From a virus, in IMG/VR virus record IMGVR_UViG_3300045988_122031, positions 29,757-93,756 of that record: a DNA stretch of 64,000 nucleotides; one strand, 5' to 3'. Positions 1-64,000 of the stretch are shown piece by piece. A program made the position numbers and the translations under genes. Numbering within the stretch: position 1 is the first letter of the stretch; every line of letters starts with the position of its first letter. The notes under the pieces are model-generated. The model was not told the origin of the DNA. It worked only from the letters and a program-made list of their open reading frames with translations, and did not search any database.

Positions 1-1014
1 TGTAATGTAGCTCTTGTGGTTTCTGCACCATCAAGATCAATTGGATCGAATACTGCGACTGGATTAATCAACCCTGTACGAGATGTATTCCATTCAATAT
101 CTCTGATTGTTGTTTCGTAGAGGTCATCAGACCATTTCATCGCAAGCATATTTAAGGGGAATTTACTCGTTGCCCCAAGAGATTTCCCATACTGATAGTC
201 GTTATAAGTGAAAATCAGACCATCAACAGGATATTCATATGCCTCTGGATCAAATTTCTCAATATATTCTTCAACATTATCTCGATCAACAATCTGATGT
301 TCTACAACGTCAAATCCCTGCTCTGCAAGATATTTAAAACTATCAGCAATACTTGGCATTTCTTCTTCAGATACGCCATCAATTTTGACTAACTCAAATG
401 CTTTGTAAGCAAGTTTTCTTTCCTTTGCTACATTCGCATCTAACTGCCTGATTGTACCTGCTGCCAGATTTCTTGCGTTCTTGTATTTACCATGCAACGC
501 TTCATTGATTTTCTGGAAGTTTTCATAACTAATAACTGATTCGCCACGTACCTCAATACTACGCTTATCAGGAATCTCAAGAGGTAAATTGAAAATCATA
601 CGTGCTGTATGAGTCACATCTTCTCCAATTTCGCCATTTCCCCTTGTAATTGCTTGTTTTAAGCGTCCTTTTTCGTACCTTAGTACCACCGTCAAACCAT
701 CTTCTTTCCACGATAAAACACCAATTTTATCCGCAAGAAATTTTTTGACCTCATTGACATCCTTCGTCTTCTGAGCTGATAACATTGGGCGTGTATGCTT
801 TACTTTAGCCAGAGAATCAATTACAAATCCTTGAACGTGGTGGATGGGCGAATTATTCAAAACAACGCCAGAATCTCTCTCAAGTCGTTCTAAAGCAGCG
901 CATAAATCGTCAAATTCTTTATCTGAAATGATCGGATTATCCTCTGCGTAGTACGCATATGAAGCATCATTGATTCTGTCGATCAAGACATTCATTTCTT
1001 TCATATTCAGTTTC
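1..1014 (-). CDS. ligA: NAD-dependent DNA ligase (LigA), N-terminal part; the C-terminus lies beyond the window start
   Basis: Manual translation from the ATG at 1012-1014 gives MKLNMKEMNVLIDRINDASYAYYAEDNPIISDKEFDDL... (LigA Ia domain), then WKEDGLTVVL (adenylation KxDG) and ITRGNGEIGEDVT (LigA TRGDGxxGEDIT motif). It is absent from the ORF track because it is truncated. Confidence 0.85.
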
Positions 1015-1100
1015 ATAATTTTTGGATTTTCCTTTTCTTGTTTATATTGTTTAGTTAATTATTTTAATTTGTGTTTTCTATGTCTTTCAGTAACTGCCAA

Positions 1101-1739
1101 TTACTTCACTACATATATTTTTCTGTGCTGCTGCACATTTACTGTTTCGGAATGTGTTGATTTGAACACGTCTACATGCATTCCTTTTACTTTGCCTCCA
1201 CAATCTTCTGCCACAAAGATTGTATCGCCATATCCATCAATCTTAACTCTTGTTCCATAAGGGATAATGTTTTTATCAACCGCAATCGTATGATACGGTC
1301 GAGCAAATTTATGTCCTGCATGATTCCAAGAAATCTTAGATCCATATCCTTCAGAACACTCATAACATGGACAATATGCCGTGATCAAAAATGTTCCAAG
1401 CGAACTCTTTTCAAGTTCTCGCTTTCGCTTCAGCCGCTGTCGTTTAATTCGCAATCGTTTCTTTCGCAGTTTTTCTAATCGAATCTGTCTTGCTTGCTCT
1501 TCATCCGCTTTCTTACATTTCTGATAATGCTCATGAACATCTTTTAATGCAACGCTTTGGCTGATTGGATTGTCTGAAATCACATTGCCTTGCTTATTTT
1601 CTGCAACAGTTGTCTCTGTTGATAAGGTTGAAGCCTCTACCGAGGGTCGCTCCTCTGCTTTAACCGTGTGAGTCATAAAGCCCGAACACATTGCTAAAAA
1701 ACTAAACGAGACAACTTTCATTAAAAATCTTTTTCTCAT
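1101..1739 (-). CDS. Secreted 3D-domain (MltA/YuiC-like) cell-wall-binding/lytic protein with a Lys/Arg-rich coiled coil
   Basis: Signal-peptide-like N-terminus (MRKRFLMKVVSFSFLAMCSG). C-terminal ITAYCPCYECSEGYG...AVD...IPYGT...IDGYG...AEDCGGKVKG matches the 3D-domain pattern. RBS GGAAAGGAG lies 6 nt before the ATG at 1739; the track start at 1763 is probably too early. Confidence 0.6.
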   Translation of the reverse strand: MRKRFLMKVVSFSFLAMCSGFMTHTVKAEERPSVEASTLSTETTVAENKQGNVISDNPISQSVALKDVHEHYQKCKKADEEQARQIRLEKLRKKRLRIKRQRLKRKRELEKSSLGTFLITAYCPCYECSEGYGSKISWNHAGHKFARPYHTIAVDKNIIPYGTRVKIDGYGDTIFVAEDCGGKVKGMHVDVFKSTHSETVNVQQHRKIYVVK

Positions 1740-1769
1740 TTTCACATCTCCTTTCCTTAGCATATTGGT

Positions 1770-1807
1770 ATCTTATCATACTTCTTGCACCCTGTCAATA
1801 GGTGCAA
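1770..1807 (-). promoter_or_regulatory. Sigma-A-like promoter (TTGACA-17-TAAGAT) with the -35 box embedded in the palindrome TTGCACC-N10-GGTGCAA; copy 1 of a repeated element
   Basis: Minus strand reads tTGCACCTATTGACAGGGTGCAAgaagtatgaTAAGAT and sits 25 nt upstream of the 3D-domain gene. A near-identical element recurs at 43997-44034. Confidence 0.55.
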
Positions 1808-1816
1808 AGAATAAAG

Positions 1817-2041
1817 TTAATTTTTTAAGCTTAACCAGGTGCGCCTCTTATTATGATTTGTTACGATACATCTCTTAAACGCTTCTGGCTCTGCAAGGAG
1901 CGCAAATCTTTTCTTAGCTCGTGTTAACATCGTATATAGCATACAGTTATCAAGCAATTTGTAATGTGTGTTGTCAATGATACCAATTACAGTTTGAGCA
2001 GCCGATCCTTGAAGCTTATGCGTTGTTAATGCATATGCCAA
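1817..2041 (-). CDS. C-terminal fragment of the RecD-like helicase (motif VI region), separated from the main ORF by an in-frame TAA
   Basis: LAYALTTHKLQGSAAQTVI...YTMLTRAKK matches the SF1B/RecD C-terminal motifs. It begins with TTG immediately after the TAA at 2042-2044, in the same frame as 2042..4069. Confidence 0.5.
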   Translation of the reverse strand: MAYALTTHKLQGSAAQTVIGIIDNTHYKLLDNCMLYTMLTRAKKRFALLAEPEAFKRCIVTNHNKRRTWLSLKN

Positions 2042-4069
2042 TTAAAGTTGTCCTAACTGAGCAAAAGAATATTCAATCATCTTCTTATCCATGTCTGGAT
2101 TCATCATGGCGTGAACAACTTTCTTATCATAATCAATGCCAGTAATGTATCCAATATCTCCATTAAATGTGTTTCTTTCATAGTCATTACTGGTTTGAAG
2201 CACTTTATCTCCCACATAAAACTTCTTTGTTTTGCCATATGTAACAAACCTTGCATTGGATTTATTTTTATACAATTCTTTCTGAATTGCTACATTAAGT
2301 TCTTCTGTAGAGTTTATGCAACCTGACTTACGAGGAGAGATTACAACCACATTATCCATACCGTCTTGTTTAACACACGTCATGAACTGCTTTACAACCA
2401 AATTAAAAATATTCTCACGATTATTTCTGAAAATGTAAAACATATCATGCAGCTCTCCATGAACTTGTTTAGCACTAAAATCCTCAATTGGAGAAATTGC
2501 TCTACGCACTTTTCTAGCATCACTAAGAATACCAGACTTTTCTGCTTGTCTCATTGGCTTCGTTAATTGCACTGAATCTAACTCATCCATTTTGAGTAGA
2601 TCAGAGAAAATGTTACCATATCCAATTGGTGGTAACTGCATATGATCTCCGCTAATAATAATCTTTGTACCTGGACGAATTGCCAAAAGTAATTGATAGA
2701 ACAACCCTGCATTAACCATACTTGCTTCGTCTAAAAGAACTACATCAATTGGTAACGGATTGTCAGCATCGTGCATAAACGAGTCTACGCCTTGTGCTTC
2801 AAGTAATCGATGAATAGTTCTCGCTTCTAATCCTGTTGCTTCTTGGATTCTCTGTGCCGCCTTAGCAGATAACGCACATGCAGCAATGCTATAATTTCGT
2901 TTCTTATAACATCTGATAATTGGTTTTAATAAGGTAGTTTTACCCGTTCCAGCCTCACCACTAATTAAAACAACATTTGTCTGTAATGCAGTGTAGATGC
3001 CTTTGTTTTGCTCTTCGCTGAACGTAAAACCTTCTTCTTTTTCAACTTCAGCAATAACTTGTCCAATTTCGTTTACAGTGATTATCTCTTTTTTCTTGGT
3101 AGAATTAGTATCTCTGCGTTCTTGCAACAATGCCAGTATATTCATTTCTGTGTCATGGTACTTTTTCAAACCAATTAGTTCTCCACTAACATAGATGTCT
3201 GGAGGAAAATCATTTTCAACATAATCGTCAAATATATGTAAACATTCACCAACTGTTGCACTAACTTCTGATCGCAACGTGGCAATCGCCATATATGTAT
3301 GTCCGTCACTCTCGCCAAGATTCGTTAAATAATACGTCATAAAATAATCAAGTCGATACTTGGAATCTCTCAATTCTGGACGGATCTTTAAAGCAATATC
3401 ATCAACTTTCTTAAATCCAAGACCTCTGATCTTAGTTAAAATGTAAGGATTTGTGTTGATTTTATACTTTAACTTTTCTGGATCTGGCTCAGCTTCTACC
3501 AATTTCTTAATCATATTAAAAGTAATGCCATGAGGCTGTAGCATAACTACAACCTCGGAAATCACATAATTATTAATGATCTTCTCTCTGAGCTTCGCCC
3601 ATGTCTTGTTGCCAAGTCCTTTAATCATAGATGTGTCAATCGTCTTACATTTTCCTGCCATAACATCCTCAATAATATTTGGATATTCAGCAAGCAAGCT
3701 TTCAGCAATTGATTCTTTCGCTTGTGTTTTTAAAAACATTAACTGATCAGTCTGTGTTTTTGGAACGTCTGCAACAACCGAAATCGGTTTATATTGATAT
3801 TCATGATATTTTTGAGAATAAATACATGTCGCTTTTACATTATACTTTGTCCCAATATATAACTGTTGAACTTCTCCAACAAGTTTACTTGCAACATATT
3901 CTTTATCTCCTGAGTCATCAAATTTATTATCATTGTATGGACTGAATTGTGGTATTTGGTCTTTTGTACAAAACGCATAGATACCAAACATTGATTCTTC
4001 ATTATAAAATATCTGATATGTAGGAATCATTTCAAACTCGCATACCTTTCCGCATGTCTGACTCTCCAT
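2042..4069 (-). CDS. RecD/Pif1-like SF1B DNA helicase (AAA_30 type), N-terminal and central part, terminated by an in-frame TAA
   Basis: Walker A ISGEAGTGKTTLL, Walker B VVLLDEASMV and motif GDHMQLPPIG. The protein continues in frame into 1817..2041 after a single stop. Confidence 0.8.
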   Translation of the reverse strand: MESQTCGKVCEFEMIPTYQIFYNEESMFGIYAFCTKDQIPQFSPYNDNKFDDSGDKEYVASKLVGEVQQLYIGTKYNVKATCIYSQKYHEYQYKPISVVADVPKTQTDQLMFLKTQAKESIAESLLAEYPNIIEDVMAGKCKTIDTSMIKGLGNKTWAKLREKIINNYVISEVVVMLQPHGITFNMIKKLVEAEPDPEKLKYKINTNPYILTKIRGLGFKKVDDIALKIRPELRDSKYRLDYFMTYYLTNLGESDGHTYMAIATLRSEVSATVGECLHIFDDYVENDFPPDIYVSGELIGLKKYHDTEMNILALLQERRDTNSTKKKEIITVNEIGQVIAEVEKEEGFTFSEEQNKGIYTALQTNVVLISGEAGTGKTTLLKPIIRCYKKRNYSIAACALSAKAAQRIQEATGLEARTIHRLLEAQGVDSFMHDADNPLPIDVVLLDEASMVNAGLFYQLLLAIRPGTKIIISGDHMQLPPIGYGNIFSDLLKMDELDSVQLTKPMRQAEKSGILSDARKVRRAISPIEDFSAKQVHGELHDMFYIFRNNRENIFNLVVKQFMTCVKQDGMDNVVVISPRKSGCINSTEELNVAIQKELYKNKSNARFVTYGKTKKFYVGDKVLQTSNDYERNTFNGDIGYITGIDYDKKVVHAMMNPDMDKKMIEYSFAQLGQL

Positions 4070-4084
4070 TATTTAGGCAGCACC

Positions 4085-4567
4085 TCATTTCCCTTTTAAA
4101 TAATTTTTAAAGTAATACTCAAAATACAATCGAATAAACAGCCCAGAATATTTATTATCTGGCATGAAGAATATCGGCACATCGTATTTGAACCAGAAGC
4201 TATGCAATGATCCAATGAATGATTTCTTGTTATACTGCGTGTTGTAATTGCCATCTGCAATATCTGAGTAATTGGCGTTTTCAAGCAGAATAACTTTTGT
4301 CTCTGGTGCAAGACTTAACTCTTTTTCAAATCTGGCACGATCTTTTGATAAATTGCCACTGATTTCTTCAAGACTTCCTTTGCGCTCAACACATACTTTG
4401 CTGTCAAAATACATATCTCTCTGAATACCAAGCTTCTCATTTGCAGGAATCATGAAACTGTAGTCTCCATAATTCAATGCTTTCTTTTTATGATTTACGC
4501 TTTTTCTATCGAAGTAACCTATGATATGATCAGCCTTTTGCTCCCTTGTGTCGACCAGGATTGTCAT
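4085..4567 (-). CDS. ERCC4-type (XPF/Mus81/Hef-like) structure-specific nuclease
   Basis: ILVDTREQ ... NYGDYSF ... VERKGSLEEI matches the ERCC4 nuclease signature (VDxRE, GDY, ERKxxxD). Confidence 0.7.
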   Translation of the reverse strand: MTILVDTREQKADHIIGYFDRKSVNHKKKALNYGDYSFMIPANEKLGIQRDMYFDSKVCVERKGSLEEISGNLSKDRARFEKELSLAPETKVILLENANYSDIADGNYNTQYNKKSFIGSLHSFWFKYDVPIFFMPDNKYSGLFIRLYFEYYFKNYLKGK

Positions 4568-4617
4568 CGAGCTGATGAATTCTTTGATTTCCTTGTCGGT
4601 ATATTTGTAAAATTGAA

Positions 4618-7600
4618 TTATACTAATTCCTCCTCTGCGTCATTTTTAATAGTGAAATTCTTAAGCCAAAACTCAAATTTATCTAGTACATCTTTGTAGA
4701 TTTTCTTTCCTGTTTTTGTATTGATCTCCCCAGTTGGTTCTTTTTTATGTTTCTTCTCAACTGATTTCAGATATAGAATATCTCCTTCATCGAATGGGTT
4801 CTTCTTATATTGGGTTGTCCACATTTTTACTTTCTGTGTTTTTCCAGAGTAAATTTCATATAACTGAATGTTAACGATGGATTTTTTAACATCAAGATCT
4901 GAAACATAATATAATCTTTTATTAACTTTTACGTTAGCATAGCTTACAATTCCGAGAACATTTCTCTGATTGTCTAATTTTTCTTTCAAAGACAATTCTC
5001 TGTATGGAATATTTTTTATAGATTCAATAAGTAATTGTTCTGAATCTAATTGATTATAAAGTGTTTTTGTCTCATGACCATACTTCAAAAGTAAATCAGA
5101 AGAAATGTGATATTCTATCGCTTTTTCTTTGGACAATTGCTTTTTCCCATTTAATAATTCATAATATTTAACTGTTTCTAATAAGGTATTCGCATCTCCG
5201 AACTCTACAAAATAATTAATTTTAATTAATTTGTCTATCACTGTTTTATTGAGATGATTCTGCTTTAATACATTGATCACTTCTATGAATGAGCTGTATT
5301 TAGCCTGTCCTAAATCATATAGTGAATTGGCGACACCTTCTCCAAATCCTTTAATACTTGATAAATTGGGATATATAATTTTATGTTCTTCATCAATCGT
5401 GACTTTTCTATTGTCTGCTCCAAACCGATAATCTCCCAATTTATATCCCCAAAATTTAATGGCTTCTTTTACTAGGGCATCAATTTTATCTTTCTTATTT
5501 TTTTCTTGGTAATGATTAATTGCTACTTCATAGAACATTTTCGTATAATGAGCTTTAAACCATGCCTGATAAGCAGAATCCTCAGCCATCGACCAAGCAT
5601 GCGGAGAGTTGAAGGCGTACGAAGCTGATGAGTCTATAACTTCCCATATATTATTGAAATTATTAAGTTCTCCAATTTCGATTTGCCAACCATCTTTTAA
5701 TCTTTCTTTCAGTTCTTTTAACTTTTCAGGATGGGCTTTATATTTTTTTTTCGAGATATTTTTAATAACTCCATACGTTTCGCCCATCTTCAATTGCAGG
5801 AAAGATAATACCTTCATAATTGACTCTTGATAAATCATAAAATGTGCTGTATCTTGCAACAACTCATCAATTTTCTTTTCGCCTGTTGAATATGGTTCAC
5901 GATTTAAGAAAGTATTTAATAAAGATGCAAATCCTGGTCTGATTGCAGCAATGAAACTACTTAATTCTGCTAAATTTTGTGGCTTATATTTCTTTGCTCT
6001 ATTTGTTGTCGCTTCTTTTTCACATTGGTTAACACAACAAGTAATTCCTTTTGCATAAATATCCCATGTTTTATGATCTCCTTCTATCATCTCTCTCAAT
6101 TCTTCAGATGTAGGAACCTCCATTTCTATACTATGAAAAAATTTATATGTAAGATAAACACTATCTACAATAAGAAAATCTTCTTTTACATATCCAAATT
6201 CATCAAGATAACCACCTTCAATGGCGGCACAAATCGTTCTTTTCCCAGTCGTTTCTGAAACAGCACTAATTAATCCTACTTCTCTACGAATATCTCCGTC
6301 GAATATAAAATGCCCACAAGCATGTACTTTTAGATTGATAGTAATTCCTTGATATTCGTTGCTTTGTTTAAATAAATCAACGTATTCTTCTGGAATATAA
6401 TCTTCAACATGAATAAAATCTTTATCTTCTTCATCAGCATATTTTAATGCTTTATTATAGTCATCAAGATATTTTGAAATTCTGTTTGCATCTTCTGGAC
6501 TAACATCGTTAGCTCCAGCATATAATTGCCATGCTGCTTTCTCTTTTAACTTTTCTATAGCCATTAACGGATAACATCCATGCTCTCCAAGAAGTTTTTT
6601 TGCAGCTTTCACAAATGGTTCCTGAGTAGCTACATTGAGGTCAATATCTGGCATCTGACCTGCTAAAACACGGTCTTTTGTTAAAAAGCGTTCTGGATAA
6701 ATAGGAATATCTGCATTGAATCTATCTACCGTTGTTAATCCTAGCAACTTATTTGTAATGAATGATGCAGCGCTACCTCTTGACGTAGTAGTTAATATTC
6801 CACCTTCGCAATTTACTGCATCATCTACAATTGCTTTACTTGTTAAAAAGTAATCTACAACTCCTGAATCCATGACTTGTTTTGCTTCATACCTAATTCC
6901 ATCTGCTTTTTCTTTTGATTTTTCTTTTTCTTTAGCATAGGCTTTGTTTAATATTTTCTTATAAATAGCACATTTACCTTCATATGTTTTATCTTTATGA
7001 ACGCTTGGAATTTTAAATTTTCTGTCAAAAACAATTTCTTCGCATTCTGACATGAACACGTTTGTGTTCATAATAGCAGTTAAGACTTCTTCATCAGAAA
7101 GAACTCCTTGCTCTTGAAATCGCTCTATAACCGTTGTTGTGTCTGGATAATCCATATACCATCCAAATTCTTCTGGATATTCAATATGCTTGTACTTTAA
7201 AATCTGATCCCTTTTTACTGCCGTCTTATCATCAATGTAATGACTATCAAGCCCACAAATGATCTGAATATTGTGTTCTTTTGCAAGTTTTAAGATTTTT
7301 CTGTTAAGTCTTTTTTGTGGATCAGTATTATGAGCCTGCACTTCTAAAAAGAAATTATCGCCAAAATAGTCATGTATTTTTAACCAAATGTCCTCTGCAT
7401 CTTTATAATGCCAACCAGATAAGCAAGCTGATGTAACAATTACATTCTCTTTTGGAATATTAAAAAGTAATTCTAAGTCAATTCTGGGTTTGTAATAATA
7501 TCCATCAATATTTGCCATAGAAAGGGCGAAGTTAATATCTTCTCTCCCTTCAGCATTTTTCGCAAGTATCATCATATGACAGTTTGCTTTGTCTTTTTCT

Positions 7601-7917
7601 TTTCTATCTTTCACCCAGTAGGCTTCAGCAGAATGAATATATTTCAAATGCTCCTTTTCAGCCACTTTATATACTTCAAACTGGTTTCCTTGTGACCCAT
7701 GCTCCCCTGAATAAAGACATTTTGCACCAAATTCATGAATACGTTTTGCATAATTTTCAATTGATTCTGCACAATCTGGAGTTGATGTATTACTAAAATC
7801 TTTATGACAATGGTAGTTTTCAAGATATAGATTTCTTCCATAATCTTCAACAGAATATGGAAATTTAAATTTTAATGTTGGGATAATTTTTGCAATTAAA
7901 TCTTCATACATAATCAT
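4618..7917 (-). CDS. dnaE: DNA polymerase III alpha subunit (DnaE-like, N-terminal PHP domain)
   Basis: 1099 aa. PHP-like N-terminus (YHCHKDFSNTSTPDCAESIENYAKRIHEFGAK). Central ...DFLIVDSVYLTYKF and GITINLKVHACGHFIFDGD resemble Pol III alpha palm/fingers. The size is typical. Confidence 0.8.
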   Translation of the reverse strand: MIMYEDLIAKIIPTLKFKFPYSVEDYGRNLYLENYHCHKDFSNTSTPDCAESIENYAKRIHEFGAKCLYSGEHGSQGNQFEVYKVAEKEHLKYIHSAEAYWVKDRKEKDKANCHMMILAKNAEGREDINFALSMANIDGYYYKPRIDLELLFNIPKENVIVTSACLSGWHYKDAEDIWLKIHDYFGDNFFLEVQAHNTDPQKRLNRKILKLAKEHNIQIICGLDSHYIDDKTAVKRDQILKYKHIEYPEEFGWYMDYPDTTTVIERFQEQGVLSDEEVLTAIMNTNVFMSECEEIVFDRKFKIPSVHKDKTYEGKCAIYKKILNKAYAKEKEKSKEKADGIRYEAKQVMDSGVVDYFLTSKAIVDDAVNCEGGILTTTSRGSAASFITNKLLGLTTVDRFNADIPIYPERFLTKDRVLAGQMPDIDLNVATQEPFVKAAKKLLGEHGCYPLMAIEKLKEKAAWQLYAGANDVSPEDANRISKYLDDYNKALKYADEEDKDFIHVEDYIPEEYVDLFKQSNEYQGITINLKVHACGHFIFDGDIRREVGLISAVSETTGKRTICAAIEGGYLDEFGYVKEDFLIVDSVYLTYKFFHSIEMEVPTSEELREMIEGDHKTWDIYAKGITCCVNQCEKEATTNRAKKYKPQNLAELSSFIAAIRPGFASLLNTFLNREPYSTGEKKIDELLQDTAHFMIYQESIMKVLSFLQLKMGETYGVIKNISKKKYKAHPEKLKELKERLKDGWQIEIGELNNFNNIWEVIDSSASYAFNSPHAWSMAEDSAYQAWFKAHYTKMFYEVAINHYQEKNKKDKIDALVKEAIKFWGYKLGDYRFGADNRKVTIDEEHKIIYPNLSSIKGFGEGVANSLYDLGQAKYSSFIEVINVLKQNHLNKTVIDKLIKINYFVEFGDANTLLETVKYYELLNGKKQLSKEKAIEYHISSDLLLKYGHETKTLYNQLDSEQLLIESIKNIPYRELSLKEKLDNQRNVLGIVSYANVKVNKRLYYVSDLDVKKSIVNIQLYEIYSGKTQKVKMWTTQYKKNPFDEGDILYLKSVEKKHKKEPTGEINTKTGKKIYKDVLDKFEFWLKNFTIKNDAEEELV

Positions 7918-9533
7918 CCCACCTCTTCAAGTGAATCACACACTGCTTTCAGCACAAACTTTCTGCCAAAGAATCCACAATCAAGAGTAGTTACAGCACA
8001 AAATTCATCATTCATCATAGAGTGGTCTTCCATATCCTCAAATGATCCATCGTAGTTCCATTTAATGATCCACAATTTATCATTGTTACATGGTTTCAGG
8101 ACAAGATGTTTATAATTGCTCATCTGACCAATGTCATAGTCGTCAATCTCTTCAATATAAACTCTTACAGGTTTAAATCCTTGTCCAGAAATACGATCAA
8201 TTTTCTTAATCATGTCAACCATTTTTCTTGTGATGTCTGAAATATCAAGCATAATATCGACATCAACTGTTGTATCTTCTGGCTTATCTGGAAGAGTTTC
8301 TTCTATATAAGAGGTGAACTCAGCGAAGTTCTTTCTAGGAATTTCAATACCACTGGCAAGTTCATGCCCATTTGCTTCAGCCAACTGACTGTTATTACAC
8401 ATCTGTCGGAAGTCTTTTACACCAACTGCTCGCATAGATCCTGCATATGTATCTTCATTTTTCTTTAGCACAAGAATCGGCTTCTGGTATGTTTCAAGCA
8501 ATTTGTTTCCAATTAACCCAGAAATACCATAATCAGTGTCGATAAAAGTTGTGATCATCTTTTTATCACTCTGAGCTTCACACTGTTCCGCAATCATTGG
8601 CATCAGCTGTGCGACCTCTTCATTTTGGTCTTCTTTGCATTGCTTTAACTGTTTAATATATCCTCGTAACTTTTTATTGTCATCTTCAAGGAAAGCATTT
8701 AGAGCAATTTCATTCTGATCCATTCTGTTTGCAGCATTAACCAACGGTGCAATACTAAAAGCAACTGCTGTGCTGTTGAATTCAAATCCACCAATAATCT
8801 TCTTAATCGCAGGATTTCTAATTTCTTTCAAAGCTTCGGATACAATGTAACGATTCTCCATTACTCTCATATCCATCATATCTGCAATCAGCCCAACGCC
8901 TGCTAGATCGACCAAATCACCTGCATAATCTGTACCATTCTGCTCATCAATATACTTGCAAAACTTCCAAACAACACCTGCGCCAGATAGCTGTGGATTT
9001 TCATATTCTCTCTGAGAAGAAACTAATGTGCAATAGTTGTCATAAGGAACATCTGGATCGATGGCATGGTGATCTAACACAATCACATCAACTCCTGTTT
9101 CTTTCAAATCTTTATACTGAGCCTCATCCTTATCTAAACTATCAACGACAATTAGTAAATCATAACCATAAAACTTAGCGATGTCCTGATGTACTAATCC
9201 ATGCTGTTTGCCTCGGTTAATGTATACATCTACTGGATTTTCTGTCATGTTTTTTAAATATCGTGTCATAATGGCACCAGATGTGATTCCGTCAGTATCT
9301 GTATCAAAATGTACTGCAATACGTTTATCTTTATATACTGCATCTCTCAAAAGTCCGTATGCTTTATCAATATTTTTTAAGTCATCAAGAGGAAGTAAAT
9401 CATCTTCCGTAGGATTTAGAAAATGTTCTGGATCATCAATACCACGCTCCTGCATGATAATTTCAAATACCTCATCTTCAAAAAGTCCTCTGCAATCGTT
9501 CAAAATATTATATTTCTTCTTCGACGTCTTCAT
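7914..9533 (-). CDS. recJ: RecJ-like DHH-family single-stranded DNA exonuclease
   Basis: GIDDPEHFLNP...LLPLDDL...RIAVHFDTDTDGITSGAIM...LLIVVDSLDKD...VIVLDHHA reproduces the DHH motifs I-IV in RecJ order. Confidence 0.75.
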   Translation of the reverse strand: MKTSKKKYNILNDCRGLFEDEVFEIIMQERGIDDPEHFLNPTEDDLLPLDDLKNIDKAYGLLRDAVYKDKRIAVHFDTDTDGITSGAIMTRYLKNMTENPVDVYINRGKQHGLVHQDIAKFYGYDLLIVVDSLDKDEAQYKDLKETGVDVIVLDHHAIDPDVPYDNYCTLVSSQREYENPQLSGAGVVWKFCKYIDEQNGTDYAGDLVDLAGVGLIADMMDMRVMENRYIVSEALKEIRNPAIKKIIGGFEFNSTAVAFSIAPLVNAANRMDQNEIALNAFLEDDNKKLRGYIKQLKQCKEDQNEEVAQLMPMIAEQCEAQSDKKMITTFIDTDYGISGLIGNKLLETYQKPILVLKKNEDTYAGSMRAVGVKDFRQMCNNSQLAEANGHELASGIEIPRKNFAEFTSYIEETLPDKPEDTTVDVDIMLDISDITRKMVDMIKKIDRISGQGFKPVRVYIEEIDDYDIGQMSNYKHLVLKPCNNDKLWIIKWNYDGSFEDMEDHSMMNDEFCAVTTLDCGFFGRKFVLKAVCDSLEEVG

Positions 9534-10536
9534 CCCCTATCATTTTTATTTCGTTTTCTAATATGTAATTTAACTTTTCTTTTCCCAGATCAGACGGTGA
9601 TACTTTGTTGGGATACTCGCTTAAATTAAAATCCCAGTATCCTAACTCAATCTCAGCAAATCTTGAGTATCCTTTTACCATGTCAATATTTCTCATGATA
9701 TTCTCAATATCATAGCCAACGTCATGCATAAATATTACTTTTTTAGGATTTAATTCCAATAATAATTGCACCTGTTTCTTGCTGATTGTTCCACTGCCAA
9801 GTGCCACACAGTTTCTAATTCCATATGTAAAACACTGCATTACAGATTTCTCTGCCTCAAATATCAACACAACACCGTTGGCTAAATACTGATAATTCTG
9901 AGAATATCCATATAATGTTTGAGACATTTGACACGGAACATCGTAGAAATATTTCATTTCACCATCTTCAACGTCATAGTTAAATCTTTCTTTTACACCA
10001 ATTAGTTGTCCCAATTGATTTCTAATCGGAATTGCGATCCCTTGAGATGATGTATCAAACCGAATGCCAAAAGTTCTTTGTGCTTCAAGTGATATATTAT
10101 CTTTAAGGAATCTTAAATTCCCTACATTATTGTATTTATCTAATATAGATTCATCATAAGTTTGGATTCGAACTACATTGTGATTTCTAATCCTTTCATA
10201 AAATCCGCCAAAAATACCTTGTCTATCAAAGAAATCATAGTAATCAGTGATCCCTAAGATGTTTTTAACAACTCCTAAAACCTCTGCAAAATCAACTCCA
10301 CGTTGCTGCATAATATATGAAAACAAATCTTTTTGGATTGCTCTAGCATAATCATGCACAAACAACGCTTTGTTATTTTTCAGATTGATTACTATGGACT
10401 TCTTTGAAGAGACCTCATCTCGACCAAATGACATATATGTGTTTCTGATCACTACATGACAATAATCAAAATGCTCCAAGACTTCTCTTATTTTTTCAGG
10501 ATTAGACAATAGTTCTTTTTTTATATTGTCTAACAT
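9508..10536 (-). CDS. TOPRIM-domain DNA primase (DnaG-like catalytic core)
   Basis: LIFEAEKSVMQCFTYGIRNCVALGSGTISKKQVQLLLELNPKKVIFMHDVGYD has TOPRIM E...D.D spacing. It sits between the DnaB and RecJ genes. Confidence 0.55.
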   Translation of the reverse strand: MLDNIKKELLSNPEKIREVLEHFDYCHVVIRNTYMSFGRDEVSSKKSIVINLKNNKALFVHDYARAIQKDLFSYIMQQRGVDFAEVLGVVKNILGITDYYDFFDRQGIFGGFYERIRNHNVVRIQTYDESILDKYNNVGNLRFLKDNISLEAQRTFGIRFDTSSQGIAIPIRNQLGQLIGVKERFNYDVEDGEMKYFYDVPCQMSQTLYGYSQNYQYLANGVVLIFEAEKSVMQCFTYGIRNCVALGSGTISKKQVQLLLELNPKKVIFMHDVGYDIENIMRNIDMVKGYSRFAEIELGYWDFNLSEYPNKVSPSDLGKEKLNYILENEIKMIGDEDVEEEI

Positions 10537-10557
10537 ATATCACACCGCACATTTTAA

Positions 10558-12048
10558 TTATTTGATTTCTCCATGTTTAAATCTTGCCTGCGCAACCTCT
10601 CTAAAGATACAATGATCACCATCGAATTTAAGTAGATAACCAACTCCTGTATCTGATGAGTTTGAACCGCTTCGACATTTCTCAACAAATAAAGCTCTCC
10701 ACACCGCAGTACGATCAGGATGATATTCCTCCTCAATCCATTTGTCATTGACTTTTTTTAGCCTAAATGGACGGCAATAGAATTTGCTCTTTTCGTCAAG
10801 CTCTTCGTCATATACAGTCCTCATCAAGAAAAGATTCTCTAATACTTCTTTGATCTGTTTAGAGTTTGAAAGAACAGAACTATCAAGAAATAGCCTTCCT
10901 CTCATATACTCTGCTAACTGCACAGATGCCAGCATGATAATGTTGTATTTTTTTGCAAGTTTATCTAACTCTCGACTGTCATGAACCAAAGATAAGTCAG
11001 TACGATTGCCTTTAAAATCTCCTTCTTGAATCTTAAAAGTATCATACAACACTGTGTCATATCCATAGCGAAGTACATGTTCTCTAATTTTCTTCTTGAC
11101 AACAGTCATATCAGCATCGTTGATAAGTAAGAATTTCACTCTACCCTTATACTGTTCTCGCCATAACTGTTGCACGTCTTTTAGTTCTCTTCGGCTTGCA
11201 TCATCAATCTGTCCAGACATCATTTTCTTTTTTGTCAACTTAAAATAACGATTATGCTTCGCCAAAAGCCAAATCATAAACTTGACTTTAAATTTCTTTA
11301 CTTTTTCTTCATTTGAAATAATTAGCACTTTCCTATCATAGTTCAGTAACGCCATAAGCAAAGTAATAAACCATGTTGACTTACCTACACTACTGAATCC
11401 GCCCATCATAGTGAGTGTTCCCTCAAGAATACCCATTATCTGTCTGGATAAAAATGGAAAGCAGTTCATTTCTTCACCATTAATATCTATTCCTGCTACG
11501 TCAAAAGGAACTCCATTCTCTTCGCCCTCTACACAGGAATCAATAAAATCATCATCAAAATCTATTTCTTCTTCTTCCAGAATCTTACTGGAATATCCCG
11601 TACCATATGTACTTAGTCTTGCATCATACCAATCTGTAACTTCCTCGGCAGTCATTCTTCTGAAAAGTGTTACTGGTACGATTTTCTTGCCGTCAATGTC
11701 TATCTCTTTGAACAGGTTAAATCCATCATCATACATCTTCAGCATAGTGTTTTCTCTATACAGAATGTCGATATACACGTCAAAATTCTGCGTGTTAATA
11801 ATATCTATCTGATGTTGGATAGAATCCCATCCTCCCATGTCAGTGTATCTTTTTATAGCGTTCTCAGACAGGTTGGATAAAATCGTGATTTCATCCAGAG
11901 AATAAAAGCCCTGTTCACGTAATTTTTTGAGCATAGAAAAGTAAAAAAGCCCATCTTTTGTAATGAAATCGTGCTGTTCGAATGTGGTATCATCCAAAAG
12001 CAACATATCTTTAAAAAAACAACTGATTACATTTCCCTCTGCCTCCAT
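10558..12048 (-). CDS. dnaB: DnaB-like replicative DNA helicase
   Basis: Walker A GGFSSVGKSTWFITLLMAL, a RecA-like C-terminal domain and a DnaB-like N-terminal helical domain. It lies in the replication module. Confidence 0.8.
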   Translation of the reverse strand: MEAEGNVISCFFKDMLLLDDTTFEQHDFITKDGLFYFSMLKKLREQGFYSLDEITILSNLSENAIKRYTDMGGWDSIQHQIDIINTQNFDVYIDILYRENTMLKMYDDGFNLFKEIDIDGKKIVPVTLFRRMTAEEVTDWYDARLSTYGTGYSSKILEEEEIDFDDDFIDSCVEGEENGVPFDVAGIDINGEEMNCFPFLSRQIMGILEGTLTMMGGFSSVGKSTWFITLLMALLNYDRKVLIISNEEKVKKFKVKFMIWLLAKHNRYFKLTKKKMMSGQIDDASRRELKDVQQLWREQYKGRVKFLLINDADMTVVKKKIREHVLRYGYDTVLYDTFKIQEGDFKGNRTDLSLVHDSRELDKLAKKYNIIMLASVQLAEYMRGRLFLDSSVLSNSKQIKEVLENLFLMRTVYDEELDEKSKFYCRPFRLKKVNDKWIEEEYHPDRTAVWRALFVEKCRSGSNSSDTGVGYLLKFDGDHCIFREVAQARFKHGEIK

Positions 12049-12104
12049 GCGACCTTTTAATAATTTTGACGGATATTTGTCTTTAACTCCTGCAACAAAA
12101 TCTG

Positions 12105-12641
12105 CTATTCTTTCTCACCAACTTCCGTCAAAATATCGTCAATACATCTACGAGATTTCTTTTTCTTTTTGTATTTAGTTTTTTCGGCTCCGATATTTTC
12201 ATTGATCTGTTTGCTTACATCATGGTGCTTAACTGTAGCTTGTTTTCTCTGCGGAATCTTTTCGTCAGAATTCCTATAATCAACCAGACTATTTTTTAAA
12301 ATTGCTGAAAAGTATTTAATCTTAGCAAACTCGCTATTATATTCTCTCCCAACAATTCTTGTTAAATATTCTTGATTGTCATGCAAGTATTCTAATATCA
12401 ATTTAAACCCGTAGATCTTGCCGAGAGCATTTACTTCCTTATTTAATACAGTATTCGTCACCGTATATCCGAAAATATCATAAATACAATAATATGTATC
12501 ATTCCTATTTTTGCGGTTTTCCATCATTTTGTTATACTCAGCTTCTGAGCAGTAGTAGGCATTTGGTTTACCTTCTACTGCTACTTTAAAAGCTTCGTTT
12601 CTGTCTACTTTTTTGCCGCAAATTCTACATTTTACAAGCAT
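12105..12641 (-). CDS. Hypothetical protein with an N-terminal CxxC zinc-ribbon
   Basis: MLVKCRICGKKVDRNE...YYCSEAEY. No recognisable catalytic motif. Confidence 0.5.
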   Translation of the reverse strand: MLVKCRICGKKVDRNEAFKVAVEGKPNAYYCSEAEYNKMMENRKNRNDTYYCIYDIFGYTVTNTVLNKEVNALGKIYGFKLILEYLHDNQEYLTRIVGREYNSEFAKIKYFSAILKNSLVDYRNSDEKIPQRKQATVKHHDVSKQINENIGAEKTKYKKKKKSRRCIDDILTEVGEKE

Positions 12642-12652
12642 TATTCAGACTC

Positions 12653-13816
12653 CTATTTCAGCAGATCATACATTTCTTTTAATCCATCATCATCAACTTC
12701 GCTAAGTTTTCCATACTGCTTAATGATGCCTTTAACTTTTGTTTTTAAATCTGCGTCTCCACAAGTTTTATATAATTCTTTTACATGTTCTCTTAAATCT
12801 TCTGGGTAGTCATCTGATACGTCTTCATCAATGACATCTTCCATTAAATCTTCGTCAGCTTCTACAACATCATCTTCAATAACATCGTCAACGTCTTCCT
12901 CGATCTCATCTTCTGGCTCTGGCTGAGGTGTTGGCTTAACAACTGCATTTTTAACAACTTTTTTCTTCTTTTTAGAATTCTGAATCGCATCTTTTAAAGC
13001 TTTAATCAACTCATCAGAATCAAGTGGAATTTCATCAACAATTCCTGAAAATCTTGATTTGCTATCTACTGAATAAGAATCATCTCTAAATACAATTTTA
13101 CGTTTTTCATCTTTGATCTTATTTACCGTAATCTCTTTTTTAGTGATAATATCTTTTCTTCCTGTTCCTTCTGCCTCAATAGAACGATCAAGGCAGGCTA
13201 CTCCGACAATATGTACTTTAGTTTTAAAATCATTAAAGTATCTCTGAGCAAGATTAGATGTTAATGTCGTGTAAGAAGCACTTGTTACTGGATCTACGAT
13301 ATCTTTTGTTTTTGAATGACATGTATACCATACTCTTACTCCGACTTTTCTTAATGCTCTAACCTGATCATAGATCATATTAAATACAACATCATATCCT
13401 GCTCCGAACCCACCTTCAACACTGTTTAATGTTTTAGCCTTTTTAAAGTTCTTGTTTTTCATATTTTCTCTATTCCAATTTTCAATAGCCTTTTTCTGTG
13501 TTAGGTCAATTAACTGATCAAGAGTATCTATAATCATGACCTTTAAATTTGGATATTCTGTTTTTTTATTTTTAATAATGTCATTACAGATTTCTACAAA
13601 CTTTTTGAAATTTGGAACATCTTCATATGTAACGTCATCAATAGCGGAAACACCTTCTTCATCTCCTGTGTTTAATAATAGATATCCATCTTCTCCAAAT
13701 TCTTTTTCGCAAACCTCACTAATAACTGTTGTTTTACCGATTCCAGATTCTCCACAGATCATAAGTGAATAATCATATAAATTGTCACTAATTTTACTTC
13801 TTTTACCGTATGCCAT
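12653..13816 (-). CDS. AAA_24/Sak4-like RecA-fold ATPase with an acidic C-terminal tail (recombination or helicase-loading candidate)
   Basis: Walker A ICGESGIGKTT and Walker B MIIDTLDQL. The C-terminus is very acidic (EPEDEIEEDVDDVIEDDVVEADEDLMEDVIDEDVSDDYPED). Confidence 0.6.
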   Translation of the reverse strand: MAYGKRSKISDNLYDYSLMICGESGIGKTTVISEVCEKEFGEDGYLLLNTGDEEGVSAIDDVTYEDVPNFKKFVEICNDIIKNKKTEYPNLKVMIIDTLDQLIDLTQKKAIENWNRENMKNKNFKKAKTLNSVEGGFGAGYDVVFNMIYDQVRALRKVGVRVWYTCHSKTKDIVDPVTSASYTTLTSNLAQRYFNDFKTKVHIVGVACLDRSIEAEGTGRKDIITKKEITVNKIKDEKRKIVFRDDSYSVDSKSRFSGIVDEIPLDSDELIKALKDAIQNSKKKKKVVKNAVVKPTPQPEPEDEIEEDVDDVIEDDVVEADEDLMEDVIDEDVSDDYPEDLREHVKELYKTCGDADLKTKVKGIIKQYGKLSEVDDDGLKEMYDLLK

Positions 13817-13894
13817 ATATATAATTTCTCCTTTTAAAGACAGTGTTTTGTTTCATAAATCATCAAGCGAGTAAAGAGCTAAAAGCTCTAAACT

Positions 13895-15133
13895 CTAATC
13901 AAATAAATCATCATCGTTATCATCATCGACTGATTCTTCTGAGAACAAATCTTCGTTTTCATCAATCTCTAATGCAGGCACTTCCATATCTTCTGCTGTA
14001 TAAACAGTGTCCTGAACGCCTTCTTTGATGCCGTTGCGTGATGGTTTAATTAGCTGATACTCTTTGACTTTATCTCCATAAGCACTTCCGCCAATCGCCT
14101 TTTGAATCTCCTCCATAGTAATGATTCCACATTCAAGATCATCCCTCTGTTCTTCTGAGAGCATGTCCTCTGTAAGTTCTACACGCTGAGAACCATTGAT
14201 CATATCTACGACAATGCCGTATTCCATGTATTTGTCTTCATCGTCGACAATGAATTTTCTCTTTAAGCCATTAGCCTTCTTGTATCCGCTTTCGTCTTTT
14301 TCTTTATCAGGAACTGGAATAACAACTGTTGTTGGAACGGCTAATTTTTTCTTTCTGCTCTGGATGTATTCAAAGACAAATCCATTAACGTAATATTTAC
14401 CGTCTTCCTCAACACTTGTTTCGTCTAAGCTCTCAGCTCCAAATACAAAACTCATTGTTGCTGTAGAATATGGTTCATCATCATCTGCTGCGAGATAAAT
14501 TCTGTTAGGAATTAGATTCTCATAAAATCTTTCTTTGTCATCAGAATATGAATAATCTCCACGTCCTCTGATATGGAAATTGCAATCATCATATTTGCCA
14601 CTATCAATGACTTTTTTGATAAATTCTGCGTAATCCCATTCAGAGATAAACTCATGATGTCTCTTTTTGCTCTTTTCGTACTCTTTTTCAAGCTCATCTA
14701 CGGACGTTAATCCAACTTCGGCAAGATCTTTATCCGTAATATCTTTACCTTCTTTGATTTTTTCTAAGGCATTTTTTAATTTGTATCTTCTTCCTGGTTT
14801 TTCTAGGTCAAAAACAAATTTTCTGAAATCTGATACTTCTTCCAGTTTTGGAGATGTTAATCTGTCTTTAAAAGGAATCTGAATTTTTTCTCCATCTTTG
14901 ATTTTCTTACCACTTGGGTCGTATTCTGGTTTGGAATATGTATAGACATCACCGTGTCCATCTTCGAAACTTCCTGCATCAACAGTTAACATATGTCTAC
15001 TGTCACCGCATGTCACATTAAATAACAGTCTTCTTCGTACCCAGCCTGACTTTTCATATTTTGTCTCACTGTAAGGGTGAAATTTTTCTGTGTCCTTGCT
15101 AATGCTGAGCTTCCCTGTCATTTCAAAATTCAT
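13895..15133 (-). CDS. Putative single-stranded-DNA-binding-type protein with an acidic C-terminal tail
   Basis: 412 aa. The C-terminus (EESVDDDNDDDLFD) resembles SSB acidic tails. It is the first gene of the replication module; the assignment is positional and weak. Confidence 0.35.
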   Translation of the reverse strand: MNFEMTGKLSISKDTEKFHPYSETKYEKSGWVRRRLLFNVTCGDSRHMLTVDAGSFEDGHGDVYTYSKPEYDPSGKKIKDGEKIQIPFKDRLTSPKLEEVSDFRKFVFDLEKPGRRYKLKNALEKIKEGKDITDKDLAEVGLTSVDELEKEYEKSKKRHHEFISEWDYAEFIKKVIDSGKYDDCNFHIRGRGDYSYSDDKERFYENLIPNRIYLAADDDEPYSTATMSFVFGAESLDETSVEEDGKYYVNGFVFEYIQSRKKKLAVPTTVVIPVPDKEKDESGYKKANGLKRKFIVDDEDKYMEYGIVVDMINGSQRVELTEDMLSEEQRDDLECGIITMEEIQKAIGGSAYGDKVKEYQLIKPSRNGIKEGVQDTVYTAEDMEVPALEIDENEDLFSEESVDDDNDDDLFD

Positions 15134-15304
15134 TAAATAGAATTCCTCCTCTTGTTATTAAATTTGTTTAGTTAGTTTTTAGTTTGTAAATAAGTCATCA
15201 ATTTATATCCACTGTCAACTCTGCCAAAGTCAACAGGAACAAAAAATAATTTTATCTGATCGGCTTATATTGTTATAATCGTTCTATTACATTTATAACA
15301 AATG

Positions 15305-15346
15305 CGTCAAAAAAATAATAAAAGTTGTTTGCGTTATTCAACTTTT
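15305..15346 (-). terminator. Rho-independent terminator after the sigma factor gene
   Basis: On the minus strand AAAAGTTG-(11 nt)-CAACTTTT is followed by AUUAUUUUUUUGA. Confidence 0.55.
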
Positions 15347-15887
15347 ATAATCTGGAAAATGTTGTTGATCGCATTTTTTTAATCTTTTGTTGTATCGCTT
15401 GAAATGATGTACCAAACATTTTTGCAATTTCTTGATATGTATAACCTTTTGATTTTAAATCAACAATCATTCTGTCCTTATTATTTAGTGTGTAACATTT
15501 ATCTTGAAAATTCAACTTGAAAATAATATTTTTTTCAAAATTTTCTTCATCCTTTAAAAAAAATGAATTTTCATTTTTGTCTTCATCCCAATCATCTAAC
15601 ATATGATTATATGAAATAGTATTCATATCACCCTTTCTTCTCTGCCGAAATCTGTATTTGTTATATACCGTTATTTCATTTTGTATACATAAATACGCAT
15701 ATGTCGAAAATGATTTAGATCGTGTTTTATCATAATCAATTGCTGCCTTACACAACCCAATAGCAGCGAATCCATAATAGTCATCAAAATCTTGTCTGCG
15801 GACACCGCATTTTGTCATAGCAGAGTAAATCAAATTATGATTTTGTTCTACCAATTTTCTCTGTTCGTCATTTAATTTCAACGACAT
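15345..15887 (-). CDS. Phage sigma-70 family RNA polymerase sigma factor (regions 2 and 4)
   Basis: MSLKLNDEQRKLVEQNHNLIYSAM...GLCKAAIDYD (region 2) and YTYQEIAKMFGTSFQAIQQKIKKM (region 4 HTH). It is a paralog of 21909..22460. Confidence 0.75.
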   Translation of the reverse strand: MSLKLNDEQRKLVEQNHNLIYSAMTKCGVRRQDFDDYYGFAAIGLCKAAIDYDKTRSKSFSTYAYLCIQNEITVYNKYRFRQRRKGDMNTISYNHMLDDWDEDKNENSFFLKDEENFEKNIIFKLNFQDKCYTLNNKDRMIVDLKSKGYTYQEIAKMFGTSFQAIQQKIKKMRSTTFSRL

Positions 15888-15916
15888 TTTCTCCTTTATT
15901 TACTTGTGTTTATGTG

Positions 15917-16192
15917 TTAATCATGAACAAATGGTTCCCATTCTCTGGGTGGAGCATTTAGCTTCCAATATTTCGGTAATGAAACTCTTACCCTGCAACC
16001 TCTAACTACATTATAAAAATCACAATTTAAGCAATTCTCATAATCGACACTTCTACTTCCCATATCATGAACTCTGTTTGCCTTACAGATATTTTGAACT
16101 ACGCTTAAAGCATCATATATCTCATCAGGTGTATACTCTTTATAATTTTTCTCGCTCACAATATCACCTCCTACTTCTTGAATGCTCGCCAT
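15917..16192 (-). CDS. Small Cys-rich (putative zinc-binding) protein, paralog A
   Basis: YTPDEIYDALSVVQNICK...CLNCDF...RGCR shares an N-terminal TPxEIxxAL.V.Q..C motif with 16171..16404. Confidence 0.5.
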   Translation of the reverse strand: MASIQEVGGDIVSEKNYKEYTPDEIYDALSVVQNICKANRVHDMGSRSVDYENCLNCDFYNVVRGCRVRVSLPKYWKLNAPPREWEPFVHD

Positions 16193-16404
16193 ATAGTATC
16201 TGGATCATCATCAATTTCCCAATTACAAGGGTCAAGGTCTCTAGGTGTACAAGTCGGGGCTTCGCCCATCATCGTGCATAAAGGACAGGCTTTACAATCT
16301 TCGTCTGCTCCATCAAGATGGTATTCGCACGTATCCTGAATCACATGCAGTGCATTTAAAATTTCTTTTGGCGTATGTAATTTACTTTTCTTTTCTTTCT
16401 CCAT
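16171..16404 (-). CDS. Small Cys-rich (putative zinc-binding) protein, paralog B
   Basis: Start reassigned to MEKEKK (RBS AAGGAG 7 nt upstream). HTPKEILNALHVIQDTCEYH...CKACPLC...C. Confidence 0.5.
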   Translation of the reverse strand: MEKEKKSKLHTPKEILNALHVIQDTCEYHLDGADEDCKACPLCTMMGEAPTCTPRDLDPCNWEIDDDPDTIWRAFKK

Positions 16405-16891
16405 TATATTTCTCCTTAATTGTATCAATTGCAAACTGCAACGCCTCATCTTGAATTGTTGTATAATCATTTATGGAAATCATATCATTTAATACATGGA
16501 TGTACTGTGCCGCATTGGTTTTAGTAGATAGTAGCTTTTCGGAATCTCGATTCTCTATATCATTCACAGTCAATGTATCGCACGCATTAAGACACGAATC
16601 CACCAATTCGTTCCATAACGACAAAACAAAATATCTCGCTGCAATCGGATGACGTTTTAGTTCATCAACTAGCGGTTTCGTCAGTTGAAACGTATCAAGA
16701 AAACTACATATATTATAATATTTTCGAAGTATATGATCTTGCTTATTTGATGATTCAACCTCGCCTATTGAAAGTGCTAAACTATTTCTTAATTCTTCTA
16801 ACTGCCCGTATGTAAATACTTTATTATTTTCTTTTTTCACTCTGTCTTTCCCATTCCTTTCTCCAATAATCATCTTCTTTGATATTGCCAA
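16382..16891 (-). CDS. Hypothetical protein
   Basis: 169-aa ORF on the coding strand of the operon. Confidence 0.5.
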   Translation of the reverse strand: MAISKKMIIGERNGKDRVKKENNKVFTYGQLEELRNSLALSIGEVESSNKQDHILRKYYNICSFLDTFQLTKPLVDELKRHPIAARYFVLSLWNELVDSCLNACDTLTVNDIENRDSEKLLSTKTNAAQYIHVLNDMISINDYTTIQDEALQFAIDTIKEKYNGERKEK

Positions 16892-17465
16892 GTTTCACAT
16901 ATTGATCTGGTTTAATTTCTCCTAAATCAATCATATCAGAACCATAAACAGATAACATCTGCCACGCCAAATCTTCATCATTATAAATAATCAAATATAC
17001 GTCTTCGTCATCATCAACCAATTGTACAACATCATATTCGAATTCATTTTCTCTGCCAGTTGATTGACAAATGGTATCTTCTTTTACTTGACACCCATAC
17101 ATACCACTATGGTCTGCTGGTTCACATCTTGGGAATAATAACCATCCTTTACCGATGTATGTCCCAGTAATCCACTTATTAGTATCATAATTCTGTGCCT
17201 TGCAGTATATACCACAATTTTGATAGGTTTGATTCATTGCTAAATTCCCCTTTCGCTCTTTTGTAATCCGATATACTCTGTCCATAGCTTCCATGTTATG
17301 ATCATGTACCTCTGGAATAAAAATTTCCCTTCCACAAATCTTACAAATACCATATGTCTCTGCAAACGAAATTCTTTCACCTATCATTGGAACAATTGTA
17401 AACCTTGTTTCAAGTTCATAATCAACTAGCTTTCGACAATATGCGCACAAAAGTTTCTTCTCCAT
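16824..17465 (-). CDS. Hypothetical protein with N-terminal Cys pairs (zinc-ribbon-like)
   Basis: CAYCRKLV...CKICGREI. Confidence 0.5.
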   Translation of the reverse strand: MEKKLLCAYCRKLVDYELETRFTIVPMIGERISFAETYGICKICGREIFIPEVHDHNMEAMDRVYRITKERKGNLAMNQTYQNCGIYCKAQNYDTNKWITGTYIGKGWLLFPRCEPADHSGMYGCQVKEDTICQSTGRENEFEYDVVQLVDDDEDVYLIIYNDEDLAWQMLSVYGSDMIDLGEIKPDQYVKLGNIKEDDYWRKEWERQSEKRK

Positions 17466-17470
17466 CTACA

Positions 17471-17866
17471 TTACTCTCCTAACTCAATCCCACAAATTTC
17501 TTTCGCCAGTTCTCTTACCGCAACACGTTCTTCACAAACACAATATCCATCATCTTCATCAATTGTAAGATCATTATTGTACATGAATTTTAGTAACTCT
17601 TCTAAGGTATGAATATCTTTTTTGACTTCATTTACCTTGGCATAAAACTCTCGTTTTAGAACCGCTTTTATTTCTGATTCAGTGCGATATATCTCTTCTA
17701 AAAGAACCATATATAAACCATGCGTTATACTGTCTTGTATCATTACATATATTAGATCGCCAAGACATTTAATCTCCGTAATGATTCCAGACTTAACAGT
17801 ATATGGTTCATCGTACCAAGCAAAATACACTTCGTTTCCAACTTTGAAATCGCCCATCTTTATCAC
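17471..17866 (-). CDS. Hypothetical protein
   Basis: 131-aa ORF. Confidence 0.5.
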   Translation of the reverse strand: MIKMGDFKVGNEVYFAWYDEPYTVKSGIITEIKCLGDLIYVMIQDSITHGLYMVLLEEIYRTESEIKAVLKREFYAKVNEVKKDIHTLEELLKFMYNNDLTIDEDDGYCVCEERVAVRELAKEICGIELGE

Positions 17867-17872
17867 CTCTTT

Positions 17873-18076
17873 CTAACACCAAGCCCACAAAATTACTCCA
17901 ATTAAGCATGATACATGGAACATAACCCATAAGAAAAATATCCTACATTCAGTTAAATCCCAATTATATGAATCATCACAACCAGTAATTATGAACCAAA
18001 CCCAAGCAGCTACATACAACAATACGCACACAGCAATTGAAAATATTCTGATTGTTAATTTAACATTATCTATCAT
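17873..18076 (-). CDS. Small hydrophobic membrane protein
   Basis: Two predicted TM segments (FSIAVCVLLYVAAWVWFIITG; FLWVMFHVSCLIGVILWAW). Confidence 0.4.
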   Translation of the reverse strand: MIDNVKLTIRIFSIAVCVLLYVAAWVWFIITGCDDSYNWDLTECRIFFLWVMFHVSCLIGVILWAWC

Positions 18077-18085
18077 TGCATCCTA

Positions 18086-18625
18086 CTATTCATTGACTTC
18101 AACTGGCTCTAATGTGTCTTTATTTTTAACAAAATCCAACATGACTTCTTCTTGTATATCTTCATATAATTTGTCATAGTATGTTTTCTTTAATTTAAAA
18201 AATGCTACTTTCAAATCTTCACAATAAAACCTACCTCTTTGCCCATTTTTAATTTGCCGATAAGGATTTTCAGGGTGCTCATACACAACAGAAATTGTTC
18301 CATCTCCATCATATGTAGTCTCCATCGAAATACTACCATTCTTAAGAGCATGATACATAACCTGATTATCTTCAATAAACCCATATGGATGCCACTCATA
18401 ATCATCAGGAATAACAGTTGGTTCAATAACATCAAAATATTTCTCTAATTCATCTCCAGACATCACACCAAGATGCACTCCATTCGCACCAAATCTAAAA
18501 TTGATAACATTTTCATCTGTATCAATCTTAACAATCTCGCATACCTCGCCAAGATTATCGAAGCATCCCATTGGTTTCTTTAATTTAATCTTATGGTCTG
18601 TTGTCAATTCATTAATATTAATCAT
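18086..18625 (-). CDS. Hypothetical protein
   Basis: 179-aa ORF. Confidence 0.5.
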   Translation of the reverse strand: MININELTTDHKIKLKKPMGCFDNLGEVCEIVKIDTDENVINFRFGANGVHLGVMSGDELEKYFDVIEPTVIPDDYEWHPYGFIEDNQVMYHALKNGSISMETTYDGDGTISVVYEHPENPYRQIKNGQRGRFYCEDLKVAFFKLKKTYYDKLYEDIQEEVMLDFVKNKDTLEPVEVNE

Positions 18626-19653
18626 ACTGCCACCTTACCTTTCTTGCTAAAATGTTCATTCCATGCATCGACCGCTTCTTGCTGATCAGCGGTTAGAGGA
18701 TCATTGAATCTTTGCAGTGCTTGTACGATTCGTCCATTTTGTATTTCAATCGTCACTAACGATTTTTCTGGTTCTTTTACTCTTCTCAAGAACATAATAT
18801 GGCATTCGCCATCAATGACTCGATCTATGTAACTTGCCACACAATTATTCTGCTGTACCGCTTCGTCTTTAATGTCTTGAGTGGAGTCTGGATAAAAGAA
18901 TCTCAGTCCTTTATATGTAAATTCGTATTCTTTATTAATACGGCTCTTAAAGACTTCTTCCGAAAATTCTTTTTGTAATCTTTTGTAATTTCTTGTGACA
19001 ATATCCATTGTTGTTTTGAAATGTCTTGGATATCTATCAAATTTATGACTGATTGCGTCCATCATACGGGCATAATCACGCAATTCTCTGAGCAACCAAT
19101 TTATAGCAACAATTGCTTCAAACGTCATTATCTTATCCATATAAACAAATACATCTGCGAGATTATATCCATAATCCTTATTTAAAGACGTTAATATTTC
19201 CATATAATAATCTGTGCTACGATTAGCAAAAAAGAACATTAAGTCGGATTGAGTCACTGTCATATATTGTGTTTGAAGAATTGTTTGAACATAATCTGGA
19301 TATTTTTTGTAAAAATCAACAAACTTGTTATTTAATAAGCGGTTCATCTTCACACCAATACAATAATTTCTTAACCATTTTGGTACTTCATTAATTGAAT
19401 ATCTGAAATCTTCTGCAATTTGTTTGTGCGTAAACCCTATAGCGAAGAACTGCTCACATACTGAATATTGACTTGCATATTCAAACAAAGTTCCCAAATT
19501 ATAATCAATGAAGCCACATGTAGTTCTTCCCATTTCACAATTTCTTCGCCAATTTACATATTTTAGAAACTCTGCATAATGTGGATCGGACACAAACAAT
19601 TTATCCAATTCATCAGCTGAATGTCCAGACAGAATATTATTTAAAGCTTTCAC
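18622..19653 (-). CDS. Hypothetical protein (start uncertain; the in-frame upstream extension has no canonical start codon)
   Basis: 343-aa ORF from a GTG. A protein-like in-frame sequence continues upstream to 19767. Confidence 0.5.
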   Translation of the reverse strand: MKALNNILSGHSADELDKLFVSDPHYAEFLKYVNWRRNCEMGRTTCGFIDYNLGTLFEYASQYSVCEQFFAIGFTHKQIAEDFRYSINEVPKWLRNYCIGVKMNRLLNNKFVDFYKKYPDYVQTILQTQYMTVTQSDLMFFFANRSTDYYMEILTSLNKDYGYNLADVFVYMDKIMTFEAIVAINWLLRELRDYARMMDAISHKFDRYPRHFKTTMDIVTRNYKRLQKEFSEEVFKSRINKEYEFTYKGLRFFYPDSTQDIKDEAVQQNNCVASYIDRVIDGECHIMFLRRVKEPEKSLVTIEIQNGRIVQALQRFNDPLTADQQEAVDAWNEHFSKKGKVAV

Positions 19654-19814
19654 TTTCTTACCACTTTTGCCATAACAATCACCATTTGATAAATCATATT
19701 TGCAAGTTTTACCATCATCCAGATGGAAAATAATAAACTTGCCTTGTTTTTCTGCTGTGATAGTGCTTCAACTCCTTTCATTTTGCCTCAAATTCCTATT
19801 TTATATCATTGCAT

Positions 19815-20285
19815 TTACACCCATGCTCGAATACTACAATGACCCATCTTAAGATAAAAATCATATATATATGTACATAATTTTTTCTCATCGTCAAATA
19901 TCTTGTCAGACATTTGCACCCACCAAGCATGTAATCTTTTCTTTTCTGTATTCAAAACCAGTACAGGAATATGACGTTCATATGCAATTGCAATCTCCAT
20001 AGATGTACCAATGCTTTTCGGATCATTCGCATTTACTACAACAAGATCACTATTTCTAACAAAATTTGTATCAAATCTCATTACTTCTTTTTCTGTATCA
20101 TGCAACTCTGTTTGAAAATTGTAATAATCAACAGGGTTAATAATATTAACTTCTTTCATATTAACATTAAGAATCCTACGCATAGCAATAATTTGATTGC
20201 AAATTCTTTCTCTCCAAGCATTCTGCTCTTCAAACGATAAATCCTGCATACCGCCTGCTAAATAAATCTGAAATACATTACTCAC
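19815..20285 (-). CDS. Nucleoside 2-deoxyribosyltransferase-like (NDT/Rcl-DNPH1 fold) protein
   Basis: FQIYLAGGM (N-terminal YLAG motif) and GTSMEIAIAYERHIPVLVL (GTxxExGxA catalytic Glu region). Confidence 0.55.
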   Translation of the reverse strand: MSNVFQIYLAGGMQDLSFEEQNAWRERICNQIIAMRRILNVNMKEVNIINPVDYYNFQTELHDTEKEVMRFDTNFVRNSDLVVVNANDPKSIGTSMEIAIAYERHIPVLVLNTEKKRLHAWWVQMSDKIFDDEKKLCTYIYDFYLKMGHCSIRAWV

Positions 20286-20827
20286 TGTTTCATTTCTCCT
20301 TTCACAACATAGGACTCAATCAATCCTTTTCTTAGTCGATCATTCATATCCTGAATCGCTTCCTCAATTGTCTTAAATTTACATGAACAAATATGCTCTT
20401 TGGTCAAATTAACAAATGAATATGTGCCATCTGACTTGTTCCTAAAAATAACAACCACTGATTCTTCTCCATCTGGTTTCTTAACAATAAATCTGAGCGC
20501 ACCTTTTTGTGTTTCCTTTTTATTTTCAAGTAAAATAGTATAATTGATTTTTAACCAGCTACCATATGCCCATACTTGTTTAATTTTTTCTTCAGCATTT
20601 TGAAGTACACAATGTCTATAATCAATACTCTCGATATTATAGACAAGTGATTCAATGGCTTCTTTATCATTTTTTATTGTAATTTGACCATGCGTTCCAT
20701 TTCTTCCATCTGCAATCGCATCAATAAATTCTTCTACAGTATATTCTTTATCAAGCACAACATCATATTTAGTATATTTATCGTTATCAGAACGTGGGCG
20801 TTTTATTAATTTAAACATCCCTATCAC
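20282..20827 (-). CDS. Hypothetical protein
   Basis: 181-aa ORF. Confidence 0.5.
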   Translation of the reverse strand: MIGMFKLIKRPRSDNDKYTKYDVVLDKEYTVEEFIDAIADGRNGTHGQITIKNDKEAIESLVYNIESIDYRHCVLQNAEEKIKQVWAYGSWLKINYTILLENKKETQKGALRFIVKKPDGEESVVVIFRNKSDGTYSFVNLTKEHICSCKFKTIEEAIQDMNDRLRKGLIESYVVKGEMKQ

Positions 20828-21005
20828 CTACTTTCTTATCAAATGTTTCTTGCAAATTTAACCAGAACTGCCCATCATCAGCAAACCCATAATGGTCTGC
20901 CATTGTTTTCGCAAATTCTTTTGTAACACTTTGTAATCCGTCAATCAGCCCTTGCACATAATCAACATCTATGCCAATTTTACTCGCAAGCTGATAAGGA
21001 GTCAT
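20811..21005 (-). CDS. HigA-like HTH (XRE family) domain protein; the conserved N-terminal segment lies upstream of the first ATG
   Basis: YQLASKIGID...VQGLIDG...EFAKTMADHYGFADDGQFWLNLQETFD (HigA FWLNLQ hallmark). The in-frame upstream sequence FHPGECLEEFVESCR matches the HigA HPGE motif but has no start codon. Confidence 0.5.
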   Translation of the reverse strand: MTPYQLASKIGIDVDYVQGLIDGLQSVTKEFAKTMADHYGFADDGQFWLNLQETFDKKVGDRDV

Positions 21006-21081
21006 CCTACAAGATTCAACAAATTCTTCTAAGCATTCGCCAGGATGAAAGCAATTTCGTCTCCAATCTTTACATACATTT

Positions 21082-21912
21082 TTACACCATTCCTCTCACA
21101 ATTCGTTCATTTGTTGTCATCAAGAAGTTATTGATACGATCCCAGTCTGGTTCGTCTGGCAAAGTTGTAGTTTTAAATGCGTTTTCAAAAGCTTGATAAA
21201 AGCAATCAAATAGCTCCCCAAAATCATTAGATGGAACAAATCGTTTGATTATATCATCAGTCGCTCTTCCTTTGATCACCATACTACTACAATAAGCTCC
21301 GTCTCTCAGTAATAATAAACTTTGCCTGAGAAGCTCGAAGTTGTAAGTTTGCATTGTAGATGTTGTCAATAACGCTGTTCCATTGTGTATTACTCTAATT
21401 ACATGCATCATCGCCTTACAAACCTTCTTCTTTACTAAATTAATCTGATCTTCTGTTAAGATAGTTTCGTCATACAATCTGATTGTTTGTTCTTCTAAAG
21501 CCTGTGAATATCCGTTAAATGCATACCAAATTTTCTTTGATAAAAACATATCTCGATTTTTAATCAACTCCATACCAATATCGGATACATATAAATAGCA
21601 TTCTGGACGATTATACAACAACTCTAATGCTGTAGGATTCCCTTTGGCACATAAGTCAATATATTTTTTTAATGCATACATTACAGTATCAGTGTCTTTG
21701 CTGGCGTCTACCGATTTCATACTATTATTCAACAAAATCTCTCTTTTATCACTAAGGAAAACACCACGTAAATCAATGTCAGAATCCTCTGTATTTGTTC
21801 CGTAAGCATAACTTCCACCTAGTGTGAGAAAAGCGATTTTATGAGGATAATCTCGCAAAAAATCATACTCTGTAGACGAGTTTATGTAATCTTTCACTTC
21901 TTCAATTGTCAT
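21082..21912 (-). CDS. Pol-beta superfamily nucleotidyltransferase (PF10127-like predicted NTase)
   Basis: LGGSYAYGTNTEDSDIDLRGVF fits GS-x(10)-DxD. Confidence 0.6.
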   Translation of the reverse strand: MTIEEVKDYINSSTEYDFLRDYPHKIAFLTLGGSYAYGTNTEDSDIDLRGVFLSDKREILLNNSMKSVDASKDTDTVMYALKKYIDLCAKGNPTALELLYNRPECYLYVSDIGMELIKNRDMFLSKKIWYAFNGYSQALEEQTIRLYDETILTEDQINLVKKKVCKAMMHVIRVIHNGTALLTTSTMQTYNFELLRQSLLLLRDGAYCSSMVIKGRATDDIIKRFVPSNDFGELFDCFYQAFENAFKTTTLPDEPDWDRINNFLMTTNERIVRGMV

Positions 21913-22460
21913 GATCTCACCGCCTTTGCCCTATGCATTATTTTTTTAATATTACCAAGTTGCCAACTTACCCATTGAATACTCTTTCCAAATTCTTTAG
22001 CTATGTATTTATGTTCAATATCATCAAGTAACATATATATAATTTTCTTCTGCTTGTCTGACAATTTGTTAAATTCTCCTTGATAATATACTGTTGTTAA
22101 TGCTTGACTCTCTACGGCATCGTTACTCACAAGCAAACTACCAATTGTTAATTCTTCTGCGTCAATTCTTTCGTCAACAGGTGTATCCAATGATTCCGCA
22201 TTTCTGTTCATTTTCTCTGTTGGGCTATGCCATTTTATATAATATTTATTAATTTCTGACTGTAATACCCATCTAAAATACGTCCCAAAATTACCTTTAG
22301 ACTCATCCCATTTTAATGCTGCTTTGCAAATTGCCATACGACCAAGATCCATATATGTATCAAAATCTTTAAATTTTGTAAAATACTTCTCATGCAAATG
22401 CCAAATCAAAGAATAATTATCTTCAATCAGCTTTCGCTGTTCATCATTTAGTTTCTTCAC
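21909..22460 (-). CDS. Second phage sigma-70 family sigma factor
   Basis: MKKLNDEQRKLIEDNYSLIWH... (region 2) and YIAKEFGKSIQWVSWQLGNIKKIM (region 4). Its N-terminus is near-identical in pattern to 15345..15887. Confidence 0.7.
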   Translation of the reverse strand: MKKLNDEQRKLIEDNYSLIWHLHEKYFTKFKDFDTYMDLGRMAICKAALKWDESKGNFGTYFRWVLQSEINKYYIKWHSPTEKMNRNAESLDTPVDERIDAEELTIGSLLVSNDAVESQALTTVYYQGEFNKLSDKQKKIIYMLLDDIEHKYIAKEFGKSIQWVSWQLGNIKKIMHRAKAVRS

Positions 22461-23247
22461 ATTTCTTAGCCTCCTGTTCTTTAATAAATTGCTCTACTTC
22501 ATCTGTATAATCTAACCCAAAATAATACTCTGCATGTCTTCCAGGATGAGGCACAATCATATCTATAGCATTTGGGACTTCTTTGTTTATTTCTTTATAA
22601 ATATCACCACTGCATTTTAATGTACCCATTACTAAATCATGTATAGAATATTTATTTTTAATACATGGAATTGGAGGGTCGTTAAACAAGTGGCTAATAA
22701 AAGGATGTATGCTTCGTTCATTTCTTGCTTTTATATACGCTTTGTCCATCATATCTTTCATTATATGTATAGCCTTGCAAACATCTTCACTAGCCAATTC
22801 ATAAACTAATGCTTTAGTAGATTCATAATATACATCATCTGTATATGTACTATTAGAATATAATTTATAAACTTCATTGCCATTTGATTTATCAATACAT
22901 ATGTTATCAATAGAAATTTTCTCACCGTTTTTTAATACAATTTCATCACAACACAATATTGCAGGAGATGTAATATGCATTGTTTCGATTGGCACATAAT
23001 CTGTATATTCATACAAATAAGACTGCATAAGTATTTTTAAATTATAATCAAAACGATAATACATTTCATCTAACTCGTCACAATTTTTGTATTCTAAAGA
23101 CTCAATTTCAGCAAACTCATCTCCCAGACAAATACCACGCACTACTTCGAACTTTCTTCTTCTATAAATTTCCACATCGGCTTCCCAATCTGGATCTCTG
23201 TTTTTACTAAAAGCAAGTTCAATTTCTCTTGTATTTTTCCTTGACAT
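22444..23247 (-). CDS. Hypothetical protein
   Basis: 267-aa ORF between the sigma factor and DHH genes. Confidence 0.5.
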   Translation of the reverse strand: MSRKNTREIELAFSKNRDPDWEADVEIYRRRKFEVVRGICLGDEFAEIESLEYKNCDELDEMYYRFDYNLKILMQSYLYEYTDYVPIETMHITSPAILCCDEIVLKNGEKISIDNICIDKSNGNEVYKLYSNSTYTDDVYYESTKALVYELASEDVCKAIHIMKDMMDKAYIKARNERSIHPFISHLFNDPPIPCIKNKYSIHDLVMGTLKCSGDIYKEINKEVPNAIDMIVPHPGRHAEYYFGLDYTDEVEQFIKEQEAKKCEETK

Positions 23248-23250
23248 ACA

Positions 23251-24204
23251 TCACACTCCTAATACATATTTATCACATCTGAACCCAGCTGCATTTGGAT
23301 GACCGCCACCACCATATTTCACAGCAAGCTCATACACATTTACTTTATCTTGTTCTGCGGATCGTAGCTGATATTCCCACATACTTCCATTGAATGAAAA
23401 ACCGATAAACATATCGTATTTAGAAGCATCAATAGATTCGAAGAAATCAGAATTGATTAACGCTCTGTTGATTGCATAGACTTTATGTCCCTCAAATATG
23501 GTTTCAAAACCATATGCTCTAAGATATTGTTCTGCATTTGCTGCTAAATACTCAATAATTGATAAGCCATCTGCTATCATATCACCAATAATTTTTGCTG
23601 CTTCATAAATTCCTTGATCTTTATTTAACGTGTTTAGCAATGGACTTAACGCATCAAAATCATACGATTCAAATGCATAGTGAAATGCTTTTACGAATTG
23701 TTTTGACGTTTCACCAAAATAAAATGTATCCCACATGGCTGTATATTCTGCCAGTTTTGGATAATCTGCTTTATATTTATATATATTGAGTAATCTTTTT
23801 ACATTTTTCTCATCCGTCCTCTCAATTTGCTCCCAATTTTCATCACACATATATTTAAAATATAACCATGTCAAATTCGCTCCTGAAATACCCGCTCCAG
23901 TAATTCTGATTCCTTTTACATCACACTTGAAATCTTTATACGCTTCAATCGTAGACTGATGATGGTCGATCCAAAATACATTCTTTGTAATACTGAGCAA
24001 CTGCCACATCTCTTCTGGCTCAATACTGTAGTCTACAATAAACACAAATTCATCCTGCTCAATGTCATGAAACGGGAATTTCATACCGTAATTAATTTTT
24101 CGAAAGTCCTCTGGTTCAAATGCCAAGCCTCGCTGTTCGCAAGCTTTTCTGACGTAGAATCCAGACACGATTCCGTCTTGATCCACATGATAAAAACATT
24201 TCAT
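23251..24204 (-). CDS. DHH-DHHA1 family phosphoesterase (NrnA-like nanoRNase/pAp phosphatase fold)
   Basis: FYHVDQDGIVSG (motif I/II), FWIDHHQS (DHH) and a C-terminal GGGGHPNAAGF (DHHA1 GGGH motif). Confidence 0.7.
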   Translation of the reverse strand: MKCFYHVDQDGIVSGFYVRKACEQRGLAFEPEDFRKINYGMKFPFHDIEQDEFVFIVDYSIEPEEMWQLLSITKNVFWIDHHQSTIEAYKDFKCDVKGIRITGAGISGANLTWLYFKYMCDENWEQIERTDEKNVKRLLNIYKYKADYPKLAEYTAMWDTFYFGETSKQFVKAFHYAFESYDFDALSPLLNTLNKDQGIYEAAKIIGDMIADGLSIIEYLAANAEQYLRAYGFETIFEGHKVYAINRALINSDFFESIDASKYDMFIGFSFNGSMWEYQLRSAEQDKVNVYELAVKYGGGGHPNAAGFRCDKYVLGV

Positions 24205-24254
24205 TCTTTAGTCCTCCTTCTCATTTCTCTGTTTATATACAAACATCTACTAAT

Positions 24255-24884
24255 CTATCTTTTTGAAAAGATATAATCCAATTGATTTTTAATATCATTC
24301 AAAGACAAAATTTCTTTCTTATATCGTTTAAATTGAATGTCATGCAGTATCTTTTCATATTCTCTCTCTTTCTTATAGTGATCCAAGATCAACTCTTTAA
24401 GACGAATAGAATATTTCATATGATATCTGTTTTGAAAAATCATTCCCCTCAAAATATTTAGATCAATATGTGGATTTTCTTCTAATACAATATCTAATGT
24501 ATTGCTTTCCTTTGCCTTTATATAAAGCTCATCATACCATACGTTTCTTTTTATGTCGTACACTAAAGAATCTAAGTTGAAAAATACAGTAAAAGGTAAA
24601 TTCTTTAGATAATCTTCTTCAGAACAGTTAATGATATTCTCTCTATATGCCCATGTTTGCTCTATTCTCCATACATCAACAACAATGTCATGGTAGGTAA
24701 TTTTATATCCATCAAAAAAGTTCTTTCTGGCATGATATTTTTTACAAACTGCATCAAACTTATCTGTTTCTTTTGTATCAATCACAACGTCAATATCTTT
24801 TGCATCTTTAATGTTGCCTGTTTCTAAAAATTCTCTTGGGGCTCCGCCTATCAAGTAAAGATCCCCTGTATTATACAGTTCCAT
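24255..24884 (-). CDS. Minimal nucleotidyltransferase with a poly(A)-polymerase/CCA-adding-enzyme head domain
   Basis: DLYLIGGAPREFLETGNIKDAKDIDVVID matches the class II NTase GGxVRD...DxD head-domain signature. At 209 aa it lacks the body and tail domains. Confidence 0.55.
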   Translation of the reverse strand: MELYNTGDLYLIGGAPREFLETGNIKDAKDIDVVIDTKETDKFDAVCKKYHARKNFFDGYKITYHDIVVDVWRIEQTWAYRENIINCSEEDYLKNLPFTVFFNLDSLVYDIKRNVWYDELYIKAKESNTLDIVLEENPHIDLNILRGMIFQNRYHMKYSIRLKELILDHYKKEREYEKILHDIQFKRYKKEILSLNDIKNQLDYIFSKR

Positions 24885-24958
24885 AAATAATTGTTGTGCT
24901 GATTTATAATGATTTAGACAGTTTTCAATACTGTTGTTTTCATAGCCCTTCTTAGTTT

Positions 24959-25270
24959 TTATTCTTTTTCCTCCTTTACAAGCTTAACTTTATAACCAAG
25001 TTCCTTTTCAATTTCTTCAATCGTCATTTCTTTTGGCGGAGAATAACTCATATTCAAACTATCAATATCAGTTTCCATATTCCAAACACTTCTGTAAATC
25101 AATCTTCCTACCAAAATACAAATTGCTTTCTTAACTTCTTGTGCTGTCGGTGGATAATGATCTAATGATGCAATAATATGTTTGTAGTTTTCTTCATTCA
25201 ATAAAACACGCTTAGAGTCAAGCGATGAATCCTCTTCTTCTCGTGATTCAATATATAAAAAGTGGTTCAT
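24959..25270 (-). CDS. Hypothetical protein
   Basis: 103-aa ORF. Confidence 0.5.
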   Translation of the reverse strand: MNHFLYIESREEEDSSLDSKRVLLNEENYKHIIASLDHYPPTAQEVKKAICILVGRLIYRSVWNMETDIDSLNMSYSPPKEMTIEEIEKELGYKVKLVKEEKE

Positions 25271-25437
25271 GTTATCTCTCCTTTCTCAATTTCTTCTTTA
25301 ATAATTCTATATGCAAGAGCCTCATCAGACTCTTTGTCATTAATTCCATTTCTTTCTAATAGCCTGTCCAATTCGTCTGGGCTCAACTGATCAAAGAATC
25401 GTTTTATTTCTTGTTTACGTTCTTGTCTTGTTTTCAT
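25267..25437 (-). CDS. Small hypothetical protein (56 aa), not in the ORF track
   Basis: Manual translation MKTRQERKQEIKRFFDQLSPDELDRLLERNGINDKESDEALAYRIIKEEIEKGEIT. It has an ATGA stop/start overlap with the downstream gene. Confidence 0.4.
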   Translation of the reverse strand: MKTRQERKQEIKRFFDQLSPDELDRLLERNGINDKESDEALAYRIIKEEIEKGEIT

Positions 25438-25644
25438 TTTTTTGTTTAAATTCCTTTAGTTCTGTTATTTTTTATAGTTGCCAAACCCCCAAATAACATA
25501 AATCCGACAAAATAACATAGATTTTAGTGAGTGCTATAACAAACCTCACTTTTGGCGTACTCAAAAACTATTTGAGCAGAATATTTTTATATTCCAAAAA
25601 CACACCAAATATTTTAAAATTTTTATTTTGTTTCTTAGCCATAT

Positions 25645-25830
25645 CTACTTCACTACCTTACCATCTGGCATTATAAATTCCCAATACCCATCACTATTTT
25701 CAACTTCTTTTGGCTCTTCTTTATCTATTTTCTCCATCAACTTCTGCGCTCGTTCAATATCTTCTTTTGTCCAATTTTCTACTTCGTCAATCAAACCTTG
25801 CAAAAACTTCAATGATTCTTGTTTACTCAT
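25645..25830 (-). CDS. Hypothetical protein
   Basis: 61-aa ORF and first gene after the 25440-25640 intergenic region. Confidence 0.45.
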   Translation of the reverse strand: MSKQESLKFLQGLIDEVENWTKEDIERAQKLMEKIDKEEPKEVENSDGYWEFIMPDGKVVK

Positions 25831-25835
25831 GAGTC

Positions 25836-26117
25836 TTATTCCTCACATTTTCTACCATATAGTAAGAATCCAAGATCTCGTATTCTACCTATCTTACGAT
25901 CATCCTTGTTTTCAAAAAATTCTAAAGAGTAAATATCACGATTAGAGATGTTTACTGGTTTGTCAAATTTAACGGTCATATATCTATACCCATATCTACG
26001 ACCAATCTCATCTGTTCCGATGCGAGTAATTGTACCTTTGTCGTTATTTCTAACCAAACCTCCTTTAGCCGCTGGCTTCATTCTATAAATATAAACTCTA
26101 TCTCCGACCTTTAGCAT
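25836..26117 (-). CDS. Hypothetical protein
   Basis: 93-aa ORF. Confidence 0.5.
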   Translation of the reverse strand: MLKVGDRVYIYRMKPAAKGGLVRNNDKGTITRIGTDEIGRRYGYRYMTVKFDKPVNISNRDIYSLEFFENKDDRKIGRIRDLGFLLYGRKCEE

Positions 26118-26426
26118 TTACTTACCTTCCATTTCTTCATAAAGCTCTCTAAATTTTCTAAAATCATCCACACTACCACCATTGTCTGGATGACTTTTCT
26201 TCATTGCATACTTCACTGCATCCTTAACATCTGAACGAGTTTCTTCCTTATTATATGTACCATTTTCTTTGTCGTTCGCATCAGCCATGAATGACATTTT
26301 ATCTAAGATCAGATTTACATTTGTCTGTCTCATCCGATCTAACTTTCTTTCATATCTTAGAAATACAATCACTCCAACGATACAAAACCCAATGGCAAAC
26401 TCAATATTAGCTCCCATATTAATCAC
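26118..26426 (-). CDS. Membrane-anchored J-domain (DnaJ-like) protein
   Basis: N-terminal TM (IEFAIGFCIVGVIVFL) and C-terminal YAMKKSHPDNGGSVDDFRKFRELYEEM with the HPD tripeptide of J domains. Confidence 0.55.
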   Translation of the reverse strand: MINMGANIEFAIGFCIVGVIVFLRYERKLDRMRQTNVNLILDKMSFMADANDKENGTYNKEETRSDVKDAVKYAMKKSHPDNGGSVDDFRKFRELYEEMEGK

Positions 26427-26614
26427 CTCCCTTTACATAAAACTCAGATTTTACTCTATTACATATCTTTTCTCACAACCACATTTCTTGCAGCGATAAA
26501 CTTTTTCACACTTATAAGGCTTAGTTGATTTATTGCTCCAATATATATCTGAATCAAATATCTGTTCCCACTCATGTTTGCAGAAACAAGATCTTATATA
26601 CCAAATTAATTTTC

Positions 26615-26797
26615 TCATTCATTATCATCCTCTTCTGGTCTTAACATAATACCAAGACCCGTACACATTCCAGTAAGTTTCTTGTCCATTGCCTTAATTC
26701 TTTTGTAATTGTAATAGGTCATATATGGTACTCCAACACCAATTGCTATGATCACCATAAACGCCAATATCCAAATTATGTAAAATAAAACGTCCAT
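26615..26797 (-). CDS. Small membrane protein
   Basis: VLFYIIWILAFMVIIAIGVGVPY hydrophobic segment. Confidence 0.4.
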   Translation of the reverse strand: MDVLFYIIWILAFMVIIAIGVGVPYMTYYNYKRIKAMDKKLTGMCTGLGIMLRPEEDDNE

Positions 26798-26798
26798 T

Positions 26799-27065
26799 TT
26801 ATCTTTCTCCTTTTCTTCGATCTCTTTCTATTTTTCTAAGATACCTTCTTTGTTTTTCGACCACATTAAATGCAAAATCATCTATGTGTCCATACGATGC
26901 AAAGTTTCGTGCCATTGTCAAATCCCCATAAATCTTATGATATGTTTCGTTTTTGACCATTTCTTTTCTGCAATAATATAATGCGTTACATAATGTTGTT
27001 AACTCTGTTGCATCCAATCTAATGATCGCCTCACTATCTTCTTTGGAAAGATTTAAAATCTGCAT
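26799..27065 (-). CDS. Hypothetical protein (start reassigned to the internal Met with an AGGAG RBS)
   Basis: The track ORF 26799..27206 overlaps the upstream gene. AAAGGAG-8 nt-ATG lies at 27065. Confidence 0.45.
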   Translation of the reverse strand: MQILNLSKEDSEAIIRLDATELTTLCNALYYCRKEMVKNETYHKIYGDLTMARNFASYGHIDDFAFNVVEKQRRYLRKIERDRRKGER

Positions 27066-27090
27066 ATCAACAACTCCTTTCTGTCTACTA

Positions 27091-27576
27091 CTATCGCCTG
27101 AAATCGAACCACCATACTGTGTAAAAATTCTTTTGAAAATATGTATCATCACCGTCATCAAGTTCCTCAAAATATTTCCTACCTCGTTCCTTGACGTCAT
27201 CTTCATTGAAACAACTATATGCCCAACCTGGAATTGTGTAAGATTCCTTATCTTCTAAGCAGAGATTCAACAAATCTTTGACCATCATCTGCAATTCTTC
27301 TTCATCATATCCCTGCGTCATTACATCAAAATATGGGATATATGCCATATATGGAACTGAGTCATTTTCATCTTTCAGAACTACGACAGGAAATGTTAGA
27401 TTATAATTCATGTCAGCCTTGCTCCCTTGAATTGTAAATATTATTTTTTCTTCATCATCAACACAATTTGTAAGTGCAAATAGCGAAACATCTCTAAGTG
27501 CGTATCTGTATCTAATATCTTTTATTTCCTTTCTGTTTATGTTTTTTCTTTTTGTATGGTATACAATCACTAGCAT
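27091..27576 (-). CDS. Hypothetical protein (start uncertain)
   Basis: 161-aa ORF. It overlaps 27512..27715 in another frame. Confidence 0.45.
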   Translation of the reverse strand: MLVIVYHTKRKNINRKEIKDIRYRYALRDVSLFALTNCVDDEEKIIFTIQGSKADMNYNLTFPVVVLKDENDSVPYMAYIPYFDVMTQGYDEEELQMMVKDLLNLCLEDKESYTIPGWAYSCFNEDDVKERGRKYFEELDDGDDTYFQKNFYTVWWFDFRR

Positions 27577-27715
27577 AAACCCACAACCATCTATGATTTA
27601 TATATATTAAGAACGACGCAACTGCTTCCCCATCTACGTTGGCAAGACATCTCCTAATATGTTCTGTATTTGTTCCATACACTTTGTACGGCTTACCTTT
27701 ATATAAGATTTTCAT
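27512..27715 (-). CDS. Small basic hypothetical protein
   Basis: GGAGGA RBS 8 nt before the ATG at 27715. The assignment is tentative because it overlaps a neighbouring ORF. Confidence 0.35.
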   Translation of the reverse strand: MKILYKGKPYKVYGTNTEHIRRCLANVDGEAVASFLIYINHRWLWVYASDCIPYKKKKHKQKGNKRY

Positions 27716-27717
27716 AA

Positions 27718-28182
27718 TTATTCTCCTCCAAAATAAATCCACCACTTAGTAACATTGCAATCAATTTCTTTTTCTTTTAATTTTTCGATCTTACGATTAT
27801 TGCTTTGGTATGTATCCATCTGTTCTTTAACAAGTTCATTACTTCTTAATTCAGGATATGTTGTAATCAATGCTATTCCATCACCAGCTTTAAATTCTTT
27901 GTATGTATCCTTTTCATGATCCATGTAACTCTTAACAGTCACATCAATCTTTCTCTCAAGCTGCCGATTCTGTGTTTCATACATTTTGATTTTCTGATTG
28001 ACACCTTGATTTTCATATAGATTACTCAGTAGTAAACATAAAAGTACGATAACAACAAAGTTAATCAGAATTAATACAACACTAAGAACATCAAGATCAG
28101 CAGAGGAGTAATCCTTATTTTTAGCATAATGATAATAGGTTATTGAAGCAATTATAGTAATTACAAGTATTGTTATCAGCAT
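27718..28182 (-). CDS. Membrane protein (two TM helices)
   Basis: MLITILVITIIASITYYHY and LSVVLILINFVVIVLLCLLL. Confidence 0.5.
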   Translation of the reverse strand: MLITILVITIIASITYYHYAKNKDYSSADLDVLSVVLILINFVVIVLLCLLLSNLYENQGVNQKIKMYETQNRQLERKIDVTVKSYMDHEKDTYKEFKAGDGIALITTYPELRSNELVKEQMDTYQSNNRKIEKLKEKEIDCNVTKWWIYFGGE

Positions 28183-28724
28183 TACTCATCCACCTCACAA
28201 TCGGCATCAAATAGATATTTCATGATACGTTTCACTCCAACCTTATTTGCTGCATCCTCAGCAATTTCTTTAGACGTAAAATATATATCGTCACGTATAA
28301 CACTCCATACACTTGTAGTTATGAAATCATCCGCATCGATATCATATCCGATTCTATAATGCTCATTTTCTCCATCCCATTCTTCTTGATCAGGATCATT
28401 GTGCTCATCAGCAAATCTCTGAAGCTCGGTCTTAATTTTCTGTTTTTCTCTTGCAATGCCAGCTTCTTCTTTAGTTCTGAAGCAATTCCCCATAGAATAT
28501 CTTCCATAGTCTATGGGACCATTTACCCATTCACAATTATCAACTTGTCCATCACTACTTATGTACCAATACCAGTCTCCGTATTCGGGCTTCCAAACTT
28601 TAGGCTTTGATTTCTTTTCTTCTTTCGGTTCCGATCTTTCACAAAACTGCTCAAATAATGATTTAAATAAATTCTGTTGTGCTTCAGATAATTTCGAAAT
28701 ATCAATTGTTTTTGTTGCACTCAT
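28182..28724 (-). CDS. Hypothetical protein
   Basis: 180-aa ORF. Confidence 0.5.
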   Translation of the reverse strand: MSATKTIDISKLSEAQQNLFKSLFEQFCERSEPKEEKKSKPKVWKPEYGDWYWYISSDGQVDNCEWVNGPIDYGRYSMGNCFRTKEEAGIAREKQKIKTELQRFADEHNDPDQEEWDGENEHYRIGYDIDADDFITTSVWSVIRDDIYFTSKEIAEDAANKVGVKRIMKYLFDADCEVDE

Positions 28725-37302: not shown

Positions 37303-39372
37303 TTAAAATTTAATTTTAAGAACTCTTTCTGTTGCACCCTTGACTTTAACGATCACATCATCTCGTTTTGTAGAACTGAAGCCAATTCCTGATAACTGGT
37401 TTGGATCATCTGCGACATGCATTTTGCTTCCTAAAGCCTCAAATACTCTCTTGTGCTGTACTAATTCCTGCTTCAAAAACTCATTGAAGAATCCATTTGG
37501 AGTATCTTCATTTACACATCCGTTTAACATAAACAGATAATGTTTATGTCCAATACCTGTCTGCTCGTCCCAATAGTTAGGTGAATAACACATTACTGTT
37601 ACTGGCACAAACTGATTTGTATTGATTCCACAGATTTCTCTTGAAGATGTTGTTGATGGAAGTTTCTCTTTGATTGTGAATACTCCATCTTTTAATGTAA
37701 CTGTAGCCACTGGAACATCTTCGTTCTGACGTAAAGGCTTATCATATTCAAATTCATAAATCTGTCCATCAAATTCAATCTCTGCTGTAAATCCAGAAAC
37801 TCCATTTCTATGAGCAAAATTTCTTACGAAAAATTCATATTCTCCGTCAACCATTTTGGATTTATCTGCCCATGTAATATTTTCTACGGCAGGCTCTCCT
37901 CTATGTGGATGAGTTACATCAACATCAAGGCTTCCACCAGTTGCATAATCATGCATTGAAGCATAATAGATATGATGACGTGGAGTTCTGCAATGTGCAT
38001 CAAAATCATCCTGATTCCAATCTGTATTTGCATTCCACTGAATTGAGAATCTTAAAACTCCATCAACCGCACCGCCTGCGTTCTTAACTCTTTCTTTCAT
38101 TTCACTGTCTGTCATATTTCCTGAATATGCCCAGCTGAAAGGATTACTCCACTTCATCATGTTCTTGGCATCTTTGTTTACAGGTGCGATCAGTGAAACC
38201 ATGTTCTTCTTATGTCGATTTTCAAACAAGACTTCTAATTCTTTTGCGGTTGGAAGAACATCTGATACAAATTTCTCTGCACTGATCTCTTCTACTTTAG
38301 AGAATTTCTTAGGATTTACAGCGACTTCCTTACTCATCTCATCAAAAATATCTAAGCCGCCCTGGATACGTGGTGCTGCATCACGATTACAAAACAGAAT
38401 ATTGTTTACCGTAATATCGTCAAGTCTTGCAAATCTACGCTGCAATGAATCCATATATCCTAAATCGGTTACAGTTTTCTTTGCATCCTCAAGCATTTTC
38501 TTCGTAAAAATTGCCTTTGGTCGTTTGTAATTCGCAGGAGCTACAACATTTTCATAAGCTTTTACTGCATTATCTAAATCCATACCTTCGCTGATATTCA
38601 CAAGTAATGTACCGATACTATGGTTTCTAATACGACCAATTACATCTCCGATCGTCATGGCTTTTGTCCATGTGTATGTATCTTTTTCTTCATCTGACAA
38701 ACCGTTGTATTCTCGCTGATATTTTCTAAAATCTTTTAATACTCTTTCCCATTCCTGTCCTCTATAAAGAGTATTTGAAGCAATCAGTTCTAATACTGTA
38801 TCAACAGCTTCTTCTGTAATTTCATCAAGTGATCTTTTAAACACATTCTTTCGATCTCTCACTTTTGCTTTAATTGTAGGAATATCAGATTTCCTTTCCA
38901 ATAACCTCTCTGGAATCGGTGTATACATATGAGTCCATTTGATAATCTGCTTATCTTCTGTATACTCATTTGTGGTTTTTGTACCAACTGTATTTGTAAA
39001 ATGTCTCCAAATATCTTTGATCGGCTTTGATTCGACATATGTTCTTAAGGCATCAACTACTGGCTGAAATACTACATCATCTGTGTCGATCTCCCAGATT
39101 GTATGAATCTTGCCGTCAACAATTGCCACAGCTCCACCGATTGTTTTAATAAAGTTTCGGCAATGACCACAGTCATATTCTCGTCGTTTGCGATACATTT
39201 TGTTTGTTCCTTCAGGAAAACTACTCAGATATACTTCCCACAGCACATCTTTATCAATATCAGTTTCATACAATGTAGAATTGTTTTTCTCTACATAGTC
39301 GAGCATTTTATTTAAACGCTCTGACAATTTGTTTAAAAAATTGCTCCAGTTTTCATTCATTGGCGTACACAT
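37303..39372 (-). CDS. Large hypothetical protein (689 aa) adjacent to the NAD cluster
   Basis: Long ORF. No motif recognised with confidence; the C-terminal region is rich in H/D/W. Confidence 0.55.
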   Translation of the reverse strand: MCTPMNENWSNFLNKLSERLNKMLDYVEKNNSTLYETDIDKDVLWEVYLSSFPEGTNKMYRKRREYDCGHCRNFIKTIGGAVAIVDGKIHTIWEIDTDDVVFQPVVDALRTYVESKPIKDIWRHFTNTVGTKTTNEYTEDKQIIKWTHMYTPIPERLLERKSDIPTIKAKVRDRKNVFKRSLDEITEEAVDTVLELIASNTLYRGQEWERVLKDFRKYQREYNGLSDEEKDTYTWTKAMTIGDVIGRIRNHSIGTLLVNISEGMDLDNAVKAYENVVAPANYKRPKAIFTKKMLEDAKKTVTDLGYMDSLQRRFARLDDITVNNILFCNRDAAPRIQGGLDIFDEMSKEVAVNPKKFSKVEEISAEKFVSDVLPTAKELEVLFENRHKKNMVSLIAPVNKDAKNMMKWSNPFSWAYSGNMTDSEMKERVKNAGGAVDGVLRFSIQWNANTDWNQDDFDAHCRTPRHHIYYASMHDYATGGSLDVDVTHPHRGEPAVENITWADKSKMVDGEYEFFVRNFAHRNGVSGFTAEIEFDGQIYEFEYDKPLRQNEDVPVATVTLKDGVFTIKEKLPSTTSSREICGINTNQFVPVTVMCYSPNYWDEQTGIGHKHYLFMLNGCVNEDTPNGFFNEFLKQELVQHKRVFEALGSKMHVADDPNQLSGIGFSSTKRDDVIVKVKGATERVLKIKF

Positions 39373-39393
39373 AATTTATCTCCTTTTCATGTA

Positions 39394-40707
39394 TTATTTA
39401 ATTGCTACGAAGATTTCATAACTCTTATTGTCATTGATATAAATTTCTTTGCCCTTGAGTTCTGGGAAATACTTCTTAGCAAGTTTCTTAAATTCCTTAA
39501 TCTTTTGACCATTCTCGTCCTCATATGATTCTTTAAGTGGATCAAACATTAATTCTTCTTTCTTTACGACAAAGAATTTTGCATGAGGCAAACCTTTTCT
39601 TTCTTCTTCTCTCTGCTTGTCATTCTCAAGAATTTTTTCTAATTTGCATAAATTTTCTGTTACTTCAATACAGCTGCTTGGATATTTCACATATTTGTTT
39701 GTCCAGAAGTCAACTGCATCATGAGCACCTGCGTTGCCGCAAAGGTATTTTAATACACAGGTTTTGAAGCCATTTTCTCTGTCATACACATCATTTCCTT
39801 CTACATACGCAACAGTTTCCGATCCAGAAGTCCATAAGATTTTAACCATTCCATGATAATGTTTTACTTTAAACACTGGTTCGCCATCTTTTTCAATCTG
39901 TTTACCGTTATTGTCTAACATTGGTTCTTTTACTGTAATTTCTTTATCAACATAAATCGGTTTCTTAATCATTTCTTTTAAATTCTTCGTATACATTTCT
40001 TTCTCCTCTTCGTTTTCTGTAAGTTCACTCATGATTTCATCCAATTTTTCTGACGAAAACGTTAAAGTCGCACTCGTTTCACCATTCCAATCATCAAGTG
40101 TTGGTGCGTCTGCTCGTAATCCACGTTCAGTTTCGGATCCTCCATAACATTCTTTCCACCAATTCTTTTCTGCTTCTGACGTTGCAGTAATTGGTTTTTG
40201 CTGATAGTGTGGCAGAGCAGACACTCTTCTTTCTGAAAGTGGTGGTGGGGCTAATGTTCCAATTTTTATTTCGTCAGCTAAAATCGTACCTGTATGAATC
40301 TCAAGATCCTCGTTCATTGTTTCTTGTCTTGTGATTCTAATAGCAGCTTCTGTCGAATTTATACTTTGTAATCTATATCGCAGTTTTTCGTGCCAATATG
40401 GCACAATAATATTTACTACATCATTTTTATAAACATCCATTACAATTGACTCCGCATCATCAAACACCTTATATTGATAAGGATGTAATGTTTTAGTAAT
40501 TATACCTTGAGGTTTTATCGTGTAGGTAGCTATTATCGCTGAACCAAACTTTAATTCAACTGTCTCAATTTTAAACTTTACATACACATCATCGTTATCT
40601 ACTTCGACAATCTCTCCTACATTAAATGATGAAATCTGATTATGATTATATTTAACTTCTTTACCATTCATACAGCGTATCCAAACGCCCGTTTTATTTT
40701 CTTCCAT
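39394..40707 (-). CDS. Hypothetical protein
   Basis: 437-aa ORF. Confidence 0.5.
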   Translation of the reverse strand: MEENKTGVWIRCMNGKEVKYNHNQISSFNVGEIVEVDNDDVYVKFKIETVELKFGSAIIATYTIKPQGIITKTLHPYQYKVFDDAESIVMDVYKNDVVNIIVPYWHEKLRYRLQSINSTEAAIRITRQETMNEDLEIHTGTILADEIKIGTLAPPPLSERRVSALPHYQQKPITATSEAEKNWWKECYGGSETERGLRADAPTLDDWNGETSATLTFSSEKLDEIMSELTENEEEKEMYTKNLKEMIKKPIYVDKEITVKEPMLDNNGKQIEKDGEPVFKVKHYHGMVKILWTSGSETVAYVEGNDVYDRENGFKTCVLKYLCGNAGAHDAVDFWTNKYVKYPSSCIEVTENLCKLEKILENDKQREEERKGLPHAKFFVVKKEELMFDPLKESYEDENGQKIKEFKKLAKKYFPELKGKEIYINDNKSYEIFVAIK

Positions 40708-40721
40708 ACGATTCTCCTTTT

Positions 40722-41177
40722 TTAATTTCTTAATTCACAAGGTACTTTTACATTAAATGTATCTTCACGCTTGTATTTTCCTATCAAAATGGTAATAATG
40801 ACATCTGAATCTAACGTATCGACAAACGAATATATTCCATTTCGTTTTCTTTCAATACCAAACGAATCATATATACGCAATATCCACCTTTCTTTATCAA
40901 GCAAAGCTGAAACACTAAACATATAAATATTATCCAAATGTTTTTCATCGCAGATTGTATAATGAACTCTTGGCATTAACTCTCTTGTGTGTAATCGTAG
41001 ATCACCTACATCTTCATTAATCACTACATATGTTTTTTCTTTTCCATTTTGCTTATTTAATACTTTAATGCAGTCTCCTGAGTGTGGACTATATTCTATT
41101 TCATCTGGTTTAAAATATCTTTGTCCTAATTCCCCAAACTTTTGTATGTAAATACCCATATTTCTCCTTTCTAACAT
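40722..41177 (-). CDS. Hypothetical protein
   Basis: 151-aa ORF. Confidence 0.5.
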   Translation of the reverse strand: MLERRNMGIYIQKFGELGQRYFKPDEIEYSPHSGDCIKVLNKQNGKEKTYVVINEDVGDLRLHTRELMPRVHYTICDEKHLDNIYMFSVSALLDKERWILRIYDSFGIERKRNGIYSFVDTLDSDVIITILIGKYKREDTFNVKVPCELRN

Positions 41178-41242
41178 AATATTTACATTTTAATTTTGCA
41201 CAAATGCCTGTGCGAGTCATCATATATAATAAGGAAGAAACT

Positions 41243-41893
41243 CTACCCAATTATATTCTGGATCAGCTCATAATACTTTGTCCTGCCGACATACGACTTA
41301 TGTTCTGCATCTTTTAATTCTTTCTTCAAAGTACATATATCTTTCTGATTATCCATACAATTCTGCATCACTTCTATGTATCGAATACAATTCTTGATTT
41401 TTCTGTGTAATTCTTGTAAGGTTTTAAGATACCCAACAATCACTGCACGTTTCGCAGCATCAATCTTTTTAAACTCAATCGCATGAAGAATATCACTTCT
41501 GGCAGAATCGGCATATGATAATGCCTGCTCTAATTCAAACTTCTTTTCTCCTAATTGATCTGAGTCATATGCTAGAAGTCCTACTATAGCTCTTTCCTCA
41601 GTCTCTATATTGTCGATCAATGTATTATCACATTCCCAATCCATAAAGCAATTTCCATTACCCTTACGCATTATTTCACTAGATTCCATAGGTTTTCCAA
41701 CTTTACCTAGCTCAATTTCTCTGGCATGAAATCCGTCTTTCATCCACGTATATTTATGCTTCAAACCTAAAATGTGCTTTGCTTGTTTGGAGGTAAATTG
41801 AGTAGCTTCAGACTTACGGTTATCACGAACGTATCTATTTCTTGCATGATCTCTTTTCACATAGAACTCTTCATTCGTAATTATGTATTTCAT
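41243..41893 (-). CDS. Hypothetical protein
   Basis: 216-aa ORF. Confidence 0.5.
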   Translation of the reverse strand: MKYIITNEEFYVKRDHARNRYVRDNRKSEATQFTSKQAKHILGLKHKYTWMKDGFHAREIELGKVGKPMESSEIMRKGNGNCFMDWECDNTLIDNIETEERAIVGLLAYDSDQLGEKKFELEQALSYADSARSDILHAIEFKKIDAAKRAVIVGYLKTLQELHRKIKNCIRYIEVMQNCMDNQKDICTLKKELKDAEHKSYVGRTKYYELIQNIIG

Positions 41894-41939
41894 ACATCAC
41901 TCCTGTATTTAATTGTAGTTTTTTGGAAAAATTTTCATG

Positions 41940-42151
41940 TTGACGAACATGTTTAGAATTGTTATAATGATTTTAAGGATATTATTATCCTTTCAGATTA
42001 AACAATTCTAAATATCAAATTCGATTTTCTATCGTGCTGCCAACACGGTAGATTCAAAAAATCTTTTTTTGTTATCTATGATTTGTTTAGTTGAAATTTT
42101 TAGTTTGTGTGAAAGTAGAAGTTTTACCAAAGACTTCTGCTTTCTTTTTTA
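41940..42151 (+). ncRNA. Candidate plus-strand small RNA, from a consensus promoter to a strong intrinsic terminator (about 175 nt)
   Basis: TTGACG (41940-45), 17-bp spacer, extended -10 TGtTATAAT (41960-68). 5' hairpin AAGGATAttatTATCCTT. Terminator GAAAGTAGAAGT-(10 nt)-ACTTCTGCTTTC + TTTTTTATT (42111-42151). No RBS-preceded ORF in the transcript. Confidence 0.5.
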
Positions 42152-42452
42152 TTGTCTGTATTTTTATTCCAACATTGTATCTCTCTTTGTATGTAAATTG
42201 CAGGCATTTGATTATGTCAAATATGTCGTCCTGCCTAATATGAGAGAACAAATTCTCATCTTGAATAAATTCGATCCAATGATATGAAAGATCTTTATCT
42301 TTGCCATAGATCTTCATCTTTCTATCATCTGCTCGAATCTTATATTCACTCAGAAACCACGATGACATTTCTGATGAGTGTAAATCAAGTACATCAATAT
42401 GCATTTGATTTGATTGATTCGCTGCTAACATTTCTAATATTTGATTGTCCAT
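42087..42452 (-). CDS. Hypothetical protein (the 3' end is antisense to the candidate sRNA)
   Basis: 121-aa ORF. Confidence 0.5.
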   Translation of the reverse strand: MDNQILEMLAANQSNQMHIDVLDLHSSEMSSWFLSEYKIRADDRKMKIYGKDKDLSYHWIEFIQDENLFSHIRQDDIFDIIKCLQFTYKERYNVGIKIQTIKKKAEVFGKTSTFTQTKNFN

Positions 42453-42466
42453 ACATATACCTTCCT

Positions 42467-43495
42467 TTATTCTGCCATGATTTGATGTACACGATAATTC
42501 TTATAGTCCTCATCTTTATATAGGTAACCAATACTTTTACCGATTACCGTTTGACGATCACTAAATTGTTTCTTCTTTATTCTATATGATATATAATAAT
42601 TATAATAAAAATCAATTGCAATATCACTAAATTGACGTGCGATTACAGATCGTGCAATTCCTTCTTTTGATTTAATATAATATAAATCTGCAATTGCCTT
42701 GATATCCATTTTAGATTTTAAATATTGTATAAAACCAGAATTAATAACATCAATGGTTGTCAATTTTTCATAAGATAAAGTATTGCCTGTTAATTCTAAT
42801 TGAGACTGCACATTATTATATATCCTCTTTTGCTCTGCTTTATATTCTTCTATATTATTACATTTTTTTCGTGGTATTAATACAAAATCATCATATATAT
42901 TCGTATCTCCCATTTTCAATTTATATTCATTCAATGTCTCGATAAAATCTTTGGAGACTGGTTTCCCAAAAATTGTTAAATCATTTTGATTAATATCCGA
43001 GAATTTTAGATTTCTTAACTCCTTTCCATTTATCCCATTATATAAACTCACAATGTGAAATCTAGTATTCAATTTGGTATCGGCTGATGCATTGCACGAC
43101 ATCAGATTCGAAATAAACGCATTTATTTTATCTGGCGTAACATAATTAACATTAACTCTATTTGAAAAATATATATCAACTGCTAATTGCAAGTTTATAA
43201 ATTTATCATTAACAAATGGATTATATTTAATGTAATTTTGTTCATATGCATAAGTATACAATTTCACAAGCTGGTCATATCTTTTTTTAATAGAATTCAT
43301 ACTTTTGGTTTTTTTACCTCTAGTATCTGATAATATAGCCTTTTGGATTGTGCCTGGTGCATACGTTAACCCAGATTCATTGTCGTCCGCAATATCAGAA
43401 TCTAATAACCAATTCCATGTTGGGCGACGTGATTCTGATACGTGAGAATCTATATAATTTTGTATCAATTCTTTATTATTCATAACATTCTCCAT
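42467..43495 (-). CDS. Hypothetical 342-aa protein, downstream partner of the MazF-like gene in the AT-rich island
   Basis: Very AT-rich codon usage (N/K/Y/I-rich). No motif recognised with confidence. Confidence 0.55.
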   Translation of the reverse strand: MENVMNNKELIQNYIDSHVSESRRPTWNWLLDSDIADDNESGLTYAPGTIQKAILSDTRGKKTKSMNSIKKRYDQLVKLYTYAYEQNYIKYNPFVNDKFINLQLAVDIYFSNRVNVNYVTPDKINAFISNLMSCNASADTKLNTRFHIVSLYNGINGKELRNLKFSDINQNDLTIFGKPVSKDFIETLNEYKLKMGDTNIYDDFVLIPRKKCNNIEEYKAEQKRIYNNVQSQLELTGNTLSYEKLTTIDVINSGFIQYLKSKMDIKAIADLYYIKSKEGIARSVIARQFSDIAIDFYYNYYISYRIKKKQFSDRQTVIGKSIGYLYKDEDYKNYRVHQIMAE

Positions 43496-43497
43496 TT

Positions 43498-43947
43498 CTA
43501 GGATGCCATTGCATTCATGTACGATAACATGCCGTTTTGTATTAAAATGCCATGCCCTATTTTTAACATTAAAGATAGATCAGATATTCTTCCCCAATAC
43601 TCTAAAAGATTATTCTTTGGAATTGTTCTTCCTTGCTCTAAATACACCTGTGATACCATTTTTAATCCATTACTGGTATTTGGATAAATGGTCACATGTG
43701 TCGGTATCCAGTTCCTTAATTTTTTTGTAATTGGATACACGTTAATCTCAGTGCTTGTATTATTACAAATATTATTAGAATATACGATGACTGGTCTTTT
43801 CCCATGCAAGATGTGACTACCTTCAATTTTCGGCAAATCTGCAAAATATATTCCCCAAACTTGAGGATTTTGATATTTGCCATATACATATTCTTTTCTT
43901 TTTCTGTTATCGTTTCCTTTTCTTTCTTTGTTAGTATATCCGTTCAT
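43498..43947 (-). CDS. MazF/PemK/EndoA-family endoribonuclease toxin-like protein with a basic N-terminal extension
   Basis: GIYFADLPKIEGSHILHGKRPVIVYSNNICNNTSTEINVYPITKKLRNWIPTHVTIYPN...SQVYLEQGRTIPKNNL aligns motif-for-motif with EndoA/MazF (YFADL...GSEQ.G.RPV.V...PTHV...LEQIRTID). Start taken at MNGY (GAGGGA RBS); the track start is 43977. Confidence 0.7.
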   Translation of the reverse strand: MNGYTNKERKGNDNRKRKEYVYGKYQNPQVWGIYFADLPKIEGSHILHGKRPVIVYSNNICNNTSTEINVYPITKKLRNWIPTHVTIYPNTSNGLKMVSQVYLEQGRTIPKNNLLEYWGRISDLSLMLKIGHGILIQNGMLSYMNAMAS

Positions 43948-43996
43948 TTTACGTCCCTCAACTTTCCCCAGTTGCATTTTTTATTTTCATGAATTA

Positions 43997-44034
43997 AATA
44001 TACCATACTTTTTGCACCCTGTCAATAGGTGCAA
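43997..44034 (-). promoter_or_regulatory. Copy 2 of the palindromic promoter element (TTGACA-17-TATATT inside TTGCACC-N10-GGTGCAA)
   Basis: Minus strand reads tTGCACCTATTGACAGGGTGCAAaaagtatggTATATT, immediately upstream of the MazF-like gene. It is about 45 bp conserved with 1770-1810. Confidence 0.55.
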
Positions 44035-44106
44035 GAAAGAAAGTTAATTTTTATTGTGAACAAAGAATCTCTACATTTCTTATTATAATGCTACCATAGA
44101 ACAAAA

Positions 44107-44427
44107 TCAAGATATTTTTCGAACAGATGTTCTCTTTTTGTTCGAACACTTTACTTTGTGCTTACTTGGAAGGGGGAAATACTGTCTAACTTTATGAGGC
44201 TTATCCAGTTTCCATTTCTTTTCTTCAAAATCATAGTCACAAAAATCAAGCACTTCGTCCACACATCCATCATTATATTTGTAATCCACAATAACGGGAT
44301 ATGTTTTATATCTCATATAACGTGATGCATTATCTGGTTTTAGTGGCGGAATCTCGGCTGAAATCCACATAAGATTCTGGTTTGCTTTCTTTTCTTCCTT
44401 ATTTTGTCTAATCGTATTTATCTTCAT
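44107..44427 (-). CDS. Hypothetical protein
   Basis: 106-aa ORF. Confidence 0.5.
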   Translation of the reverse strand: MKINTIRQNKEEKKANQNLMWISAEIPPLKPDNASRYMRYKTYPVIVDYKYNDGCVDEVLDFCDYDFEEKKWKLDKPHKVRQYFPLPSKHKVKCSNKKRTSVRKIS

Positions 44428-44438
44428 ACAAAATTCTC

Positions 44439-45185
44439 CTATAAAATCCTAATAATTTGTTCGTAAATTGCAATCGCATTATCTCCTGGAAAGTTCTGGT
44501 TCACATGCATATGCCCAAAGAACCATTTTTGATAAATCACTTTGTCTTTTATTTGCTGTAAATAATCCGTTAACTTGTCAGATTTGTACACTCCTGATCC
44601 TTGATCCATTTGTCTTAAAACAGATGTGTATGGACTATGTGTAATAACGTAATCTACTTGGAAGTCATTTTTCTCTAAATTCATCACACCTTCTGCCATC
44701 TCTTTATCAGATGGCAATTCTTCTTTCCACCAGCTCACATGATTAATCCTAAACATTTTGTCATAATCTCTGTACCATTCATTAATTCTTGGATCGTCTG
44801 GCTCTAAAATTCCATCTTGCACATCATGGGAACTGGCACCGCCAAATGTAAAGAATTTCTTTCCTTGAATTTCAAACACCTGTCCACGCATAAGATGAAA
44901 TACAGAGTCTTTGATCTTGTGAATCTTTCCGCCACACCATTTCTCTACAGGATATTGATATAAGCGGTCGTAATTTTCATGATTCCCACATACAAACAAT
45001 GTAGTAAATGGCTTGTTATCTAACCATTCCAGATTATATCGTTCTTCTTTTGTGTCATGCCACAGTCCAAAATCTCCGCAGATAATCACATAATCATCTT
45101 TGGTTAACTCAACTCCCTCTGGGAAAGAACGACTGTTTAATCGAGTCATCCAATCCCCATGTGTATCTCCTGTTACAAATATCAT
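44439..45185 (-). CDS. Calcineurin-like metallophosphoesterase (lambda-PPase-type Ser/Thr phosphatase)
   Basis: GDTHGD, GDFGLW, GNHE and GHMH motifs in the canonical order. Confidence 0.75.
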   Translation of the reverse strand: MIFVTGDTHGDWMTRLNSRSFPEGVELTKDDYVIICGDFGLWHDTKEERYNLEWLDNKPFTTLFVCGNHENYDRLYQYPVEKWCGGKIHKIKDSVFHLMRGQVFEIQGKKFFTFGGASSHDVQDGILEPDDPRINEWYRDYDKMFRINHVSWWKEELPSDKEMAEGVMNLEKNDFQVDYVITHSPYTSVLRQMDQGSGVYKSDKLTDYLQQIKDKVIYQKWFFGHMHVNQNFPGDNAIAIYEQIIRIL

Positions 45186-46132
45186 ACAATTACTCCTTCC
45201 AATAACTCTTCTAATGCCTGCATATTATCTTCATGTACTCTATCATCTTGATCTGCATCATCTTTGCCAGTCTTATAAGCAAACTTGATAATCTCCATAA
45301 CTCTATCATAACTCACATTAACAACATTTTCCTTCAATCCGTTAAAAGCCCCACTGATAATTTCCTTGTATGTCTGCGCAATATCATCAAACAATACATG
45401 AGTTTCTTCCTCTGTGATTGTTGCATACAGAAATGTCATTGCAGGGCTACTATGATTCAATAATCTCATAAGTGTATACAATACGTTCTGATCATCTTTA
45501 TGATCGACAAGTGTCCAATACACAAAGTTCTTTCGTAATGTATGCGTACCAATATTGTCCTCAATTCCAACTGCTTTAGCACCTTTTTTAACAAAATCCA
45601 AAGCATTTGCTTCAGTCATGTGTCCTGATCCAGACTTACATGTTCCAAAAACATAATCATCCATTGGCACTTCGCCATCAATCTTGACATCATATTTAGT
45701 TCCTGCAACAGCTTCAAAGAAAATATCCACTGCTTCAGTTACCAAATCGTTAAAGTATACAGTTCTGAATTTCTTTGTTTTCTTTTCCTGCTTACGAGTC
45801 TTATCGTTTAATAAATCGCCCCATTTGAGTCTGACGATATCAGAGATACGATATGCTGTATTGTTTCCAACTGCAACCAAAAGATTGTTTCTGGCAGCTA
45901 CATATCGTTTGTACTCTGTGTACGATTTATCAATCTGGTCTCTAAAATATGCATTAAAGGCTGCAAATTTTTCTTTGTTCTTAATTGGATACACTAAAGA
46001 TGATACGCCTTTTTGTTTATTAGATCGAGTCCATTTAGGATTTCCGTCCTTACGTCTTTTGATCTTTGCTTCAGGTTCTTCTGCGTTATTATTGTTTGCT
46101 GTTTTAATAACTTCAAACTGTGTTGCTGCCAT
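45182..46132 (-). CDS. Tyrosine recombinase/integrase family protein
   Basis: YRISDIVRLKWGD (Arg I), GTHTLRKNF (H-x-L-R box) and LLNHSSPAMTFLYATI (His plus catalytic Tyr). Confidence 0.65.
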   Translation of the reverse strand: MAATQFEVIKTANNNNAEEPEAKIKRRKDGNPKWTRSNKQKGVSSLVYPIKNKEKFAAFNAYFRDQIDKSYTEYKRYVAARNNLLVAVGNNTAYRISDIVRLKWGDLLNDKTRKQEKKTKKFRTVYFNDLVTEAVDIFFEAVAGTKYDVKIDGEVPMDDYVFGTCKSGSGHMTEANALDFVKKGAKAVGIEDNIGTHTLRKNFVYWTLVDHKDDQNVLYTLMRLLNHSSPAMTFLYATITEEETHVLFDDIAQTYKEIISGAFNGLKENVVNVSYDRVMEIIKFAYKTGKDDADQDDRVHEDNMQALEELLEGVIV

Positions 46133-46158
46133 GATAATCTCTCCTCTCTTAATTATTC

Positions 46159-46491
46159 TTACACTCTCTTAATTACTTTTTCTATTTCCTGTGCCAACAG
46201 AAAATCATTTATTGCATTTTCATCGTCAGTAATCAATGTATATTTCCATACTGGGGAACCATGATATGATATATCTTCAACCTTAAATAATGCTCTTTTA
46301 CCAGTGTTATTTTCTCTATGATCTGACTCCAATAACTCTGTATGAATTCCCCAACTATCATATAGATGTCCATCGTATAGTATTTGAGCCGCAGCTATTA
46401 ATATATTATATTTACTCACATCAACCTCTGTATTCACTGTTCCGTATAATTTCATTGTTCCAATCTCCTCTCTAATTATTGCACTGTTCAC
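46159..46491 (-). CDS. Hypothetical protein
   Basis: 110-aa ORF. Confidence 0.5.
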   Translation of the reverse strand: MNSAIIREEIGTMKLYGTVNTEVDVSKYNILIAAAQILYDGHLYDSWGIHTELLESDHRENNTGKRALFKVEDISYHGSPVWKYTLITDDENAINDFLLAQEIEKVIKRV

Positions 46492-46608
46492 GTACTTCTG
46501 GTCTAATTTCTACTTCGATTAATTCCATAATTCTTACTCCTATTCTCTAAATTTAGGCAAAATAAAAAGAAGCCATAAGCTTCTCAATCTCATTCTGTTA
46601 TTCAATTT

Positions 46609-47073
46609 CTACAATGGTCTAATAATATCAGGATTCATGATCAGAATACTATCACAATCCCAACCGTAAAGCTCATAATATAACTCATAATCACCTTTGG
46701 ATAAATTAAGCTTAATTGCATCAACTCCATCTTCGACCATCTTCTCAAAATCTGGCACAACGCCCATTGTATCAAATAAATATTCTGGGAGATATCCCGA
46801 TAGATCTTGCGTTGGAACCTGCTTTAAATCGGCTTTCGCTGGCCATTCAACAATATTTGCCGAATCATCCAATGTAAATTTAAAGTTTTTGTCTAGTTTA
46901 TCAATTCTAAAATCATTATCAATACACCATTTCTCCCACGGCTGATCCGCCTTTATATCCGATGCCCATAAACCTCCAAATGGTTTGTTAATCATGTTTC
47001 TGTTCACAATTGACATAAACAACTCTTTCTCAAACTTATCACTTCCGTAGTGAATATAAATATTTTCTGACAT
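46609..47073 (-). CDS. Hypothetical protein
   Basis: 154-aa ORF. Confidence 0.5.
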   Translation of the reverse strand: MSENIYIHYGSDKFEKELFMSIVNRNMINKPFGGLWASDIKADQPWEKWCIDNDFRIDKLDKNFKFTLDDSANIVEWPAKADLKQVPTQDLSGYLPEYLFDTMGVVPDFEKMVEDGVDAIKLNLSKGDYELYYELYGWDCDSILIMNPDIIRPL

Positions 47074-47094
47074 TTTTCCATCCTTTCGTCAAAC

Positions 47095-47814
47095 TTATCC
47101 TGTCATCTGCTTCTCAAACAACTGTCTTTCCAACGCACCAAAATCATAATCACGATCACATTCCAAGTGTGCAAGGTTCGTTACCTTTGGCTTTTGTTTA
47201 GCGTTCTTCTTAGCCTGATTTCGTTCCCAGTTTCGTACTGCTGCCTTCCAGTCTTGCATCTTGCTATTGCCCATCATCCAATCTTTGGCTGTGTAATAAT
47301 CCACAAACTCTTCTGGATCAATCCCATTGTTTCTTTGTTGACAATATCTGGAGACTTGCTCGCAATCAGGCGGTGTGAATCGCTTTATATTATTATTATA
47401 TTTATTATTATTCTTTACTTTCTTTTTATGTGTCGCTTCTGCGTCGTTTTGGTGTCGTTTCTGTGTAGCTTGTTCGTCTACAAAACCTTGATAAACACTG
47501 TAATTTACTATGGTTATGACCGTCTTTTTAGTGTCGCTTTTTACATGTATGATACTGTCGTTTTCCAGTGTCTTTAAAAATTTGATAACCTTTGAATTAC
47601 TCCACCCCCATCGATCACACAATCTTCTGATCGAAGTAACCATCGATCCTCGCTCGACTGTTTCTAAGTTTCCATCAACATACTTAGGTTGATTATTATA
47701 ACCTGCGAGAATAAGTAAGTCAATCATTGCTTGTCCTCTGGCAAATGGTTTGTCTTCCCATAGCCAATGATCTGTAATTTTCCGATGGAGTTTGATCCAT
47801 CCTGTGTTACTCAT
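47095..47814 (-). CDS. Phage replisome organizer / DnaD-domain replication initiation protein
   Basis: N-terminal GWIKLHRKITDHWLWEDKPF...MIDLLILAGY (phage replisome-organizer N-domain pattern W.KLHRK). C-terminal DYYTAKDWMMGNSKMQDWKAAVRNWERN (DnaD-like DWKAA..NW). Confidence 0.55.
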   Translation of the reverse strand: MSNTGWIKLHRKITDHWLWEDKPFARGQAMIDLLILAGYNNQPKYVDGNLETVERGSMVTSIRRLCDRWGWSNSKVIKFLKTLENDSIIHVKSDTKKTVITIVNYSVYQGFVDEQATQKRHQNDAEATHKKKVKNNNKYNNNIKRFTPPDCEQVSRYCQQRNNGIDPEEFVDYYTAKDWMMGNSKMQDWKAAVRNWERNQAKKNAKQKPKVTNLAHLECDRDYDFGALERQLFEKQMTG

Positions 47815-47854
47815 GGCATCGCTCCCCTCTATATGTGGAGATAAAATTCTCCTT

Positions 47855-48100
47855 TCACTGTTTTAAATGCTTACCTGTTAATTCATCAATTGCATAATGT
47901 GTCATAAATTCATCATAACTCATTATACGTTTACCACAGTCACAGCATGTCATACATTTATTATATGTACAGCATTCAATAATTTCTTCATCTTGAAAAT
48001 GTCCATCAAAACTATATATATCGGTTCCAGTAGCTTTAAACCTAACAGCCATTCCACGATCACTTCCGCAGTGCGGACATTTTGTTATTAGAGTCTTCAT
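47855..48100 (-). CDS. Small Cys-rich zinc-finger protein
   Basis: CPHCGS...CCTYNKCMTCCDCGK. Confidence 0.45.
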   Translation of the reverse strand: MKTLITKCPHCGSDRGMAVRFKATGTDIYSFDGHFQDEEIIECCTYNKCMTCCDCGKRIMSYDEFMTHYAIDELTGKHLKQ

Positions 48101-48285
48101 TTTGCACCTCTTTCAATTTCATTCTGTTTTATCCAACGATCAGAAATTTCAGATAGTAATGTAACATACATTCTTTGTTCGTGTACAGTTAATTTACCAT
48201 TTTTCATTTTATTTTCAAATTGTTTGTATTCCACAATCAAGTCACTATCTGCCCTTCTTTTATAAATACTTTCCATTCTTATCAT
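48097..48285 (-). CDS. Small hypothetical protein
   Basis: 62-aa ORF. Confidence 0.4.
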   Translation of the reverse strand: MIRMESIYKRRADSDLIVEYKQFENKMKNGKLTVHEQRMYVTLLSEISDRWIKQNEIERGAK

Positions 48286-48438
48286 CTCCTATAATATACA
48301 TTATTTTTCAGACATAGATTCTACCCAGCGATTAGAAATTTCCACTAGCAACCTAGTCAAATGTGCAGGGAACGCTCTTTTATACATTTATGTTGATCCC
48401 AATCCACCATTCGTACCACCACCTATCAAATTTTCGTT

Positions 48439-49167
48439 TTATTCTTCATTAATCTCCATATGATTTACATCAACAGGGTTCTCTAATTTGAGAATATCTT
48501 CTTTCTGTTCTACTAAAGCCTGTTGAGCAATCGCATTAATTTTATTCTGTGCAAAAGCTTCTATTTCGCCTTTAGCTTCTGTAATTGTTTTATCCATTTG
48601 TTCTTGAAACTGATCGAAAATAAATTTTGATTCAGATTCCATTGATTTAGTGATCCTTCCTAATTTTTTAAGAATCATTTCTTTGTCACCCTTACTAATA
48701 GATTTCTTTGTGCTAAAAAGCTCCTTTACTTCATCATAAAATTCCTGTGCGTCGTTCATATGATCATTCATAGAATCTTTAAATTCATTAGTAATCTGCT
48801 GTCTTTTATTAATAAAATCCGCTTCATCAATGTGTCCTTTGCCTTGTATATATTTAATAGTACAAGGTACACCAGCATCTACATTCATTGAGGTAATAAC
48901 TTCTGCAAATTGAGACTGAGACATTGCAACTTCAATAATTTCATGTCCACCAACATACCAGTCTTCATTTAATCCTCTAGTAACTTTTCCTTCTCTTAAT
49001 ACCATGTGGATGGTATCATTATGTTGAATACTACTACCAAACAAATTACTATGCCCACCATGAGTACGCCTAAATGACAACATGCCAAATGATGGGTGTT
49101 TATATGATGTTCCAAGTGCATTTTCTGAGATTTCATAATCTCCTTCTTTTTTGATATTTTCTTCCAT
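48439..49167 (-). CDS. Hypothetical protein
   Basis: 242-aa ORF. Confidence 0.5.
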   Translation of the reverse strand: MEENIKKEGDYEISENALGTSYKHPSFGMLSFRRTHGGHSNLFGSSIQHNDTIHMVLREGKVTRGLNEDWYVGGHEIIEVAMSQSQFAEVITSMNVDAGVPCTIKYIQGKGHIDEADFINKRQQITNEFKDSMNDHMNDAQEFYDEVKELFSTKKSISKGDKEMILKKLGRITKSMESESKFIFDQFQEQMDKTITEAKGEIEAFAQNKINAIAQQALVEQKEDILKLENPVDVNHMEINEE

Positions 49168-49258
49168 TTATTTCCGTTTCCTTCCTATATTTTTATTTGT
49201 ATTTTTAAAGCATACCAAAAATGATATGCTTTAATCTGTTCTATTTTATTAAGTTACT

Positions 49259-50044
49259 CTAAAATTCATCCCATTCTTCATCAATTACTAACCCAAATGC
49301 AGGATGATATTTTGCTTCGCAAACTACATGATTCTTATACATTCTATATCCTTTTTCGAGAACATATTTTACAGGAAATGGACATTCAAACATATCCAAA
49401 TCTCCATCTTTAATTGCTTCGTCTAACTTACATTCTGGAATTGCAAGAATAGAATGTCCACAATCCGCAAAGTAATAATTGAACTCTTTTAATTCCTCTG
49501 GAAGCCCTTCGTAATTATCTTTCTTTACTCCATGAAGATCTGCTACACTTCTACGAATTGTATTTGTTTCTACTTCTTCCTCTGCTGTCTGATCATCTTT
49601 GTCATCAAAAACCGACCATGCTAAGGTTCTGCAAAAATCTCCTGACCAGTTTGAAATTATGGTACAAAATGGCGTTGGAATATCCACAATAAATGGCAAT
49701 TCAGGATGATATTCACCCAAGGATTTTCCAAACAAATCTTTGTAAGCGCACTCTATTGATTTCATTGCAAGGGATAATCCGCTTCTATCTTTGCATCCTA
49801 CTGTTGTCAGCAATACAATATTTTCGCCTTCAGCCTCTAATATAACTTCCGCACAATAGAAAGCTCCATCCGCAGTAATATGCAATTTAGTTCCATCCAT
49901 AAACGGTACTGTGTAATTAGATGATACATTCCTATCAAATTCAATAAGCTCTCTCATTCTAGTTCTTATTTCACTACTGATTTCCTCTGAATAAGATTTT
50001 CTCATATGCCCTGTCAACAGAGTATAATGATTAATATATTCCAT
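49259..50044 (-). CDS. Hypothetical protein
   Basis: 261-aa ORF. Confidence 0.5.
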   Translation of the reverse strand: MEYINHYTLLTGHMRKSYSEEISSEIRTRMRELIEFDRNVSSNYTVPFMDGTKLHITADGAFYCAEVILEAEGENIVLLTTVGCKDRSGLSLAMKSIECAYKDLFGKSLGEYHPELPFIVDIPTPFCTIISNWSGDFCRTLAWSVFDDKDDQTAEEEVETNTIRRSVADLHGVKKDNYEGLPEELKEFNYYFADCGHSILAIPECKLDEAIKDGDLDMFECPFPVKYVLEKGYRMYKNHVVCEAKYHPAFGLVIDEEWDEF

Positions 50045-51033
50045 TACTTGTCCACCTTAACCCTTCTCATTTCTCTGACTTCTTTTTTATACTGTGCGAT
50101 AGCATCAAGTGCATTTTCAGTATAACAAAAATCATACTTTTTCGCAAAGTTATTTACAGACCTGTAATTGGCTATAGGTACTTCCACGCACCCTTTATCC
50201 CGACTATACCGATTATTCATAATTTTCCTTGCAGCATTGTAAATTTCATTACTCCTTGCGCTCCAACGCAACGTTAGAACTTTATCTTCTGAATCGTAAT
50301 TAATCCAACGAGTGTTTTCTTTTTTATAGTTTCCACTGATTGCCATTTCTGTAATTTCGCTATCGTGAATACAAATTGCAAATCCATTCTGTAATAAGCC
50401 ATGCCCAATTTCTGCTACTCTATCAGCATAATTTCCGCTTTTCTCGGTCAAACAACGACACCAACAACAATCATCTTCATTCCATCTATAATCTTTTGAT
50501 TTAACCAAATTGATGAAGTCATGATCTTTCGGGTAAAACAGGCATATTTTATCAAGTTTTTTTACAATTTCCACAACACCTTCATGTTCTAATCTTTCTG
50601 GTGCCACAGCATCAATACTAATGATTCTTTCTCGACGTTCTTTCTCCCTCTTAGTTCGTTTATATTTTCGCAGAAAATCTTGTTTACTAATAAATCGGTC
50701 TAAGTCTAACCAAAAAGAAGCTGTCGTTTCATTCTCAATAATAGATTGTGCCGTTCTGTCGTTTTCAAACTCATTGTAAAAACCCAATCGAATGGTATTA
50801 CCCCATGCTACTTGTTTTTCCGTTCCTGTTAGGTTTGGAAATCCGTATTCTTCTGATAGTTCTTTAGACTTTTTGTTTTCTTCTGCAATTTTTCTTTCTT
50901 TTTCTTCTTTTGCACATTTCGGACATAAATGAGAAAAAGCATAGTCAGCTTTTCTCTGTCTTTCACTCATTTTTCCGATCACATTTACTACGCCATCATG
51001 CCCACAAGCGTAAGTACCTTCATATTTAGCCAT
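50044..51033 (-). CDS. Hypothetical protein with an N-terminal Cys cluster
   Basis: YACGHDGVV...CPKCAKEE. Confidence 0.5.
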   Translation of the reverse strand: MAKYEGTYACGHDGVVNVIGKMSERQRKADYAFSHLCPKCAKEEKERKIAEENKKSKELSEEYGFPNLTGTEKQVAWGNTIRLGFYNEFENDRTAQSIIENETTASFWLDLDRFISKQDFLRKYKRTKREKERRERIISIDAVAPERLEHEGVVEIVKKLDKICLFYPKDHDFINLVKSKDYRWNEDDCCWCRCLTEKSGNYADRVAEIGHGLLQNGFAICIHDSEITEMAISGNYKKENTRWINYDSEDKVLTLRWSARSNEIYNAARKIMNNRYSRDKGCVEVPIANYRSVNNFAKKYDFCYTENALDAIAQYKKEVREMRRVKVDK

Positions 51034-51054
51034 ACTTACCCCCTTTCCTTTCTA

Positions 51055-51558
51055 TCAAAGTTTCATTTTATCTATACGATCGTCACATTCCCATACCGCT
51101 TCATAGCAGACATCTAACATATCTCTTACGATTTGTTTCCTTTGACTTAACTTTGCTTCTGTTTTTTCAATATCCTCTTTATCACGCAATAAATACATAT
51201 ATTTTTGATACGGCATATTTGTATCTGCTAGTTTTTCTTCTATGGCGATTCTTTCATCAATTACTTTTCTTAGTTTATTACATAATTCCTTATTCTTATC
51301 TTTAAGCGCTTTGATAATTGCATATCCATACATTCTTTGATATTTAGACTCAAATTTTCCATCTTTGAATTCATAACGATCCTCAACCTTGCAGGCATCT
51401 AAAATCTTATCTCCGTTTTCTCTGCACTCATTTAACAATTCCATTAAAGCCTCTTCGTTGTCAAATGTCGCATAACCAATTCCATCTTCTTTTGTTTCGT
51501 AAACACACATATATGGTTTTTCTGGTGTATATGCTTTAGATTTTTCCATTTTAATCAC
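51055..51558 (-). CDS. Hypothetical protein
   Basis: 167-aa ORF. Confidence 0.5.
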   Translation of the reverse strand: MIKMEKSKAYTPEKPYMCVYETKEDGIGYATFDNEEALMELLNECRENGDKILDACKVEDRYEFKDGKFESKYQRMYGYAIIKALKDKNKELCNKLRKVIDERIAIEEKLADTNMPYQKYMYLLRDKEDIEKTEAKLSQRKQIVRDMLDVCYEAVWECDDRIDKMKL

Positions 51559-51573
51559 TCCTTTTTAATTACT

Positions 51574-51975
51574 TTATTCTTTACAAGCTACAATGCAAGT
51601 TGGAGCATTATACTTTTCAATACCCACATAAAAATTATCCAATACAGATTCTAATTCCGTATACACTCCATCTCTTCTCATTTCATTTTCTGTCTTTACA
51701 TTAGAGTATACAACAATATAATCAATAGGTTCATACACAACTGTCTCCATGTGTTTAATATACTGTCCAACACTACTTTCTGCAAATTTAATATCGTCTG
51801 TTTCTGCACAAATACAACCATATGGAATCCAACTTTTAGAAACATTCTGTCCTTTATATATAATCATTAAAGCTCGCTTTGATTCACATTCATTCATCAA
51901 CTGCATTAACAGTTTGGATTTTCCGTTCCCTTTTAATGTTAATATATTCATTTTTCCATCACTCCTTCTGATCAA
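51574..51975 (-). CDS. Hypothetical protein
   Basis: 133-aa ORF. Confidence 0.5.
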   Translation of the reverse strand: MIRRSDGKMNILTLKGNGKSKLLMQLMNECESKRALMIIYKGQNVSKSWIPYGCICAETDDIKFAESSVGQYIKHMETVVYEPIDYIVVYSNVKTENEMRRDGVYTELESVLDNFYVGIEKYNAPTCIVACKE

Positions 51976-52222
51976 ATATTTGTTTCATTACTGCATCAGT
52001 TTTAGCCATTGATTCATCAATATCTGTGTCGCACATAAGTTGGAACAAATCTTCATAACATTTTGAGCACAAATAAACTGTATGCGTTACAACATTAAAC
52101 CCTAACTCATGTTCAAATAAAATTCTTTTCATACATCTATCGTCCTCAAAATGCTTTCCACATTCAACACACGAACAAAATTTATCACTTTCTCTAAGTT
52201 CTGCTACATTGTCAATTTTCAT
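51959..52222 (-). CDS. Small Cys-rich protein
   Basis: CSCVECGKHF...CSKCYEDLF. Confidence 0.45.
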   Translation of the reverse strand: MKIDNVAELRESDKFCSCVECGKHFEDDRCMKRILFEHELGFNVVTHTVYLCSKCYEDLFQLMCDTDIDESMAKTDAVMKQIFDQKE

Positions 52223-52239
52223 AATTATACCACACCTCT

Positions 52240-53334
52240 CTATTCTTCTGAAATAATTTCCACCGCAGCTTCATAAAATCTGTTGTATAAAGTTGCATTA
52301 GTTTTAATAAGCTGAGATTTAGGAATGCCATGAGCATACTCATCCCAGTTAACACCATTCTCTGTCATCTTAGTGTAGATTTTCCGATAAACAGACGTTC
52401 CGCCTTTAGATTTATTTCCAATATGATTAGCATAATTAGTAATCTTGATTTTCATTTCTTCCCAATCAGGCTGTGCGTTCTCTTTACGGAACTGTCGCAG
52501 AAGTTTTTCCAGTGAATTGACTAGCAGATCAGGATATTTGTCATAACAAAGATCAATCGTTGGTACATTGCCTCTTTCTCTGATGTTATATTTCTCTTTA
52601 TATTCTTTCCGATCCTGTTCCCACACAATACCATATGTGTTAGTCAAATAATTATAAGCTTCTCTTAAAATATCTCTAGTGGTAGTTCCTAGTTCATCTG
52701 ATTCTTTCAAAATATCTGCGATAATTCCATAGACGTTAGATTTCCATTCATTCATCTTATATTCTGCGATTACAGCTTCTTTATCCATCACTGGAATATC
52801 TTTCGTAGGTTTAGCGATCTGCTTATAAAATTCCTTACGTTCAGCTTTCATTTCTTTAACGATATCTGCCAACTGATTAAATCCTTCTATAGTAATCTTA
52901 TACAGGCGTTCATTGTTTCTTTCCATCTGCTTCATAAGCTCTGTCTGCTCTGTAAGAAACTGCTCTACTGTTGTTACAGGAGTTCCTGTTCTTAATTTTC
53001 CATGACGATAAGCCTGTACAATATCCCATACCCAGTCCATAAAGGTGTTTGCCTTTGGCTGTTTACTCCATCTACAAATTTCCATCACGCCACGTTCATT
53101 ATAAAGTATAGTGTCATATTTTTTGTCGTCAGTAGTCGACAATTTGTCGACCACTGAATGTTTATCCAACCTATCTTTATGTCTTTCGTGTATCCTATAA
53201 ATTGCATCCTTCGGATTATCGTACTCCAGTGCCTCTCCAATCTGCTTTCTTGTCATCCAAATATCATCCTCAGCACTATAAAAATCACACGCTATATCGT
53301 TAAATTTTTCCGTTTTAACTAACTGTAGGTTCAT
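52240..53334 (-). CDS. Bro-N domain protein (antirepressor-like)
   Basis: FNDIACDFYSAEDDIWMTRKQIGEALEYDNPKDAIYRIHERH matches the Bro-N pattern. Confidence 0.6.
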   Translation of the reverse strand: MNLQLVKTEKFNDIACDFYSAEDDIWMTRKQIGEALEYDNPKDAIYRIHERHKDRLDKHSVVDKLSTTDDKKYDTILYNERGVMEICRWSKQPKANTFMDWVWDIVQAYRHGKLRTGTPVTTVEQFLTEQTELMKQMERNNERLYKITIEGFNQLADIVKEMKAERKEFYKQIAKPTKDIPVMDKEAVIAEYKMNEWKSNVYGIIADILKESDELGTTTRDILREAYNYLTNTYGIVWEQDRKEYKEKYNIRERGNVPTIDLCYDKYPDLLVNSLEKLLRQFRKENAQPDWEEMKIKITNYANHIGNKSKGGTSVYRKIYTKMTENGVNWDEYAHGIPKSQLIKTNATLYNRFYEAAVEIISEE

Positions 53335-53560
53335 TCTTTACCTTCCTTTCTAAATTTCCTTATTTTTCTCTACACTCATTATTTTTGTATAGTTATATTC
53401 CGTAAACCAATAGGAATAAAATCAACATTTAATTCCAACTATTAGTGTGCCAATCCTAATAGAAACCTATTCTATTCCTATTAGTTCTCTATATAATCAA
53501 CACCTTACCTATTAACAATTCTATGCTTAGTTAATCATTAATTTGTGTATAATAAATTTG
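53335..53560. repeat. Iteron-like repeat cluster (CCTATT/AATAGG and CTATTAG/CTAATAG units, TTCCGT units): regulatory hub or candidate origin
   Basis: ccAATAGGaat, aaCTATTAGtg, tcCTAATAGaa, aCCTATTctattCCTATTAGtt and taCCTATTAAc, all within about 120 bp. They lie between two transcription modules. Confidence 0.45.
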
Positions 53561-53636
53561 ACAAAGAACCGACCTGCCAAATCGGTTCCTGCCAAATATT
53601 TCCGTAAAATAAAAAGAACCTTCCGTTCGGTTCTTT
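53552..53636 (-). terminator. Tandem Rho-independent terminators ending the upstream minus-strand module
   Basis: On the minus strand AAAGAACC-(8 nt)-GGTTCTTT + UUAUUUU, then GAACCGA-(9 nt)-TCGGTTC + UUUGUCAAAUUUAUU. Confidence 0.6.
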
Positions 53637-53656
53637 GCCAAAATTATTATATGGAA

Positions 53657-53893
53657 TTATTTAATAAATGCCGTTCCTATTTTTATAATAAACCAAGTCC
53701 ATAAAATAATAGTAGTTGGTTTATCAATAACTCCTATTGTATCATCTAGTAAGTCAGTATATTTCTTTAAGTTTGTATTGTAATATTCATCAATTAATTT
53801 CAGAGCTGCATTAACAATAAAAACAATAGTCTCTAATGTAATCATTACTCCTACAAATACATCTGAATACCGAATAATCTGTTCTAATTCCAT
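53657..53893 (-). CDS. Small membrane protein
   Basis: Two hydrophobic segments. Confidence 0.45.
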   Translation of the reverse strand: MELEQIIRYSDVFVGVMITLETIVFIVNAALKLIDEYYNTNLKKYTDLLDDTIGVIDKPTTIILWTWFIIKIGTAFIK

Positions 53894-55248
53894 ACTTCAT
53901 CATCCTCATCTTCATTATCATATAAATTTTCCACAGGTGCCGTCTGTTGGAACATATCTGTTGGAGATAGGTTTCTAGCCTCGCACATTGCACAAAAGAC
54001 TTTCAATACCTTATCCCATTCATGTTCTTGAATCCACTGAAGAAATGGTTTCTTTCCACGTTTCTTAACATCAATCTGATATTTATACTGTAAGTTCTTA
54101 TAAAGCTCATTCCACATAACAGAGAATTGCGTTCCTGTTACCGCAGCCAACTTCCTAATCCCAGCGTTCATCTTATTGCGATCATCCCATGTTAAAATTT
54201 CCGCTGCTAATAACTTGTTATCATTCTGCAACTTCTGATTCTCTTCTTTAAGTTCTTTATTTTGTGTTCGCAGATCGGTTACCATAGCAAGCTTGACATC
54301 CTCAGAAAATGACGGGAAGTAGTGTTCAATGAACTGTGACTCTTTCCCAAAGTCAACTGCACCGCCTGTCTTACGGATGTTTTTAAGATATTCTTTAATC
54401 TGTTTCTTCATCTGCTTTGCAATCGGCTTACGTGATTGCATACACACTTCATAGAGTCCATCTTCTGTGAGAAACCAAAATGGAACTTTAGTTTTTCCAT
54501 CAGTGTCTAATTGACCTAAATTCTGAGTGCCAAGATTGTTGGCAGTCAAAATTTTAGTCTTAAATTTTTCATCTGAATCAACAGATTGTAACATCATGTC
54601 TGTCTTATATTTTCCATTATCTCTCTTACTGTAATCAATCCATTCTGCAACATCTCTCGCAAGGAATAACGGATCTTCAATACTTCTATACAGATCAATT
54701 CGTCTGCCTAAAATTTCCGTTGTGTCAACAAGCTGCACACCTGCCTCTACCTGTTCTTGTTCTCTCTGTTCTTCTATCGTGATATAATCGTTGATAAAAA
54801 CATAATATCTTACGCTCTCAGCAAGGTTTGAAGTTTCCATCAGTAAAGATAATCTGATTAAGCATTTAAGAGTGAACACCTTAGCACCCTTATAACCGAA
54901 TGAGATATTTAATCCGTTCGGATACGTTACCATGATTCTTCCCTTCTGTTTTTCCGTTGTTGCATCCTGACCATCAATAATCTCCTGCACTGTCTTAACT
55001 TCCATCCCATCTTCCAAAAATTCTTTACGATACTTCGTACACAATCGTTTGACTTCCTCAACATCTCCATCAAAAAATCGTGCTACCTGTTCCGTAGTGA
55101 TATAATCTCGTCCAGGGAGCCACGGAATCGGCTTGATCGTAACTTGTTTTAAAAGTTCTGTGTTCTGCACCAGTTCATCTCTCTTTGCCTTATCCAAAAT
55201 TGGATCGCAAGGGATTTCCATTTCGTTTAGATTCATAATTAATTCCAC
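53884..55248 (-). CDS. Antirepressor-like protein (ORF6N/Bro-N-type N-domain plus KilA-C/ANT-like region)
   Basis: FLARDVAEWIDYSK... and PFWFLTEDGLYEVCMQSRKPIAKQMKKQI are typical of phage antirepressor families. Confidence 0.55.
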   Translation of the reverse strand: MELIMNLNEMEIPCDPILDKAKRDELVQNTELLKQVTIKPIPWLPGRDYITTEQVARFFDGDVEEVKRLCTKYRKEFLEDGMEVKTVQEIIDGQDATTEKQKGRIMVTYPNGLNISFGYKGAKVFTLKCLIRLSLLMETSNLAESVRYYVFINDYITIEEQREQEQVEAGVQLVDTTEILGRRIDLYRSIEDPLFLARDVAEWIDYSKRDNGKYKTDMMLQSVDSDEKFKTKILTANNLGTQNLGQLDTDGKTKVPFWFLTEDGLYEVCMQSRKPIAKQMKKQIKEYLKNIRKTGGAVDFGKESQFIEHYFPSFSEDVKLAMVTDLRTQNKELKEENQKLQNDNKLLAAEILTWDDRNKMNAGIRKLAAVTGTQFSVMWNELYKNLQYKYQIDVKKRGKKPFLQWIQEHEWDKVLKVFCAMCEARNLSPTDMFQQTAPVENLYDNEDEDDEVWN

Positions 55249-55332
55249 CTTTCTTATGTAAAAATTTGTATAAAAAAAGACACTCTGGAATTTTCCATAA
55301 GTATCCTAGTTACCTATATTAATTTGTATTCA

Positions 55333-55872
55333 CTATAATTCTAGTTCATCAATTTCTGGCGTATCGGAATGATCCATTTCCCTTAGTTCTTCAATGCTAG
55401 TTCCTAATGACATAATAGCCAATTTGAATTGTTCGGGATCAACATATCCCGCAGGTCTATGCCAAAAATTTTTAGCGAAGTCTGGATTATCTTCTTTTTC
55501 CCATTCATAAGCTCTGTGAAATGCTTCATCATATAGTAGTCTAGCTCGTGTTGGCAGCTTCATCGGATCATATCCTCTACTTTGCTGTCTATAATCTTCT
55601 ATTATGTTATCCCAGCTAAGATCATCAGGAATCTTTTCTATTATGTATACTTCTTGTAAAGCTTCTTCAGGTACATCAGGATAATAAACTAAAGCATATC
55701 TTTCGTTTCCATCCTTAATGTATTTGTATACTTCATGTTCTAGGTCTGGAAGTGCCGTATATTCTAATCCGCTTTCTTTTAGTTCCTTTACCCAATTTCT
55801 TATAGAAGATGCTTGTCTCCACACATCTTTTCCATAATGCTTGAATTTATTCATATTCATAACTCCTTCCAT
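55333..55872 (-). CDS. Hypothetical protein
   Basis: 179-aa ORF. Confidence 0.5.
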   Translation of the reverse strand: MEGVMNMNKFKHYGKDVWRQASSIRNWVKELKESGLEYTALPDLEHEVYKYIKDGNERYALVYYPDVPEEALQEVYIIEKIPDDLSWDNIIEDYRQQSRGYDPMKLPTRARLLYDEAFHRAYEWEKEDNPDFAKNFWHRPAGYVDPEQFKLAIMSLGTSIEELREMDHSDTPEIDELEL

Positions 55873-55901
55873 ATATAATCTGCTTTATCAAATAATATTT
55901 T

Positions 55902-56069
55902 CCATTCTATCTTCCGTTCCAAAGATCGGAAAAAAACTTATAAATCCCATACAGAATAGCAACAAATGCTATAACCATTAAAATTCCATAGCCACCACCT
56001 AAGATAGCTCCTAACATATATTCCAAACTATCCTCTGGAACGATAAATATAATTATTAATAATAAAACC
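55902..56069 (-). CDS. Small membrane protein (55 aa), not in the ORF track
   Basis: Manual translation MPLVLLLIIIFIVPEDSLEYMLGAILGGGYGILMVIAFVAILYGIYKFFSDLWNGR, with a GGAGAA RBS. Confidence 0.35.
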
Positions 56070-56185
56070 AACGGCATAATTTATTCTCCTTTGCTTTGTT
56101 CTTGAAGTTTCTCTGATCATCTGGTATCTCAACCAATATGTATATATTATCATTTTCTTCAACCATCGTAAACAGTCCGTAGAAA

Positions 56186-56392
56186 TTACACTTCACTTTC
56201 CTCTACCTCACTTGCGAATAACTTGTACTCATAGTCGTAACCACCGCCATCACAAGGTATATCAATATCTCCTGTATTAATCTTTTCCGCTACAATATTT
56301 CTTGCTTCGTCCTCTGTTTCTGCTTTGATTTCAACTGATCTCTTATATGTTTCTACAACATCTATTATATATTTTTTCATGTAAATTTCCAT
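56186..56392 (-). CDS. Small hypothetical protein
   Basis: 68-aa ORF. Confidence 0.45.
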   Translation of the reverse strand: MEIYMKKYIIDVVETYKRSVEIKAETEDEARNIVAEKINTGDIDIPCDGGGYDYEYKLFASEVEESEV

Positions 56393-56397
56393 CCTTC

Positions 56398-56751
56398 CTA
56401 TTGTTTTTCTAGTGCTTCAATAAAAGTCTTATACATAAGAATATCTTGCTTAAGACAGTTCTCAAAGACCACTTTGCCTTTTTGATTAAGAAATAAATCA
56501 GAAGAAAGATTTTGTAATCGTATTTCATAATTTTTCTTTCGTCTATTTAATTTTTCCAACAATTCTTCTCGTGTTCCACATTGTCGGATGTCGGGACCTA
56601 AGCTACTATTTAATTCCATATCATTTCCATACCAATAGAAATTTCTTTTTGAGTCTGGGCTGCATACCAATTTACATACTACACCAAGACCATCTGGTTT
56701 GGTCGTTGTTCCATAATTTGATTCTACTAAAACTCTCATGATTATTTCCAT
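56398..56751 (-). CDS. Hypothetical protein
   Basis: 117-aa ORF. Confidence 0.5.
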   Translation of the reverse strand: MEIIMRVLVESNYGTTTKPDGLGVVCKLVCSPDSKRNFYWYGNDMELNSSLGPDIRQCGTREELLEKLNRRKKNYEIRLQNLSSDLFLNQKGKVVFENCLKQDILMYKTFIEALEKQ

Positions 56752-56774
56752 CCTTCCTACGATAAAATTGACAT

Positions 56775-57065
56775 TTAATTTTCATCATCTATAACTTCCA
56801 TACAAACTTCTCGTGCTTTATCCCAAACATTGAGCATAATAGTTGCATCATGTACTGCTGTTGTTAATTCTTTTACCTCTTCTTTCAGTCTTTTATACTG
56901 TTTGAGTGAGATTTCTTGCGTATAGCTTTCTGCCTGAACCAACTTCATATGAACAATTGCTAATGTTTTCGTCAGGCTAGATAAAGTTTGAGAAGCATCT
57001 TCATACTCTTGACATATTGCCACCATCATTTCTGTATCATATTTTTTATCATTCATAATTTCCAT
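56775..57065 (-). CDS. Hypothetical protein
   Basis: 96-aa ORF. Confidence 0.5.
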   Translation of the reverse strand: MEIMNDKKYDTEMMVAICQEYEDASQTLSSLTKTLAIVHMKLVQAESYTQEISLKQYKRLKEEVKELTTAVHDATIMLNVWDKAREVCMEVIDDEN

Positions 57066-57068
57066 CTC

Positions 57069-57302
57069 CTATCTGCAAATAGATCCATCTGCATTGACAA
57101 GCTTATTTTCCATTTCTGCGTTGTTGTCTGCAATATTGTGTAACACATAATACAGCAGATCATCTTTTTTAGACAATTTTCCAACGCTTTCGGTTAACAT
57201 TTCCATATCTTCTTTATAATCATCTACAAACGTGTCATAGTCCATTCCTAAAGACATATTAAATAAGATGTTTGCGATTCTTTTTGCTTCTTTGTTTTCC
57301 AT
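57069..57302 (-). CDS. Small hypothetical protein
   Basis: 77-aa ORF. Confidence 0.45.
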   Translation of the reverse strand: MENKEAKRIANILFNMSLGMDYDTFVDDYKEDMEMLTESVGKLSKKDDLLYYVLHNIADNNAEMENKLVNADGSICR

Positions 57303-57316
57303 AACTAATCACTCTC

Positions 57317-57988
57317 CTATTCTTTAATCTCGTTTGCAATGTCGTTTCTTGTTCCTCTGATAGAGCATCCTTCTGTATCATGTCGCATCAGGATCTCGTA
57401 AATCTGTTCCTCCTCTTCCTCTGTTAGAGAAAATCCTCCCCAATATCCATAATCATTCTCTCCGTGACACATAACGATTCCGATAATTTCCTGTTTTGTT
57501 TCTGCATTCATAATTCTTCCATCCTGTTCTTCTACGTCAATCCATTCTGGTTCTCCATCAATGTAACATCCGCAATCTTCTGCCCCAAACTCTAATTCAG
57601 TAGGGTTAAAAGTGATATTATCCATCATGTATGTTTTAATTTCATTTTTTGTAAGATCTACATTGTATTTTTCTGCAACCGCTGTGTAAAAATCATCAAG
57701 TATATACGCATCAGGGTTTTCCATGATACCGCTAATACTAAATTCTTCTGCATAATATTTTCCGTTGATTTCTACGATGTCACGCCATGTGAATTTGTGT
57801 TCCTTAAATTCATTAATAATGTCACTTGCAATCATTCCAATAATCGGCTGTTTTCCGCATTGCTGTCGTTCTAGCTCGCAGTTAACTAATTCCAATACAT
57901 CAATATCCAGTCCGTTCTCTGTTTTTACGATTGCACTATAATAATCTCTATATTTGTTCATAATTTCCACCTCATATCTTTCTTCCAA
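57317..57988 (-). CDS. Hypothetical protein, paralog of 58376..58831 with a C-terminal extension
   Basis: Shared blocks YRDYYSAIVKTENGLDIDV / LNEFK.H.FTW.DIV..NGK.Y.EEF.ISG.M / DCGCYIDG.PEW. Confidence 0.55.
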   Translation of the reverse strand: MEERYEVEIMNKYRDYYSAIVKTENGLDIDVLELVNCELERQQCGKQPIIGMIASDIINEFKEHKFTWRDIVEINGKYYAEEFSISGIMENPDAYILDDFYTAVAEKYNVDLTKNEIKTYMMDNITFNPTELEFGAEDCGCYIDGEPEWIDVEEQDGRIMNAETKQEIIGIVMCHGENDYGYWGGFSLTEEEEEQIYEILMRHDTEGCSIRGTRNDIANEIKE

Positions 57989-58000
57989 ATCTGCATTTTA

Positions 58001-58288
58001 TTATCCGACTAATTCTAAGTATCCAGCCTTCACAAGATCCTCTTTTTGTGATAATGGCTGCGGTACATACTGCATACCCTTTTCTCGATCGTAGTCGTAA
58101 TACCATACACTGTATTCTTCAATCGGTTCCAATATATGGATCGCAAGACTAACTTCCATTACGTTTACCGCCTGAACGCAAGCGTTCTTCATATCTTCTA
58201 AACTACATAATGTGCTGTATTGTGGTTTTAATTTTTCCACAAAATCTTCAAAGTCTAATCTTTCATACTCTTCTCTGCTAACTTTCAT
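58001..58288 (-). CDS. Hypothetical protein
   Basis: 95-aa ORF. Confidence 0.5.
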   Translation of the reverse strand: MKVSREEYERLDFEDFVEKLKPQYSTLCSLEDMKNACVQAVNVMEVSLAIHILEPIEEYSVWYYDYDREKGMQYVPQPLSQKEDLVKAGYLELVG

Positions 58289-58375
58289 TCGTTCTTACCT
58301 CGTTTCTTTCCATTAAAAAAAGGAAGATACATTTCTGCATCTTCCTAGATTACTTTGTTCTTATTTAATTTTCCG

Positions 58376-58831
58376 CTAGTCTATACACCATTCAGGCGTT
58401 CCGTCAATATAGCAACCACAATCTCCGGCAAGAATAATTTCCGTTGGATTTAATGGTATATTATCCATTGTATATGTCTTAATATCCTTCGGACTAACAT
58501 CATACTTCTTTGCTACAGCTTCTAAAAAATCATCAATCTGATATGTATTTTTATCATCCATCAAACCACTAATCATGAACTCTTCTTCATATAATTTTCC
58601 ATTGACTTGTACGATATCTTTCCATGTAAAATGATGTTTCTTGAATTCATTTAAAGTGTCTTTGGCAAACGATTTTCCAAAGCATCCATCTTTGCAATCG
58701 CAACTACTACAATCTATATAAGAATGATGATTGCAAGTATTATTACATTTGTTTACGTCAATATCTAATCCGTGATCTGTTTTTGTAATTGCATGGTAAT
58801 AATCTTTATATCTAAGCATATTTTCCACCAT
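58376..58831 (-). CDS. Hypothetical protein, paralog of 57317..57988
   Basis: See 57317..57988. It has an extra Cys-rich insert (CNNTCNHHSYIDCSSCDCKDGC). Confidence 0.55.
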   Translation of the reverse strand: MVENMLRYKDYYHAITKTDHGLDIDVNKCNNTCNHHSYIDCSSCDCKDGCFGKSFAKDTLNEFKKHHFTWKDIVQVNGKLYEEEFMISGLMDDKNTYQIDDFLEAVAKKYDVSPKDIKTYTMDNIPLNPTEIILAGDCGCYIDGTPEWCID

Positions 58832-58833
58832 CC

Positions 58834-59196
58834 TTATTCACATTCTTTCTTTCCGATAAGCTGAATAATGCAACCAAAATCTCCAGCACGATATACTCTA
58901 ATTTTGTCTGCCTTATAATCTGCCATCAATCCTACATCGTCATAGATTTTGAGCCATGCCCTGAATCCTGATGATGTTTCAAATTCCATCTCTAAGGTAT
59001 AGTGATCTCCGATCTTTGCGTTCTCATCCACAATATAAGCATTATATCTTCCATCACAACCAAAATTTAAGATATTCGCCTTCAATCCGTCTTTTGTTGT
59101 GCCTACAAAAATTAAAGCCGCAATATCACTATCCCCAATAAATTCTCTATCGTATTCTTTATATGATTTCATAATTTCCACCTTCCTATTCTTCAT
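58834..59196 (-). CDS. Hypothetical protein
   Basis: 120-aa ORF. Confidence 0.5.
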   Translation of the reverse strand: MKNRKVEIMKSYKEYDREFIGDSDIAALIFVGTTKDGLKANILNFGCDGRYNAYIVDENAKIGDHYTLEMEFETSSGFRAWLKIYDDVGLMADYKADKIRVYRAGDFGCIIQLIGKKECE

Positions 59197-59665
59197 AATT
59201 TTCTAAATCCCAATGTTCTTTTAAAAGCTGGATCACAAACTCAGGATATCCCATAAAGTAATACCATTCATAAGATTCTTCTATCTGATCTAGTTCTTCT
59301 CTAGTAAGATCTTCACAATATTCTTCATTATATCCGTTTTCGTCTGCCCACGTTTCAAAATCCATTGCCGTTTTCTGAAAATCTTTAACCTTATCACTAA
59401 TCCGTTGCAAGTCGTTCTCTTCAATCGTGATTAAAGGTTTTCCATAATCATCGTAAAGATCTTCCCACAAATCATTATTCCATTGGATCTTTGGTTCGTG
59501 CTGGATATAAATGTTTGTTAATCCGTTTACATTCAATCCCGTTGTAGCTACTAATTTTCCAGTTTCTTTTTCTACGCCATAAAACATTCCCGGTTTTACA
59601 CAAAATCCACCGTAAGAGGCGTGTCTAAAATGTTCAGGCAAGATCAGTTCTTTGAACTCGTACAT
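59186..59665 (-). CDS. Hypothetical protein (start moved to the internal MYEFKEL Met; the track N-terminus overlaps a tRNA-like element)
   Basis: GAAGGA RBS before MYEFKEL. The upstream part of the track ORF covers the GGTTCGATTCC-containing element. Confidence 0.45.
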   Translation of the reverse strand: MYEFKELILPEHFRHASYGGFCVKPGMFYGVEKETGKLVATTGLNVNGLTNIYIQHEPKIQWNNDLWEDLYDDYGKPLITIEENDLQRISDKVKDFQKTAMDFETWADENGYNEEYCEDLTREELDQIEESYEWYYFMGYPEFVIQLLKEHWDLENYEE

Positions 59666-59745
59666 AATTTCCTTCTTTCTGCCTATCAGGACTTTAAATA
59701 TTAATAGTTTTCCTTTATTATACACGATAATTTCCATCGTGAAAA

Positions 59746-59827
59746 GTGACGGGATAGGAATCGAACCCACCGATAAAAGCACTCTTTTATCTACCATACG
59801 CCACCGTTTTTCCGTTCCAATACGTCA
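59746..59827 (-). other. tRNA-like element (canonical T-arm and acceptor 3' strand, degenerate 5' half): possible pseudo-tRNA or tRNA-derived site
   Basis: Minus strand ...GTGGG-TTCGATT-CCTAT-CCCGTCA-C, with an upstream TGACGTA pairing 5/7 to the acceptor. The anticodon arm is non-canonical (7-bp stem, 6-nt loop). Confidence 0.3.
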
Positions 59828-60130
59828 CTACCATCAACCAGTAGTACAGTCTTTCCGTTCATATAAAGTAACTATTAGCTTCAATAGTCGAGTCTTTCCG
59901 TTATGGTGTATACTCATATCATCATGAGTAGTAAAAGCCTTTAATTGGCTATGTAACTAAATAATTCTGACGGATCTTCTTTTAAAATTTCCGTCATGCC
60001 GTTAATTGCTTCTTCTTGCGTTCTGTATTTCCGAAAAATTCCGAACGTGTTCTTGAATAATAAGAAGTATTTGTAACCATGTAAGCTATCATCAATTCCA
60101 GCGTTCGGAGGATTTTCCGTAAAGTATAAC
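59800..60130. repeat. Cluster of TTTCCGT(T) direct repeats, including AGTCTTTCCGTT x2
   Basis: cgtTTTTCCGTTcc, cAGTCTTTCCGTTc, gAGTCTTTCCGTTa, aaTTTCCGTca, aTTTCCGaaaaaTTCCGaa and aTTTTCCGTaa. The same core recurs at 53395-53625. Confidence 0.4.
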
Positions 60131-60198
60131 GTGTGATACTTGCGTTCTACGTGACACGCTAATGATTCCATAGTTGTTCTGCGACTCATTCTTTCCAC
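59941..60198 (-). CDS. Hypothetical protein
   Basis: 85-aa ORF. Confidence 0.45.
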   Translation of the reverse strand: MERMSRRTTMESLACHVERKYHTLYFTENPPNAGIDDSLHGYKYFLLFKNTFGIFRKYRTQEEAINGMTEILKEDPSELFSYIAN

Positions 60199-60205
60199 CT
60201 ACTTT

Positions 60206-60403
60206 CTAATCTTCTTTATATTTAAAATAAACGTCTACATTGTTCTTATCATCGTGGCTCCAACTAGATCCAACGTATTTTCCACTCATACCACAATCTT
60301 CTAAATCGTACTCACAACATAAGTCATTGTATTCATCGGGCGTATTACAAAAAATTTCTGTTCTACCATCTGTATAAGTGTTTCTTACGATCATAATTTC
60401 CAC
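60206..60403 (-). CDS. Small hypothetical protein
   Basis: 65-aa ORF. Confidence 0.45.
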   Translation of the reverse strand: MEIMIVRNTYTDGRTEIFCNTPDEYNDLCCEYDLEDCGMSGKYVGSSWSHDDKNNVDVYFKYKED

Positions 60404-60862
60404 CTACTTTCTTGTATTTAACATTTTCTTTCTAAAATCTTTTATTTGTTCCATCGTTAACCATTTAGGTTTTTGTTCGTCTGTAAATGAATTCCATATT
60501 TTTTCCATCTCATCGCAATGTTTTTCAATGCTTTCTTTATATAAGTATTTCTTACAACCGTTTCCATTTCTTAAGAAGTATTCGCAATCTGCTTTTAATC
60601 TACTTAGAAACTGATAATCACGTTCTCTAAGATTCCTTGAAAATGGTTTATCGCATTTGATTTCTTGCATTACTGACTGATTTGGTTCACCACAAATATC
60701 TCCAAGTTCATCCATGTAAGCACCAGTGTATAAGTCAAGTCCATTTTTCCCATCGTTTATGTCAAAATATAGCTTTTCGTTTTCATCTTTATAGCATGGA
60801 TATTCCATAAATCCACCACCAAAACCGACGAATTTTACTGTTAATGTATTTGTATTTTCCAT
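60404..60862 (-). CDS. Hypothetical protein
   Basis: 152-aa ORF. Confidence 0.5.
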   Translation of the reverse strand: MENTNTLTVKFVGFGGGFMEYPCYKDENEKLYFDINDGKNGLDLYTGAYMDELGDICGEPNQSVMQEIKCDKPFSRNLRERDYQFLSRLKADCEYFLRNGNGCKKYLYKESIEKHCDEMEKIWNSFTDEQKPKWLTMEQIKDFRKKMLNTRK

Positions 60863-60877
60863 GTTTCCACCGCCCTT

Positions 60878-61150
60878 CTATAATCTTTCCATCAGTTCTA
60901 CGGCTAAGATATACGCTACATACTTCCATACGTTCACATATCCGTTTAGATCTTCCAGCTTGCATTGTAATACCGTATGGATCATTCCATCGCAGAAGCC
61001 CTTGCTTTTAAGTTCTGCGATAAGATCTTTCTTTGCGATCGGTGGCAAGGCTGCGACTCTGATTTTTCCAATGTCAAAAGTGTTACGTTCTTCCTTTTCC
61101 ACTGTCTGAATCACTACCATGTTTGTTCTTGTCATCTTTAAAATTTCCAT
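60878..61150 (-). CDS. Hypothetical protein (start at MEILK with an AGGAGA RBS)
   Basis: AGGAGA 6 nt before the ATG at 61150. Confidence 0.45.
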   Translation of the reverse strand: MEILKMTRTNMVVIQTVEKEERNTFDIGKIRVAALPPIAKKDLIAELKSKGFCDGMIHTVLQCKLEDLNGYVNVWKYVAYILAVELMERL

Positions 61151-61160
61151 AATTATTCTC

Positions 61161-61397
61161 CTATTCTTCCTCATCTTCTATACATTCGCCACAATCTATT
61201 GCTTCATCTTTACAAGCATACAATATACCGCCAAATCCACAGTTACACTCCCAATCCTCAAACAATTCCTGGATAGAATCTCCATCGTTCATAAAATATC
61301 TGTCCATAGATTCCATTAAATCTTTTAATGAAAAACCGTGATCAATCATCCATTGTAACTGATACTGTTCATAAGTTTGTTTCTTTGAAATTTCCAT
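61161..61397 (-). CDS. Small acidic Cys-containing protein (start at MEISKK)
   Basis: AAGGAAGG RBS. CNCGFGG...CGEC. Confidence 0.45.
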   Translation of the reverse strand: MEISKKQTYEQYQLQWMIDHGFSLKDLMESMDRYFMNDGDSIQELFEDWECNCGFGGILYACKDEAIDCGECIEDEEE

Positions 61398-61416
61398 TTG
61401 ATATACACCTTCCTTT

Positions 61417-61722
61417 TTATAAATCATTTCTTAATGTTGTTAAATTCCATTCAATAAATGACGAATCATCGTTTACTTGTTCAATACGTGCAAAACTTCC
61501 ATCATCGGATATATCGACAAATAATCCATAATCACTATAATCCTTTTCAGAAACACTCATATCAATTTCCAATTCTCTACATTCTATGTTTAATTCATCC
61601 TGATATTGTTTTCTAATAAATGCAACCGCTTCTTCTTCTGTACTAAAAACATAAAGCGGTGAATCACAATCAAAACTGTAATAAACAGATACAAAGTATA
61701 AATCTTTTAAGTTCTTTTCCAT
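61417..61722 (-). CDS. Hypothetical protein (start reassigned to MEKNLK)
   Basis: AGGAGGAACGATAGAATG context. The track start overlapped the upstream ORF. Confidence 0.45.
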   Translation of the reverse strand: MEKNLKDLYFVSVYYSFDCDSPLYVFSTEEEAVAFIRKQYQDELNIECRELEIDMSVSEKDYSDYGLFVDISDDGSFARIEQVNDDSSFIEWNLTTLRNDL

Positions 61723-61735
61723 TCTATCGTTCCTC

Positions 61736-61939
61736 CTATTCATATAATTCATACGCAATTCGATTGACTTCATCTGTGATATTTTCCACAATAGATTCTT
61801 GACTTTTCGTGACGTTATCTTCACACCACGTTTTAAAATCTGATACCCCATTCTCTCCACAATCGTGAAAGAAATTTTCCATTAACTCTAACACTGCCGT
61901 TCTATCATAAATGTTTACTTTGACTTTAATTTTACCCAT
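61736..61939 (-). CDS. Small hypothetical protein (start reassigned to MGKIK)
   Basis: AGGAGGAACAATAGAATG, a near-identical 5' context to the next gene. Confidence 0.45.
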   Translation of the reverse strand: MGKIKVKVNIYDRTAVLELMENFFHDCGENGVSDFKTWCEDNVTKSQESIVENITDEVNRIAYELYE

Positions 61940-61956
61940 TCTATTGTTCCTCCTGG

Positions 61957-62181
61957 TTATTTCCACCAATTTTTATATACTTCTATAATGTCATCAGAAT
62001 TATTTTCAAAATCTTTTCCATGCTTATAGATTGATATATCAGTTGCTTTAATCTCATCACTATGTAACCACTTCATAGCTTCTCTAAGTTGTTCATAACC
62101 GTAAACTTCATAGCTATCCCTATATCCATTTTTATCTTCATAATAGATAAGATACGTTGCACGATGATTCATTTCTTCCAC
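61957..62181 (-). CDS. Small hypothetical protein
   Basis: 74-aa ORF. Confidence 0.45.
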   Translation of the reverse strand: MEEMNHRATYLIYYEDKNGYRDSYEVYGYEQLREAMKWLHSDEIKATDISIYKHGKDFENNSDDIIEVYKNWWK

Positions 62182-62188
62182 CTTCTTC

Positions 62189-62422
62189 CTATGCTGTAAT
62201 CAGTTCATAATCTTCCAGTAGCTCCATCAGGTTTGCTTTTTTCCATCTATGCAATACTCGATCACCCGTTTCATTTCTAATTGGTTTGGCAAGCTGATTT
62301 CCATTGTGATCTTTCTTCCATTGCATAAACTGTTTTACTGAGTTGTGATAGTGTCCATCGTTATGGACTTCTATATATTTATTTTTATTTCTTTTGTTTC
62401 TGTATATAGCAATCGTTGTCAT
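62189..62422 (-). CDS. Small basic hypothetical protein
   Basis: 77-aa ORF. Confidence 0.45.
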   Translation of the reverse strand: MTTIAIYRNKRNKNKYIEVHNDGHYHNSVKQFMQWKKDHNGNQLAKPIRNETGDRVLHRWKKANLMELLEDYELITA

Positions 62423-62426
62423 AGTT

Positions 62427-62744
62427 TTACGCTCCTTCCTTAACTTCCATTGCTATCCAATCAGCTTTCTTGATCTTTTCCATACCGTGGAACACTAAGA
62501 AGCCGTTTACATGGTTCATAGTTGTTGGGCTGTAATCGTTCCACAATCGGATAAGTTTTCCGTTGACTAACTTACAGACAATAGTTTCATATGATTTAAG
62601 CTCGTAACCATTGTCGATAACTCTTTCTTTTGCTTTACCGTAAAAACTCTTTCTTCCAGTAAGACAAGGAATATCATAAAATCCAGTGTACATTGTATTT
62701 TCTTTTCTCATAGTTCTAACCTTCTTTCTATCTGATTTTTCCAT
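62427..62744 (-). CDS. Hypothetical protein
   Basis: 105-aa ORF. Start uncertain. Confidence 0.45.
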   Translation of the reverse strand: MEKSDRKKVRTMRKENTMYTGFYDIPCLTGRKSFYGKAKERVIDNGYELKSYETIVCKLVNGKLIRLWNDYSPTTMNHVNGFLVFHGMEKIKKADWIAMEVKEGA

Positions 62745-63336
62745 TATCTGCGATCGCTTCTACGTCATCACAGTAACTATTACAAGGATTCCATACACAA
62801 TAGCTTGTTACGTGTTTTCCCTTGCGTACACGCTTGTTATAGGCAATGTAGTAGTTTTTTCCATACGTTCCATGCTTACCGCCGGCAGAAATACTTTTGA
62901 TAATTTCCACGTAAATCGTATGCCGTGTGGCACGTTCACGGATCATTTTATCCGTTAGTTTTCCAGTAGCAATATATTTAACCTTGTAGGCGTTTAGATC
63001 GTATTCATGCCGTATATAATCGTTTATAAGCTGGATATTCTTATTCTTTGCCGTGATCTTTACAATGCTATCATCGAGCTTGTTTCTAGTGCCGTGTGTG
63101 TTAAATTTTACAGTTACAACGGTAGTCCCTGGATAAGCATATGATTCCTTGCGTACTTTCCAACAATACCCATCTGCCGTGTCAATTGTACCGTCACTGT
63201 TATAAATGCCGTTTATCGTTCTGAATGTGTTTCTTTTTGTCTTTGCGTGTACTGTATTTTCCAGTATTAAAAAAGCCGTAAACATAAGTGCTACGGCTAA
63301 TAGGATCTTGATTGTTTTGTTATGTTTTGTTCTCAT
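62728..63336 (-). CDS. Secreted hypothetical protein (signal peptide)
   Basis: MRTKHNKTIKILLAVALMFTAFLILENTVHA. Start at 63336 with an AGAAGG RBS. Confidence 0.5.
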   Translation of the reverse strand: MRTKHNKTIKILLAVALMFTAFLILENTVHAKTKRNTFRTINGIYNSDGTIDTADGYCWKVRKESYAYPGTTVVTVKFNTHGTRNKLDDSIVKITAKNKNIQLINDYIRHEYDLNAYKVKYIATGKLTDKMIRERATRHTIYVEIIKSISAGGKHGTYGKNYYIAYNKRVRKGKHVTSYCVWNPCNSYCDDVEAIADNGKIR

Positions 63337-63355
63337 AATTGTTTTACCTTCTTTC

Positions 63356-63757
63356 TTAATATTCAAAATTCGGAAATAGTTCGTATAAATCTTCTTCATC
63401 TATGTATTTTCCATTAATTGTGATACTAACGGCATAGGATACAAAATATTTTCCATTATCATCTTCTAAACCATCATCATCTTCTTGTTTCCAAAAAGAA
63501 AAGCAACTACCACAAATACAAATATCTTTTGCTTCTAAATTGTTAATAAAATGCTGATTGATTTCATTAAGAACGAATTGTTCAAAATTGAAATTTTCCG
63601 CTTTTGCCAATGTGGATTTTCCCGTTAACCAGTCTGCATCTTTTCCACGTAAAGGATCAATAAGTTCTCCGTGTTCATTCTCTTGAAATATGTCGGCAGA
63701 AATCCCATGCAATTTAATTGTGTCAAGTTCTCTATATTTTTCAAAATTCATAATCAT
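63356..63757 (-). CDS. Hypothetical protein
   Basis: 133-aa ORF. Confidence 0.5.
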   Translation of the reverse strand: MIMNFEKYRELDTIKLHGISADIFQENEHGELIDPLRGKDADWLTGKSTLAKAENFNFEQFVLNEINQHFINNLEAKDICICGSCFSFWKQEDDDGLEDDNGKYFVSYAVSITINGKYIDEEDLYELFPNFEY

Positions 63758-63769
63758 TTACCTTCTTTC

Positions 63770-63964
63770 TTATTCTGTATCTGTATCATCATCAAAAAAT
63801 CCAACGCAAGCAAGCATATAGACAGCGGTAATCATTACCAACAACGCTTCTAATATAAAGGCTTGCGGGATCTTGATAAACGTAATAATAGCCATTGCGA
63901 TTCCTACAAGTGCAACGGCTATGTCTGTTAGTTTTGGTTTATGTAGTTGTGTTTTATTTTCCAT
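63770..63964 (-). CDS. Small membrane protein
   Basis: Two hydrophobic helices (IAVALVGIAMAIITFI; ILEALLVMITAVYMLACVGFF). Confidence 0.45.
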   Translation of the reverse strand: MENKTQLHKPKLTDIAVALVGIAMAIITFIKIPQAFILEALLVMITAVYMLACVGFFDDDTDTE

Positions 63965-64000
63965 TATGGTTCCTCCTGGTTTATGATAATGATAATATAG

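Follow-up and report, generated by a model that had tools for sequence, protein, structure and literature searches.

Does a short stretch of phage DNA that opens with a near-consensus promoter and closes with a strong terminator encode a functional RNA, and if so, on what would that RNA act? We studied this locus within a 64-kb stretch of DNA, hereafter called the window. On the plus strand, a sigma-A/sigma-70-type promoter (41940–41968) consists of a -35 element TTGACG (41940–41945), a 17-nt spacer, and the extended -10 element TGtTATAAT (41960–41968). The preliminary description had placed it among the best promoter matches of the window, and our own scan of both strands over all 64 kb agreed: with a score of 11/12 plus the TG, TTGACG-17-TGtTATAAT shared the top rank. 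Promoter-like matches as a class were not enriched (31 found versus 33 expected), so the weight of this promoter lies in its rank and its conservation; the pattern TTGAC(G/T)-17-TGTTATAAT was identical across all lineages examined. From its position, transcription would start at approximately 41975. Both an own promoter and an own Rho-independent terminator were present on one strand, which is what an independent unit should have. These features describe a self-contained unit from 41975 to ~42150 (plus strand) with a predicted structured transcript, very probably a ~176-nt non-coding RNA gene, previously undescribed, of a common uncultured human-gut phage. The plus strand of the window also holds a 72-aa HTH gene with its own promoter (29979–30197), so the window is not exclusively minus-stranded.

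All elements of the predicted transcript lie on the plus strand. At its 5' end is hairpin P1 (41975–41992; AAGGAUA-UUAU-UAUCCUU), exactly where a 5' hairpin had been noticed before. Its stem covaries, with the variants AAGGGUA/UACCCUU, AAGGAC/GUCCUU, and AGGGU/ACCCU in relatives, and in two lineages (L120 and L121) the hairpin is 31 nt longer. The single-stranded stretch ss1 that follows (41997–42014; AUUAAACAAUUCUAAAUA) is unpaired in the consensus fold and has a nearly invariant core, ACAAUUC(U/A)AAA. Hairpin P2 (42028–42052) combines a 9-bp stem (42028–42036 with 42044–42052) with an invariant 7-nt loop, CUGCCAA (42037–42043). The A/U-rich linker downstream (42053–42110) is variable, shows 9-nt indels, all in frame, in the part shared with the final codons of the convergent gene gp121, and in lineage L298 bears an additional hairpin with the loop AUGCCAAA. 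The unit ends in P3 (42111–42150), an intrinsic terminator with a 13–15-bp stem and a U6 tract; the stem spans 42111–42144, forms as many as 15 pairs, and immediately precedes T6 in the DNA. P3 was the top terminator-like site within 39–45 kb, in keeping with the strong U-tract terminator first described. For its loop, most lineages have (U)UGCCAAA and the window has UUACCAAA; it varies, with ACCAA in the commonest variant and AUCAA, GUCAA, or UCCAA in others. The 177-nt interval folded to -49.7 kcal/mol on the plus strand (z = -6.75) and to -39.0 kcal/mol on the minus strand (z = -5.6).

The comparison set comprised ~190 metagenomic copies from at least seven lineages of a ~160-kb Herelleviridae-like human-gut phage. 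This phage group is frequent in human-gut metagenomes, one flanking-protein cluster having 712 member sequences. The pairing of P1, P2, and P3 was kept in 98.8% of the cells of the comparison, versus 43–53% when the partners were slid, and double compensatory changes occurred at 12 of 28 pairs, a value attained by 0 of 500 shuffles. In P2, seven of nine pairs showed double compensatory changes and 99.4% of cells were paired; in P3, 99.6% were paired. The changes also discriminated between the strands. G:U occurred at eleven pair positions, where the minus strand would have A:C; a series A:U → G:U → G:C and several other G:U pairs in P3, as well as a U:G pair in P2, are valid on the plus strand only. 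The loop-proximal P2 stem (at least 5 pairs) was unbroken on the plus strand at 152 loci and on the minus strand at only 21. The P2 loop CUGCCAA did not differ among the 38 distinct sequences, nor in L298, and since the stem covaries while the loop stays fixed, this loop appears to be the functional part of the RNA.

Conservation of the unit was set against that of its surroundings. The promoter stayed invariant in lineages whose flanking proteins were down to 40–74% identity, and nucleotide identity was 70–92% for the RNA unit versus 65–85% for neighboring genes. The terminator, like the promoter, was conserved in all lineages examined; loss of either would have counted against the preliminary description, which had also proposed a search for conserved structure in related phages, and that search yielded the three covarying hairpins. 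Its central claim, that a small RNA is encoded on the plus strand between this promoter and terminator, is thus strongly backed by the invariant promoter, the covarying hairpins, and the plus-strand-specific G:U pairs. What is confirmed here are the sequence elements, their conservation, the covariation, and the strand, from which expression of the RNA is presumed.

The locus also contains an extended imperfect palindrome centered on the P1 loop (41949–42016), with core arms TTAGAATTGT (41953–41962) and ACAATTCTAA (42002–42011). Its left arm is the promoter spacer and its right arm is ss1. The palindrome was present in all lineages, persisted around the 31-nt-longer P1 of L120 and L121, and in L114 changed in both arms together. 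Such conservation, with co-varying arms, would suit a locus that makes no functional RNA and serves instead as a DNA element, for example a replication origin, a cruciform, a palindromic operator, or a recombinase site whose 7-bp core is shared. An inversion polymorphism of the kind usual in DNA hairpins was seen in the P1 loop, there are two integrase-like genes in the vicinity, and an unchanging 7-bp core flanked by inverted repeats has a superficial likeness to the core sites of recombination. We nevertheless consider a DNA element extremely improbable. The G:U-type changes preserve pairing on a single strand, the plus strand for P2 and P3 and the minus strand for the UUGGCAG hairpins described below, and strand-limited changes of this kind point to RNA and away from DNA or protein recognition. 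No sequence is common to the arms of the UUGGCAG sites, so that one recombinase could not bind them all, and the palindrome motif was found once in the window. As a general phage promoter or operator motif, TTAGAATTGT was rejected, with 12 matches versus 12.6 expected and exact copies only at this locus. A replication origin was ruled against by the absence of a GC-skew inflection at the locus, and an invertible promoter or tyrosine-recombinase core by the single orientation of all ~190 copies (0 inverted) and by the segment between the repeats, which is only ~39 bp.

The preliminary description had seen no RBS-preceded ORF in the interval. This proved correct; in addition, no ORF was conserved among relatives, and the sole ATG (42079) was lost in many of them (ATG → ATT). 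Rfam gave 0 matches at gathering thresholds, its permissive matches reaching at most 18 bits against cut-offs of 35–100 bits. No DNA relatives among cultured phages were found by near or distant search. Pattern scans returned the same family and chance matches only from IMG/VR, the same family only from metagenomes, and one bacterial rpsF promoter, with no RNA, from genomes. A literature search did not find an earlier description of this RNA.

Convergent with the RNA lies gp121 (42087–42452, minus strand), a gene without functional assignment whose last 65 nt traverse P3. The overlap, already recognized in the preliminary description, consists of the terminator plus 24 nt and nothing more. The gp121 protein had no match in Pfam, PHROG, PADLOC, or PDB; its AlphaFold model (pLDDT 47) was too poor for structure search, and its tail is predicted to be disordered in this low-confidence model. 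In L114 the same nucleotides are read in a different frame, giving the gp121 tail KKENRSLWQDSYL rather than KKKAEVFGKTSTF, and in L120 the ORF ends earlier, yet the nucleotides of the P3 hairpin were retained in both lineages. Because the tail is shifted or truncated while the hairpin is kept, the gp121 ORF seems simply to extend into the RNA gene, and the overlap looks incidental. An antisense action on the 3' end of gp121 therefore found no support as the function of the RNA, the overlapped segment not being a conserved functional target of the OOP type.

A cis effect could still arise from transcripts that pass beyond gp121. A consensus promoter of the convergent operon (MazF-like gene, gp342, gp121) was located at 43997–44025 (minus strand) by the promoter scan. 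No minus-strand terminator was detected in the scan between gp121 and gp216, so operon transcripts probably read into the RNA gene. The RNA would be fully complementary to this read-through toward gp216 and may exert a secondary effect in cis. In the strictest form of this idea the RNA is purely cis-acting, like lambda OOP, and its only partners are minus-strand transcripts from the locus itself, namely the 3' end of the operon mRNA and any read-through that reaches gp216. In that case gp216 and the genes downstream would be uncoupled from the early operon, either by cleavage of the duplex or by transcriptional interference between head-on polymerases. The convergent layout with its 65-nt overlap, the consensus promoter that drives the operon, and the expected read-through are all consistent with such a role. 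Moreover, gp216 has no visible conserved promoter, and the RNA stays with the gp121 side even where gp216 is replaced (L298). UUGG, from the complement of the P2 loop, fits the YUNR U-turn motif, which also counts for cis pairing. Perfect complementarity in cis, however, leaves the loop unconstrained, yet CUGCCAA is invariant while most of the stem pairs around it change. At the protein level, gp121 can do without the overlapped tail, and the recurrence of the exact complement of the loop in hairpins elsewhere is left without explanation. We therefore judge it unlikely that action in cis is the sole function of the RNA; a cis effect probably coexists with a role in trans.

The location of the RNA at the edge of a MazF-like island had suggested an antisense or antitoxin role. 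We found no positive evidence for it; the RNA sits 1.4 kb downstream of the MazF-like gene, two genes away and on the opposite strand. If the RNA were the antitoxin for the phage's MazF-like endoribonuclease, or a regulator of it, it might bind the enzyme or act as a decoy (type III-like), or it might mask UUGGCA-containing mRNA loops from cleavage. The order MazF-like gene, gp342, gp121, RNA is constant in every lineage, the MazF-like gene has its own consensus promoter with no recognizable MazE gene upstream, and toxins of the ToxN type, which have a related fold, are inhibited by RNA. Nonetheless, we regard this role as highly improbable. The RNA contains no tandem repeats, which, with its position downstream of the MazF-like gene on the opposite strand, does not agree with a type III (ToxIN-like) system. 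A type I system is contradicted by the lack of any small (<~60 aa) hydrophobic toxin ORF opposite the RNA, the only overlapping genes being the soluble 121-aa gp121 and a 33-aa TTG ORF without an RBS. The MazF-like variant and the RNA always co-occur, but this is uninformative because the variant was found only in the phage group that bears the RNA. Furthermore, UUGGCA was not depleted on the sense strand (32 copies versus 14 on the other strand), and PADLOC gave 0 matches.

UUGGCAG, the exact complement of the P2 loop, occurs at seven sense-strand sites outside the RNA locus. The search for these sites covered 64 kb of the ~160-kb genome and was post hoc, but the 7-mer was preset by the P2 loop. 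Three of the seven sites are exact 7-nt hairpin loops, two of them on 9–10-bp stems, against a background of ~1% of positions in such loops. For hairpin-loop presentation, TTGGCAG ranked first among 2,178 7-mers of similar frequency, and among the 51 hairpins whose stems reach 8 bp or more, two carried UUGGCAG. Two features expected of a kissing-loop RNA were thus found together: a conserved apical loop on a freely varying stem (P2) and complementary loops presented on target hairpins above chance.

The first candidate target, T2 (AGGAACCGAU-UUGGCAG-GUCGGUUCUU; 53564–53590, minus strand), is located in a 300-nt leader between a 78-aa gene and a 364-aa Bro-N gene. Within 190 nt this leader contains three more copies of UUGGCA, and the clustering of four TTGGCA copies in 190 nt has p = 0.0035. 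The T2 loop was kept while its stem changed in L295 and L298; no repeats of the leader were found elsewhere. The second candidate (CUGUUGACU-UUGGCAG-AGUUGACAG; 15212–15236, minus strand) precedes gp412 by 88 nt and follows the phage sigma-factor gene. It was conserved in the close family, where the changes A:U → G:U and U:G → C:G keep pairing on the minus strand only, and phage groups without the RNA also lacked this hairpin (at 15227). A weaker candidate, AGUAA-UUGGCAG-UUACU (1089–1105, minus strand), is placed at the stop codon of a peptidase gene. Two looser candidates were also noted on the minus strand. One, with an 8-bp stem and the 11-nt loop CUUUGGCAGAA (7953–7979), falls within the 3' end of a RecJ-like gene, ~50 nt before the start codon of the DNA polymerase gene. 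The other (AUUUUCUG-UUGGCA-CAGGAAAU; 46184–46205) lies inside the 3' end of a 110-aa gene, upstream of an integrase-like gene, and was identical in L104–L106, L116, and L117.

The loop of the RNA and those of the targets were both invariant wherever both could be read (the window, the close family, and L298), and compensatory change between the partners is for that reason not observable. No complementarity extended beyond the loops, and in a duplex scan of the RNA against all translation-start regions the best energies fell within background. In the energy model, U.G and U:A pairs can form within UUGGCAG, which reduces the open loop to a GGC triloop. A match over 10 nt between ss1 and 53515–53524, a sequence that resembles a -10-like box, was rejected as a contact; half of the close family lacks it, and the RNA shows no change that would compensate. 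TTGGCA was likewise rejected as the -35 box of a phage promoter class, there being no common -10 element at a fixed distance.

The conserved loop might alternatively be recognized by a protein. The RNA would then be a decoy or sponge, with UGCCAA loops in P2, often in P3, and in the extra L298 hairpin, for a partner of host or phage origin; in one variant it would mimic an anticodon stem-loop and divert an anticodon nuclease or a tRNA-binding factor. We take C-U-GCC-A-A to fit Y32-U33-NNN-R37-A38 of tRNA-Gly(GCC), which gives the P2 loop the format of an anticodon loop, and the UUGCCAA of many P3 loops presumably equals the loop of bacterial tRNA-Gly(GCC). Besides this format of an invariant 7-nt loop, the repetition of the loop core in two to three hairpins of one RNA and an aberrant tRNA-like gene in the phage speak for protein binding. 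On the other hand, ~1 in 16 random 7-nt loops match the anticodon format, the P2 stem has 8–9 bp instead of 5, and the P3 loop is variable. Protein binding does not predict complementary loops on the sense strand, and no candidate binding protein was found. On balance, we find this explanation improbable.

We consider a trans-acting sRNA that recognizes its targets by kissing loops to be the best explanation of the locus, and we hold it with moderate confidence. The loop complementarity was computed; from the sequence features we infer expression of the RNA, the kissing interaction, and its outcome. According to this model, host RNA polymerase would transcribe the RNA from the consensus extended -10 promoter, and because the promoter serves the host enzyme, the RNA is probably made early. 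Transcription would stop at P3, the RNA's own intrinsic terminator, and P1 probably stabilizes the RNA from its 5' end. P2 would display CUGCCAA as the recognition loop, and the RNA would act in trans on the phage's own sense-strand transcripts by forming 7-bp loop-loop (kissing) complexes with hairpins whose loops are UUGGCAG. The P3 loop and the extra L298 hairpin share the UGCCAA core and may assist binding, although binding through several loops is doubtful because the P3 loop is not conserved, reading ACCAA in its commonest variant. The candidate targets are the Bro-N leader (53564–53590), the region upstream of gp412 (15212–15236), and the end of the peptidase gene (1089–1105), with 7953–7979 and 46184–46205 as further possibilities. 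The complexes may alter termination, processing, or stability of the target transcripts, for example via RNase III. Two conserved features, ss1 (the most conserved linear segment) and the extended palindrome, fall outside the kissing-loop model.

We propose more tentatively that one early RNA is a hub whose single 7-nt loop kisses hairpins in the untranslated regions of several phage operons and coordinates their termination or stability. The operons concerned would be those of the Bro-N leader and of the region after the sigma-factor gene, with the transcripts for DNA polymerase and lysis enzymes as possible additions; together they would make up an sRNA regulon internal to the phage. As a more speculative extension, pairing might shield UUGGCA loops from the phage MazF-like RNase and so link the RNA to the toxin module.

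Comparison with known systems places the RNA as a new family of an already known kind of regulator. Lambda OOP is a 77-nt RNA that acts in cis on cII only. Like the RNA described here, it is a short phage RNA with a host-type promoter and an intrinsic terminator that is convergent with a gene and overlaps its last ~50–65 nt, and in both cases the duplex would expose the mRNA to RNase III. The RNA reported here differs in its length of ~176 nt, its three covarying hairpins, its invariant loop with partners elsewhere, and the dispensable tail that it overlaps. The c4 RNA of P1/P7 and sar of P22 are phage small RNAs that control an antirepressor operon (immI); in c4, short loop sequences recognize complementary sites in the target leader, and the RNA is processed from the transcript of its own target. 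The phages that carry c4 and sar are temperate phages of enterobacteria. Similarly, our strongest candidate target is the leader of a Bro-N (antirepressor-like) gene, and Bro-N/ANT genes also flank the RNA gene in relatives. In contrast to c4 and sar, this RNA is equipped with a promoter and a terminator of its own, is encoded 11.5 kb away from the candidate target, has several candidates, belongs to a Herelleviridae-like phage, and shows no sequence or Rfam relationship to them.

Kissing through fully complementary 6–7-nt loops, with stems free to vary, is also known from ColE1 RNA I/RNA II and R1 CopA/CopT. Those RNAs are cis-encoded, which makes the complementarity of their loops inevitable, and their pairing goes on to form a long duplex, whereas the partners proposed here are at separate loci and the match is confined to the loops. 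In the pairs RatA/txpA, SR4/bsrG, and par RNA II/fst, convergent RNAs overlap the 3' end of the partner with their 3' region or terminator. Many Firmicute type I antitoxin RNAs are found on phages or prophages, and the partner is a small hydrophobic toxin peptide. At the locus studied here, in contrast, gp121 is soluble and has 121 aa, its overlapped tail is unconserved, and a small toxin ORF is absent.

Loop-loop interactions of the RNAIII type followed by RNase III cleavage have been described in Gram-positive bacteria, in a paper that also mentions txpA (PMC3328962). Staphylococcus aureus RNAIII and other multi-hairpin Firmicute sRNAs present a conserved loop motif on variable stems to hairpin loops of several target mRNAs, and RNase III acts on the complexes (PMC3328962), an arrangement that is predicted for the phage RNA. 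The loops of RNAIII, however, are C-rich (UCCC) and pair with Shine-Dalgarno sequences, whereas CUGCCAA would pair with target loops that are not ribosome-binding sites; RNAIII is bacterial, and the RNA here is phage-encoded. Highly transcribed non-coding regions have been reported in the Listeria P100-like phage CKA15, a member of Herelleviridae (PMC12282133). These loci, like ours, are candidate non-coding RNAs with promoters and without ribosome-binding sites in a large virulent Firmicute phage (PMC12282133). The CKA15 loci are expressed and are without canonical terminators, a structure model, or targets, whereas the present locus offers a structure, a terminator, and candidate targets, all predicted from sequence.

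To our knowledge, hardly any regulatory RNAs are known from virulent Firmicute phages, and fewer still from uncultured gut phages. The locus described here is a well-delimited candidate, for which a promoter, a covarying structure, a terminator, a recognition loop, and individual candidate target hairpins can be named. Should the cis effect alone prove true, the locus would still add a new family of RNAs of Rfam grade and a worked example of how the tail of an ORF enters a convergent RNA gene. If the kissing-loop network is true, it would mean that a lytic phage times several of its own operons through one sRNA, and it would supply a compact, portable loop-loop module.

The proposed RNA gene (the sRNA) occupies the plus strand from 41975 to ~42150. 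It is preceded by a -35 element, TTGACG (41940-41945), a 17-nt spacer and an extended -10 element, TGtTATAAT (41960-41968), opens with the hairpin AAGGATA-TTAT-TATCCTT (P1, 41975-41992) and closes with a long G:U-containing hairpin followed by T6 (P3, 42111-42144); the promoter, 5' hairpin and terminator claimed in the preliminary description are all present at these positions. When the whole window was scanned on both strands, this promoter had the joint top score, confirming its place among the best matches there, and its terminator was the strongest terminator-like site within 39-45 kb. On the plus strand, the 177-nt interval had a fold energy of -49.7 kcal/mol (z = -6.75), compared with -39.0 on the minus strand. 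No Rfam family matched the sRNA, and the transcript's sole ATG (42079) lacks a ribosome-binding site and is ATT in many relatives, in agreement with the earlier statement that the interval lacks an RBS-preceded ORF.

Every ORF of at least 90 aa in the window is on the minus strand. Plus-strand units are rare, not unique: a 72-aa XRE/HTH-like ORF (29979-30197) is also plus-stranded, and its promoter, TTTACA-17-TGnTACAAT (29944-29972), is divergent from a minus-strand promoter, TTGACA-17-TATATT (29912-29884), an arrangement (29884-30197) that resembles a cro/cI-type switch within an otherwise minus-stranded block. Close by, a minus-strand tRNA-like gene (30238-30376) scored 42.5 bits with the Rfam tRNA model and was not called by ARAGORN; it retains intact acceptor, D and T arms, and 82 A/U-rich nt replace the 15-nt anticodon arm, so that it could be an intron-containing tRNA, a disrupted tRNA or a tRNA-like RNA. 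Because the phage has its own sigma factor gene (15345-15887, minus strand; PHROG 351, E = 5e-20), consensus host-type promoters, that of the sRNA included, likely mark early genes. The sole genome match to the promoter pattern, at 6169-6197 of an Acutalibacteraceae MAG (L185, JAZNOE010000021.1), is the promoter of the bacterial rpsF-ssb-rpsR operon, TTGACAAACAGGTTTTGAATTGTTATAAT, which has 16 nt of spacer and -10 in common with the phage promoter version of lineage L114. This likeness could be chance, or a hint that the phage copies a strong host promoter and has an Oscillospirales host.

We gathered ~190 copies of the locus, comprising a close family (92-100% identical) and distant lineages found through homologs of the flanking proteins, in which gp121 (the convergent minus-strand gene, 42087-42452) and its operon partners gp342 and MazF-like are only 40-74% identical to the proteins of the window. 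The sRNA unit was present in the gap after the gp121 homolog in every lineage examined, with a nucleotide identity of 70-92% compared with 65-85% for the adjacent genes. By the preliminary description, lack of conservation of promoter and terminator in relatives would speak against the RNA; the promoter was unchanged across lineages (TTGAC(G/T)-17-TGTTATAAT), and the terminator hairpin belongs to the consensus fold. The structure-conservation scan that it proposed, run with RNAalifold on 20 distinct sequences, yielded a covarying consensus of three hairpins, P1, P2 (42028-42052) and P3, from which the long-range pairing of the single-sequence fold was absent. Standard pairs were formed in 98.8% of cells, compared with 43-53% when partners were slid by 1-3 columns, and both sides had changed in 12 of the 28 pairs, a number reached by 0 of 500 shuffles and by none of the slid controls (maximum 3). 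In P2, 7 of 9 pairs covaried, as in the stem versions CTATCGTG/CACGGTAG, CTGGTGTG/CACACCAG and GTTATTGAG/TTCAATAAC, and with a further version, TTTATTGCTTGTA/TACACAATAAA, in lineage L298. Among near-identical relatives, the stretch 41982-41996 is variable: the P1 loop reads TTAT or its reverse complement ATAA, and the next four bases, TCAG, are often ATCT. These variants are a small hairpin-loop inversion polymorphism.

At eleven pair positions G:U or U:G is used in some or most sequences, each of which becomes an A:C mismatch on the minus strand; one P3 position is A:U in the window, G:U in L120 and G:C in L121. On the plus strand, 152 loci have an uninterrupted P2 stem (at least 5 pairs) next to the loop; on the minus strand, just 21 do. 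Since the G:U pairs and the uninterrupted stem hold on the plus strand, the structure is selected on that strand, consistent with the promoter and the U-tract. Judged from sequence, the locus is very probably a real sRNA gene.

The antisense relationship proposed earlier stands as an overlap, with P3 lying inside the last 65 nt of gp121, and is not supported as the function by comparison. One extra base in an A/T tract frameshifts the gene in L114, where P3 encodes KKENRSLWQDSYL instead of KKKAEVFGKTSTF, and an insertion in the P3 loop of L120 ends the ORF early. The covarying P3 positions are synonymous sites of gp121, as read from the lineage sequences, and the gp121 tail is predicted, in a low-confidence model, to be disordered. 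The altered tails and the synonymous placement of the covariation argue that the constraint on the overlap acts on RNA, and the overlap itself appears incidental, the result of an ORF that extends into a convergent RNA gene.

A consensus promoter on the minus strand (44025-43997), the other joint-top site of the promoter scan, stands in front of the MazF-like gene and drives MazF-like, gp342 and gp121. It belongs to one of two near-identical ~50-nt cassettes (44012-44034 and 1785-1807, both minus strand), ahead of the MazF-like operon and a peptidase gene, respectively, with the -35 TTGACA within the loop of a palindrome, TTGCACCT-ATTGACA-GGGTGCAA; this suggests a common operator and co-regulation of the two. 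A scan found no minus-strand terminator ahead of gp216, the next gene downstream, and no conserved gp216 promoter was visible. Early transcripts would thus probably meet the sRNA gene head-on, and because of this read-through an OOP-like cis effect is also likely. A longer imperfect palindrome (41949-42016) has P1 at its tip. The promoter spacer and -10 region form its left arm (core TTAGAATTGT), and ss1, the single-stranded stretch 41997-42014, forms its right arm (core ACAATTCTAA). The palindrome is retained in all lineages: both arms are altered together in L114 (TTTGAATTGT/ACAATTCAAA), and it persists in L120 and L121 around a P1 enlarged by 31 nt. Since the inferred transcription start is downstream of the left arm, pairing between the arms would be limited to DNA or to minus-strand read-through RNA; in the latter, the palindrome may serve as an RNase III site before gp216. 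Its fold energies had no strand bias, and the motif did not recur in the window. In L298, a Bro-N/ANT gene replaces the gp216 homolog and the sRNA gene is still attached to the gp121 homolog.

An antitoxin role at the MazF-like island had also been suggested. In its anatomy the locus fits neither a type I nor a type III system; it has the 3'-overlap geometry of Firmicute type I antitoxins but lacks their toxin. Since the MazF-like variant is restricted to the same phage group as the sRNA, their co-occurrence is uninformative, and we regard this role as very improbable. The same accessory region of relatives carries classical type II pairs, HicA/HicB, RelE/HTH and Phd/YoeB (L295 7647-8313; L296 7076-7742; L298 7907-8553 and 10581-11090), the Phd/YoeB pair of L298, with its own consensus promoter, being inserted between the conserved leader described below and the Bro-N gene.

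The P2 loop, CUGCCAA (42037-42043), sits on a variable stem and is the same in L298 and in each of the 38 distinct sequences. The sense (minus) strand of the window has eight copies of the loop's complement, UUGGCAG, including the locus itself. On that strand, the exact 7-nt loop is displayed by T2, a 10-bp hairpin (53564-53590) in the leader of a 364-aa Bro-N gene; by a 9-bp hairpin (15212-15236) 88 nt upstream of gp412, directly past the sigma-factor gene and its terminator; and by a 5-bp hairpin at the peptidase stop codon (1089-1105). An 8-bp stem with an 11-nt loop (7953-7979) precedes the DNA polymerase start codon by ~50 nt, and another with the loop UUGGCA (46184-46205) lies within the 3' end of a 110-aa gene. 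Only ~1% of minus-strand positions form 7-nt loops on stems of at least 5 bp; UUGGCAG occupies 2 of the 51 such hairpins with stems of at least 8 bp; among 2,178 7-mers with 6-10 minus-strand copies each, TTGGCAG alone is such a loop three times; and the Bro-N leader holds four TTGGCA copies inside 190 nt (p = 0.0035, random placement). Given these controls, the recurrence is not chance.

The T2 loop stays constant in L295, L296 and L298, on a stem that changes (GAACCGA/UCGGUUC to AGAAUCG/CGAUUCU). The 15212-15236 hairpin is kept in the close family by A:U to G:U and U:G to C:G changes that save pairing only on the minus strand; it is missing from more distant phage groups with gp412 55-62% identical, where a pattern scan likewise found no sRNA copies. 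In more distant gut phage groups (L315-L372), a different conserved, apparently structured element, GGGTGG...CAGCATACCCTTGGG...GTTCCGTCC...GGGCGTT, takes that position, ~60-150 nt upstream of gp412 homologs, and may be another RNA. The intergenic leader housing T2 (300 nt, 53335-53660, minus strand) is strongly structured (z = -4.6), has no Rfam family, and is ~87-91% identical in L295/L296 and 76% in L298, a conservation above that of its flanking genes (only 63-81% identity in these three for the 78-aa protein next to it); it also holds a terminator (53613-53636), a long hairpin containing AUUGGCAC and a long-range inverted repeat of 27 bp.

The candidate targets behave as mirror images of P2: the plus strand is where the regulator is optimised, the minus strand is where its partners are, and the loops alone are fixed. 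Fixed loops on variable stems are the pattern expected of loop-loop recognition such as that of RNAIII-type regulators, and the pattern is also that of ColE1 RNA I/II and P1 c4. In the proposed mechanism, the P2 loop would pair loop-to-loop with UUGGCAG hairpins of phage transcripts, a mode of action to which we give an even chance. Because the P2 and target loops are both invariant, covariation across partners cannot be observed, and the thermodynamic model can reduce the UUGGCAG loop to a GGC triloop. The P3 loop has the core UGCCAAA in many lineages and ACCAA in the commonest variant, that of the window, and L298 has an extra hairpin with the loop AUGCCAAA. The most conserved linear stretch, ss1 (ACAAUUCUAAAUA), is without an assigned partner; a 10-nt match near T2 was rejected as it is not conserved. 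A duplex scan of the sRNA against translation-start regions gave nothing above background.

Near and distant searches found no cultured phage sharing DNA with the region. A 689-aa DUF8224 protein encoded nearby has ~57% identity to proteins from Bacillus Bastille-like phages and from a Clostridioides phage, and the relatives are 140-170 kb contigs from human-gut metagenomes; the carrier is therefore an uncultured phage, Herelleviridae-like and infecting a gut Firmicute. Lambda OOP is the nearest known parallel in architecture; P1/P7 c4, which controls an antirepressor operon through its loops, and RNAIII-type kissing regulators are nearest in proposed mode of action. In Gram-positive bacteria, RNAIII-type regulation proceeds by loop-loop recognition (PMC3328962), and Herelleviridae are already suspected of encoding non-coding RNAs (PMC12282133). 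No RNA resembling this one was found described in the literature; the sRNA represents a new family within a known class of element.

Follow-up and report, generated by a model that had tools for sequence, protein, structure and literature searches.

Repressors built on the tyrosine-recombinase fold have been characterised only recently, as MrpR and SroF, and only in the SPbeta-like phages of Bacillus, in which lysis-lysogeny control passes through the host MazEF system. In SPbeta, MrpR binds a repeated element at ten promoters, and yopM, which belongs to the same operon as the MrpR gene, acts on MazE/MazF (PMC10516654). In phi3T, release of MazF by phi3T_93 promotes lysogeny (PMC10769878). SroF, as a monomer, recognises an asymmetric box of 26 bp, and the sro-operon switch also receives an SOS/LexA input (bioRxiv 10.1101/2025.11.27.690993). 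Here, we analysed a locus in a 64,000-nucleotide stretch of viral DNA (the window) that carries the MrpR/SroF repressor superfamily into an abundant, uncultured group of gut phages of roughly 85-165 kb. In this version, a MazF-type toxin lies inside the operon of the putative regulator and evolves with regulator and operator as a swappable cassette. The features concerned are as follows.

42087..42452, minus strand: third operon gene, 121-aa product of no recognisable family
42467..43483, minus strand: partner gene, 338 aa (342 aa from an alternative ATG at 43495)
43498..43947, minus strand: mazF-like gene, 149-aa product
43997..44034, minus strand: promoter P2 (TTGACA-17-TATATT) with operator-like dyad
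44082..44146, minus strand: promoter P1 (TTGATT at 44110-44105, 17-nt spacer, TATAAT at 44087-44082)
44107..44427, minus strand: 106-aa gene upstream of the operon
45182..46132, minus strand: tyrosine recombinase, 316 aa, catalytic set intact (YRISD, KKTKK, HTLR, NHS, LY)
1774..1825, minus strand: second promoter/operator copy, 52 nt, 90% identical, upstream of a peptidase-like gene

Like the sro operon (yopMNOPQR = sroA-F), the locus combines a putative regulator of tyrosine-recombinase fold (CB and CAT domains) that has no catalytic arginines, a repeated cis element at its own and at other promoters, and a tie to MazF, which in the sro case is the host toxin freed by YopM/phi3T_93 (PMC10516654, PMC10769878). 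Both belong to large Firmicutes phages, encode the regulator at the operon end and have an integrase-like gene upstream, although the arrangement of that gene here is unlike YopP/SroD and no YopQ-like gene accompanies it. The differences are considerable. The MazF-family toxin itself is encoded in the operon; the cis element, which occurs at 2-3 sites per genome rather than ten, is formed by a dyad across the -35 box instead of an asymmetric 26-bp box or 15-bp SPBRE. We found no YopQ/SroE homologue or Sar-like antirepressor, YopM/phi3T_93 and arbitrium homologues are absent, and lysogeny is at most putative here, in contrast to the temperate SPbeta-like phages.

A second relative is the large clostridial phage c-st (Clostridium botulinum, CST027-CST031), where homologues of YopQ and YopR, with a small gene likewise after them, come shortly downstream of a MazF-like gene that has tandem strong promoters. 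However, its annotated MazF-like protein is 220 aa long, carries its extension at the C- rather than the N-terminus and shares 32% identity with that of the window, CST028 and the YopQ homologue separate the toxin gene from the YopR homologue, and the latter is closer to SPbeta YopR. The earlier note did not recognise the architecture as a described system, which holds only in part, given c-st and the coupling of the MazF pathway to a like repressor in sro.

The MazF-like toxin and its neighbours

Profile matches and alignments show the first operon product to be a predicted MazF-family RNase with its catalytic residues. It matches Pfam PemK_toxin (PF02452; E 2e-15, 57.4 bits against a cut-off of 23.1), phrog_1936 ('MazF-like growth inhibitor') and solved PemK/EndoA/MazF chains in the PDB (E 3e-10 to 3.5e-8, for example PemK 4hke at 3e-10 and EndoA 4mdx at 2e-8). 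In the alignment, Arg51 and Thr74 occupy the positions of EndoA R25 and T48; across the seven related lineages the Arg is invariant and the Thr is kept, but is Ser in two of them (L011 and L012). These results bear out the MazF/EndoA identity proposed from the first reading of the DNA, and both open reading frames of the pair are present on the minus strand. The basic N-terminal extension is also real, a low-complexity segment ahead of the PemK/MazF core, but its length relative to PemK/EndoA is about 25-30 aa and not the 45 aa first given. We placed the start at ATG 43947 because the MNGYT start is conserved and a GAGGGA ribosome-binding site precedes it; the start codon itself is conserved in the seven lineages. 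The Firmicutes MazF motif UACAU is not depleted on the phage sense strand, which is uninformative about cleavage specificity.

The likeness to MazEF and EndoAI-EndoA (ydcDE) covers the toxin fold, the catalytic Arg/Thr, a motif-for-motif alignment and a palindromic element over the promoter, here a putative operator whose dyad sits on the -35 box in 7/7 lineages. In contrast to those systems, the locus has no MazE/RHH/AbrB antitoxin, the toxin comes first and carries the basic extension, and the candidate neutraliser is either the 338-aa recombinase-fold protein or the orphan 121-aa protein. Both the toxin-first order and the lack of a MazE/PemI-type gene upstream had been noted before and hold up: mazF precedes the partner gene, and searches of Pfam, NCBIfam and PADLOC with the upstream 106-aa product gave no match. 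More broadly, Pfam, NCBIfam and PADLOC revealed no antitoxin family among the upstream 106-aa and the downstream 338-aa and 121-aa products, and none of the five proteins in the block matched a PADLOC defence-system model at E <= 0.1.

The 106-aa product found no family, PHROG searches included, and resembles neither Sar nor the small proteins downstream of other YopR homologues; its gene is conserved yet optional, being missing from L011 and L012. The 121-aa gene always follows the partner gene, and its product measures 106-135 aa in relatives. It has no match in Pfam, PHROG, PADLOC or NCBIfam and no similarity to c-st CST031, Tsamsa gp95, FADO gp050 or phi3T Sar.

A recombinase-fold partner without the catalytic set

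The partner most likely starts at ATG 43483, where a GGAG ribosome-binding site is present and the relatives begin with MNNKE. Structure prediction shows a complete tyrosine-recombinase fold with CB and CAT domains in a model that rests on only 10 sequences. A first AF2 model from 8 sequences had been poor (pLDDT 55.8, matches to the CB domain only), and adding two divergent members to the input remedied it. We assigned the catalytic positions from Table 3 of PMC10516654 through the hhalign alignment with MrpR. I151/N152 stand where Arg-I should be, I244/D245 where the His should be and I247/N248 in place of Arg-II; no member of the family has an Arg at any of these positions, and only Glu155 and the hairpin Lys174 are kept. 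With its R-K-H-R-H/W-Y set incomplete, the partner is predicted to be catalytically dead as a recombinase.

The same comparisons identify the partner, at the level of sequence profiles, as a divergent homologue of the MrpR/YopR/SroF phage repressors. Profile-profile homology of the two families reached 93%, better than against true integrases, and the motif FEG(I/V)xG...E(L/I)xxLK is common to the partner and MrpR, with partner G150 at the position of MrpR G136. Partner and YopR are only ~16% identical, and hhalign against single YopR sequences was weak, significance appearing only with family profiles on both sides. The second protein, described earlier as uncharacterised, can thus be assigned to a family. 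Among GenBank phages, neither near-identity nor protein searches with the partner returned anything; a PDB sequence search with the family profile was likewise empty, and an HMM search run exhaustively over 1.84 G representative proteins recovered the partner family itself and nothing else.

Two other origins or parallels were considered and set aside. The 316-aa recombinase (Pfam Phage_integrase E 1e-13; phrog_216 E 3.5e-29) lies upstream of the operon in every lineage, but hhalign shows no relation between it and the partner family, so the partner is not a local duplicate of it. In the ~100-kb Thomasclavelia phage TR-TP2, the MazF-like gp7 is likewise directly followed by a tyrosine-recombinase-fold gene, gp8. 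However, the catalytic set of gp8 is complete (MRYGE, HCLRHS, LGHS, YSH), and its alignment with true integrases (97%) marks it as a genuine integrase rather than a counterpart of the partner.

Promoter dyads and the hypervariable cassette

P2 is the best minus-strand promoter match in the region. Its dyad, TTGCACC-N9-GGTGCAA (44012-44034), is centred on the G of the -35 TTGACA (44025-44020), and its extended -10 reads TGgTATATT (to 43997). The palindrome-embedded TTGACA promoter of the earlier note is present, with a TG extension, and its 23-mer recurs exactly at 1785-1807, against 0 matches expected by chance. The P2 hexamers are conserved in all lineages, and a perfect inverted repeat of 5-10 bp lies on the same -35 G in 7/7 of them (background P(arm >= 5) = 1.2%); the arm sequences differ, and the spacing between the perfect arms ranges from 9 to 19 nt.

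The element at 1774..1825 is predicted from its sequence to drive the secreted peptidase-like gene (1101-1739). This promoter is unlinked to the operon, ~42 kb away, and bears the same lineage-specific dyad. In L007-type contigs, the L007-type dyad stands at the peptidase promoter although the gene itself is 92-96% identical to that of the window. The lineage-specific dyad occurs at 2-3 promoters per genome, in some genomes also at that of a 130-aa gene, and changes in step with the cassette; a search of IMG/VR for the L011-type dyad did not find it.

Ahead of P1, itself a conserved promoter, lies a different inverted repeat, TTCGAACA-N13-TGTTCGAA, which holds the window's only GAAC-N4-GTTC, the core of a LexA/Cheo box (44121-44132; candidate LexA-box sequence GAACATCTGTTCG). 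Its GAAC and GTTCG are conserved among lineages and the N4 is variable. The element is kept in L011 and L012, although the overlapping 106-aa ORF is missing there.

In each of the seven related lineages, the mazF, partner and 121-aa genes lie together as a syntenic operon, and mazF and the partner co-occur strictly, down to 34% partner identity. Across 44050-42500, nucleotide identity falls to 54-78%, against 94-99% in the flanks, and the limits of this trough enclose exactly the promoter, mazF and the partner gene; the partner is the fastest-evolving protein in every lineage comparison. The alignments show that promoter-operator, mazF and partner evolve as one hypervariable allelic cassette in a near-identical backbone. 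The 121-aa gene lies outside it (92% identity between the window and L007 types). The pair of genes sought in relatives was thus found together throughout, and the functional coupling suspected earlier is supported by strict co-occurrence and by co-divergence as one cassette.

The island is indeed AT-rich, with a GC content of 29.4% against a window mean of 33.8% (z ~ -2.5, lowest 1.6% of 1.5-kb windows), mostly owing to the partner gene (27.5%; mazF 32.2%). It is not a recently acquired moron, since the operon holds a conserved position in every relative examined; its low GC content and its divergence are those of a hypervariable allelic cassette rather than signs of an insertion. Such a cassette resembles the imm regions of heteroimmune temperate phages, in which regulator and operator likewise diverge within a near-identical backbone and distant promoters carry matching operator changes. 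Unlike their CI/Cro-type helix-turn-helix regulators, the putative regulator here is recombinase-derived, and a toxin gene is part of the cassette.

Proposed mechanism and alternatives

We propose, at roughly even odds (about 0.5), that the locus is an autoregulated operon joining a recombinase-derived regulator to a MazF toxin, by analogy with the SPbeta sro operon. The three genes would be read from two tandem sigma-A-type promoters, and the pseudo-recombinase would act as a sequence-specific DNA-binding protein that recognises the dyad, with two subunits on the inverted arms as recombinases sit on core sites. Through the dyad it would regulate its own operon and co-control a small regulon, namely the secreted peptidase-like gene and, in some genomes, the 130-aa gene. 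MazF, presumably made with the partner from one transcript, would be restrained by the partner or by the 121-aa protein; once active, it would cut mRNAs and bias the infection or maintenance programme. The phage would then carry its own MazF instead of freeing that of the host as SPbeta and phi3T do, and the LexA-box core at the upstream promoter may add an SOS input.

Several points sit uneasily with this autoregulated operon. Arm spacing of 9-19 nt among lineages is awkward for a rigid homologous dimer, and only 2-3 dyad sites per genome, compared with ten for MrpR, count against the label of master repressor. SOS induction of a repressor operon would be counter-intuitive. The dyad itself contrasts with the asymmetric box that SroF occupies as a monomer, and the missing YopQ/SroE and Sar-like genes, the lack of UACAU depletion and the small set of 10 sequences behind the partner model also weigh against the proposal. 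Protein alignment and 23-mer searches of 185,579 GTDB species genomes found no prophage or host copy of the relatives, and the temperate lifestyle is only putative. The swapping of the gene pair between phage strains, together with its operator, suggests a new way of wiring a toxin into a phage regulatory switch. If the interactions hold, the locus would be a natural case of such hard-wiring and possibly a new antitoxin type, and its orthogonal operator/regulator pairs, of which seven distinct specificities are visible, could be used as genetic parts.

A self-contained toxin-antitoxin, addiction or abortive-infection module, with MazF as toxin and the pseudo-recombinase or the 121-aa protein as a new antitoxin that would also repress its own operon from the palindromic operator, is a tentative alternative that we consider unlikely but credible. 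It overlaps the autoregulated operon in mechanism and differs in biological role: it would keep an extrachromosomal prophage stably maintained or exclude competing phages, rather than control lysis and lysogeny. Co-divergence of toxin, partner and operator as one cassette is typical of cognate pairs with autoregulatory palindromes, c-st, with its similar neighbourhood, is a plasmid prophage, and Phd/YoeB modules occur in relatives as well. The operon is preceded by a LexA-box core, and LexA-controlled toxin-antitoxin modules are known (dinJ-yafQ, symER). Against this, PADLOC gave no model match, the toxin gene comes first, the locus has no known antitoxin domain, and the operator also stands at an unrelated secreted-protein gene, which is unusual for such a module. 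Host shut-off, inter-phage competition and abortive infection are possible roles for the locus.

More doubtful is a combined role in which the partner would serve the operator as its specific regulator and the phage MazF as its cognate antitoxin, so that the cassette would define an 'immunity type'. MazF would stay silent as long as a resident phage expresses the regulator; superinfection or an inducing signal (SOS via the LexA-box promoter, or regulator loss) would set MazF free to destroy transcripts and bring about a lysis/dormancy or exclusion outcome. If true, the phage would have built into itself a form of the host-MazF circuit that arbitrium phages exploit, and the partner would be a new class of type II antitoxin.

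We regard it as improbable that the toxin is a stand-alone RNase for host takeover or mRNA turnover in the lytic cycle, adjacent to the partner through shared transcription only. Such an enzyme would be like the many solitary 'MazF-like growth inhibitor' genes of Firmicutes phages, and solitary MazF-like genes do occur in 69 phage records in varied contexts: among structural genes in PMBT24, in the replication regions of NatCom phages and beside the genuine integrase of TR-TP2. But here the partner co-occurs invariably in the seven lineages, even at 34% partner identity, and the divergence trough covers exactly promoter, mazF and partner.

Least probable is that the dyads are RNA or DNA hairpins, sites of another factor or sites of the 316-aa recombinase, with a different role for the partner: the arms do covary so that pairing is preserved around a loop of 9 to 19 nt, and the predicted leader of P1 transcripts folds with the dyad as a hairpin, but that fold is not significant (z -1.65), Rfam has no match in 41000-46500, and a hairpin needs no sequence match between loci, whereas the arm sequence is the same at unlinked promoters and is swapped at both with the cassette. 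Inverted arms round a short spacer also resemble recombinase core sites; however, recombination between the two direct dyad copies would delete ~42 kb, and lineages with completely different dyads have recombinases that are 93-95% identical, so we rejected the dyads as its recombination sites.

Gene order and the MazF-like product

The long ORFs of the 64-kb window are all on the minus strand; around the operon they follow one another in this order of transcription:

45182-46132, minus strand: tyrosine recombinase, 316 aa
44439-45185, minus strand: metallophosphoesterase, 248 aa
44107-44427, minus strand: orphan gene, 106 aa
43498-43947, minus strand: MazF-like gene
42467-43483/43495, minus strand: partner gene, 338/342 aa
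42087-42452, minus strand: orphan gene, 121 aa

The earlier note had read the 43498-43947 product as an EndoA/MazF-type toxin, and by sequence comparison this assignment is solid. The Pfam family PemK_toxin matches it at E 2e-15, well over threshold, its PHROG match is 'MazF-like growth inhibitor', solved PemK, EndoA and MazF chains match at E 3e-10 to 2e-8, and Arg51 and Thr74 align with EndoA R25 and T48, with the LEQxRT motif retained. The basic N-terminal extension, previously put at 45 aa, is present and spans about 25-30 residues; its length and sequence differ among relatives, while the MNGYT start is constant. The lack of a MazE-type antitoxin also held, since searches with Pfam, NCBIfam and PADLOC found no MazE-like protein among the products of the locus. 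The sense (minus) strand of the window showed no depletion of UACAU.

In every contig with a partner homologue, the MazF-like gene lies directly upstream of it and a 106-135-aa gene directly downstream; a 316-329-aa recombinase lies upstream of the operon in all of them, and the metallophosphoesterase and 106-aa genes are optional. These contigs (82-169 kb, from viromes and metagenomes) fall into seven lineages, between which partner identity is 34-73%. Because the pair is syntenic in every partner-bearing contig, across all seven lineages, it is not the recently acquired moron suggested earlier. The AT-richness noted earlier was borne out: the island has 29.4% GC vs 33.8% for the window (z about -2.5) and is its most AT-rich part, the partner gene (27.5% GC) being the main source.

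The metallophosphoesterase is a presence/absence polymorphism beside the operon: in the comparison of the window with L007-L010 (related viral contigs), several relatives have a 37-aa remnant ORF instead and others lack it. Relatives have a Phd/YoeB toxin-antitoxin pair (L006 1-241; L011 982-1491), located upstream of the recombinase at a distance of a few kb; none was seen in the corresponding part of the window. Related genomes contain Bro-N/ANT and P22-type antirepressor-like genes as well as Phd/YoeB modules.

The partner as a pseudo-recombinase

At BLAST level nothing beyond a very small family resembles the partner, with 7 clusters among 5.8 billion proteins, 5 hits among 1.84 billion representatives in an exhaustive HMM scan with the partner family, and no match in GenBank phages or PDB sequences. 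PHROG_1 (integrase) matches residues 4-214 (E 1.8e-10), and the Pfam integrase SAM-like domain weakly matches residues 61-98. A first AF2 model was poor; after two more divergent members were added, the model reached pLDDT 80.3 and pTM 0.69.

For comparison we used a profile of 11 homologues of YopR/MrpR/SroF, the recombinase-fold master repressor of SPbeta and phi3T, taken from SPbeta, phi3T, c-st, E3, Tsamsa, FADO, BcoS-136, Sundance, Kirov and two staphylococcal-type phages. The partner family (13 sequences) matched this profile with 93.3% probability (E 2.6e-7, 192 columns), so the partner is no longer the uncharacterised protein of the earlier note. With YopP-type genuine integrases as the target the probability was 28%, and with the family of the neighbouring 316-aa recombinase 0.2%. 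The nearest kin of the partner are recombinase-derived phage repressors.

Catalytic positions were read off the MrpR alignment using Table 3 of Kohm et al. (PMC10516654). At the position of Cre R173 (MrpR G136-V137-S138-G139) the partner has G150-I151-N152-G153; E155 aligns with MrpR E144, K174 with K169 (Cre K201), I244/D245 with N254 (Cre H289), and I247/N248 with V257/R258 (Cre R292). No family member has an arginine at either catalytic Arg position, and the partner, though recombinase-fold, therefore cannot act as a recombinase.

The SPBc2 record (NC_001884, 21281-22258; our L019) has Glu at YopR residue 136 (LFEEVSG). Since G136E is the heat-sensitive c2 allele (PMC10516654), the deposited reference sequence is that of a mutant repressor.

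Promoters, dyad and cassette

The proposed palindrome-embedded promoter was recovered: TTGACA-17-TGgTATATT, the best minus-strand promoter match of the region, lies within TTGCACC-N9-GGTGCAA. The hexamers of this operon promoter (P2) are kept in all lineages, each of which has a perfect 5-10-bp inverted repeat centred on the G of TTGAC, with lineage-specific arms; perfect arms of at least 5 bp occur at 1.2% of random centres. The 23-mer dyad is exactly repeated at 1785-1807, within a 52-nt repeat of 90% identity. Its exact window-type form was found in 87 IMG/VR stretches. Of the sites analysed there, about 43 lie before the mazF operon and about 34 before a secreted peptidase-like gene; in three contigs a site precedes a 130-aa gene.

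Between the window and L008, a contig of another lineage, nucleotide identity is 94-99% on either side and falls to 54-78% precisely across 44050-42500. This trough covers P2, mazF and the partner gene, reaches its lowest point within the partner and leaves out the 121-aa gene. The partner was the fastest-evolving product in all pairwise protein comparisons. Between window and L007 types, identity is 93% for the recombinase and the 106-aa protein, 92% for the 121-aa protein, 71% for MazF and 55% for the partner. L007-type contigs supply the decisive evidence: their peptidase-like gene shares 92-96% identity with that of the window, yet at its promoter stands the L007-type dyad ATATCTTTAAATGCTATTGACAAGCACATAAAGATAT, which is also the dyad at the L007-type mazF promoter; window-type contigs have TTGCACC...GGTGCAA at both. 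Such joint change with the cassette, at loci about 42 kb apart, implies a cassette-encoded, trans-acting, sequence-specific factor. The obvious choice is the DNA-binding pseudo-recombinase; the other option is MazF, alone or in complex with the partner.

Located 85 nt upstream of P2, a second promoter, P1 (TTGATT-17-TATAAT), is also kept in all lineages. The inverted repeat TTCGAACA-N13-TGTTCGAA (44118-44146, minus strand) includes the sole GAAC-N4-GTTC of the window, the core of the Firmicutes LexA box (Cheo box), 8 nt upstream of the P1 -35 box. One such core alone is not significant (at least one in 40% of shuffles). GAAC and GTTCG are invariant across the seven lineages, with variable N4, and the core is kept also where no 106-aa ORF overlaps it. 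The case for it rests on this conserved position, from which we infer a possible SOS input.

The gene driven from the second dyad copy (1101-1739, minus strand) has a secreted product, with MRKRFLMKVVSFSFLAMCSGFMTHTVKA as signal peptide and a peptidase-like domain at the C-terminus; the gene looks like a co-regulated moron. Just downstream, an NAD-dependent DNA ligase-like ORF (1-1016, minus strand) is cut by the window end; Clostridium phage c-st likewise has an NAD-dependent ligase adjoining its YopR module. The third 23-mer promoter, present only in L055, L064 and L097 (IMG/VR 117858, 125498 and 3300029316_000125) and not in the window, precedes the 130-aa gene (MLKKKMKKERIYTVKNTNDF...) and then a 287-aa gene.

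Proposed mechanism and described systems

The earlier observation is genuine, and the locus has more structure than first noted. In the best-supported reading, a MazF-family RNase would be co-expressed with a recombinase-derived regulator that would bind the dyad at the P2 -35 and likewise at one or two further promoters, making the operon autoregulated. Co-divergence favours the partner as the protein that would restrain MazF, with the invariant 121-aa protein as the other candidate. A plain TA, addiction or exclusion role is the main rival; its mechanism would be the same and its purpose different.

Among described systems, the SPbeta/phi3T sro operon comes closest. MrpR/SroF, encoded by its last gene, binds ten phage promoters at a repeated element (PMC10516654). 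The product of an early gene, yopM/phi3T_93, sets host MazF free by binding MazE; MazF then degrades the phage's mRNAs, which favours lysogeny (PMC10769878; bioRxiv 10.1101/2025.11.27.690993). The antirepressor Sar is controlled by LexA (bioRxiv 10.1101/2025.11.27.690993). Here, in contrast, the MazF-like gene itself adjoins the YopR-type gene. Apparently the same applies to c-st, whose annotated MazF-like gene lies two genes upstream of YopQ/YopR homologues. Several differences argue against full MrpR/SroF membership: a dyad with varying arm spacing instead of the asymmetric 26-bp box read by SroF as a monomer, few dyad sites, no YopQ/SroE and no Sar, and no sign of lysogeny, with no copy of the locus in 185,579 species-representative bacterial genomes. 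In Thomasclavelia phage TR-TP2 (L225, 4489-5809), MazF-like gp7 is directly followed by gp8, which was rejected as a pseudo-recombinase parallel for its full catalytic set, that of a genuine XerC/D-type integrase; MazF-like and recombinase-fold genes thus adjoin one another in a further phage of about 100 kb, where, however, the enzyme is active.

The components come from known families, MazF and MrpR/SroF-type pseudo-recombinases. In the literature searched we found no description of their genes joined in one operon, of an operon evolving as an operator-toxin-regulator cassette, or of a concerted operator switch at unlinked promoters. The proposed mechanism would be of substantial interest.

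Elsewhere in the window, a RecD-like helicase gene (phrog_4412; 1822-4069, minus strand) has an in-frame TAA at 2042-2044, beyond which the frame runs 73 codons through motif VI (LAYALTTHKLQGS...). All 51 readable related IMG/VR contigs have CAA (Gln) at this codon, so the TAA is either a nonsense mutation private to this sequence or a sequencing error. On the sense strand of the whole window, palindromic hexamers show strong depletion (CTGCAG 0 vs 9.5 expected, TACGTA 0 vs 7.8, AACGTT 3 vs 12.6), which suggests restriction avoidance.

Follow-up and report, generated by a model that had tools for sequence, protein, structure and literature searches.

At the lambda tI/sib site, a single terminator is placed inside a longer hairpin that is sensitive to RNase III. 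RNase III hairpins are also found among the early genes of T7 and T3, and Bs-RNase III sites in the early RNA of Bacillus phage SP82, with several such sites in each early region. In other phages, antirepressor or early genes are controlled by operator arrays, among them the Mnt/Arc operators of P22 immI and the p4 sites of phi29, whose inverted repeats are about 15 bp apart; the N-terminal domain of Bro-N proteins is likewise thought to bind DNA. Iteron origins, such as lambda ori in gene O and the plasmid iterons, have three or more regularly spaced direct repeats of 17-22 nt, all pointing the same way, and an AT-rich unwinding element, in or beside the initiator gene. As to the transcription programmes of gut Firmicutes phages, almost nothing is known to our knowledge. 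PMC5371410 lists RNase III sites in lambda, T7 and T3 as well as the retroregulation of lambda int. The promoter-terminator cassettes of T4-like phages, called PeSLs, are short elements that each genome carries in many copies and that act by being repeated (PMC2839356, PMC4122927).

The locus considered here is a 322-bp non-coding spacer (53335-53656) between two minus-strand Bro-N genes of a gut phage of about 160 kb; all positions refer to the window, that is, the whole 64-kb stretch of DNA that was analysed. The original prediction took this spacer for an iteron-like motif array next to tandem terminators, and proposed either a replication origin or a promoter array under a common regulator. 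Our analysis indicates that it very probably consists of terminators (T1 and T2, enclosed by a palindrome, P1) plus one hairpin (H2), rather than of an iteron array. The element is of a known kind, namely an intercistronic terminator with processing or regulatory hairpins; it is lineage-specific and matches no described family.

With lambda tI/sib the spacer shares its layout: in both cases stop signals lie inside a longer dyad symmetry at the 3' end of a gene block, and the terminated RNA would hold short hairpins while the read-through RNA would form an extended helix (24 bp in P1). The differences are that lambda has one hairpin whereas the spacer has two in tandem, and that there is no sequence similarity. 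With the sites of T7, T3 and SP82, H2 and P1 have in common that they are long imperfect A/U-rich stem-loops with internal loops, intercistronic, conserved in sequence and structure, and situated within a one-directional early transcription unit; those phages have several sites per early region, whereas one H2 and one P1, both of them predictions, are found in 64 kb. RNase III-type hairpins offer a near-continuous RNA duplex, some 20 bp long or longer, in the transcript, and the duplexes found here are of 24 bp in P1 and 19 bp in H2.

Results

Gene context of the spacer

The spacer was found to be non-coding and to stand at a boundary between gene blocks, as had been proposed; its coordinates are exact (Table 1) and 53335-53656 contains no credible ORF. 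Readings of 20-53-aa small ORFs in the spacer were rejected, their frames being broken by indels in relatives. The block upstream comprises small anti-defence-type ORFs, the 454-aa Bro-N gene and the 78-aa ORF. Every credible gene in all 64 kb is carried by the minus strand, and the GC content of the window is about 34%. At 2-12 kb the phage encodes a replisome with an ExoV/Dda-like helicase, a Pol III alpha-type polymerase and a DnaB-like helicase, the polymerase being 35-37% identical to those of Clostridioides phage phiCD211/phiCDIF1296T and Clostridium phage c-st. In gut metagenomes the phage is common, with contigs of about 150-170 kb. An invariant 22-mer had no match among the 185,579 species-representative genomes of GTDB, hence there is no prophage copy and no host assignment from this search. 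When the neighbouring ORFs were searched against Pfam, PHROG, NCBIfam, PADLOC and PDB sequences, the Bro-N domains came up and no other candidate for DNA or RNA binding.

Table 1. Features of the spacer and of the genes referred to in the text, listed in the direction of minus-strand transcription for the spacer and its flanks, with other genes of the window at the end
Feature	Position	Strand	Description
78-aa ORF	53657-53893	-	comes after the 454-aa Bro-N gene; its stop codon (53657-53659) is the upstream border of the spacer
P1 palindrome	53548-53651	-	encloses both T1 and T2
P1 5' arm	53627-53651	-	UAUAAUAAUUUUGGCAAAGAACCGA; last 8 nt are the 5' half of T1
T1 intrinsic terminator	53613-53636	-	8-bp stem AAAGAACC/GGUUCUUU, 8-nt loop, U-tract UUUUUAUUUU at 53603-53612
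T2 hairpin	53565-53589	-	GGAACCGAUUU-GGC-AGGUCGGUUCU, 11-bp stem, weak interrupted U-tract UUUGUCAAAUUU
P1 3' arm	53548-53572	-	UCGGUUCUUUGUCAAAUUUAUUAUA; overlaps the T2 3' half and tail
Linker	53488-53547	-	least conserved part of the spacer
H2 hairpin	53404-53487	-	84 nt; 19-bp outer stem, 53469-53487 pairs with 53404-53422, 3 G·U on the sense strand
H2 apical stem	53456-53462 and 53439-53445	-	CUAUUAG (53456-53462) pairs with CUAAUAG (53439-53445), 7 bp
UUACGGAAU	53397-53405	-	invariant, directly 3' of H2; 3' edge of the conserved unit
Possible weak sigma-A-type promoter	53378-53406	-	TTTACG, 17-nt gap, AATAAT; 9/12 consensus matches
Ribosome-binding site	53341-53350	-	GAAAGGAAGG, 6 nt upstream of the ATG of the 364-aa Bro-N gene; conserved in all lineages
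364-aa Bro-N/antirepressor-like gene	52240-53334	-	Bro-N domain matches; its ATG (53334-53332) is the downstream border of the spacer
DnaD-like/O-like initiator gene	47095-47814		
Integrase-family genes	42467-43495 and 45182-46132		two tyrosine recombinases

Terminators inside a long palindrome

That the spacer opens with stop signals for the upstream genes is confirmed, the T1 and T2 stems each showing one compensatory change, a single C-G to U-A event in relative L251 for T1 and in L050 for T2. Both had been described as canonical terminators. For T1 this is right: it is matched by the terminator scan, has a stability of -9.6 kcal/mol, and its tail comes about 20 nt past the stop codon. T2 is a good hairpin (-12.5 kcal/mol, 100% paired in 47 sequences) but has a poor U-tract and receives no call from the terminator scan; it is probably a back-up terminator. 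In relatives, 6-nt duplications are tolerated in the T1 loop.

The arms of P1 form a 25-nt inverted repeat with 92% complementarity, the best long inverted repeat in the window, and the arms of P1 and H2 together are the two best. The outer helix of 24 bp is 99.6% paired in 47 distinct sequences, with a fold z of -5.6, and pair counts give a paired fraction of 99.0% for T1 and T2 and of 99.4% for nested P1. In silico, the nested P1 fold of read-through RNA has -36.1 kcal/mol and the pair of local hairpins -19.7; a transcript that stops at T1 or T2 can form local hairpins only, the nested fold being impossible for it. Against a role in RNA, the wobble bias in P1 is unclear (6 compatible versus 4 incompatible events), and P1 could simply be left over from an inverted duplication.

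The motif cluster as one hairpin

It had been noticed that at least five CCTATT/AATAGG-type motifs lie within about 120 bp of the spacer. This is borne out by seven copies of the CTATT/AATAG core in 53409-53513 (about 105 bp), compared with a window mean of 2.0 per kb; elsewhere in the window a 120-bp stretch has at most three, which makes the cluster unique, with an enrichment of about 30-fold. The frequency in the window-wide scan is therefore far above the AT-rich background. In its exact form CCTATT/AATAGG occurs four times in the spacer (53409, 53466, 53477, 53508) and 25 times in the 64-kb window, and CTATTAG/CTAATAG three times (53439, 53456, 53478) and 10 times, respectively. The inverted pair CTAATAG-N(8-30)-CTATTAG is found once in the window and never in shuffles.

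The interpretation of these copies as an iteron array or multi-site binding platform does not survive, since they turn out to be the arms and the apical stem of one hairpin and not independent direct repeats; moreover, diverged relatives retain the outer stem but have lost the internal copies E and D or carry other sequence in their place. H2 lies 60 nt beyond the block of T1, T2 and P1 on the minus strand. A repeat finder recovers its arms as an 18-nt inverted repeat (53405-53422 and 53469-53486, 89% complementary) with the heptamer pair between them. The minimum free energy of the sense RNA is -26.3 kcal/mol (z = -4.95) and that of the antisense RNA -14.9. All 21 distinct H2 variants fold alone to the same outer stem, and in every one the sense fold is far stabler than the antisense fold, for example -23.6 against -2.9 or -31.0 against -22.3 kcal/mol besides the pair of values just given.

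By pair counts H2 is 99.2% paired, a value taken from a covariance-model alignment that leans to the model's structure, MAFFT having misaligned the 5' arm of L251; two pairs show double changes, and RNAalifold gives the same stem. A single sequence accounts for both double changes, and H2 does not reach significance against shuffled controls (121/500, 21/500). The common stem variants are all A-U to G·U, G-C to G·U or U·G to U-A, that is, compatible with the sense strand only, and the strand bias amounts to 5 sense-compatible versus 2 antisense-compatible events, with p roughly 0.03-0.06 by our own estimate. From these folds we tentatively suppose that H2 may work at the RNA level. The covariation itself comes from very few events, a point on the other side of that question.

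Apart from the locus itself, a covariance model of the H2 outer stem matches only L251 (32.8 bits); the rest of the window and the more distant Bro-N phages gave no match. Rfam 15 gave only sub-threshold chance matches over the spacer at a permissive E-value (E at least 0.3), and only a tRNA at 30 kb over the whole window at gathering thresholds. A Frpo-type single-strand promoter, attC-like boxes, a put-like antiterminator and type III antitoxin repeats were also considered and set aside, with no supporting features.

A promoter array under a common regulator finds no support in the window either. Neither a further copy of the H2 arm (up to 3 mismatches) nor a further inverted heptamer pair or covariance-model match exists in the 64-kb window, and as the motif cluster is found nowhere else in these 64 kb, there is no second site and no sign of a regulon. 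TTCCGT motifs, said to belong to the same platform, are indeed present in the spacer in three copies, but two of the three (53600, 53621) are in the terminator part, outside the motif cluster. Their recurrence together with CTATTAG at 59.8-60.1 kb is literally correct (TTCCGT five times, CTATTAG once), but a link between the two loci is unsupported. We reject it because the repeated unit at 59.8-60.1 kb is a different 43-nt element made up of AACGGAAAGACU and a hairpin, and because TTCCGT is a common hexamer on this strand, which has 30 of the 34 copies.

Conservation in close and diverged relatives

The relatives initially collected were retrieved with a 30-mer from H2 and hence biased, so conservation was determined on 47 different loci that had been chosen by their Bro-N protein (82-100% identical in amino acids). 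Invariant positions make up 79% of the whole spacer, 82% of P1, 89% of H2 and 65% of the linker, compared with 24-41% of the four-fold degenerate sites in the three flanking genes, and the constraint on H2 is at the level of second codon positions. The spacer is thus clearly functional, being far more conserved than synonymous sites, and the unit from the stop codon to UUACGGAAU is shown to be under strong purifying selection. The flanks of the spacer are unusually variable: the 5' part of the Bro-N gene varies far more than the spacer, and the 78-aa ORF has two unrelated 3' alleles, which join the spacer exactly at the stop codon.

Three diverged relatives, obtained by a protein search and by inspection of the gene context, are informative. 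In L249 and L250, with Bro-N proteins 55% and 53% identical, a PhdYeFM-YoeB toxin-antitoxin cassette is situated between H2 and the Bro-N gene; it begins immediately after UUACGGAAU, has its own consensus promoter and a palindromic operator, and moves the Bro-N gene about 600 bp away. T1, T2 and H2 are retained in both, H2 being about 93% identical between the two loci; their linker is diverged, and site E, the internal CTAATAG copy, is missing. L251 (Bro-N 61% identical) has an H2 interior that is longer and unrelated in sequence, which puts the arms 79 nt apart instead of 46; its outer stem persists, one pair having undergone a double change from A-U to G-C and another pair showing the series A-U / G·U / G-C.

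The H2 interior deserves a separate remark. It is near-invariant in the main lineage and has the same heptamer repeated, and CCTATT- and CTAAT-like words are retained in the replaced interior of L251; these observations count against an RNA-level function and fit sequence-specific protein binding.

Beyond these relatives, no counterpart of the spacer or the hairpin is present in Bro-N phages at a greater distance (36-41% identity: L113-L122, L253-L255). A search of IMG/VR with the most diverged Bro-N protein, P0033, returned only N-terminal-domain matches, and a scan of IMG/VR with the 14-mer arm AACTAATAGGAATA almost only chance matches among the matches listed. A metagenome scan with a length-shifted pattern for diverged H2 yielded one true relative (L269) and five chance matches in coding DNA.

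Linker and 3' edge

Within the linker, the block AAUUGUUAAUAGRUARGG (about 53504-53521) is kept in all lineages, and the AATAGG copy at 53508, site A, is variable. UUUACGGAA occurs at two intergenic places only in the window, both of them in the spacer. The promoter candidate adjoins the 3' arm of H2, and in close relatives its hexamers are invariant and the 17 nt between them variable, as would be expected of a promoter. Promoter-like scan matches across the window are at chance level, and the candidate is split in L249 and L250 and absent in L251. A consistent -35/-10 pair across lineages was not found between T2 and H2 or after H2. In the order of transcription, two stop signals precede H2 and no convincing promoter is seen between T2 and H2, an arrangement in which too little RNA might cross H2 for a function at the RNA level.

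Discussion

Our favoured, though tentative, reading is that the spacer may be an intercistronic control region acting at the RNA level, in which termination would be combined with long helices in read-through RNA. It is favoured since the H2 stem survives the replacement of its interior, since the common H2 variants are G·U-compatible on the sense strand only, since H2 travels with the terminators and not with the Bro-N gene, and since the terminators are embedded in a helix available only to read-through RNA. In this model, transcripts of the upstream block would meet T1 and then T2, and the RNA stopped there would end in a short stable terminator hairpin. Read-through RNA, produced for example by antitermination later in infection, could instead adopt two long helices, P1 with 24 bp and H2 with 19 bp. 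Long A/U-rich duplexes like these would be the substrate type for RNase III-type double-strand nucleases, by which read-through messages might be processed or destabilised and the upstream and downstream units uncoupled. That RNase III-type processing is the specific role is suggested by analogy with the phage sites above, and we think it rather unlikely. Past H2, the weak promoter and the strong ribosome-binding site could serve the Bro-N operon. Should the RNA-level reading be true, the early anti-defence/Bro-N block and the replication block would have their switch point at the spacer, which would offer a clean testable case of terminator-embedded processing control in gut Firmicutes phages.

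H2 might instead act as DNA, its arms and CTAATAG/CTATTAG copies binding a dimeric or tetrameric regulator, conceivably a flanking Bro-N protein, that would control a promoter at or just downstream of H2; we consider such an operator or activator site, the main rival, unlikely, although a number of features suit it. H2 immediately precedes the gene that comes first after the terminators, TTTACG-17-AATAAT with its invariant hexamers and variable gap in close relatives abuts the 3' arm, the interior is conserved as much as the stem, the same heptamer is present three times and AATAGG-type words four times, and the replaced interior of L251 has kept its CCTATT and CTAAT words. The arrangement CTAATAG-N14-CTATTAG upstream of a Bro-N/Ant-like gene also resembles the operator arrays of P22 immI and phi29 p4. 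Unlike in those arrays, however, the site does not recur at other promoters in the 64 kb, has no evident cognate regulator and persists uncoupled from the Bro-N gene: H2 is conserved even though a toxin-antitoxin cassette with its own promoter follows UUACGGAAU and splits the putative promoter. The widened distance between the arms in L251 (46 to 79 nt), the loss of site E in L249 and L250, the arm differences, which are all of the G·U type on one strand, the lack of another copy of the site within 64 kb and a promoter match no better than chance all speak against it. The same cassette, starting right after UUACGGAAU, raises the question of recombination, as homology among relatives breaks exactly at the spacer edges, where the two 3' alleles of the 78-aa ORF join at the stop codon, and the 5' part of the Bro-N gene is far more variable than the spacer. 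With integrase-family genes in the phage (Table 1) and PeSLs as a precedent (PMC2839356, PMC4122927), the spacer might thus be an anchor or cassette boundary, either a homology patch or a tyrosine-recombinase site for gene swapping or insertion. The likeness to PeSLs lies in a small conserved intergenic block that has a stem-loop and a possible early-type promoter and whose flanking genes are replaced or inserted in relatives; yet PeSLs are short and present in multiple copies per genome, whereas the block here has 260 nt and is single-copy in the 64 kb examined. The near-total invariance of 84 + 104 nt with stem-preserving substitutions also exceeds what a homology patch needs, and where regulatory DNA is conserved, mosaic joints are to be expected as a side effect and need not be what it is conserved for, which makes the anchor improbable. 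A special form of it, in which H2 and perhaps P1 would be strand-specific folded-DNA recombination sites of the integron attC kind for the two tyrosine recombinases, would agree with imperfect palindromes that fold better on one strand, with a conserved stem with a replaceable interior and with homology breaking exactly at the edges in a phage with integrase-family genes, though all this falls far short of establishing it. It would mean an integron-like cassette platform in a phage, with the PhdYeFM-YoeB pair and the alternative 78-aa ORF alleles as its cassettes. It is nevertheless extremely unlikely, as the element is single-copy, has no R/L-box-like features, and no second hairpin of this kind comes after the inserted cassette.

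A replication origin, in the form of an iteron array bound by the DnaD-like initiator, would agree with a repeat-rich, conserved and non-coding spacer in a phage that encodes its own replisome, and hairpins can occur at origins. The likeness to iteron origins is superficial, resting on clustered short repeats in a conserved stretch: the spacer has no direct repeats of iteron length, its two 18-19-nt copies are inverted, the remaining copies are cores of 5-7 nt in mixed orientation, and TRF detects no array. Nor does it contain an A/T-only run of 25 nt or more (GC 0.29 versus 0.34 in the window), and it is 5.5 kb from the DnaD-like gene. The cumulative GC skew, suggested as a check, is monotonic through the spacer and mostly reflects transcription, with all genes on one strand. 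On the repeats, composition and position, we reject an origin at the spacer as very improbable. The layout that is missing here is present in the DnaD-like gene, where RCGACRC repeats have an exact 11-bp spacing (47436, 47447, 47458, plus a further copy at 47537) and lie beside a pure A/T run of 29 nt (47384) that is longer than any other in the window. Going by this sequence arrangement, the origin is likely inside the DnaD-like gene at 47.4 kb, an in-gene layout of the lambda-O type. There is, at the other extreme, the view that the spacer has only chance low-complexity AT-rich repeats and no function beyond the terminators, to which an AT-rich genome and short motif cores might lead. The unique enrichment of about 30-fold and the inverted heptamer pair, with none in shuffles, do not agree with it, and the conservation data, with H2 89% invariant against 24-41% of four-fold sites and the stem retained in diverged relatives, refute it, leaving it a negligible probability.

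The value of this analysis is mainly corrective, as a spacer whose many repeats suggest an origin or an operator array is resolved into one hairpin plus terminators, and the likely origin of an abundant uncultured gut phage lineage is found elsewhere, inside the DnaD-like gene. The spacer is, in addition, a defined hot spot at which accessory cassettes enter the genomes of the lineage.

Variation in and around the spacer

Among the close relatives, the two coding sequences that flank the 53335-53656 spacer, namely the 78-aa ORF (53657-53893) and the 5' part of the 364-aa Bro-N gene (its first ~100 codons, 53100-53240), are both far more variable than the spacer itself. For the 78-aa ORF, two unrelated 3' alleles are found, and the point at which they switch is exactly the stop codon. 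Small tandem duplications do occur in the spacer, one of 8 nt (TAATAGTT) in the interior of the 84-nt hairpin H2 in L269 (~1020-1036) and one of 6 nt (GGAAGG) in the loop of the intrinsic terminator T1 in L006, L045 and L094; the loops of both structures tolerate such duplications, and none is in a stem.

In two related phages (L249 and L250), the invariant UUACGGAAU, which itself lies 3' of H2, is immediately followed by an inserted PhdYeFM-YoeB toxin-antitoxin cassette. The cassette carries a consensus promoter (TTGACA-17-TATAAT), a palindromic operator (TTGTACA) and its own terminator.

Repeat-bearing regions elsewhere in the window

Coordinates of the repeats and of the cassette are collected in the table below.

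Positions of repeat features and of the toxin-antitoxin cassette
Feature	Position	Strand or context
RCGACRC repeats, exact 11-bp spacing	47436, 47447, 47458	inside DnaD-like gene 47095-47814 (minus strand)
Additional RCGACRC copy	47537	inside DnaD-like gene
~2.5 tandem 43-nt units, each AACGGAAAGACU then a short hairpin	spacer 59798-59940	minus strand
Long imperfect inverted repeats and TTCAAGAAGTTGAAG-type palindromes	29873-29971 and 30382-30453	around strong divergent promoter
PhdYeFM-YoeB cassette	L249 2282-2990; L250 2282-2990	equivalent to window ~53398

An origin-like layout is found inside the DnaD-like gene, the putative replication initiator, where the RCGACRC repeats adjoin 29 nt of pure A/T (47384-47412), a longer run than any other in the window. 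In lambda-O-type systems iterons and an AT stretch lie within the initiator gene, and the same arrangement is seen here, which makes 47384-47538 a candidate origin.

The strong divergent promoter (TTGACA-17-TATATT) lies beside a small plus-strand ORF for a Cro/C1-like HTH protein, and its presumed operators do not appear to be related to the CTATT words found in the 53335-53656 spacer. At 30238-30376, on the minus strand, Rfam gives a tRNA match of 42.5 bits with the 71-position model stretched across 139 nt, and this is a tRNA gene whose anticodon-loop region is interrupted by ~68 inserted nt; no tRNA was reported by ARAGORN in the whole window.

The 43-nt units, not called by TRF, are directly upstream of a 203-aa ORF (59186-59797) with no match in Pfam, PHROG or PADLOC, and this repeats-then-ORF layout recalls type III toxin-antitoxin systems, in which the antitoxin is an RNA repeat. 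At 59866-59883 there is also ACTATTGAAGCTAATAGT, which resembles a short palindrome, ACTATTGATTAATAGT, of a distant phage group (L113-L122; Bro-N 36% identical) without the 53335-53656 spacer, where it stands just before the ribosome-binding site, ~30 nt upstream of the Bro-N genes.

Genome ends

The Bro-N locus is placed at 50-54% along independent IMG/VR contigs of ~160 kb (L059, L061, L065, L084 and others), which suggests that the phage genome has defined ends. In ENA, an identical Bro-N protein is encoded on two contigs of 270-310 kb, which may be concatemers or misassemblies.
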